From: Chrysomallon squamiferum
Taxonomy: Eukaryota; Animalia; Mollusca
Direction: 5' to 3'
Length of the DNA: 64,000 nucleotides
Assembly (NCBI GenBank): GCA_012295275.1
Contig: CM022671.1
Location: forward strand, 34,410,001-34,474,000
Shown here: one piece after another, positions 1 to 64,000 of the stretch
Layout: the number at the start of each line of letters is the position of its first letter
Position numbering within the stretch: the first letter of the stretch is position 1
The notes under the pieces: generated by a model
Databases searched by the model: none
What the model was told of the DNA's origin: nothing
The model's input: only the letters and a program-made list of their open reading frames with translations
Translations under genes and position numbers: made by a program

Positions 1-450
1 TTTTTTTTCCAATCTATAACCTTATGACCCAATAACGTCAAGGTTCAATAACCCGCGAGTTTGTTTTTATCTGCTGCTGATTCGAAATCAGTACGGACAA
101 TTATTTTTATTCTTTCGACATGATCGTCTCAAGAACTCAAGAAGAATTTCAAATTGAGGGATTCATGTAGAAAAATGTCTTCTGAATGATCGCATTTGTG
201 GCTGGTTAACTTCCCATCCATGGACAAACGTTGGGACTAACCGGATTTGTAGAGTCTAGGGCCAATCAATACTCTGACACTTTCAGTTCAGATGAAAATA
301 ATTCACAAAGCTCGTGAATCATTCCGGATAGGTCTGTTAAATGAAAAGTGACAGCACTGCAATCAGGCAGGCTTTGGTTTAGACATGCAACGGACGAATT
401 TATAGGTGTGAAATACATGGTGTGAGATAATCATGATAGGCAGTTAAAGA

Positions 451-523
<73 letters not shown>

Positions 524-1397
524 GTTATTGCTTTCTTTTTATCTTATAATTCAGTAAGTTTTAATATAAACATTTGTAATAATCAGTCAAATGATTTTGA
601 ACATCATAAACAGAAAACAGGATTTTACATGCTCATTCCTATACACAGAAAACATAATTACGACATATAAAACACACGTTGAAGTTTACCATGTCATGTC
701 TGCTTTCATCTGAAATAATGCATAAGAAACTCAGCACGTAACAGTAATTAATTCTTTATCTTGACTGCACACACCCTGATCTTTCACTCACAAAACGGAG
801 CAGAGGTTTGATCGGGAAAAAATTCTTTACTGGAAAGAGTGGTTTCTTTGGACTTTTGAAATGACCTGCTTACAGAGAGGCTGTTGGGTATCGTGTTGCA
901 TGGTTGTCGAACGCGCTATCATTTAAAACAGGAGCTGGTGCACTTAGCCCGGGTTTAGATCTAATATTCAATTACGCTAATGGACAGCGAAGGTCCTCGG
1001 TGCGCGCCGAAAATGGAAGGAGTTTACGTGGGAATGTCAGCGAAGTGATGATGACGGCAAGCGCTCGTTCGCTGGCTAACTTCGTTAATGACGTTGAGAG
1101 AGAAGTTAATTGTCACAGCGGCCTGGTCTTGACAGAGCAGATTTAGTTATTACGTGCAAAACACGTGACGAGATCAAATGGGTTTAAACCGAAAGCTGGA
1201 ACAGTAAGGACTTGGTTAAAAAAGATTTTTTCATTTTTTTTTTTTTTTTTTTTTTTTTGGAATTGTATTCTTCGTACACAGTGTAAAATTTTCGTTAAAA
1301 GGAACAAAAAAATTATGATGATAGCATTTATTTCCCATCCGTCCTCCAAAATGTAAATTTATACTGAAATCAACAATGCTTACTACTGTTACTACAG

Positions 1398-1473
<76 letters not shown>

Positions 1474-2129
1474 CTTCCATTCTCTCATATGCGCGCGATT
1501 CATCTAGTTGTCTCTAAACCCAGCTCTCGACATTATAAGAAAGCACGTAGAAAATACTGCTCACATTAAATTCCAGTAATTAGTCTAAGGAGCAATATTT
1601 GTTTCCAGTGTCTGACCAAAATTGTCTTCAACCTTTGTCTTTATTCTGAAGTCATTTAGTGAGAAGGATTTTTAAACATGGCACAACTTGCGGATATTAG
1701 ACTCATTTTCTAAATTAAGGCTGAATTTTAATTTTCGGGAGGCTAAACCAGAATTGTTTCTCTGTTAAATATAAATGTTCTGATATTTGTCTTCAATTTG
1801 AAAAGACAAAAATCGCTACGTTATCAACCATTTGACTTTCACATCTCTGATTACAGCCTTTTTCACTATGTCTGTATGTATGTTTATGTTTATTCTCTTT
1901 TTCCTTTCTTGAGTGACTCGTTTGTTCCGTCTCATCCTGTTAGCAATCTCTTTTTCTTATTTTCTTTTTCTTTCACTGTCTCTGTCGCCTTACTTAATTA
2001 TCTGCTTTCTCTGTCTTTCCTTCTCTTTCACTCTTTCCTTTTCGTTCTCGTTTCTCATTCCCTCCCTCCTTCATTAACTTCTTGTCAGTTTCATTCTCCT
2101 CTTTTTTCTTTCGTTCTTTCATACTCTGT

Positions 2130-2203
<74 letters not shown>

Positions 2204-2483
2204 CCCTCTCTCTCTCTCTCTCTCGGTATAAGAATTTTCGGTGACTGCCTACTTATCCAAAATTCTCACGAAATTCATCTGTTACTGATTGACTTCTCAG
2301 ATCAAGGAAGATTTAATTATCTGCGAGATGGAAGGGTTAATAAGAAAGTTTTTTTCTTATTGGTGCGAGAACAGACCCAATGTTTAACTCAATTTGTTAG
2401 ATCAACAATTCTGTCGGGGCGAACGGCGTTATAAACACTCATGTCAGATAAATAATTAAAAGACGTACTAAGAAAGACAGTAA

Positions 2484-2607
<124 letters not shown>

Positions 2608-3184
2608 GGAAGAGAATCTAGAAAACATATTTTTGGTTCCTAGGTTAACGCGACATTTTGTGACCTCGCTGAACCAGTCTCATTAATTTAAATAAGTTCG
2701 TTTTGTAAAATGCAATACTCTCTCTTTCAACAACGTGACCTGGAATCGCAATAACATCGTAATAACATCCAGAAACTGTTTAACACAATCAGATGATGTT
2801 TACCCACACAACACAACGAAAAAACCCATGCGGCTTTGCTCTGCTGTAACTTAACCAACTTTTTTTCCCCGGCTGCCCTTGTAAAAACTAAATGCTGCCA
2901 TGAGAAACATTACTCATTATTCTAAATGAATTTTATGCAAAATACTTGTCAAACATTACGTGAGAGAATCACCAGACATACCTTTGAGAGAACCAGTGAT
3001 ACGGGAGATTCCATCAGTAAATGTGTCTGAATGCTAAAACCTACAACAGTGGAATGTAAATTCCAACACGGGTTGGTTAGCTGCTTTTATTTGCTTTTTT
3101 TCTTGAACAAAACAGAAAAAAACCTAAAAGTAGGAACGCTTATAAATTATAAATGGATTTATTATCCATCTATCCATCCATCCA

Positions 3185-3266
<82 letters not shown>

Positions 3267-3752
3267 ATATATATATATATACACACACTCTTAAATACAG
3301 ACAAATATTCATATATACACATTCGTACCTATTTAAAAATACACACACACACACACACACACATGCACACACATACATGCATACATATATATATACAGAC
3401 ACACACACACATACACATATGCACAGCCAACTTTATCTAGTCATTATAACCCATGCAGGCGAACTTGGACTACTAAATGGAAACACGTAAATAATTACAA
3501 CAGATCTGTTCTCTAATCTGTGACAGTCACGATTCAGCACATCATTAACTCGATTCCCTCAGTGTGATGTCCATTATTTTACCACTGACCGATGTAAGTA
3601 CTGAGAGAATTATTTTCTAATTAGTAATAACATACTTCATGTTGTGAATATATTATTTTGATGATTAAAAAATAAAAAATAAAAAGTAAATAATAAGAAT
3701 GTTCAGGTTTGATTAATGAGTTGTTGGGCAGTGTATGGAAAAGAATAGTGTT

Positions 3753-4032
<280 letters not shown>

Positions 4033-5219
4033 ATTGTAAAGAGCTACACGTTTATGACAAGGAAGCCATAAACTTGTCTGCCATTTTACATTTATTTACA
4101 CATTTTTCATATTAAAATTAAATGCACAAATTCAGAGCTATCAATAAAACAGGCAAATACATACAAGAATGTGATAATGGCAGTCAGATAGATAGACAGA
4201 CATACAGACAGACGGATGAATGGATAGTGAGGTAGACAGATAGAGAAATAGACAGGCAACATTTCATCTGTTGAAAATGTAACAAATCGTCACTATTCTT
4301 TTCACGCCAGTCTCACATTTATTATTTACACAGATTTAAAAATCTCGTTTATTACAGTCCATTATTCAAAGCGATCTCAAAGCAGTCAAAAGATTTATTT
4401 GAACTGCTTCACGTCCGCATCTATTCAGTCGTGCAACACGAGAAACTGAGATAAATAATTCTTTTACTTTCCCATTCACTCCGCTTTCTTTTTTTTTTCT
4501 CTTACAGAAGAAAACGAGTCGAGTCTAATGAAATATCTGATATCGTGTACACATCATATTAAGTGAAAATATATTTGATGTCAGATCGATTTGTGCAGAA
4601 GTGTATGAAAGGGATGTAAACAGAAAAGTATTTTTCTGTCGATAATGTTTTATTCTGCTACAGATTTTGGTTGAGAAAACAACGCATTAGTTAAGTAAAT
4701 TTCACAATGTAAGGAAAACGAGAACAAAAAAGATACTAATCTGATCGAAGAAATTTCTGTGTGAATAAAAAATAAAATAAAATAAAATAAAATAAATGCT
4801 CATGACTCAGCCATCTGACACTTTGATTAATATAGATCGTCTTGATAAATAATTCAGCCGATCTAAGATAAGACCAAGAATTATTTCGTATCTGTGTAGA
4901 AGATTGGGTTCAAAGTATGTTGTAAATGTTGTTTTGTTTCGGTGCTAAAAAAAGAATAGGCAGACTGATAATACAAAGAATTTTGTTCTTAAATCCTTCT
5001 AATGCTAACGCGTGTAGGACTGTTTGAACTGTGTTGGTTGTCTTTCTTTTTACAACCAATGGTTAATTTTGTCTGTACATTTTATACCTTGCTTGTTTCT
5101 GATATAGTCCCTTATACACATACACAGACATCCAGACACACACGAACACACACAAACACACACACACACACACACATATATAATATATACATACAAATAC
5201 ATTCAGAAAGATGCATATA

Positions 5220-5358
<139 letters not shown>

Positions 5359-6044
5359 CCTCCCTCCCTCCCTCCCTTCCTCCCTTCCTCCCTCTCTTTC
5401 TCTCTCTCACATTTGCTTTGCATCTCTCACCGCATCTTCAAACACAGTCGTCGTAACCGTATATATTCATCACGGCACGCAAATGAATGATTTAAGATGC
5501 TTTTTCTTGATTAAACCAACTTTCATTTTGCATCCTTTCACTAGAATTTATTCCTCTTGATTTGAACTAATTTCAGTGCCGTCGCTTACGTGCGGAGACT
5601 CGGTTTATCAGTCGTCTATCTGAGCAGATCAATACGATAAAGTACTTTACTTTTCAAACATCGCTTCCCTTTCGTTGACTATCTTCAAAGTGAGCCGCAG
5701 AATCCTACACTTCTAGTGACAAATCAAGTTACCAAAGATATCTATACCTTTTAGAATGTTCGTAAAGTAGTTTTGACGTTGATACTGTGTGAGTGTAAGT
5801 GTGTGTGTGTGGGGGGGGGCTGTGTTTGTGTGTGTGTGTGTGTGTATGTGTGCGTGTGTCTATTAGTAAGAAAGAAAACAAAGCAATAAAGACGAAAAGT
5901 GTGTAAAAAAGAGAAAGACTCACCTTGTTAAAGTATTATGAGCTTCGTTTGAAGTAATCTTCGTTTGAAACCACAGAGATAGATAGATAGATAGATAGAT
6001 AGAAAGATAGAGGAAGAGAGAGAGAGAGATACTGAGAGAGAGTG

Positions 6045-6121
<77 letters not shown>

Positions 6122-6769
6122 ATATGTAAAAAATATATAAACATGCCAGTTCAAAGCTGAGTGATATTTATCTTTATAATATATATGTCTGTGTGTTTGT
6201 TTGTCTTAGTGTATGTAAGTGTACCTATGTATGTATGTATGTAAGTACTTATATATGGACACGCAGGAACGTAATTGTGTTCAGTAAATGTTTGACATGT
6301 GTGCACGTGTTCGTATCATCTGAATGCCTGTCTGTTTTTGTCTCCACGTTGGCTAAAACAACTTCGTCTTTCAGTCCGGCTCATTACGAAGAAGTGACGT
6401 TATTACTCCGGGTCCAGATCTGCACAGAACAAGGTCATTTTAATTATTTCACAACGCTGCGACGATCATAAATTCTGTTTGCGGATTTCGGGGGGTCCTT
6501 CCTGTCATTCCCAAGACCACAATGTGCTTTTGTGTGTCAGAAAACTGCCTGCCAAGCCAAGAAACGCAAGTCTGCATTTTAGTACTGTCGCGATGAAATT
6601 TCTATGTCAAACCCAGACTCGGATCGTGACACGGGCAAGCAAGAAATTTTTGTCTTGACCGGTCGCCAGAAATTTATTGAATGTAGCGGCGAAAGCGGAA
6701 ATTATCTTTCAGCGTTTATGAATGAAAGGTTTATGTGTGTGTGTGACTTTTTTTCGCTGAATCTGTTAA

Positions 6770-6856
<87 letters not shown>

Positions 6857-9375
6857 TTAATAATAGCTTTTCACATATTTTAAACCAACAGCCAGTCTGT
6901 AATGAGATGATGAATAGCAATTATCATTTTGATGATTATTGTAACAAACATTTCACCTATAATTTTCTTCTCAGTTGTTATCTGGCATCACACCTACCAG
7001 ACATTTCAGACAGATCGCAGCTGAAATATTAGATGTATAATGAGAATAATGATAATAATTATCAGTTAATTCGGAATTGTTTTAATTTTTTTTTTTTTTT
7101 TTTTTTACTTTAAAGATGTATGATTCGTATATTCGATAATTCTTTTAAATTATGGTTTAAAACTGAAATTTATTTAATGTTTGCATTAGTTTGTTATGTG
7201 ACGCTGGGCGTTTTCTTTCTTTTAGTCATTTTGTTTTATTTTTCCATCTATATATCTATTTACCTATCCGTCTGTCTGTGTGTCTAATTTTCTCTCTGTA
7301 TATATCTATCAGTCTATCTTTCTTTCTTTCTTTCATTTTGTTTTATTGATAAGTTTAATGTGTACTGCTGTGGTCAGAAAATAGTTTGAGAACTTGTATG
7401 TAATTGCTTCATTTAACGAAACTTTTGAACTGTAATAGTAATGTAACAGTCTAACGTTTTCTGTTTCATCTTGACGTCATTTCTTACCTACGTCTGCGAA
7501 TCAGACGAAAAGAAAGGTTGAGAAAATAAAAAGAAAAATAGAAGGTAGAAAAAAAGGTTAACTAAGAAAGATAAAAAAAGGGGAATATGGGTAAGGAAAA
7601 TTTTGAAATAATATCGGAGATGTGAAAGAAAAAATAAAGAAAAAGAAAAAAAGGAAAGAAAGGAAAGAAAAAGAAATAAAAGATGAAAGAAATAAAGAAA
7701 GAAAGAAATATAAGAATGTAAAGTTCAGACTCCTGAAAGTAGCAGCTGTCACGGATTACACTTTAAGCGAAGCTAGCGCTACAAGACAGAAAACCAGTCG
7801 ATTGGTTTCGCTCTGCACAGTAATTCCCTCACAACGAACAATAAATGTACACTTTTCACTTGACATTGTAACACGTGCCATGATTCGTAACAACACTGTC
7901 ATTCGTTATGTAATCATTTTGACTGCCCTTTACTTTTTGTAAAAAATAACCAACAAAATTAATATTAATTATATTATAATTATGATTTTGTTACGCTGTC
8001 GTATGATATGTCTTATGATTTTTGAAAAATTAATGTTTACGGAATTAACCGAAATTAGACGAAAATAACTGATAACATTTTCCTTTAAACCTTTTAAAAT
8101 GCCTGCTCGGGATAATGTTAATGTTTTAGTTTTGTTTGTTTATTTCAATATAGTATCTATAAAGTTATATTCTGAGATAAATTTATCAAATGAAACATCA
8201 CTATTTCTTGGTTAATAATAAATTTGTTCGTTTGAAAGTTTTTTAAAATAACCATTCAAAAATCTTCTTGACAAAGCCGACCATAAATCAAATCGAAATT
8301 AAAAATGAATATCAAAACAATAAATTGTAATTCTTCTCTCACCTTTCTGCAGTAATTCAGATTTAAAACAACCACATCAGTGACAACATTACGGCGTCTA
8401 CACATAAGACGTCGTGCATGATGCAGACGCTTCACAGAACAAGAAAGTCGTCAAACTGTCGACGTGTTAAACCAGTGGTATCCTCCATTTCCTTCCTGGC
8501 TGCGTTTCACTTCATCACTTTTTTTTTTTTTATGAAAAAAATGTATAAAGATATTTAAGTCCTAAAAAGGTCTGTTACCGCCAGAATAATCGAGCCGTCT
8601 GCTAGCTGGCCATTTTACAGATTCTGCAAATACAGTATTGACGTCAACGACAAATTTTTAAGTGCAGTCAAACATTTTGTTTGACAACCGTCCACAGTTC
8701 GATTGTTGAAACTGGCGCAAACAGCTTAACCACTCTTCTAGCAAGTGAAACATACACGGGGATGTTCTGGGATTTGTGTCCATTCAGATGTTTGTCTTGA
8801 TATTTGCTCTGGCTATCTTCTTCCATATACTATTGACATTACAAACATTTCCTTCATTTGTTGTTTGAGATGAGAGCTTATGGTGTTTGTTTCGTTGTTG
8901 TTGTTGTTTTGGGGGTTTTTTGTTGTTGTAGTTGTTTTTTGATTTGTGTAAGTGTTTCTTTCTCTTTTTTTAGTTTATTTATTTTTTTTATTTTTTTATG
9001 TATTTTTATTTTTTTTGTTATTGTTTTGGTGTTTTTTTCATGATCTTTTCCCATTTCATTGATTTTTTTTCTATCCACTTTCTTTTTGTTTGTCTTTGTT
9101 CTTTCTTTCTATTTGTTAAATAAATAAATAAAATTCATTCATAAATAAAGGTTTCCTTTTTAAGGTTTTTAATTTTTATTTCATCTGAAATCTATCATTC
9201 ATCTGTCTATCGATTAATTCATTCTTTCAATATTCATTCTGTGTACAAGCAAATGACGCTCTAGTTACATAAGAATTGTTTTAATATGCTACAGTAATTT
9301 AACGAGTTAGGTCTTTTAATTTTAAGTTTGACCTTAAGTATTTAACAGTAACGACAACAACAGCAGAAACAGCAA

Positions 9376-9415
<40 letters not shown>

Positions 9416-10340
9416 AATAATAATAATAAAAATAATAATAATAATAATAGTTATAGTAGTACTAAAGTAGTGGTAGTGGTAGTAGTATGAATTGTAGTGG
9501 TAGTAGTAATGGTAGTTGTAGGAATAGTAGTAGTATCAGTTATAAATAAACAAGTAATGTGATGATAATGATCTACCTAATGAAGGCAAGTCCTCGAGAA
9601 GACATGTAAATCGAAAGTCATTTCTGTAAAATGTGTTCTTCCGCTCATTCCCCATTACATCCAGTCGCACAATACTGACATATAGTTTCTTTTTTGCAGA
9701 AAAATACGATATGAAAGATCATATAGACCTATTTGAAAATAGCATACGTCAAGTACTGGAAGTGAGTTAATTTCCTCTATCAGGTAATGACATTATGTAA
9801 TGTTTTATTCATTCTTTCATTTCTCTCTATCGCTAAGACTTATTAACGACAAATCAGGTAATACGACCACTTCCACTGGTTTCACGACATCGCTTTTAAT
9901 GAAGCGTAACGCCTGAAATGCACATTTCTATAATCTTCAGCATGGGCTCATAGTAATAACTCCTATTAGTATTATTCATAACCTATTTGTTTCGACATTT
10001 ACTGCTCGAAATAAAAATTGCGCCAGATGGAATAATTACTTTCGATTTTTAATTTCACCAGCAATTACCAGTAGACGTGAAAGTGTTAACTTGTTGCCGC
10101 TGTTTTTGTTGCATTTATTGTAATAATTATTGCGGCGGTCGTCATCGTTATTGTTGCATTACACAAGGGGATATCAAATTATTACACTTGTTATAATAAA
10201 AGTGTTCTCTTAATGTTTTTACAATTTTTTTTTTTTTTTTTTTTTTGAGAGTTCCTCTTGACTGAAAAATAAATTTTTATGTCAGTGCAAATGTGAATGA
10301 TACTATATATGACAGAATTGTGGACAGAGTGAGATAGAGA

Positions 10341-10420
<80 letters not shown>

Positions 10421-11149
10421 TATTTTAAAGATGTTGAGCAAGGGACATAATTACCATCGAAATGTTTTACTAAGTGTTTCGGTCATTGTCTCCCCTTAAT
10501 GCAATTATTTCGTTGATAATTTTTTTTTTATAATAGGCCCATTTGTTCTTATATTTATAGTTATGTACGGGTATTTATATTTGTTTTGGATCGGTTTTAA
10601 AAAAAAACTTGTTCAGTCGACTTAAGTTTGACAGATTTTGGAATTTATTAAATAATTTAATTATGCGAAATAAAAGATAAAACATCCGATTTATTTTAAG
10701 TGTTGATATCTCATAGTTAGAGTTATTTTGGTGTCTTTAAAACTATTGTAATTTTGCTGTATTTAAATATTTTGTTTCTTTTTACTGTCATGTCTCTATA
10801 CTATTATACACATATACCCGCATATTTGCATCATACATAGTCATGCATACATCATATATTGATACATACAAACACATAGAAAGACACACATATAATGTTG
10901 ACCTATATTTGTAATGGACTTATTAATTTCTCGTAATCATAAAGTTTACAAATGACAGCATAACTCTGTTTCACATAGAACTGTTTATTAATAACTCCAA
11001 TACAGATGACATAAGCAAGAATGAAACATTAAAAGTTATAATCTTTTCAATATTTAATTTTGAAAGCATATGTTTGTTTGTTTGTTGTTGTCTTTTTTTT
11101 CTCTTTTTTTTGTATTATTTTTGTTTGATTATATATACTCTTTTAATGC

Positions 11150-11461
11150 CCGAATCTTAAATTAAATCATCGTCTTTTATCGTCTGCTTTATCGTGAATT
11201 CTTTTCTCAATCAATCGGATATATCCGTATTTATTCGAAGTATACACGAGTTTCTCCGAACATTTAGCTTTACGTATAAAACTTGTTTATACCGAATGTT
11301 TCCGACGTTTTCCGACTGACGATATCAAGTGATCGTTTATTTTTAGCTCACAGACTTCCTCTTCTGGAAAGGTATACCGGTAATGCTGTTGAAAGTTTTC
11401 AACATCAGATTGTTTTACAAAGTTTGGCATTTTGTGAAATGACGTTACTAAGTTATTAGAA
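11150..11461 (+). promoter_or_regulatory. Probable main GRIP promoter / 5' UTR
   Basis: Local CpG peak directly before exon 1a; CpG falls sharply after about 11760. Confidence 0.5.
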
Positions 11462-47576
<36,115 letters not shown>

Positions 47577-47599
47577 AGTTTCAAAAAAACAAAAAACGT

Positions 47600-47920
47600 G
47601 AAATATTGTTGGTGCAGATTATTAAAAATAGTGCTGCTGATAATTGCTGAAAATATTGCTGCTGCAGGTTAGCAAAAGTAGTGATGCAGAAAGTTTTGCA
47701 GGAAAATATTGCTTTATACTGAAAATATTGTTTTATCGAGTTAAAATTTTTCTGTGGAAAGCTACTTGAAATATTGCGATGGAACCTTACTTAAAATATT
47801 GCTGCAGATAACTACTGGAAATATTGCTGTGCAAGGTTACTTGAAATATTGCTGCAGAAAATATTACTTCTGAAAGTTTCTTAAAATATTTCTAGCGATA
47901 TTATGAAAATATTGCCTACA
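47600..47920. repeat. Degenerate AAATATTGC(TG) array at the start of the GRIP 3' UTR
   Basis: About 11 aaatatt cores spaced roughly 15-50 bp apart. Confidence 0.75.
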
Positions 47921-48542
47921 AATTGAAAAACAAAACATTGGTAATATATCAACAAGCAAAATATCTTACAGAGGGAATTCTTAATGGCATTGCTACCTGA
48001 AGTAACAGTTAAATTGCCAGAGAAAGGCAATGAAAATGTTTTTATATGATTTAAAAAAAAGCACGTATAAAGTGATGTGATATGTTAATGAGAAGAATTA
48101 TTGAAAATGTTACCTTGTCTGACAAATGGTGTCATATATCAGTAACATCCTTCAGTAAATTATGAGATTATTTTAAAACAGTATTATGTCTGTACATACT
48201 TCATTTCATCAGAATATTTTAAACTTTTTTCTTAATTAATTCGATAAATATATACTGAGATAAACAGATATAACTACAAGGCCTGTCTCTGTATATTGAT
48301 AAATAATTTCTTTTCCTTTTTTTTTGTCTTCTGAAAAAATATGTTTATTCTGTGTATCACTGCATTCATAATTCAAACCACATTATCAGGTGTTTTACAC
48401 AGTCATTTTGAATCATTTCTGTTAAATTGCTTTACTGTTTTTGTAATTTTTTTAAATGTTTTTTTTCTTTCTTTTTTTTTAAAATCCATTTCTTGAAGCA
48501 ATTTATTTAATCCATCTAAGCATACTGAGCTTACTTTTATTT

Positions 48543-48580
<38 letters not shown>

Positions 48581-49193
48581 GAATTATATTTCAGTGTTTT
48601 ATTTAACTGCTTTAGAGTAGAAATATGAATGGGATATTGAATGCACACATACTCACACCTTCATGCAATGTTGTACAAATGTAGATATTTTTTGTATATG
48701 TCAGTTTTGTAAATTTGGAAGCTTGTAAATAGTTTAGCTGTGAATATCATTTTGTTTTTGCTGTAAAAAAAATAAATGCTGAAAATAGTTCATATGAAAA
48801 TCTTGTACAAAACTTTATTTTTCCTTTATTTTTCTACTTAAAAGCAGTTAAAAACATAATAACAAATGTAATAAATAAATAAATTAATTAATTAATTAAT
48901 ACTACTAATAATACTACTACTACTAATAATAATAATAATAACAATAATAAGAATATATAAATTAATAAATAAATTTTACATTAATAAATACATATTTGTA
49001 CAGAATTTGTTTGAAAAATTGTCATTCTGTAAAAACATGGGAAAGAATGGTTCAGAAAGATAAAGGAAAAACTCATGTTCACTGTTTGCTTCTGTTGATG
49101 CAACTAGTAGACTTGGTGCTTTTAATATATGATCTGATTTTTGTTTTGATACTCATCTTCCTTTTGTGTTTATGTGATATTATTATTATTATA

Positions 49194-49227
<34 letters not shown>

Positions 49228-49801
49228 GTTATTACTATTATTATAAATTTTTATAATCATATATTTAAATATGCATTATAAAGGTTGATAAGTAATTTTT
49301 GTCATCTTTATTGCCCTTCTTAAATTATTTAAAGATTACTAAAAGGGGTGAAAAAAATGATAATATCAACAAAATATTAAATACACCCAAATTATGACTG
49401 TGTGAATGCATGTGTTTATATTATCATGTCTGTGTTTATATATGAATGTATATGCATTTCATAAATGTGTGTGTGTGTGTGTGTGTGTGGATATTTAATT
49501 TTTTTACTTAAATTAGAAAGAAAAAAAATCCAATATTTCTTACACTAAGTATTTATTACTTATTTATTTCTACTATTCAAAAATGCTCACATCCAAAGAA
49601 TTTCATGTTTTAGTCTCAGAGAGAATGTGATAAACTTTGTGGTGCTAAAAAATACAGTCACTGGTGCTAACTCCACTGCATAATAGTGAACAGGTTAAAC
49701 CACGTAGTGCAGATGTACATTTATATATCCCCATCAAAACTGTACAGACAGCATTAACATTATTATTATTATTATTATTATTACTATTATTATTATTAAT
49801 A

Positions 49802-49850
<49 letters not shown>

Positions 49851-51403
49851 ATTATTATTAAAAACTGCACATACAAGTTTAATATGTGATTATTTTATTT
49901 ATTTATTTATTTATTTATATGACTTTTTCTTTTTCTTTCTTTTTTTTTCTTTTTTTTCTCCATGAATTTTGTCTTCTTCTTGATTCAGTTTTAGGGTTGT
50001 TTTTAGATGAATACATTTTTGGAAGTTTTGATCTTGCACTTTGTTTTTTTATAAGAATAAAATTTATACTTCAAAGAGTGTCATACTTATTGCATTATCA
50101 TTATGGTGTGCATGCATGTAAAATCATCCAGCTATTTTTTGGTCCAAAACATTTTTTGCATAGATTTTCAGCATGTTTTAAAGTTTTAATGTCTTTTGCT
50201 TAGTAACATATTACTACTGCAAAATAATTTAAACTCTAAACTAATCTAGTTTTACTTAAAAAGTTAAAATCATTCGTTCTGATTCCCAATGCCTATTCCC
50301 ACACATTGTTTATCAGCCAGATTATGTTACTTTAGTCTAATTTTCTACTCAGTAAAACACAACTAAATAAAACAATTTTTATAGTAAACTTCACTCTGCT
50401 AATAATGTATAAACTTCACTTAGAGCTATTTATAGATAATTGTATTTAATTGAATTTCTTTTGACTTAAGATAAACATGCATCTTGAATTTGATATTTTT
50501 TACACAATATTTTATAGATTATTTTAAGCTTACGTCATTAATTCCTTGTCTATGACTCTACAAATTGACGTTTGTTTCTTTTCTTTTTTTCATGCATCTT
50601 TTCCATTTTTATGGTGGTGTTAGTGTGAAGATAATGAGTTAATGCTGAAGGTTTTAAAAACACCAGACATCAATATGCAGGACCGTTCTTTTTAATCTGT
50701 CTTCTTTATATTTGATTTATTGATTGATAGTGTTTATAAAAGAAAGCTTTTCGTTGTAAATGTTGTAGCAACAATCCACTGCTTATTTGTACAGAAGAAA
50801 GTGTTTAGTAATAATTTTGTTTTTATTATTATTTACAGACAAAGGTTTACAGTTTAATAATAATGCAGATTTTTTTAATATATATTTCTAGAGATATAGC
50901 ATTCTGATTCAGTGTGTTTGGCATATATTTTGTGTCTATAAATGAAGTTATCACGCAGTACAGTTTGTGGTGACAATGTTTCTGGTAACATCTTCAAAAT
51001 CAGAGATTTTTACATGTACGAGTTGCACACATTTATCAGATAAATAAGATGGTATCTACACATTTATAAGCTGGCATACAGCCTGCCTGATTAAATATGT
51101 CTGATGTCTTTTCTGATAACACAGTACAATACCCATCTGATAAATGGTATGTGGTCTGTTCGATAACCTGGCATGCAGCCTGCCTGATTGCTTGCATGCT
51201 ATGTGTTTTTGCATAGCAACTACAGATTTAATATAACTGAACCAAATACACTAAGGACAGAATTCTTGTCTCATACTGTAAATTGTTTGAAAGCTTATGG
51301 GTTTATAGGATTTTTTCTAATCATTAGTAATTCAAGTCTTTATAGTAAGATGCTTTAATTAATGTTATAGTTAGGTGGTTCGGTCATATGCTGTATACTG
51401 CTA

Positions 51404-51455
<52 letters not shown>

Positions 51456-51700
51456 ACTAATGAATAAATAAAGAAATGAAAACAAAGTAATGAGAATGCT
51501 AACTTTGGCTTCAAGTGGAATACTGTATTCTCTGTTTAGGAAATGTGAATTAGGCTGTTTCTGCTGATTTTTGTGATCTGAAGTGAAAAGCATTTGACTT
51601 TTGTGGATGGTGTATATTTACATGGCTTTCACTCATCTATTTATTTATTTATTTATTTATTTTATTTTATTTTATTTTATTTTATTTTTTTTTTTTTTTT

Positions 51701-51737
<37 letters not shown>

Positions 51738-51743
51738 TATTTT

Positions 51744-51776
<33 letters not shown>

Positions 51777-53195
51777 TAATATATTAAAAATTTCAGAACA
51801 ATGATCACATCCCAATTATTTGGTGTGAAATATTAAAACTACTTAAGAAAAATAACAGGGATGTTTGTATGCCAGTATTCAGTTAGAGTAATTTAAGAAT
51901 TTTATAATATATACACATAAATAATAGGGGTGTTTATAGGCCAGTACTCTTGTTGATATATATAAGTAAACTGATATTATTACTCTGTATTTTAAATAGA
52001 ACTGTTTTAGTATTTTACTAAATAAAATAAAAAATAATAAAAAATAACCATCACAAATCACTGAAAACAAATTAATTTATATGACGAAAATATTCACTGA
52101 AGAAAACAAGAACTTCATAAAATAAATATTAGTCATAAGAAAACTCCATTTCTTTCATTAATTTCGTACAAGATTCTCAATTTGATTGGTGTCTGTAATA
52201 CTTAAAAATGTCATAACTGGAATGAGATTAAACACTTACTTGGAGAACAAACAGAAAGACAATGTGGCTGGCAATGAAGTATTACAGTGTATGTGTTATT
52301 TAAGATATTTTCAGTTCTCTTTAACCATTCAGAGTAAGGATTAGAATCTTGTATTTCGCAGGAGTTTGCTTCTGATTTTTGTTTTTAAAAGGATTTTGGA
52401 ATTTTATATGTTCATGTTACTTTATACATAACTGAATTTAACAATTTAATTATGTATTTAAAAACTGACATTTATTCTGTTAACTGGTGTGAAAATGAAT
52501 GGGATAAATTACTGATCAATGAATACAAATCAAACACAGAAAAATGTAATACATTTTTTTATATATATATTATATATATATAAAAAATATAATAATAAAA
52601 TAAATAAATAAAATGCATAATTAAACTATCATGGTTTATATAGAAATACAAAGCATTCAGATGTATTTGTGATTCATATCACCAAATTAATAATAAAATA
52701 GTTTTTGAACAACCATAAGATTTCTTGTTTAATTTAAAACTGAAATTGTGCTGTAATGTTTCTTAAAACAAATCATGCCAAAAGCATCAACTTTTTGTTG
52801 AAAAGTAAAAATATTTTTTTATTTCTAGACTGAAAATTGTAGCACTTTCTCTTCTGTATTACAACAAATTATAAAATAATAAAGATTTTTGTCTTTCATT
52901 TTAATCTCCTTTTTTTTGTAATTGTTTTTTATATAAATGTAAAACATAGTAACTGTAATTTATTTCCAGTAAAATGTACATATTCTTAGTAAATTAAATG
53001 TTATTTTTAGTTTATTTTGTTCAGTTTATCTGCATATTTTTAAGAAAAGTGAATAGGCAAACTGTTAACATTTTGATAATCAAACTGTTCACTTTCAGAA
53101 TTTCTTTCTACACGAGTATATCAATAGCAGTTATTTATGAATGTGAATTATTCATAAAGATTTTTTTATTATTATTATTATTATTGTTATTGTTA

Positions 53196-53251
<56 letters not shown>

Positions 53252-53607
53252 TTTTTGGGCTGCATTTTAGGGACCGCACAAAATCAGGAAGAAAAAATAA
53301 AAAATCACAAAATTTCTTTTTCTTCTTTTGTAAATATTTCCCAAATCATACTCATATGACAGATTTGTTTTTTAACCTTTAAGCTATATATATATATATA
53401 TACATTACATTAATAAATGACAACAAAAAACAATTTTGTTATAAGCAACATTTATTTTTCATAAAAGAAAGAAAGAAAGAAAGAAGAAAAAATAAAAAGA
53501 ATTACAATATCTCAGTGATACATTTAACACCAAACATACAAATAAATATTTTGTTTTTTTCTCTTAAAAATCATTCTTCAGCTTCTCTGTAATTCTAACA
53601 CCATTTT

Positions 53608-53796
53608 TCACAATACAATAATATGTACATCACCATTTTTTACAGAGAATCCCACAAGTTTAGTATCAAAGCGAGAAGAGGCTTCATTAGTTAAAATGGT
53701 TGGCATTCTATGATCATGAAGTAAACCAATCACTACATCAGTAGATAATATTTCTTTCCAACCAGTATGAAAACTGTAGGAACTATACTTTCCTAG
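53608..53796 (-). CDS. Candidate terminal coding exon of unknown identity (LGKYSSYSFHTGWKEILSTDVVIGLLHDHRMPTILTNEASSRFDTKLVGFSVKNGDVHIIVL*)
   Basis: tctctctacag acceptor, 62 open codons of non-repetitive sequence, and a - strand AATAAA about 150 nt past the stop (53456-53451). No family recognised. Confidence 0.4.
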   Translation of the reverse strand, partial: LGKYSSYSFHTGWKEILSTDVVIGLLHDHRMPTILTNEASSRFDTKLVGFSVKNGDVHIIVL

Positions 53797-54338
53797 CTGT
53801 AGAGAGACTAAACTGACCAAGGATGTTATATATAAAAATATTCATGGGTTGGAGATAAATTAAAAATATGTTACGCATTTATTATTGTTTTTATTATTAT
53901 TATTAATTTATTGCTATTATTTTTTATTATTATTATTATTTTATTGCTATTATTTATTATTTAATTATTATTATTATTATTATTAGTAGTAGTAGTATTA
54001 CTATTAGTATTATGATTAATCAGTTAATTAATCAATTTATTTATTTATTACACTTTTTGTTCATTACGAGTAAGATCCCCTGTATTTCACAAAACAGCAC
54101 ACAAACATACATCCACATTCACTAACAAATTGCATTAATGACAAATGTGCAGGAATATTAGCAAGTAGAGATAAAAATGTAAGTGCACTTTTCTAGGCTA
54201 ATCACATAACAGTTTCTATGCATTTTGTGTTTAAAATGTATAATTGATCATGGTGCAAACAAATAAACTAAACTGTTTTGTATATTTCTAAGTTTTTCAA
54301 AACTATTTGTGTACACACACAGGGGAGAGGGAGAGGGG

Positions 54339-54465
<127 letters not shown>

Positions 54466-55473
54466 AGATTGAGATTGAGATTGAGATTGATTGATTTTTA
54501 AATACTATTAATTGCTAACAGTAAAGTTTGAAATAGTATAACAAGTCCAATTCAGGAGCTCCATTTCATTTCATTTCATTGTATTTTATTATTATTTTTC
54601 ATATGTATTTTTTAAATTCTTGTGTATGTGTGCAGTAGTTATGTCTTTATCTTAATAGAAATAAAAAAAATAAAATACTGAATTAAAAAAAAAATAATAA
54701 TAATTATCCTTAACCTTTTGAAAGTTTGTTACTCAATATTGATAAAACATGTCAAATTATCAGTTTTAAAACTTAATTTATATTATTATCAGTCATCAGC
54801 AGATTAAAGAGTTTAAAATTATTTGTTTGCACCATCAACAATACTTTAATAATGAGCAGCATGTGATATAAATATTTTGAAAATAAACACCATTTATAGT
54901 TATTTAACAAAGTGCATAGACATTATAGATACACAACATCCAGCTAAAATATTTCTATTTGATTTATTGGTACATTTATCAATCTTTTTATAATGAATAA
55001 AGTTAACATACAGTATCATGAGTATGGTTTAATGTGCAACTCAAAACATACATACATACAGACAAAAAATACAAACACACACAGACAGACAGACAATTTC
55101 CTTTTGTGCATGGAAATACCAATAACAGTGTAGAATATTCAGTTAAATCGGTAAATAAGGGTAATTTCGTCTTACATTACTCTTAAAATATTTACATACA
55201 CTACAGATTTACGAAGAAAAACATTAATTACAAGTGAACATCCACAACAAACACATTAATACACATACACACTTATAATTAACAGATTGGAAAAAAATTA
55301 AAAATTAAAATCAATAATAAAATAACATTCAAAGTCAGCTTTTTCCATTATTCAAGAATAATTTTTCTAACTTATCTTTCTCCTCATTTTGTTCTTATTC
55401 TTTCCATATGCCTTTTGTTTTTCATTTCATGAACTCTTTCTATCTACTTATCTACTACATTTCTTACATTTAC

Positions 55474-55537
55474 CAGAAACATTGATACATATGGACACTC
55501 GTAACAGTTTTGTTTTTCTATATTATTCAAATCAGCT
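55474..55537 (-). CDS. Candidate internal exon (ADLNNIEKQNCYECPYVSMFL), phase 2-0
   Basis: Strong acceptor ctcttttttctgttcag; donors CTG|GTAAAT or AAT|GTAAGA; the only open frame is phase-compatible with the 53796 exon. Confidence 0.35.
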
Positions 55538-57949
55538 CTGAACAGAAAAAAGAGAGTAAAAACTGACATTGTAAGAAAATAGTGAGTCTTCAATTCCGAG
55601 TACACAAACCATGTTTGCTGATTCTGCGGAATGTCATGACATCACAGCCAAAATTTACTTAACAAGTTAAAAACTAAATCTTTTAAAAATAAAAATTAAA
55701 AAAATATCAGGATATAAACATTTAGATGTATTTGTTTAAGTATATACATACATACATAAATACAAAAAGATATTAGAGATCTTTAATATGTATATATGTA
55801 TGTATAGATATTAAAGATATTTAATATGTATGTATGTATGTATGTATATGTATGTATGTTTATGTGTTTGTATGTGTGTACGTTTGTTTGTATCTATGTC
55901 AATATGCCTCCTTGTCTGTCTGGCACTGTAGTTTGCTTTGTGACAATTATTAAAATAAACATTAAAGATATAAATAAATTAAATAAATCCTTTTAAGTCC
56001 AAATAAGCAAAAAAAATAAATAAAAATAAAGACATTACTTAACATCAATAAAACAAAAAGATTATGAAAAAAATAATAATAAAAATAATATTTTTAATAA
56101 AACACACACACACTCACTCACTCAAACATCAATAAGCAAAGAAACGGATTATATTTGGCATGTTATTGCATTTTAAATTTATTACAAAGTGAAAATATAA
56201 TAAAATTAAATAAAATTTAAATAAATAAATAAATATTGCTAAACATTAGATTTTAATGAAACCAAAGATCAAACCAAAGGCAAGAGCTAAAGTCTAAACA
56301 AACAAATAAAACAAGTAAAATAAAAAATAATAAAAACAACAAAAATACACATATTTTTAAAATTAAAGTAATCAAATTTATATTTTTAAACAGTAAATAG
56401 ATATGCATTGTATTAGTAATTTTGTATCAACAAAAAATATATTTTTTTTTTATCCATTTACAACTGCATTTTATACAAAGAAAAATATACACACAACTAA
56501 TTAAAAATAAATAAATAAAAATACTTTGCCATTTGTAATTGCATGCACCACTCAAATGCCATTCCATTTAAGAAATATAATTTATAATTCACCTTTAATT
56601 ATAATTTAATATACTTAAGAAATATAATTTTTATTTCACCTTTAACTCTAATTTATTCATGAAATATTTGACATTTGAATGATAATTTGCTATGCTCAAG
56701 GAATATACACATATATATATGTGTGTTTTTAACAATAACATACTTAAGGAATATATTTTACATTTCATGTTTAAATATAATTTAATACATTTTAATTGTT
56801 GGCAGCTGTTGATATTGATGTTTTAATGCAGCTTAGATACATGTTACTGGTTTTAAGTTTAACTAAAAAAATGATTTAATAATTAAACATTAACTTAAAC
56901 ATTTTGAGATCTTACTGCAACCACAGTTGAATAAGGTAATTTTAGAAATCTGTTTCAAGACGCTGTTTATCAAAATTACTTGGACTATTTTAAGTATTGA
57001 CACCTGAACTAAATTTTCTGTTACAGCTTGATATCTGGTGAATCTGTATAAAATAAACATATTAGGATCCATACAAGCTTCCATTTGATACCAATTAAAA
57101 CATGAAATTGTTTGATAGATGTTTGTCAGAGTGTTAAAAAATAAATAAATAAATAAATAAATAAATAAACAAGTTTGTCCATTCTATTCTAAATAAAACA
57201 ATGACATCATTATTAAGCACCTACAAGTATGTATACAGCACATGGCCTGTGTTATTTATTTATTTATTTACTTATTATTATTATTTTATTATTCTTATTT
57301 TTTATTTTAATTTATTTTTTTACTATTTTTATTTTATTTTAATATTAGAAAGAAATTAACTAATCTGTTATATGCTGCTGAAACAAAAGATACTGGACAA
57401 AGTAATTATTAAGAAAACTTACTACTGACTTCAACAAGTATTAAATATTTCACATCCACACTTGGATTGAGAATATTTTGATATCCAACAGGCCATCTAC
57501 TGTATACATATACCGGCATACAATTTGCAAAATGCTTTTCATATATCTGCATACAATTTGCAGATACACTCTACATATACTAGTATACAATTTGCAATGA
57601 ACAATATTCATGTAAAGCATTTGTATTTTTTAATGTACGTTGTCAATCTTAAAAAAAAAAAAAAACCACAAAAAATACAAAAACACCCCAAAATACAACA
57701 AGAGAACAAAAGAATTGCATTGCTGGTGGTATGTGGCAAATTCATTTCTGACTAGTGTTCACTAAAATAATGTAAACAGCAAAACTTCACTGGAAAAATA
57801 AACACAAAATCTAGTACCCTTTTCTTCTTGAGTTGTTATCTTTTAGTCTATAACAAAAAAACCCAGTAAAATGAACATTCTAAAAATAAAAACACAAGAG
57901 ATATCGTACAGTATTTTTTTTGTTCTGTTATCATTTTTTATAAAAAGCT

Positions 57950-58700
57950 TGCTGAATATAACAAATTTCTTTTACCAAGAGTTTCTTTCATAATACAATA
58001 TCTTTCGTATAAAAAAAATTACTGCCATAAAGACCTTCTTTCATAATACTATTTCTTTCAAATACAACAAATTTCTGTTATAAATATTTAGTTTTTTTAT
58101 ACAATTTCTATTTGAAAGAATTTCTTTGATAATACAATTCCTATTGTATACAATAAATTTCTATTATAAAGAGAGCTGGTTACATAACACAGGCTTTGTT
58201 TAAAAGAGTTTGTTTTATTGTATATAGAAAACTTTAACTAGAAGGACTTTTATTATTTTATATAAGAAACTTTTGTTATAAAGGTCTTGTTTCATAATGC
58301 CAATGTTATTGTATACAAGGAATTTGTATTATAAAGAAATTGTTTCATAATACAACTTTATTAAAAATGCCTTGTTTCATAATATCAGTGTTATTGTATA
58401 CCAGGAATTTCTATTATAAAGAACTTGTTTCATAATACAATTTTTATTAAAAATGTTATTTCACAATACCAATGTTATTGTATACAAGGAATTTCTGTTA
58501 TAAAGAACTCATTTCATAATACTTTTATTAAAAATGTCTTGTTTCATAGTACAAATGTTATTGTATACAAGGAATTTCTATTACAAAGAACTTGTTTCAT
58601 ACTACAATTTGTTTTGTACAAGTTTCTGTTACGAAGTGAATAAGTTTCATAATACAATTATTTTAAATGTATACAAGTTTCTGTTACAAAAAGTACTGAA
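57950..58700. repeat. Tandem array with an approximately 84-bp core unit (4 good copies) and degenerate flanks
   Basis: gttattgtatac at about 58305, 58390, 58474 and 58557; recurring tttcataataca and aatttct.ttataaaga. Confidence 0.8.
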
Positions 58701-59228
58701 TACAATAAAGATGAATAAAAAGAGTAATATACCTCTAATTTATTTTCATTTATTCTGTGCTTATTTAACTGTTTTCTAAGTGCTGAAATTTCTTCCAAAG
58801 TTCAGAGTATTCTCAAATCACTGAACAATGAGATCAAGACTCTTACTTTCTGTGAAATACTTTTACACATGCAAGTTTTCTGAATCTACAAAAAGCAAGT
58901 AACTTAACATTTCTTAATTACCAAGTTTCAAGGAACAGGAATGAAGGTAATAAATGTTTTTACTGGGGATTTTTTTTGGTGGTTTTTTTGAAGATTCAGA
59001 AAACAAAAAACTGCAAAACAATAAGGACAATATATGCAAGATAGTTACTTAAAAAGGTTACCAACACTGTATATTTTTTTTATTTTTTTTCTTTTTTAAA
59101 TTCTCTAAGAATAAATCTGATGACATCATATCACCACCCTTATTTCCAGAATGGTAAAAAAGTTGAAATATCGTAGGTTTATTTCTAAAATTATGCTGTC
59201 ATGAACAACACAGGGTGTGTGTGTGTGT

Positions 59229-59297
<69 letters not shown>

Positions 59298-59435
59298 CAT
59301 GTTATCCATGACCCAGTTCACTTGCAAGCTGCTAGAAAAAGTTGAGATATACTAATCTTATCCATTCCCATCTTATCCAAGTTAACATGAACCAAACGGG
59401 GAAGATGACTACTACATCGTTTCAACTGCACACTG

Positions 59436-59526
59436 CTAGGAGCAGCACTGGGGGCAGTAAAAGAACCCCTCCTTCCCCGCCTCTTCTATCCCTCTTGCAA
59501 ACAGCTCAACAAGCTGACAGTGCACT
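59436..59526 (-). CDS. CERK: Ceramide kinase terminal exon B, distal duplicate (RVHCQLVELFARGIEEAGKEGFFYCPQCCS*)
   Basis: ttatttcag acceptor in phase 2; second intact copy of the VHCQL.LFARG.EE motif; TAG stop. Confidence 0.88.
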
Positions 59527-59601
59527 CTGAAATAACCCAGAGATAGTTAGTGAAAACGTTTATAAAATAGTAAAATAATAATAAAAAATATGATAATAAA
59601 A

Positions 59602-59658
<57 letters not shown>

Positions 59659-61428
59659 ATAAAATAATAAAAATAAAAACAGTAATAAAATAAAATAAAT
59701 TAAATAAAAAAATAATAAAAAAATAAAAATAAAAGTAAAAATAAAAATAAAAATAAAATAATAATAAAAGTAAAATAAACTAAATTTAAGCAGTCTTTTA
59801 TCCCAACACCTGTGTTAATGAACAAATATAATTTTTAATAAAATGTGCTCACTGGAACATGTTAGTTAAATGAATGGAAGAAAACCTGAGAGAGAGAGAT
59901 GCTTTTAGTTAAAATCAAGTAGTTTAGTAAGTTAAACCTGAGTTAGTCAAACAATGGCTCTGAAACAAAGAGCTGCATTGTGTTAGTCATTTTAAATCAC
60001 AAAAAAACCCACAGAAAAGATATATACGTTAGTCGTTTGAAAAATAAAATAAAAATCAGTTATTCTGAATCAAAGATCCATTGATTAGATAATTAATTAG
60101 AGAAAACAAAGAGTCTATTTTGAGATAAAATAAATAAAACAGAAAATCAGTTATCAGTTTGTGCATCAAGTGAGATATATTTGTTATTGTTTTTGATTTT
60201 TGTGTTGTTGATTTGTTGATTAATTTCTGCACTTCATTTTTTTGGGGGAGAAGGGGAGGTGGGGGATGATATGTTAACTCTGTAACTTCATCAAACATCT
60301 GACATTCCACTCACAAGAAGTTATATTTCTAAACGACAAAAATGCTGGATTTTTTCATTTTCCTTTTTTTTTTAAATTTCCATTTTGACTGCTCATCAAT
60401 ATTTTGTCTGTTGATTTTTCTCCATTCTCATCTTTTCACATTTTTCCTTAGTTTAAAAATATAACAAAGATTATTAACATGTAGACACACACAAAAAAAA
60501 CAAACACAATTCTCTTCATCTTCAGTCTTTCTTCTTTCCAAGTGATATGTAGTTTTAAAAAATATTTACACAAATAAACCTTGTGAACACAGAAAATTTA
60601 CAATCTTCTTCTTCTTTTTCATTTTCCTCAGTGAAAGATATTAAAGAAAACTTCCCATTTGAAAACAAAACAAAATAAATAAAACTGATGACATCCACCA
60701 TAAGAAAAGATAACTCAGTGTAGAAACACAGGCAGTGAGAGTAAAAACACACAAAAAACACCACATCTTTCAATGTAAGTTAATGTATGTGTCATTGTGT
60801 GACATTACAAATGACTGTCAAATGACTACAAAAATAAAAAGATGTTTTTCAAATTCAATATTTTGAACAGCAGTCTTTTTATAATGTGATCCGATTTTAA
60901 CTTTTATAAAACATGGAGGTCCATGCATTTGTACTGAACAAACAGATCTTCAAATCTTCAGACCTGCTTTTCAGAAGTTGAGACAACTCTCACTCCAAAC
61001 AGAAAACTTCAAATCTGACTGCAAAATGAACACACAATAAATAAAACATGGCTTCCTTCAGATTGGCTTTTTTTTCTTCTCTCAAACTGAAAATTCATTT
61101 CTACTGAAAACTGTCTCTGAAACAAGTCTAATAAATAAATAAATATTAAATAAAACTTTGTTTCTTGATGTGGGAATTTTGTTTTTTTCCTTTCCCTAAA
61201 TCACAAAGATCCATTTTTATTTATTTATACATTTATTTATTTATTTATTTATTATATATATATATTTATTTATTTATTTATATATATATTTTTTTTTTGG
61301 CTATTGTTTTGTTCCTAAATCACAAAGATCCATTTTCATCATTATTATTATTTTTTTTTTTTTTATTTTTTTCTGAATGACAAACAAACACCCAAGTCTA
61401 TCACAGGAGGCTAGTTTTGTTGTAAAAA

Positions 61429-61507
61429 CTAAAAACACTGAGCTTCTGCAAATTTTCCTTCTTCTTCCACTCCACGTGCAAACAGTTGAATGAGCTGACA
61501 GTGAACT
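61429..61507 (-). CDS. CERK: Ceramide kinase terminal exon A, proximal (RVHCQLIQLFARGVEEEGKFAEAQCF*)
   Basis: ctatttcag acceptor in phase 2; matches CERK RVHCQLVRLFARGIEE; TAG stop. Confidence 0.9.
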
Positions 61508-61682
61508 CTGAAATAGTGTAACAAGTTTGTCTAGCAGATAGTTTACACACTTGCATTACGAGCAATTATACACAGTGTAAGTTTTCTGACTAGGTGCAAA
61601 GTGAGATGTATCATAATTGTGACTTAGTGTTGTTATAGGGATAAGATTTTACTGATTGAGTAGCAGTGTTTGTCTGTCTGTC

Positions 61683-61742
<60 letters not shown>

Positions 61743-61851
61743 TGTCTGTGCATGCAGTTTATGTATTAAATGTTATTTGTATAATTTGATTCTATCATAT
61801 ATTCAGGTACTCTTACAGAGGTAGAGAGAGGGAGAGGGAGGGAGAGAGAGA

Positions 61852-61891
<40 letters not shown>

Positions 61892-62472
61892 AAACAGCAG
61901 ATGCAGATGATGTGCAGTATACACATATAAACATCTGTAAATGATGCATTTATGACCTGGTGGGCAGAAAGGTGTGTGAAGATGTCTGTGCTTTGAGGGA
62001 GGTTCTATGTGTCTTTGTACAAAATAGAAAATATGGATATCTATGTGTATTTGTGCCACCATATATACTGTATGTAAGTAAGAAATATAAGTATTTTTAT
62101 AGAATGTGTAACAGAAGGTAGTTTAGTAATAAGATAACAAATGGGCACATGTGTATGAATATCGTGATTTTTAAAGTAAATTTTTCAGTTTTGAATACTG
62201 TTGTGTAATGGACATAGAATGTAATATTAAAACTAAAAAAAGAACTATGTTGTGTAACTTGATAATAACTATTAACAATGTTAGTATAAAATAAATATAA
62301 AAAAATTAAATTTAAAAAAAAGTAATAAAAGAAATGAAAAACAAAAATAAGTAACTTATTTTAATTTACAAAATACCTTTAAAATTGTTAATAAAGAAAA
62401 CAGAATCAAGAGAAAAAAACCATTCCACATTTCAGTTTAGTAATGATAAAAATAAATCATATTTTGATAATG

Positions 62473-62514
<42 letters not shown>

Positions 62515-63403
62515 GTTGTTAATATATCCAGTACCAGTTAATTATATAAATTAATTAAAGAAGTATAACATCAGTCTGTTTTAAACAATATTAACTAACA
62601 AATTATAACCTCCACTGGTTTAACTATTTCCAAGACATAACAAAGAAAAACATTTGTTTTTCATTCCATTTCCATAACATGGCTTATAAATGATAATACA
62701 ATGCTAAAATAATCAATTTAATTTTAAACAGATAGTAGTATGTGTTTATGGGTATTTTTAAAGTTGTATATGAACATGCATTGTGTGTCAATGTATACAT
62801 AAAGTGCACCAACATTAAAACAATATTTCCTTAATAAACATAAAAATGCTAACAACGTTAGATAATGTTAAAGTATTCTAATAAATATTTTGATTACTAA
62901 GCAAGTAAACTTTAAATGAATAAAACAAAACAAAATATAAATCTGTTTAACTTTTCTTTGTCTCTGTTAGGAAAGATAAAAGATTTTATTTTTTTACTTA
63001 TAACAAATATTTTCAAATGCTTCACAAACAGAAAATACATAAACTGATAAATATTTTTTTATTTTTACTTATTCCAATTTTATAAATTTATGATAAGTTT
63101 TTTTTTTTTTTTTTCATTTTAATATCTTATTTGGATTTTTAAAATTTAGTTTCAGTTTTTGTTTTACTTTAGTTTTATTTCATTTTGTTTAATTTAATTC
63201 AATGTATTTTAATTCTTAGTCTATTTCAGATTTCTTTTTTTATAATTTTGTTTTTTGGTATTATTAAATTTTAATTTTAATTTTAATTAATTTTAATTTC
63301 ATTTAATATTTTTTATAAATATATTTAACAATTTTTTTTTTTTTTTTTTTATTTTTTTTTTATTTTTTTTTCATTTTCTTTAAATTCACACTTTTGAACT
63401 AAC

Positions 63404-63579
63404 CTGACGTGTAAATTTGGGAATTCGACAATTTCTCCGTCACAGTTCCACACGCTGTGTTGTGCGCGCAGAGGAATTCTGTGCATTGCGTTTTCATCCA
63501 GATCTCCATAATCTGAATGAGTTGGTGGTTCAAACTTGAACTCCTTCACTCGGTATGTTTGTATAAAGTCAAAATTGAA
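63404..63579 (-). CDS. CERK: Ceramide kinase, penultimate coding exon (FNFDFIQTYRVKEFKF...SVWNCDGEIVEFPNLHV); upstream exons lie beyond the window
   Basis: Acceptor ctgttccag, donor AG|GTTAGT, phase 0-2; matches the CERK motifs FDFTFVEVYRVKKFQF and SSWNCDGEV. Confidence 0.9.
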
Positions 63580-63657
63580 CTGGAACAGGATGAAAACATA
63601 CACAACTATAATAATAACAGCTAAAATAACAACAGCAATAACACTTATAACAACAAC

Positions 63658-63715
<58 letters not shown>

Positions 63716-63795
63716 TAATAATAATAAATAATAATAATAACAATTAATAAATAATTTTGATAATAATAAAAAATAATAATTAATAAATAATTTTG

Positions 63796-63852
<57 letters not shown>

Positions 63853-64000
63853 CAAGAAGCAGAAGAATAACAAAATAAAAATAATAATAACAACAACAGC
63901 TGAACTGCTAACTAATAACACATTACATACAAAAAAGCACAGTTTTTGCAGACTGCATTTGCCGAGACTGGCAAATACTGCTAACTAAATAACTAGTCTC

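What the first reader, a model, noticed from the sequence alone, without database searches (positions are those of the whole stretch)
59436..61507. Ceramide kinase has a tandemly duplicated last exon giving two alternative Cys-tailed C-termini
Seen: two intact phase-2 terminal exons follow the WNCDGE exon, each with a tatttcag acceptor and a TAG. A is RVHCQLIQLFARGVEEEGK-FAEAQCF* and B is RVHCQLVELFARGIEEAGK-EGFFYCPQCCS*. They share 15 of 19 core residues, and 7 of the shared codons differ synonymously. That pattern argues for an old duplication with both copies under selection, not an assembly duplicate. Known: human CERK ends VHCQLVRLFARGIEE plus a short Cys-free tail. Inference: alternative last-exon choice switches the enzyme between a one-Cys tail and an aromatic three-Cys tail (possible S-palmitoylation or CCX-type lipid anchor) and also swaps 3' UTRs. 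This could route ceramide-1-phosphate synthesis to different membranes. I do not recall this being described.
Basis: partly seen in the sequence, partly recalled or inferred. Interest (0 to 1): 0.85.

Follow-up and report, generated by a model that had tools for sequence, protein, structure and literature searches.

The report
Snail ceramide kinase swaps cysteine tails
A snail's ceramide kinase gene carries two old copies of its last exon, and RNA shows both are spliced in: one keeps the cysteine-cluster tail found in most mollusc and insect versions of the enzyme, the other has a one-cysteine tail, so the choice likely changes how firmly a fatty-acid anchor holds the enzyme on membranes.

Summary
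Confirmed. On the minus strand, the CERK exon 63579-63404 (U) is followed by two intact phase-2 terminal exons, A (61507-61429) and B (59526-59436). Their cores differ mostly at silent sites (pS 0.78, pN 0.13). RNA contigs from one study show U→A in 3 of 3 RNA runs laid and U→B in 1 of 3; the B junction has only 27 letters on the U side, as expected at an assembly fork.

(1) B is the ancestral tail: CxxCC occurs in 17 of 18 gastropod CERKs; A is the derived one-Cys form, and Gigantopelta's model has an A-like tail. (2) Prenylation is unlikely (no CaaX; orthologues have 4-18 residues after CC); S-palmitoylation is the better inference but is untested. (3) A is not always terminal: one run splices A's 3' UTR (59853) into B, 1,576 nt past A's stop, a possible decay substrate.

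This is a new member of a known kind (KRAS4A/4B, CDC42). The side finding, a Cys-rich tail common in invertebrate CERKs and absent from 17 vertebrate ones, appeared in none of the literature listings I saw.

The parts
63404..63579 (-). Penultimate CERK exon U (FNFDFIQ...WNCDGE...LHV), 176 nt, phase-2 donor shared by both terminal exons
   Evidence: Pfam CERK_C E 4e-5, below the curated cut-off as a lone exon; 62% identity to Gigantopelta aegis ceramide kinase-like by BLASTP
61429..61507 (-). Exon A coding part (derived copy): kinase-completing core plus one-Cys tail KFAEAQCF*
   Evidence: U→A junction in X1, X2, X3 (X2 and X3 run on 255 or more letters upstream)
59853..61428 (-). 3' UTR of exon A (1,576 nt to the downstream donor); AATAAA cluster starting at 61367-61225
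   Evidence: RNA contigs cover 61047-59853 (X3) and most of 60883-59809 (X2); 61380-61048 is uncovered and holds repeats; hexamer scan
59527..59852 (-). 326-nt GT-AG intron from a weak donor in A's UTR (CCA|GTGAGC) to exon B's acceptor; ATTAAA at 59839, 14 nt after the donor
   Evidence: X3 record 7 loose end = first 30 letters of exon B; donor matches consensus at 5 of 9; X1 and X2 contigs run on unspliced to 59802 and 59809
59436..59526 (-). Exon B coding part (ancestral type): core plus KEGFFYCPQCCS* with the CxxCC cluster
   Evidence: U→B junction in X1; synonymous variant at 59511 in all three RNA runs; CxxCC in 17 of 18 gastropods
59084..59435 (-). 3' UTR of exon B, candidate AATAAA at 59183 and 59084
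   Evidence: RNA contigs of X1-X3 cover 59296-59435; hexamer scan; the end is not determined

Best explanation
The gene has two functional copies of its last coding exon, both spliced to the same upstream exon, giving a kinase that ends either in the ancestral three-cysteine tail (B) or in a derived one-cysteine tail (A); the tails are likely S-palmitoylation sites, so the choice would set how stably the enzyme sits on membranes. Shown: two intact copies, purifying selection, both junctions in RNA, and a third splice from A's 3' UTR into B. Inferred: the duplication happened in a gastropod lineage that includes Gigantopelta; the shared core is the last beta-strand of the kinase fold, so both products would be complete enzymes; B would be multiply acylated and A singly or not at all. 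A behaves as a composite exon. It would end at its own poly(A) signal, read through into B, or splice 1,576 nt after its stop into B, a form that would be a candidate for nonsense-mediated decay.
For: Sequence and selection. Junctions: U→A in 3 of 3 RNA runs, U→B in 1 of 3, UTR→B in 1 of 3. In X1 the A and B contigs begin with the same 30 letters (27 of U plus AGT), the signature of a fork in a 31-letter assembly graph. The intron 61512-61660 has no depth in the three RNA runs while X5 covers it unspliced, so the RNA cover is not simply DNA. Ancestry: CxxCC in 17 of 18 gastropods, CC in 11 of 11 bivalves, two or more tail Cys in 16 of 16 insects and 5 of 7 cnidarians, 0 of 17 vertebrates; B aligns without a gap to Lottia GKEEVFQCPPCCS. 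Cys number and spacing vary (2-8 in insects), with hydrophobic or basic neighbours, which fits acylation better than a fixed metal site. AlphaFold model of Lottia CERK: core is strand 522-534 (pLDDT 96-98), tail 541-559 has pLDDT 45-53. Precedents: KRAS, CDC42, calcineurin CNAβ1, the CCPCC motif of PI4KIIα (listing).
Against: No lipidation, localisation or protein evidence. Both junctions into B have 27 and 30 letters on the short side, under the tool's 31-letter bar for a bridge, and each was seen in one run. All RNA runs belong to one study, and only contigs were available. U→B was not seen in X2 or X3. The UTR donor is weak (5 of 9; at least 11 other GT sites of 91 score as well) and may be cryptic. 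Chiton, the four mite and millipede proteins, Hydra, Hydractinia and Styela lack a Cys-rich tail, so it is dispensable in some lineages. Whether Gigantopelta has both exons is unknown, and A's core is as close to Lottia (15 of 18) as to B (14 of 18), so shared core residues do not date the duplication.
Confidence: 0.55

Rival explanations
1. The exon choice is mainly about the mRNA: the two forms differ in 3' UTR, stability and decay, and the protein tails behave alike (both acylated or both not).
For: A has a 1.6-kb UTR with several poly(A) hexamers, a donor-ATTAAA pair 14 nt apart and a junction far downstream of the stop. A keeps one Cys at -2 in both this genome and Gigantopelta, and the end QCF* resembles planthopper CSCF*. 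Junctions 50 nt or more after a stop can elicit decay (PMC6173133).
Against: B keeps CxxCC at the same spacing as in limpets, and A lost it in a duplicated coding exon; a pure UTR switch would not need a second coding copy. Junction-dependent decay in molluscs was not addressed in the listing.
Confidence: 0.2
2. The Cys cluster binds zinc or acts as a redox or partner-binding motif rather than a lipid anchor; A removes that control.
For: CxxC spacing is kept in cnidarians, a hemichordate, termite-like loci and molluscs. CERK has an internal CxxxCxxC motif needed for activity, for which metal binding was raised (PMC3069040); it is present in Lottia at 362.
Against: Insect tails have runs of 2-8 Cys without fixed spacing. 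The tail has low confidence in the model and no folded domain, although a monomer model without metal cannot exclude a site.
Confidence: 0.12
3. One copy is on its way out: A has become the main form and B, or the UTR→B splice, is leaky splicing with no present function.
For: U→B seen in 1 of 3 RNA runs against 3 of 3 for U→A. The single Gigantopelta model has only the A-like tail.
Against: B is intact with pN far below pS, keeps CxxCC, and its only variant in the RNA runs is synonymous. In X1 the B path survived assembly beside A. Contigs drop rare variants, so absence in X2 and X3 proves little.
Confidence: 0.1
4. Tail B is prenylated through a CCX-type motif.
For: B ends ...CCS* in this genome.
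Against: No Cys at -4 in A or B. In 17 gastropods and 11 bivalves 4-18 residues follow the CC. From established knowledge (not from a call), CC/CCX prenylation needs Rab geranylgeranyl transferase with REP, which recognises the Rab fold.
Confidence: 0.03

Closest known systems
KRAS exons 4A/4B and CDC42 alternative 3' exons
   Same: Homologous alternative last coding exons swap the C-terminal membrane-targeting tail without disturbing the folded domain (PMC9882654, passages). The newer copy lies upstream of the ancestral one, as 4A lies before 4B.
   Different: Those are GTPases with prenylated CaaX ends; neither CERK tail has CaaX. The paper derives 4A from NRAS exon 4, whereas A and B share even their acceptor and look like a local duplication. 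Lipidation is proven there and inferred here.
Tandem exon duplication-derived C-terminal substitutions (77 of 236 human events; PMC8373072, passages)
   Same: Duplicated 3' coding exons chosen by alternative poly(A) use, giving homologous C-termini.
   Different: CERK and 'ceramide' do not occur in that paper's main text (supplement not searched). This case seems lineage-restricted and adds a UTR splice from the first copy into the second.
Calcineurin CNAβ1 (PMC8523714, abstract and passages)
   Same: Alternative 3' end processing gives an enzyme a palmitoylated tail that moves it to membranes.
   Different: Its tail comes from intronic sequence, not a duplicated exon, and the acylated form is the variant; here the Cys cluster is the ancestral form.
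PI4KIIα CCPCC motif (PMC3974213, start of abstract in listing)
   Same: A lipid kinase that depends on a palmitoylated Cys cluster similar in make-up to CPxCC.
   Different: Different fold; no exon switch. That its motif lies inside the protein rather than at the end is recalled.
Ceramide kinase (CERK, Pfam CERK_C PF19280)
   Same: Exon U and both terminal cores belong to the CERK C-terminal domain.
   Different: The 17 vertebrate proteins examined have 0-1 tail Cys; none of 65 related loci shows two terminal exons.

Membership tests
Ceramide kinase | CERK_C domain sequence (WNCDGE, VHCQL..LFARG) | tested here: met
   every named hit with an informative name is ceramide kinase(-like) or DAGKc-domain
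Ceramide kinase | PH domain, DAGK catalytic domain and CxxxCxxC motif in the same gene | not testable with these tools
   Upstream exons lie beyond 64000 and no genome is held; an X2 contig extends 1,548 letters upstream of exon A but its sequence is not given
Tandem-duplicated alternative 3' exons | Two homologous exons in tandem, same phase, each with a stop | tested here: met
Tandem-duplicated alternative 3' exons | Both spliced to the same upstream exon | tested here: met
   U→A 3 of 3 RNA runs, U→B 1 of 3 with 27 letters on the short side
Tandem-duplicated alternative 3' exons | Each copy has its own poly(A) site | tested here: inconclusive
   Hexamers present; X1 and X2 contigs stop at 59802 and 59809, 25-32 nt after ATTAAA, but contigs cannot show RNA ends
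Tandem-duplicated alternative 3' exons | Both copies conserved in a second species | tested here: inconclusive
   Gigantopelta model has an A-like tail, other gastropods B-like; no relative's genomic locus with both was available
CaaX or CC/CCX prenylated proteins | Cys at -4, or terminal CC/CCX kept at the end in orthologues | tested here: not met
S-palmitoylated Cys-cluster tails | Cys cluster with hydrophobic or basic neighbours in a flexible tail | tested here: met
S-palmitoylated Cys-cluster tails | Demonstrated thioester-linked fatty acid | not testable with these tools
   No Cerk row was found in the supplements of two Drosophila palmitoylome papers, so no indirect test was possible
Junction-dependent NMD substrate | Exon junction 50 nt or more after the stop | tested here: met
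   1,576 nt, one run, 30 letters on the short side
Junction-dependent NMD substrate | Transcript rises when decay is blocked | not testable with these tools
   Needs an experiment

The most novel reading that the evidence does not exclude
Invertebrate ceramide kinases carry an unrecognised, ancient palmitoylation anchor at the C-terminus that vertebrates lost, and this snail lineage built a regulated switch on it: a duplicated last exon toggles between a triple- and a single-cysteine anchor by tissue or condition, with a donor-versus-poly(A) contest in exon A's UTR that sends surplus A message to decay.
Probability: 0.25. Interest if true: 0.72.

Novelty: new member of a known kind. Interest (0 to 1): 0.5.

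Why it matters
CERK localisation is usually credited to the N-terminal PH domain (passage in PMC3650063), with C-terminal regions also named in a cited title. The survey here points to a second, C-terminal anchor candidate in most molluscs, insects and many cnidarians sampled. The snail provides a natural matched pair of tails on one enzyme, and a fly or Aplysia CERK allows the same test in a tractable animal. If true it extends the KRAS/CDC42 tail-switch design from GTPases to a sphingolipid kinase. As a splicing arrangement alone it is a clean but ordinary case.

Tried and rejected
Assembly duplicate or haplotig: rejected; silent sites are near saturation and similarity ends outside acceptor plus core. 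Separate decayed paralogue for B: rejected; the X1 junction uses 23 letters that occur once in the window, at the end of U. A third copy at the acceptor-like site near 59960: rejected (116 and 368 of 1000 shuffles score as well; no profile hit). A 33-nt in-frame micro-exon at 59885-59853: not observed; X3's contig runs through its acceptor unspliced. Second species with both exons: 65 metagenome loci scanned, none with two copies; 23 have an intron-separated terminal exon and only 8 of these have 2.1 kb or more downstream; none was recognisable as a gastropod by its tail, so this is weak. Palmitoylome look-ups: no Cerk row in 6 supplement files of PMC9374236 or in 4 very short files of PMC6368284; uninformative, and the fly gene labels used were recalled. 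X5 gave no contig on exon B, which the tool says can be a filter effect. Contig depths were not used to rank isoforms. No solved CERK structure among 6 hits. No earlier scan findings. No genome held.

Full report
Observation. On the minus strand, exon U (63579-63404) ends at a phase-2 donor and reads in frame into two downstream exons with identical TATTTCAG|AGT acceptors: A at 61507, ending KFAEAQCF*, and B at 59526, ending KEGFFYCPQCCS*. The cores are 40 of 55 nt identical; pS is 0.78 and pN 0.13 over 18 codons (Fisher p 5e-5), and 0 of 1000 shuffles reach the alignment score. Similarity is confined to acceptor plus core, so this is an old exon duplication and not an assembly copy. A profile scan of the whole window finds only these two copies. 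The closest named protein is Gigantopelta aegis ceramide kinase-like, so the window is probably from a related gastropod; the species was not determined and no genome is held.

RNA. Five runs were listed, four RNA runs of one study and one of unknown kind from a second. All are assembled contigs. U→A appears in 3 of 3 RNA runs as a loose end matching the end of U; in X2 and X3 it continues 255 or more letters. U→B appears in 1 of 3 (X1), as 23 loose letters that occur once in the window, at 63408-63430. With the four shared letters this is 27 on the U side, under the tool's 31-letter bar for a bridge. However, X1's A and B contigs start with the same 30 letters (27 of U plus AGT), which is what a fork in a 31-letter graph gives (my inference). 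The intron upstream of A has no depth in the RNA runs, while X5 crosses A's acceptor unspliced like DNA. The only variant in B, at 59511, is synonymous. X1 having both paths and X2 and X3 only A hints at sample-dependent choice, but contigs drop rare forms.

In X3 a contig runs from A's UTR to 59853 and then into the first 30 letters of exon B, removing a 326-nt GT-AG intron 1,576 nt after A's stop. X3's main B contig starts exactly at 59526, and an unspliced contig also enters it. In X1 and X2 contigs pass the donor unspliced and stop at 59802 and 59809, shortly after an ATTAAA at 59839; this is only a weak hint of a poly(A) site. X2 also crosses B's acceptor unspliced. So A acts as a composite exon that can be terminal, read through, or internal with B as UTR. 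Junctions 50 nt or more after a stop can elicit decay (PMC6173133, passages). The donor is weak (5 of 9) and was seen once, so it may be cryptic.

Which tail is old. I took one protein per named species. Of 19 gastropod proteins one partial was dropped; 17 of the remaining 18 have CxxCC, and the exception is Gigantopelta (KVLVTQLCA*). All 11 bivalves have CC, 8 of them CxxCC. In hand-picked named hits, two or more tail Cys occur in 16 of 16 insects, 5 of 7 cnidarians, 3 of 4 other lophotrochozoans and 4 of 5 invertebrate deuterostomes, against 0 of 4 mites and millipede and 0 of 17 vertebrates. B matches Lottia GKEEVFQCPPCCS without a gap. B is therefore ancestral and A derived. Gigantopelta's core matches A at 16 of 18 and B at 13 of 18, and it shares the short tail with Cys at -2. 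This suggests the duplication predates their split, but core identity may be ancestral and I could not see that locus. None of 65 metagenome loci has two copies; most are short.

Mechanism. In an AlphaFold model of Lottia CERK (75-row alignment) the shared core is the last strand (522-534, pLDDT 96-98) and the tail is low-confidence (45-53). Both exons would thus complete the fold and differ in a flexible appendage. Prenylation fails its test: no Cys at -4, and 4-18 residues follow the CC in orthologues. Variable Cys runs next to hydrophobic or basic residues fit S-palmitoylation, as for CNAβ1 (PMC8523714, abstract and passages) and PI4KIIα (PMC3974213, listing only). This step is inferred. 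Searches of supplements of two fly palmitoylome papers found no Cerk row and do not test it. I put 0.55 on an acylation-strength switch, 0.20 on a mainly mRNA-level switch, 0.12 on metal or redox use, 0.10 on one copy decaying and 0.03 on prenylation.

Known and new. Duplicated 3' exons are a catalogued class (77 human C-terminal cases; PMC8373072, passages), and KRAS and CDC42 use them to swap membrane-targeting tails (PMC9882654, passages). I saw no paper on a duplicated CERK last exon or on a palmitoylated CERK tail in the listings (17 of 17 shown; 20 of 28; 6 of 6; 14 of 14; 20 of 5,560; 15 of 105). The library lacks most subscription journals, and the key CERK localisation paper was seen only as a title in a reference list. 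PMC3069040 and PMC3650063 were read as passages. bioRxiv supplements were closed, and the supplement of PMC8373072 was not searched.

Verdict. A real and transcribed feature; a new member of a known kind. It stays above ordinary because RNA supports both forms, a third splice adds a possible control, and the comparison exposes a testable, widespread invertebrate CERK tail. Interest 0.5.

Noticed in passing
CERK proteins: A Cys-rich C-terminal tail is common across invertebrate CERKs (CxxCC in molluscs, CxxC plus basic residues in cnidarians, Cys runs up to eight in flies) and absent from the vertebrates sampled; many teleosts keep a single Cys near the end.
   Followed up: partly
window 59885-59853 (-): A 33-nt segment between a (CT)nCAG acceptor-like site and the UTR donor would form an in-frame micro-exon between U and B, inserting 11 residues into the last strand; no junction into it was seen.
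   Followed up: partly
window about 37800-47576 (+): Exons of a multi-PDZ gene that looks like GRIP (name recalled from the sequence, not searched), converging on CERK; its last exon seen ends ...SVKTV*, a PDZ-ligand-like end.
   Followed up: no
window 865-1143 (+): Open frame of 49% GC (…GAGALSPGLDLIFNYANGQ…) that looks like a coding exon of an unidentified gene.
   Followed up: no
window 57950-58690: Degenerate minisatellite of about 85 nt (4 or more copies) downstream of exon B's UTR.
   Followed up: no
P0002 and P0251: Gigantopelta aegis CERK appears to be annotated as two separate models (364 and 189 residues) on a contig of the same length, probably a split gene.
   Followed up: no
L001-L065: The phase-2 intron before VHCQL is present in 23 loci and absent in others (some of which may be transcripts), so the position is old but may have been lost in some lineages.
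   Followed up: partly
P0039: A Magallana gigas model fuses CERK to a neighbouring C-type lectin, probably an annotation read-through.
   Followed up: no
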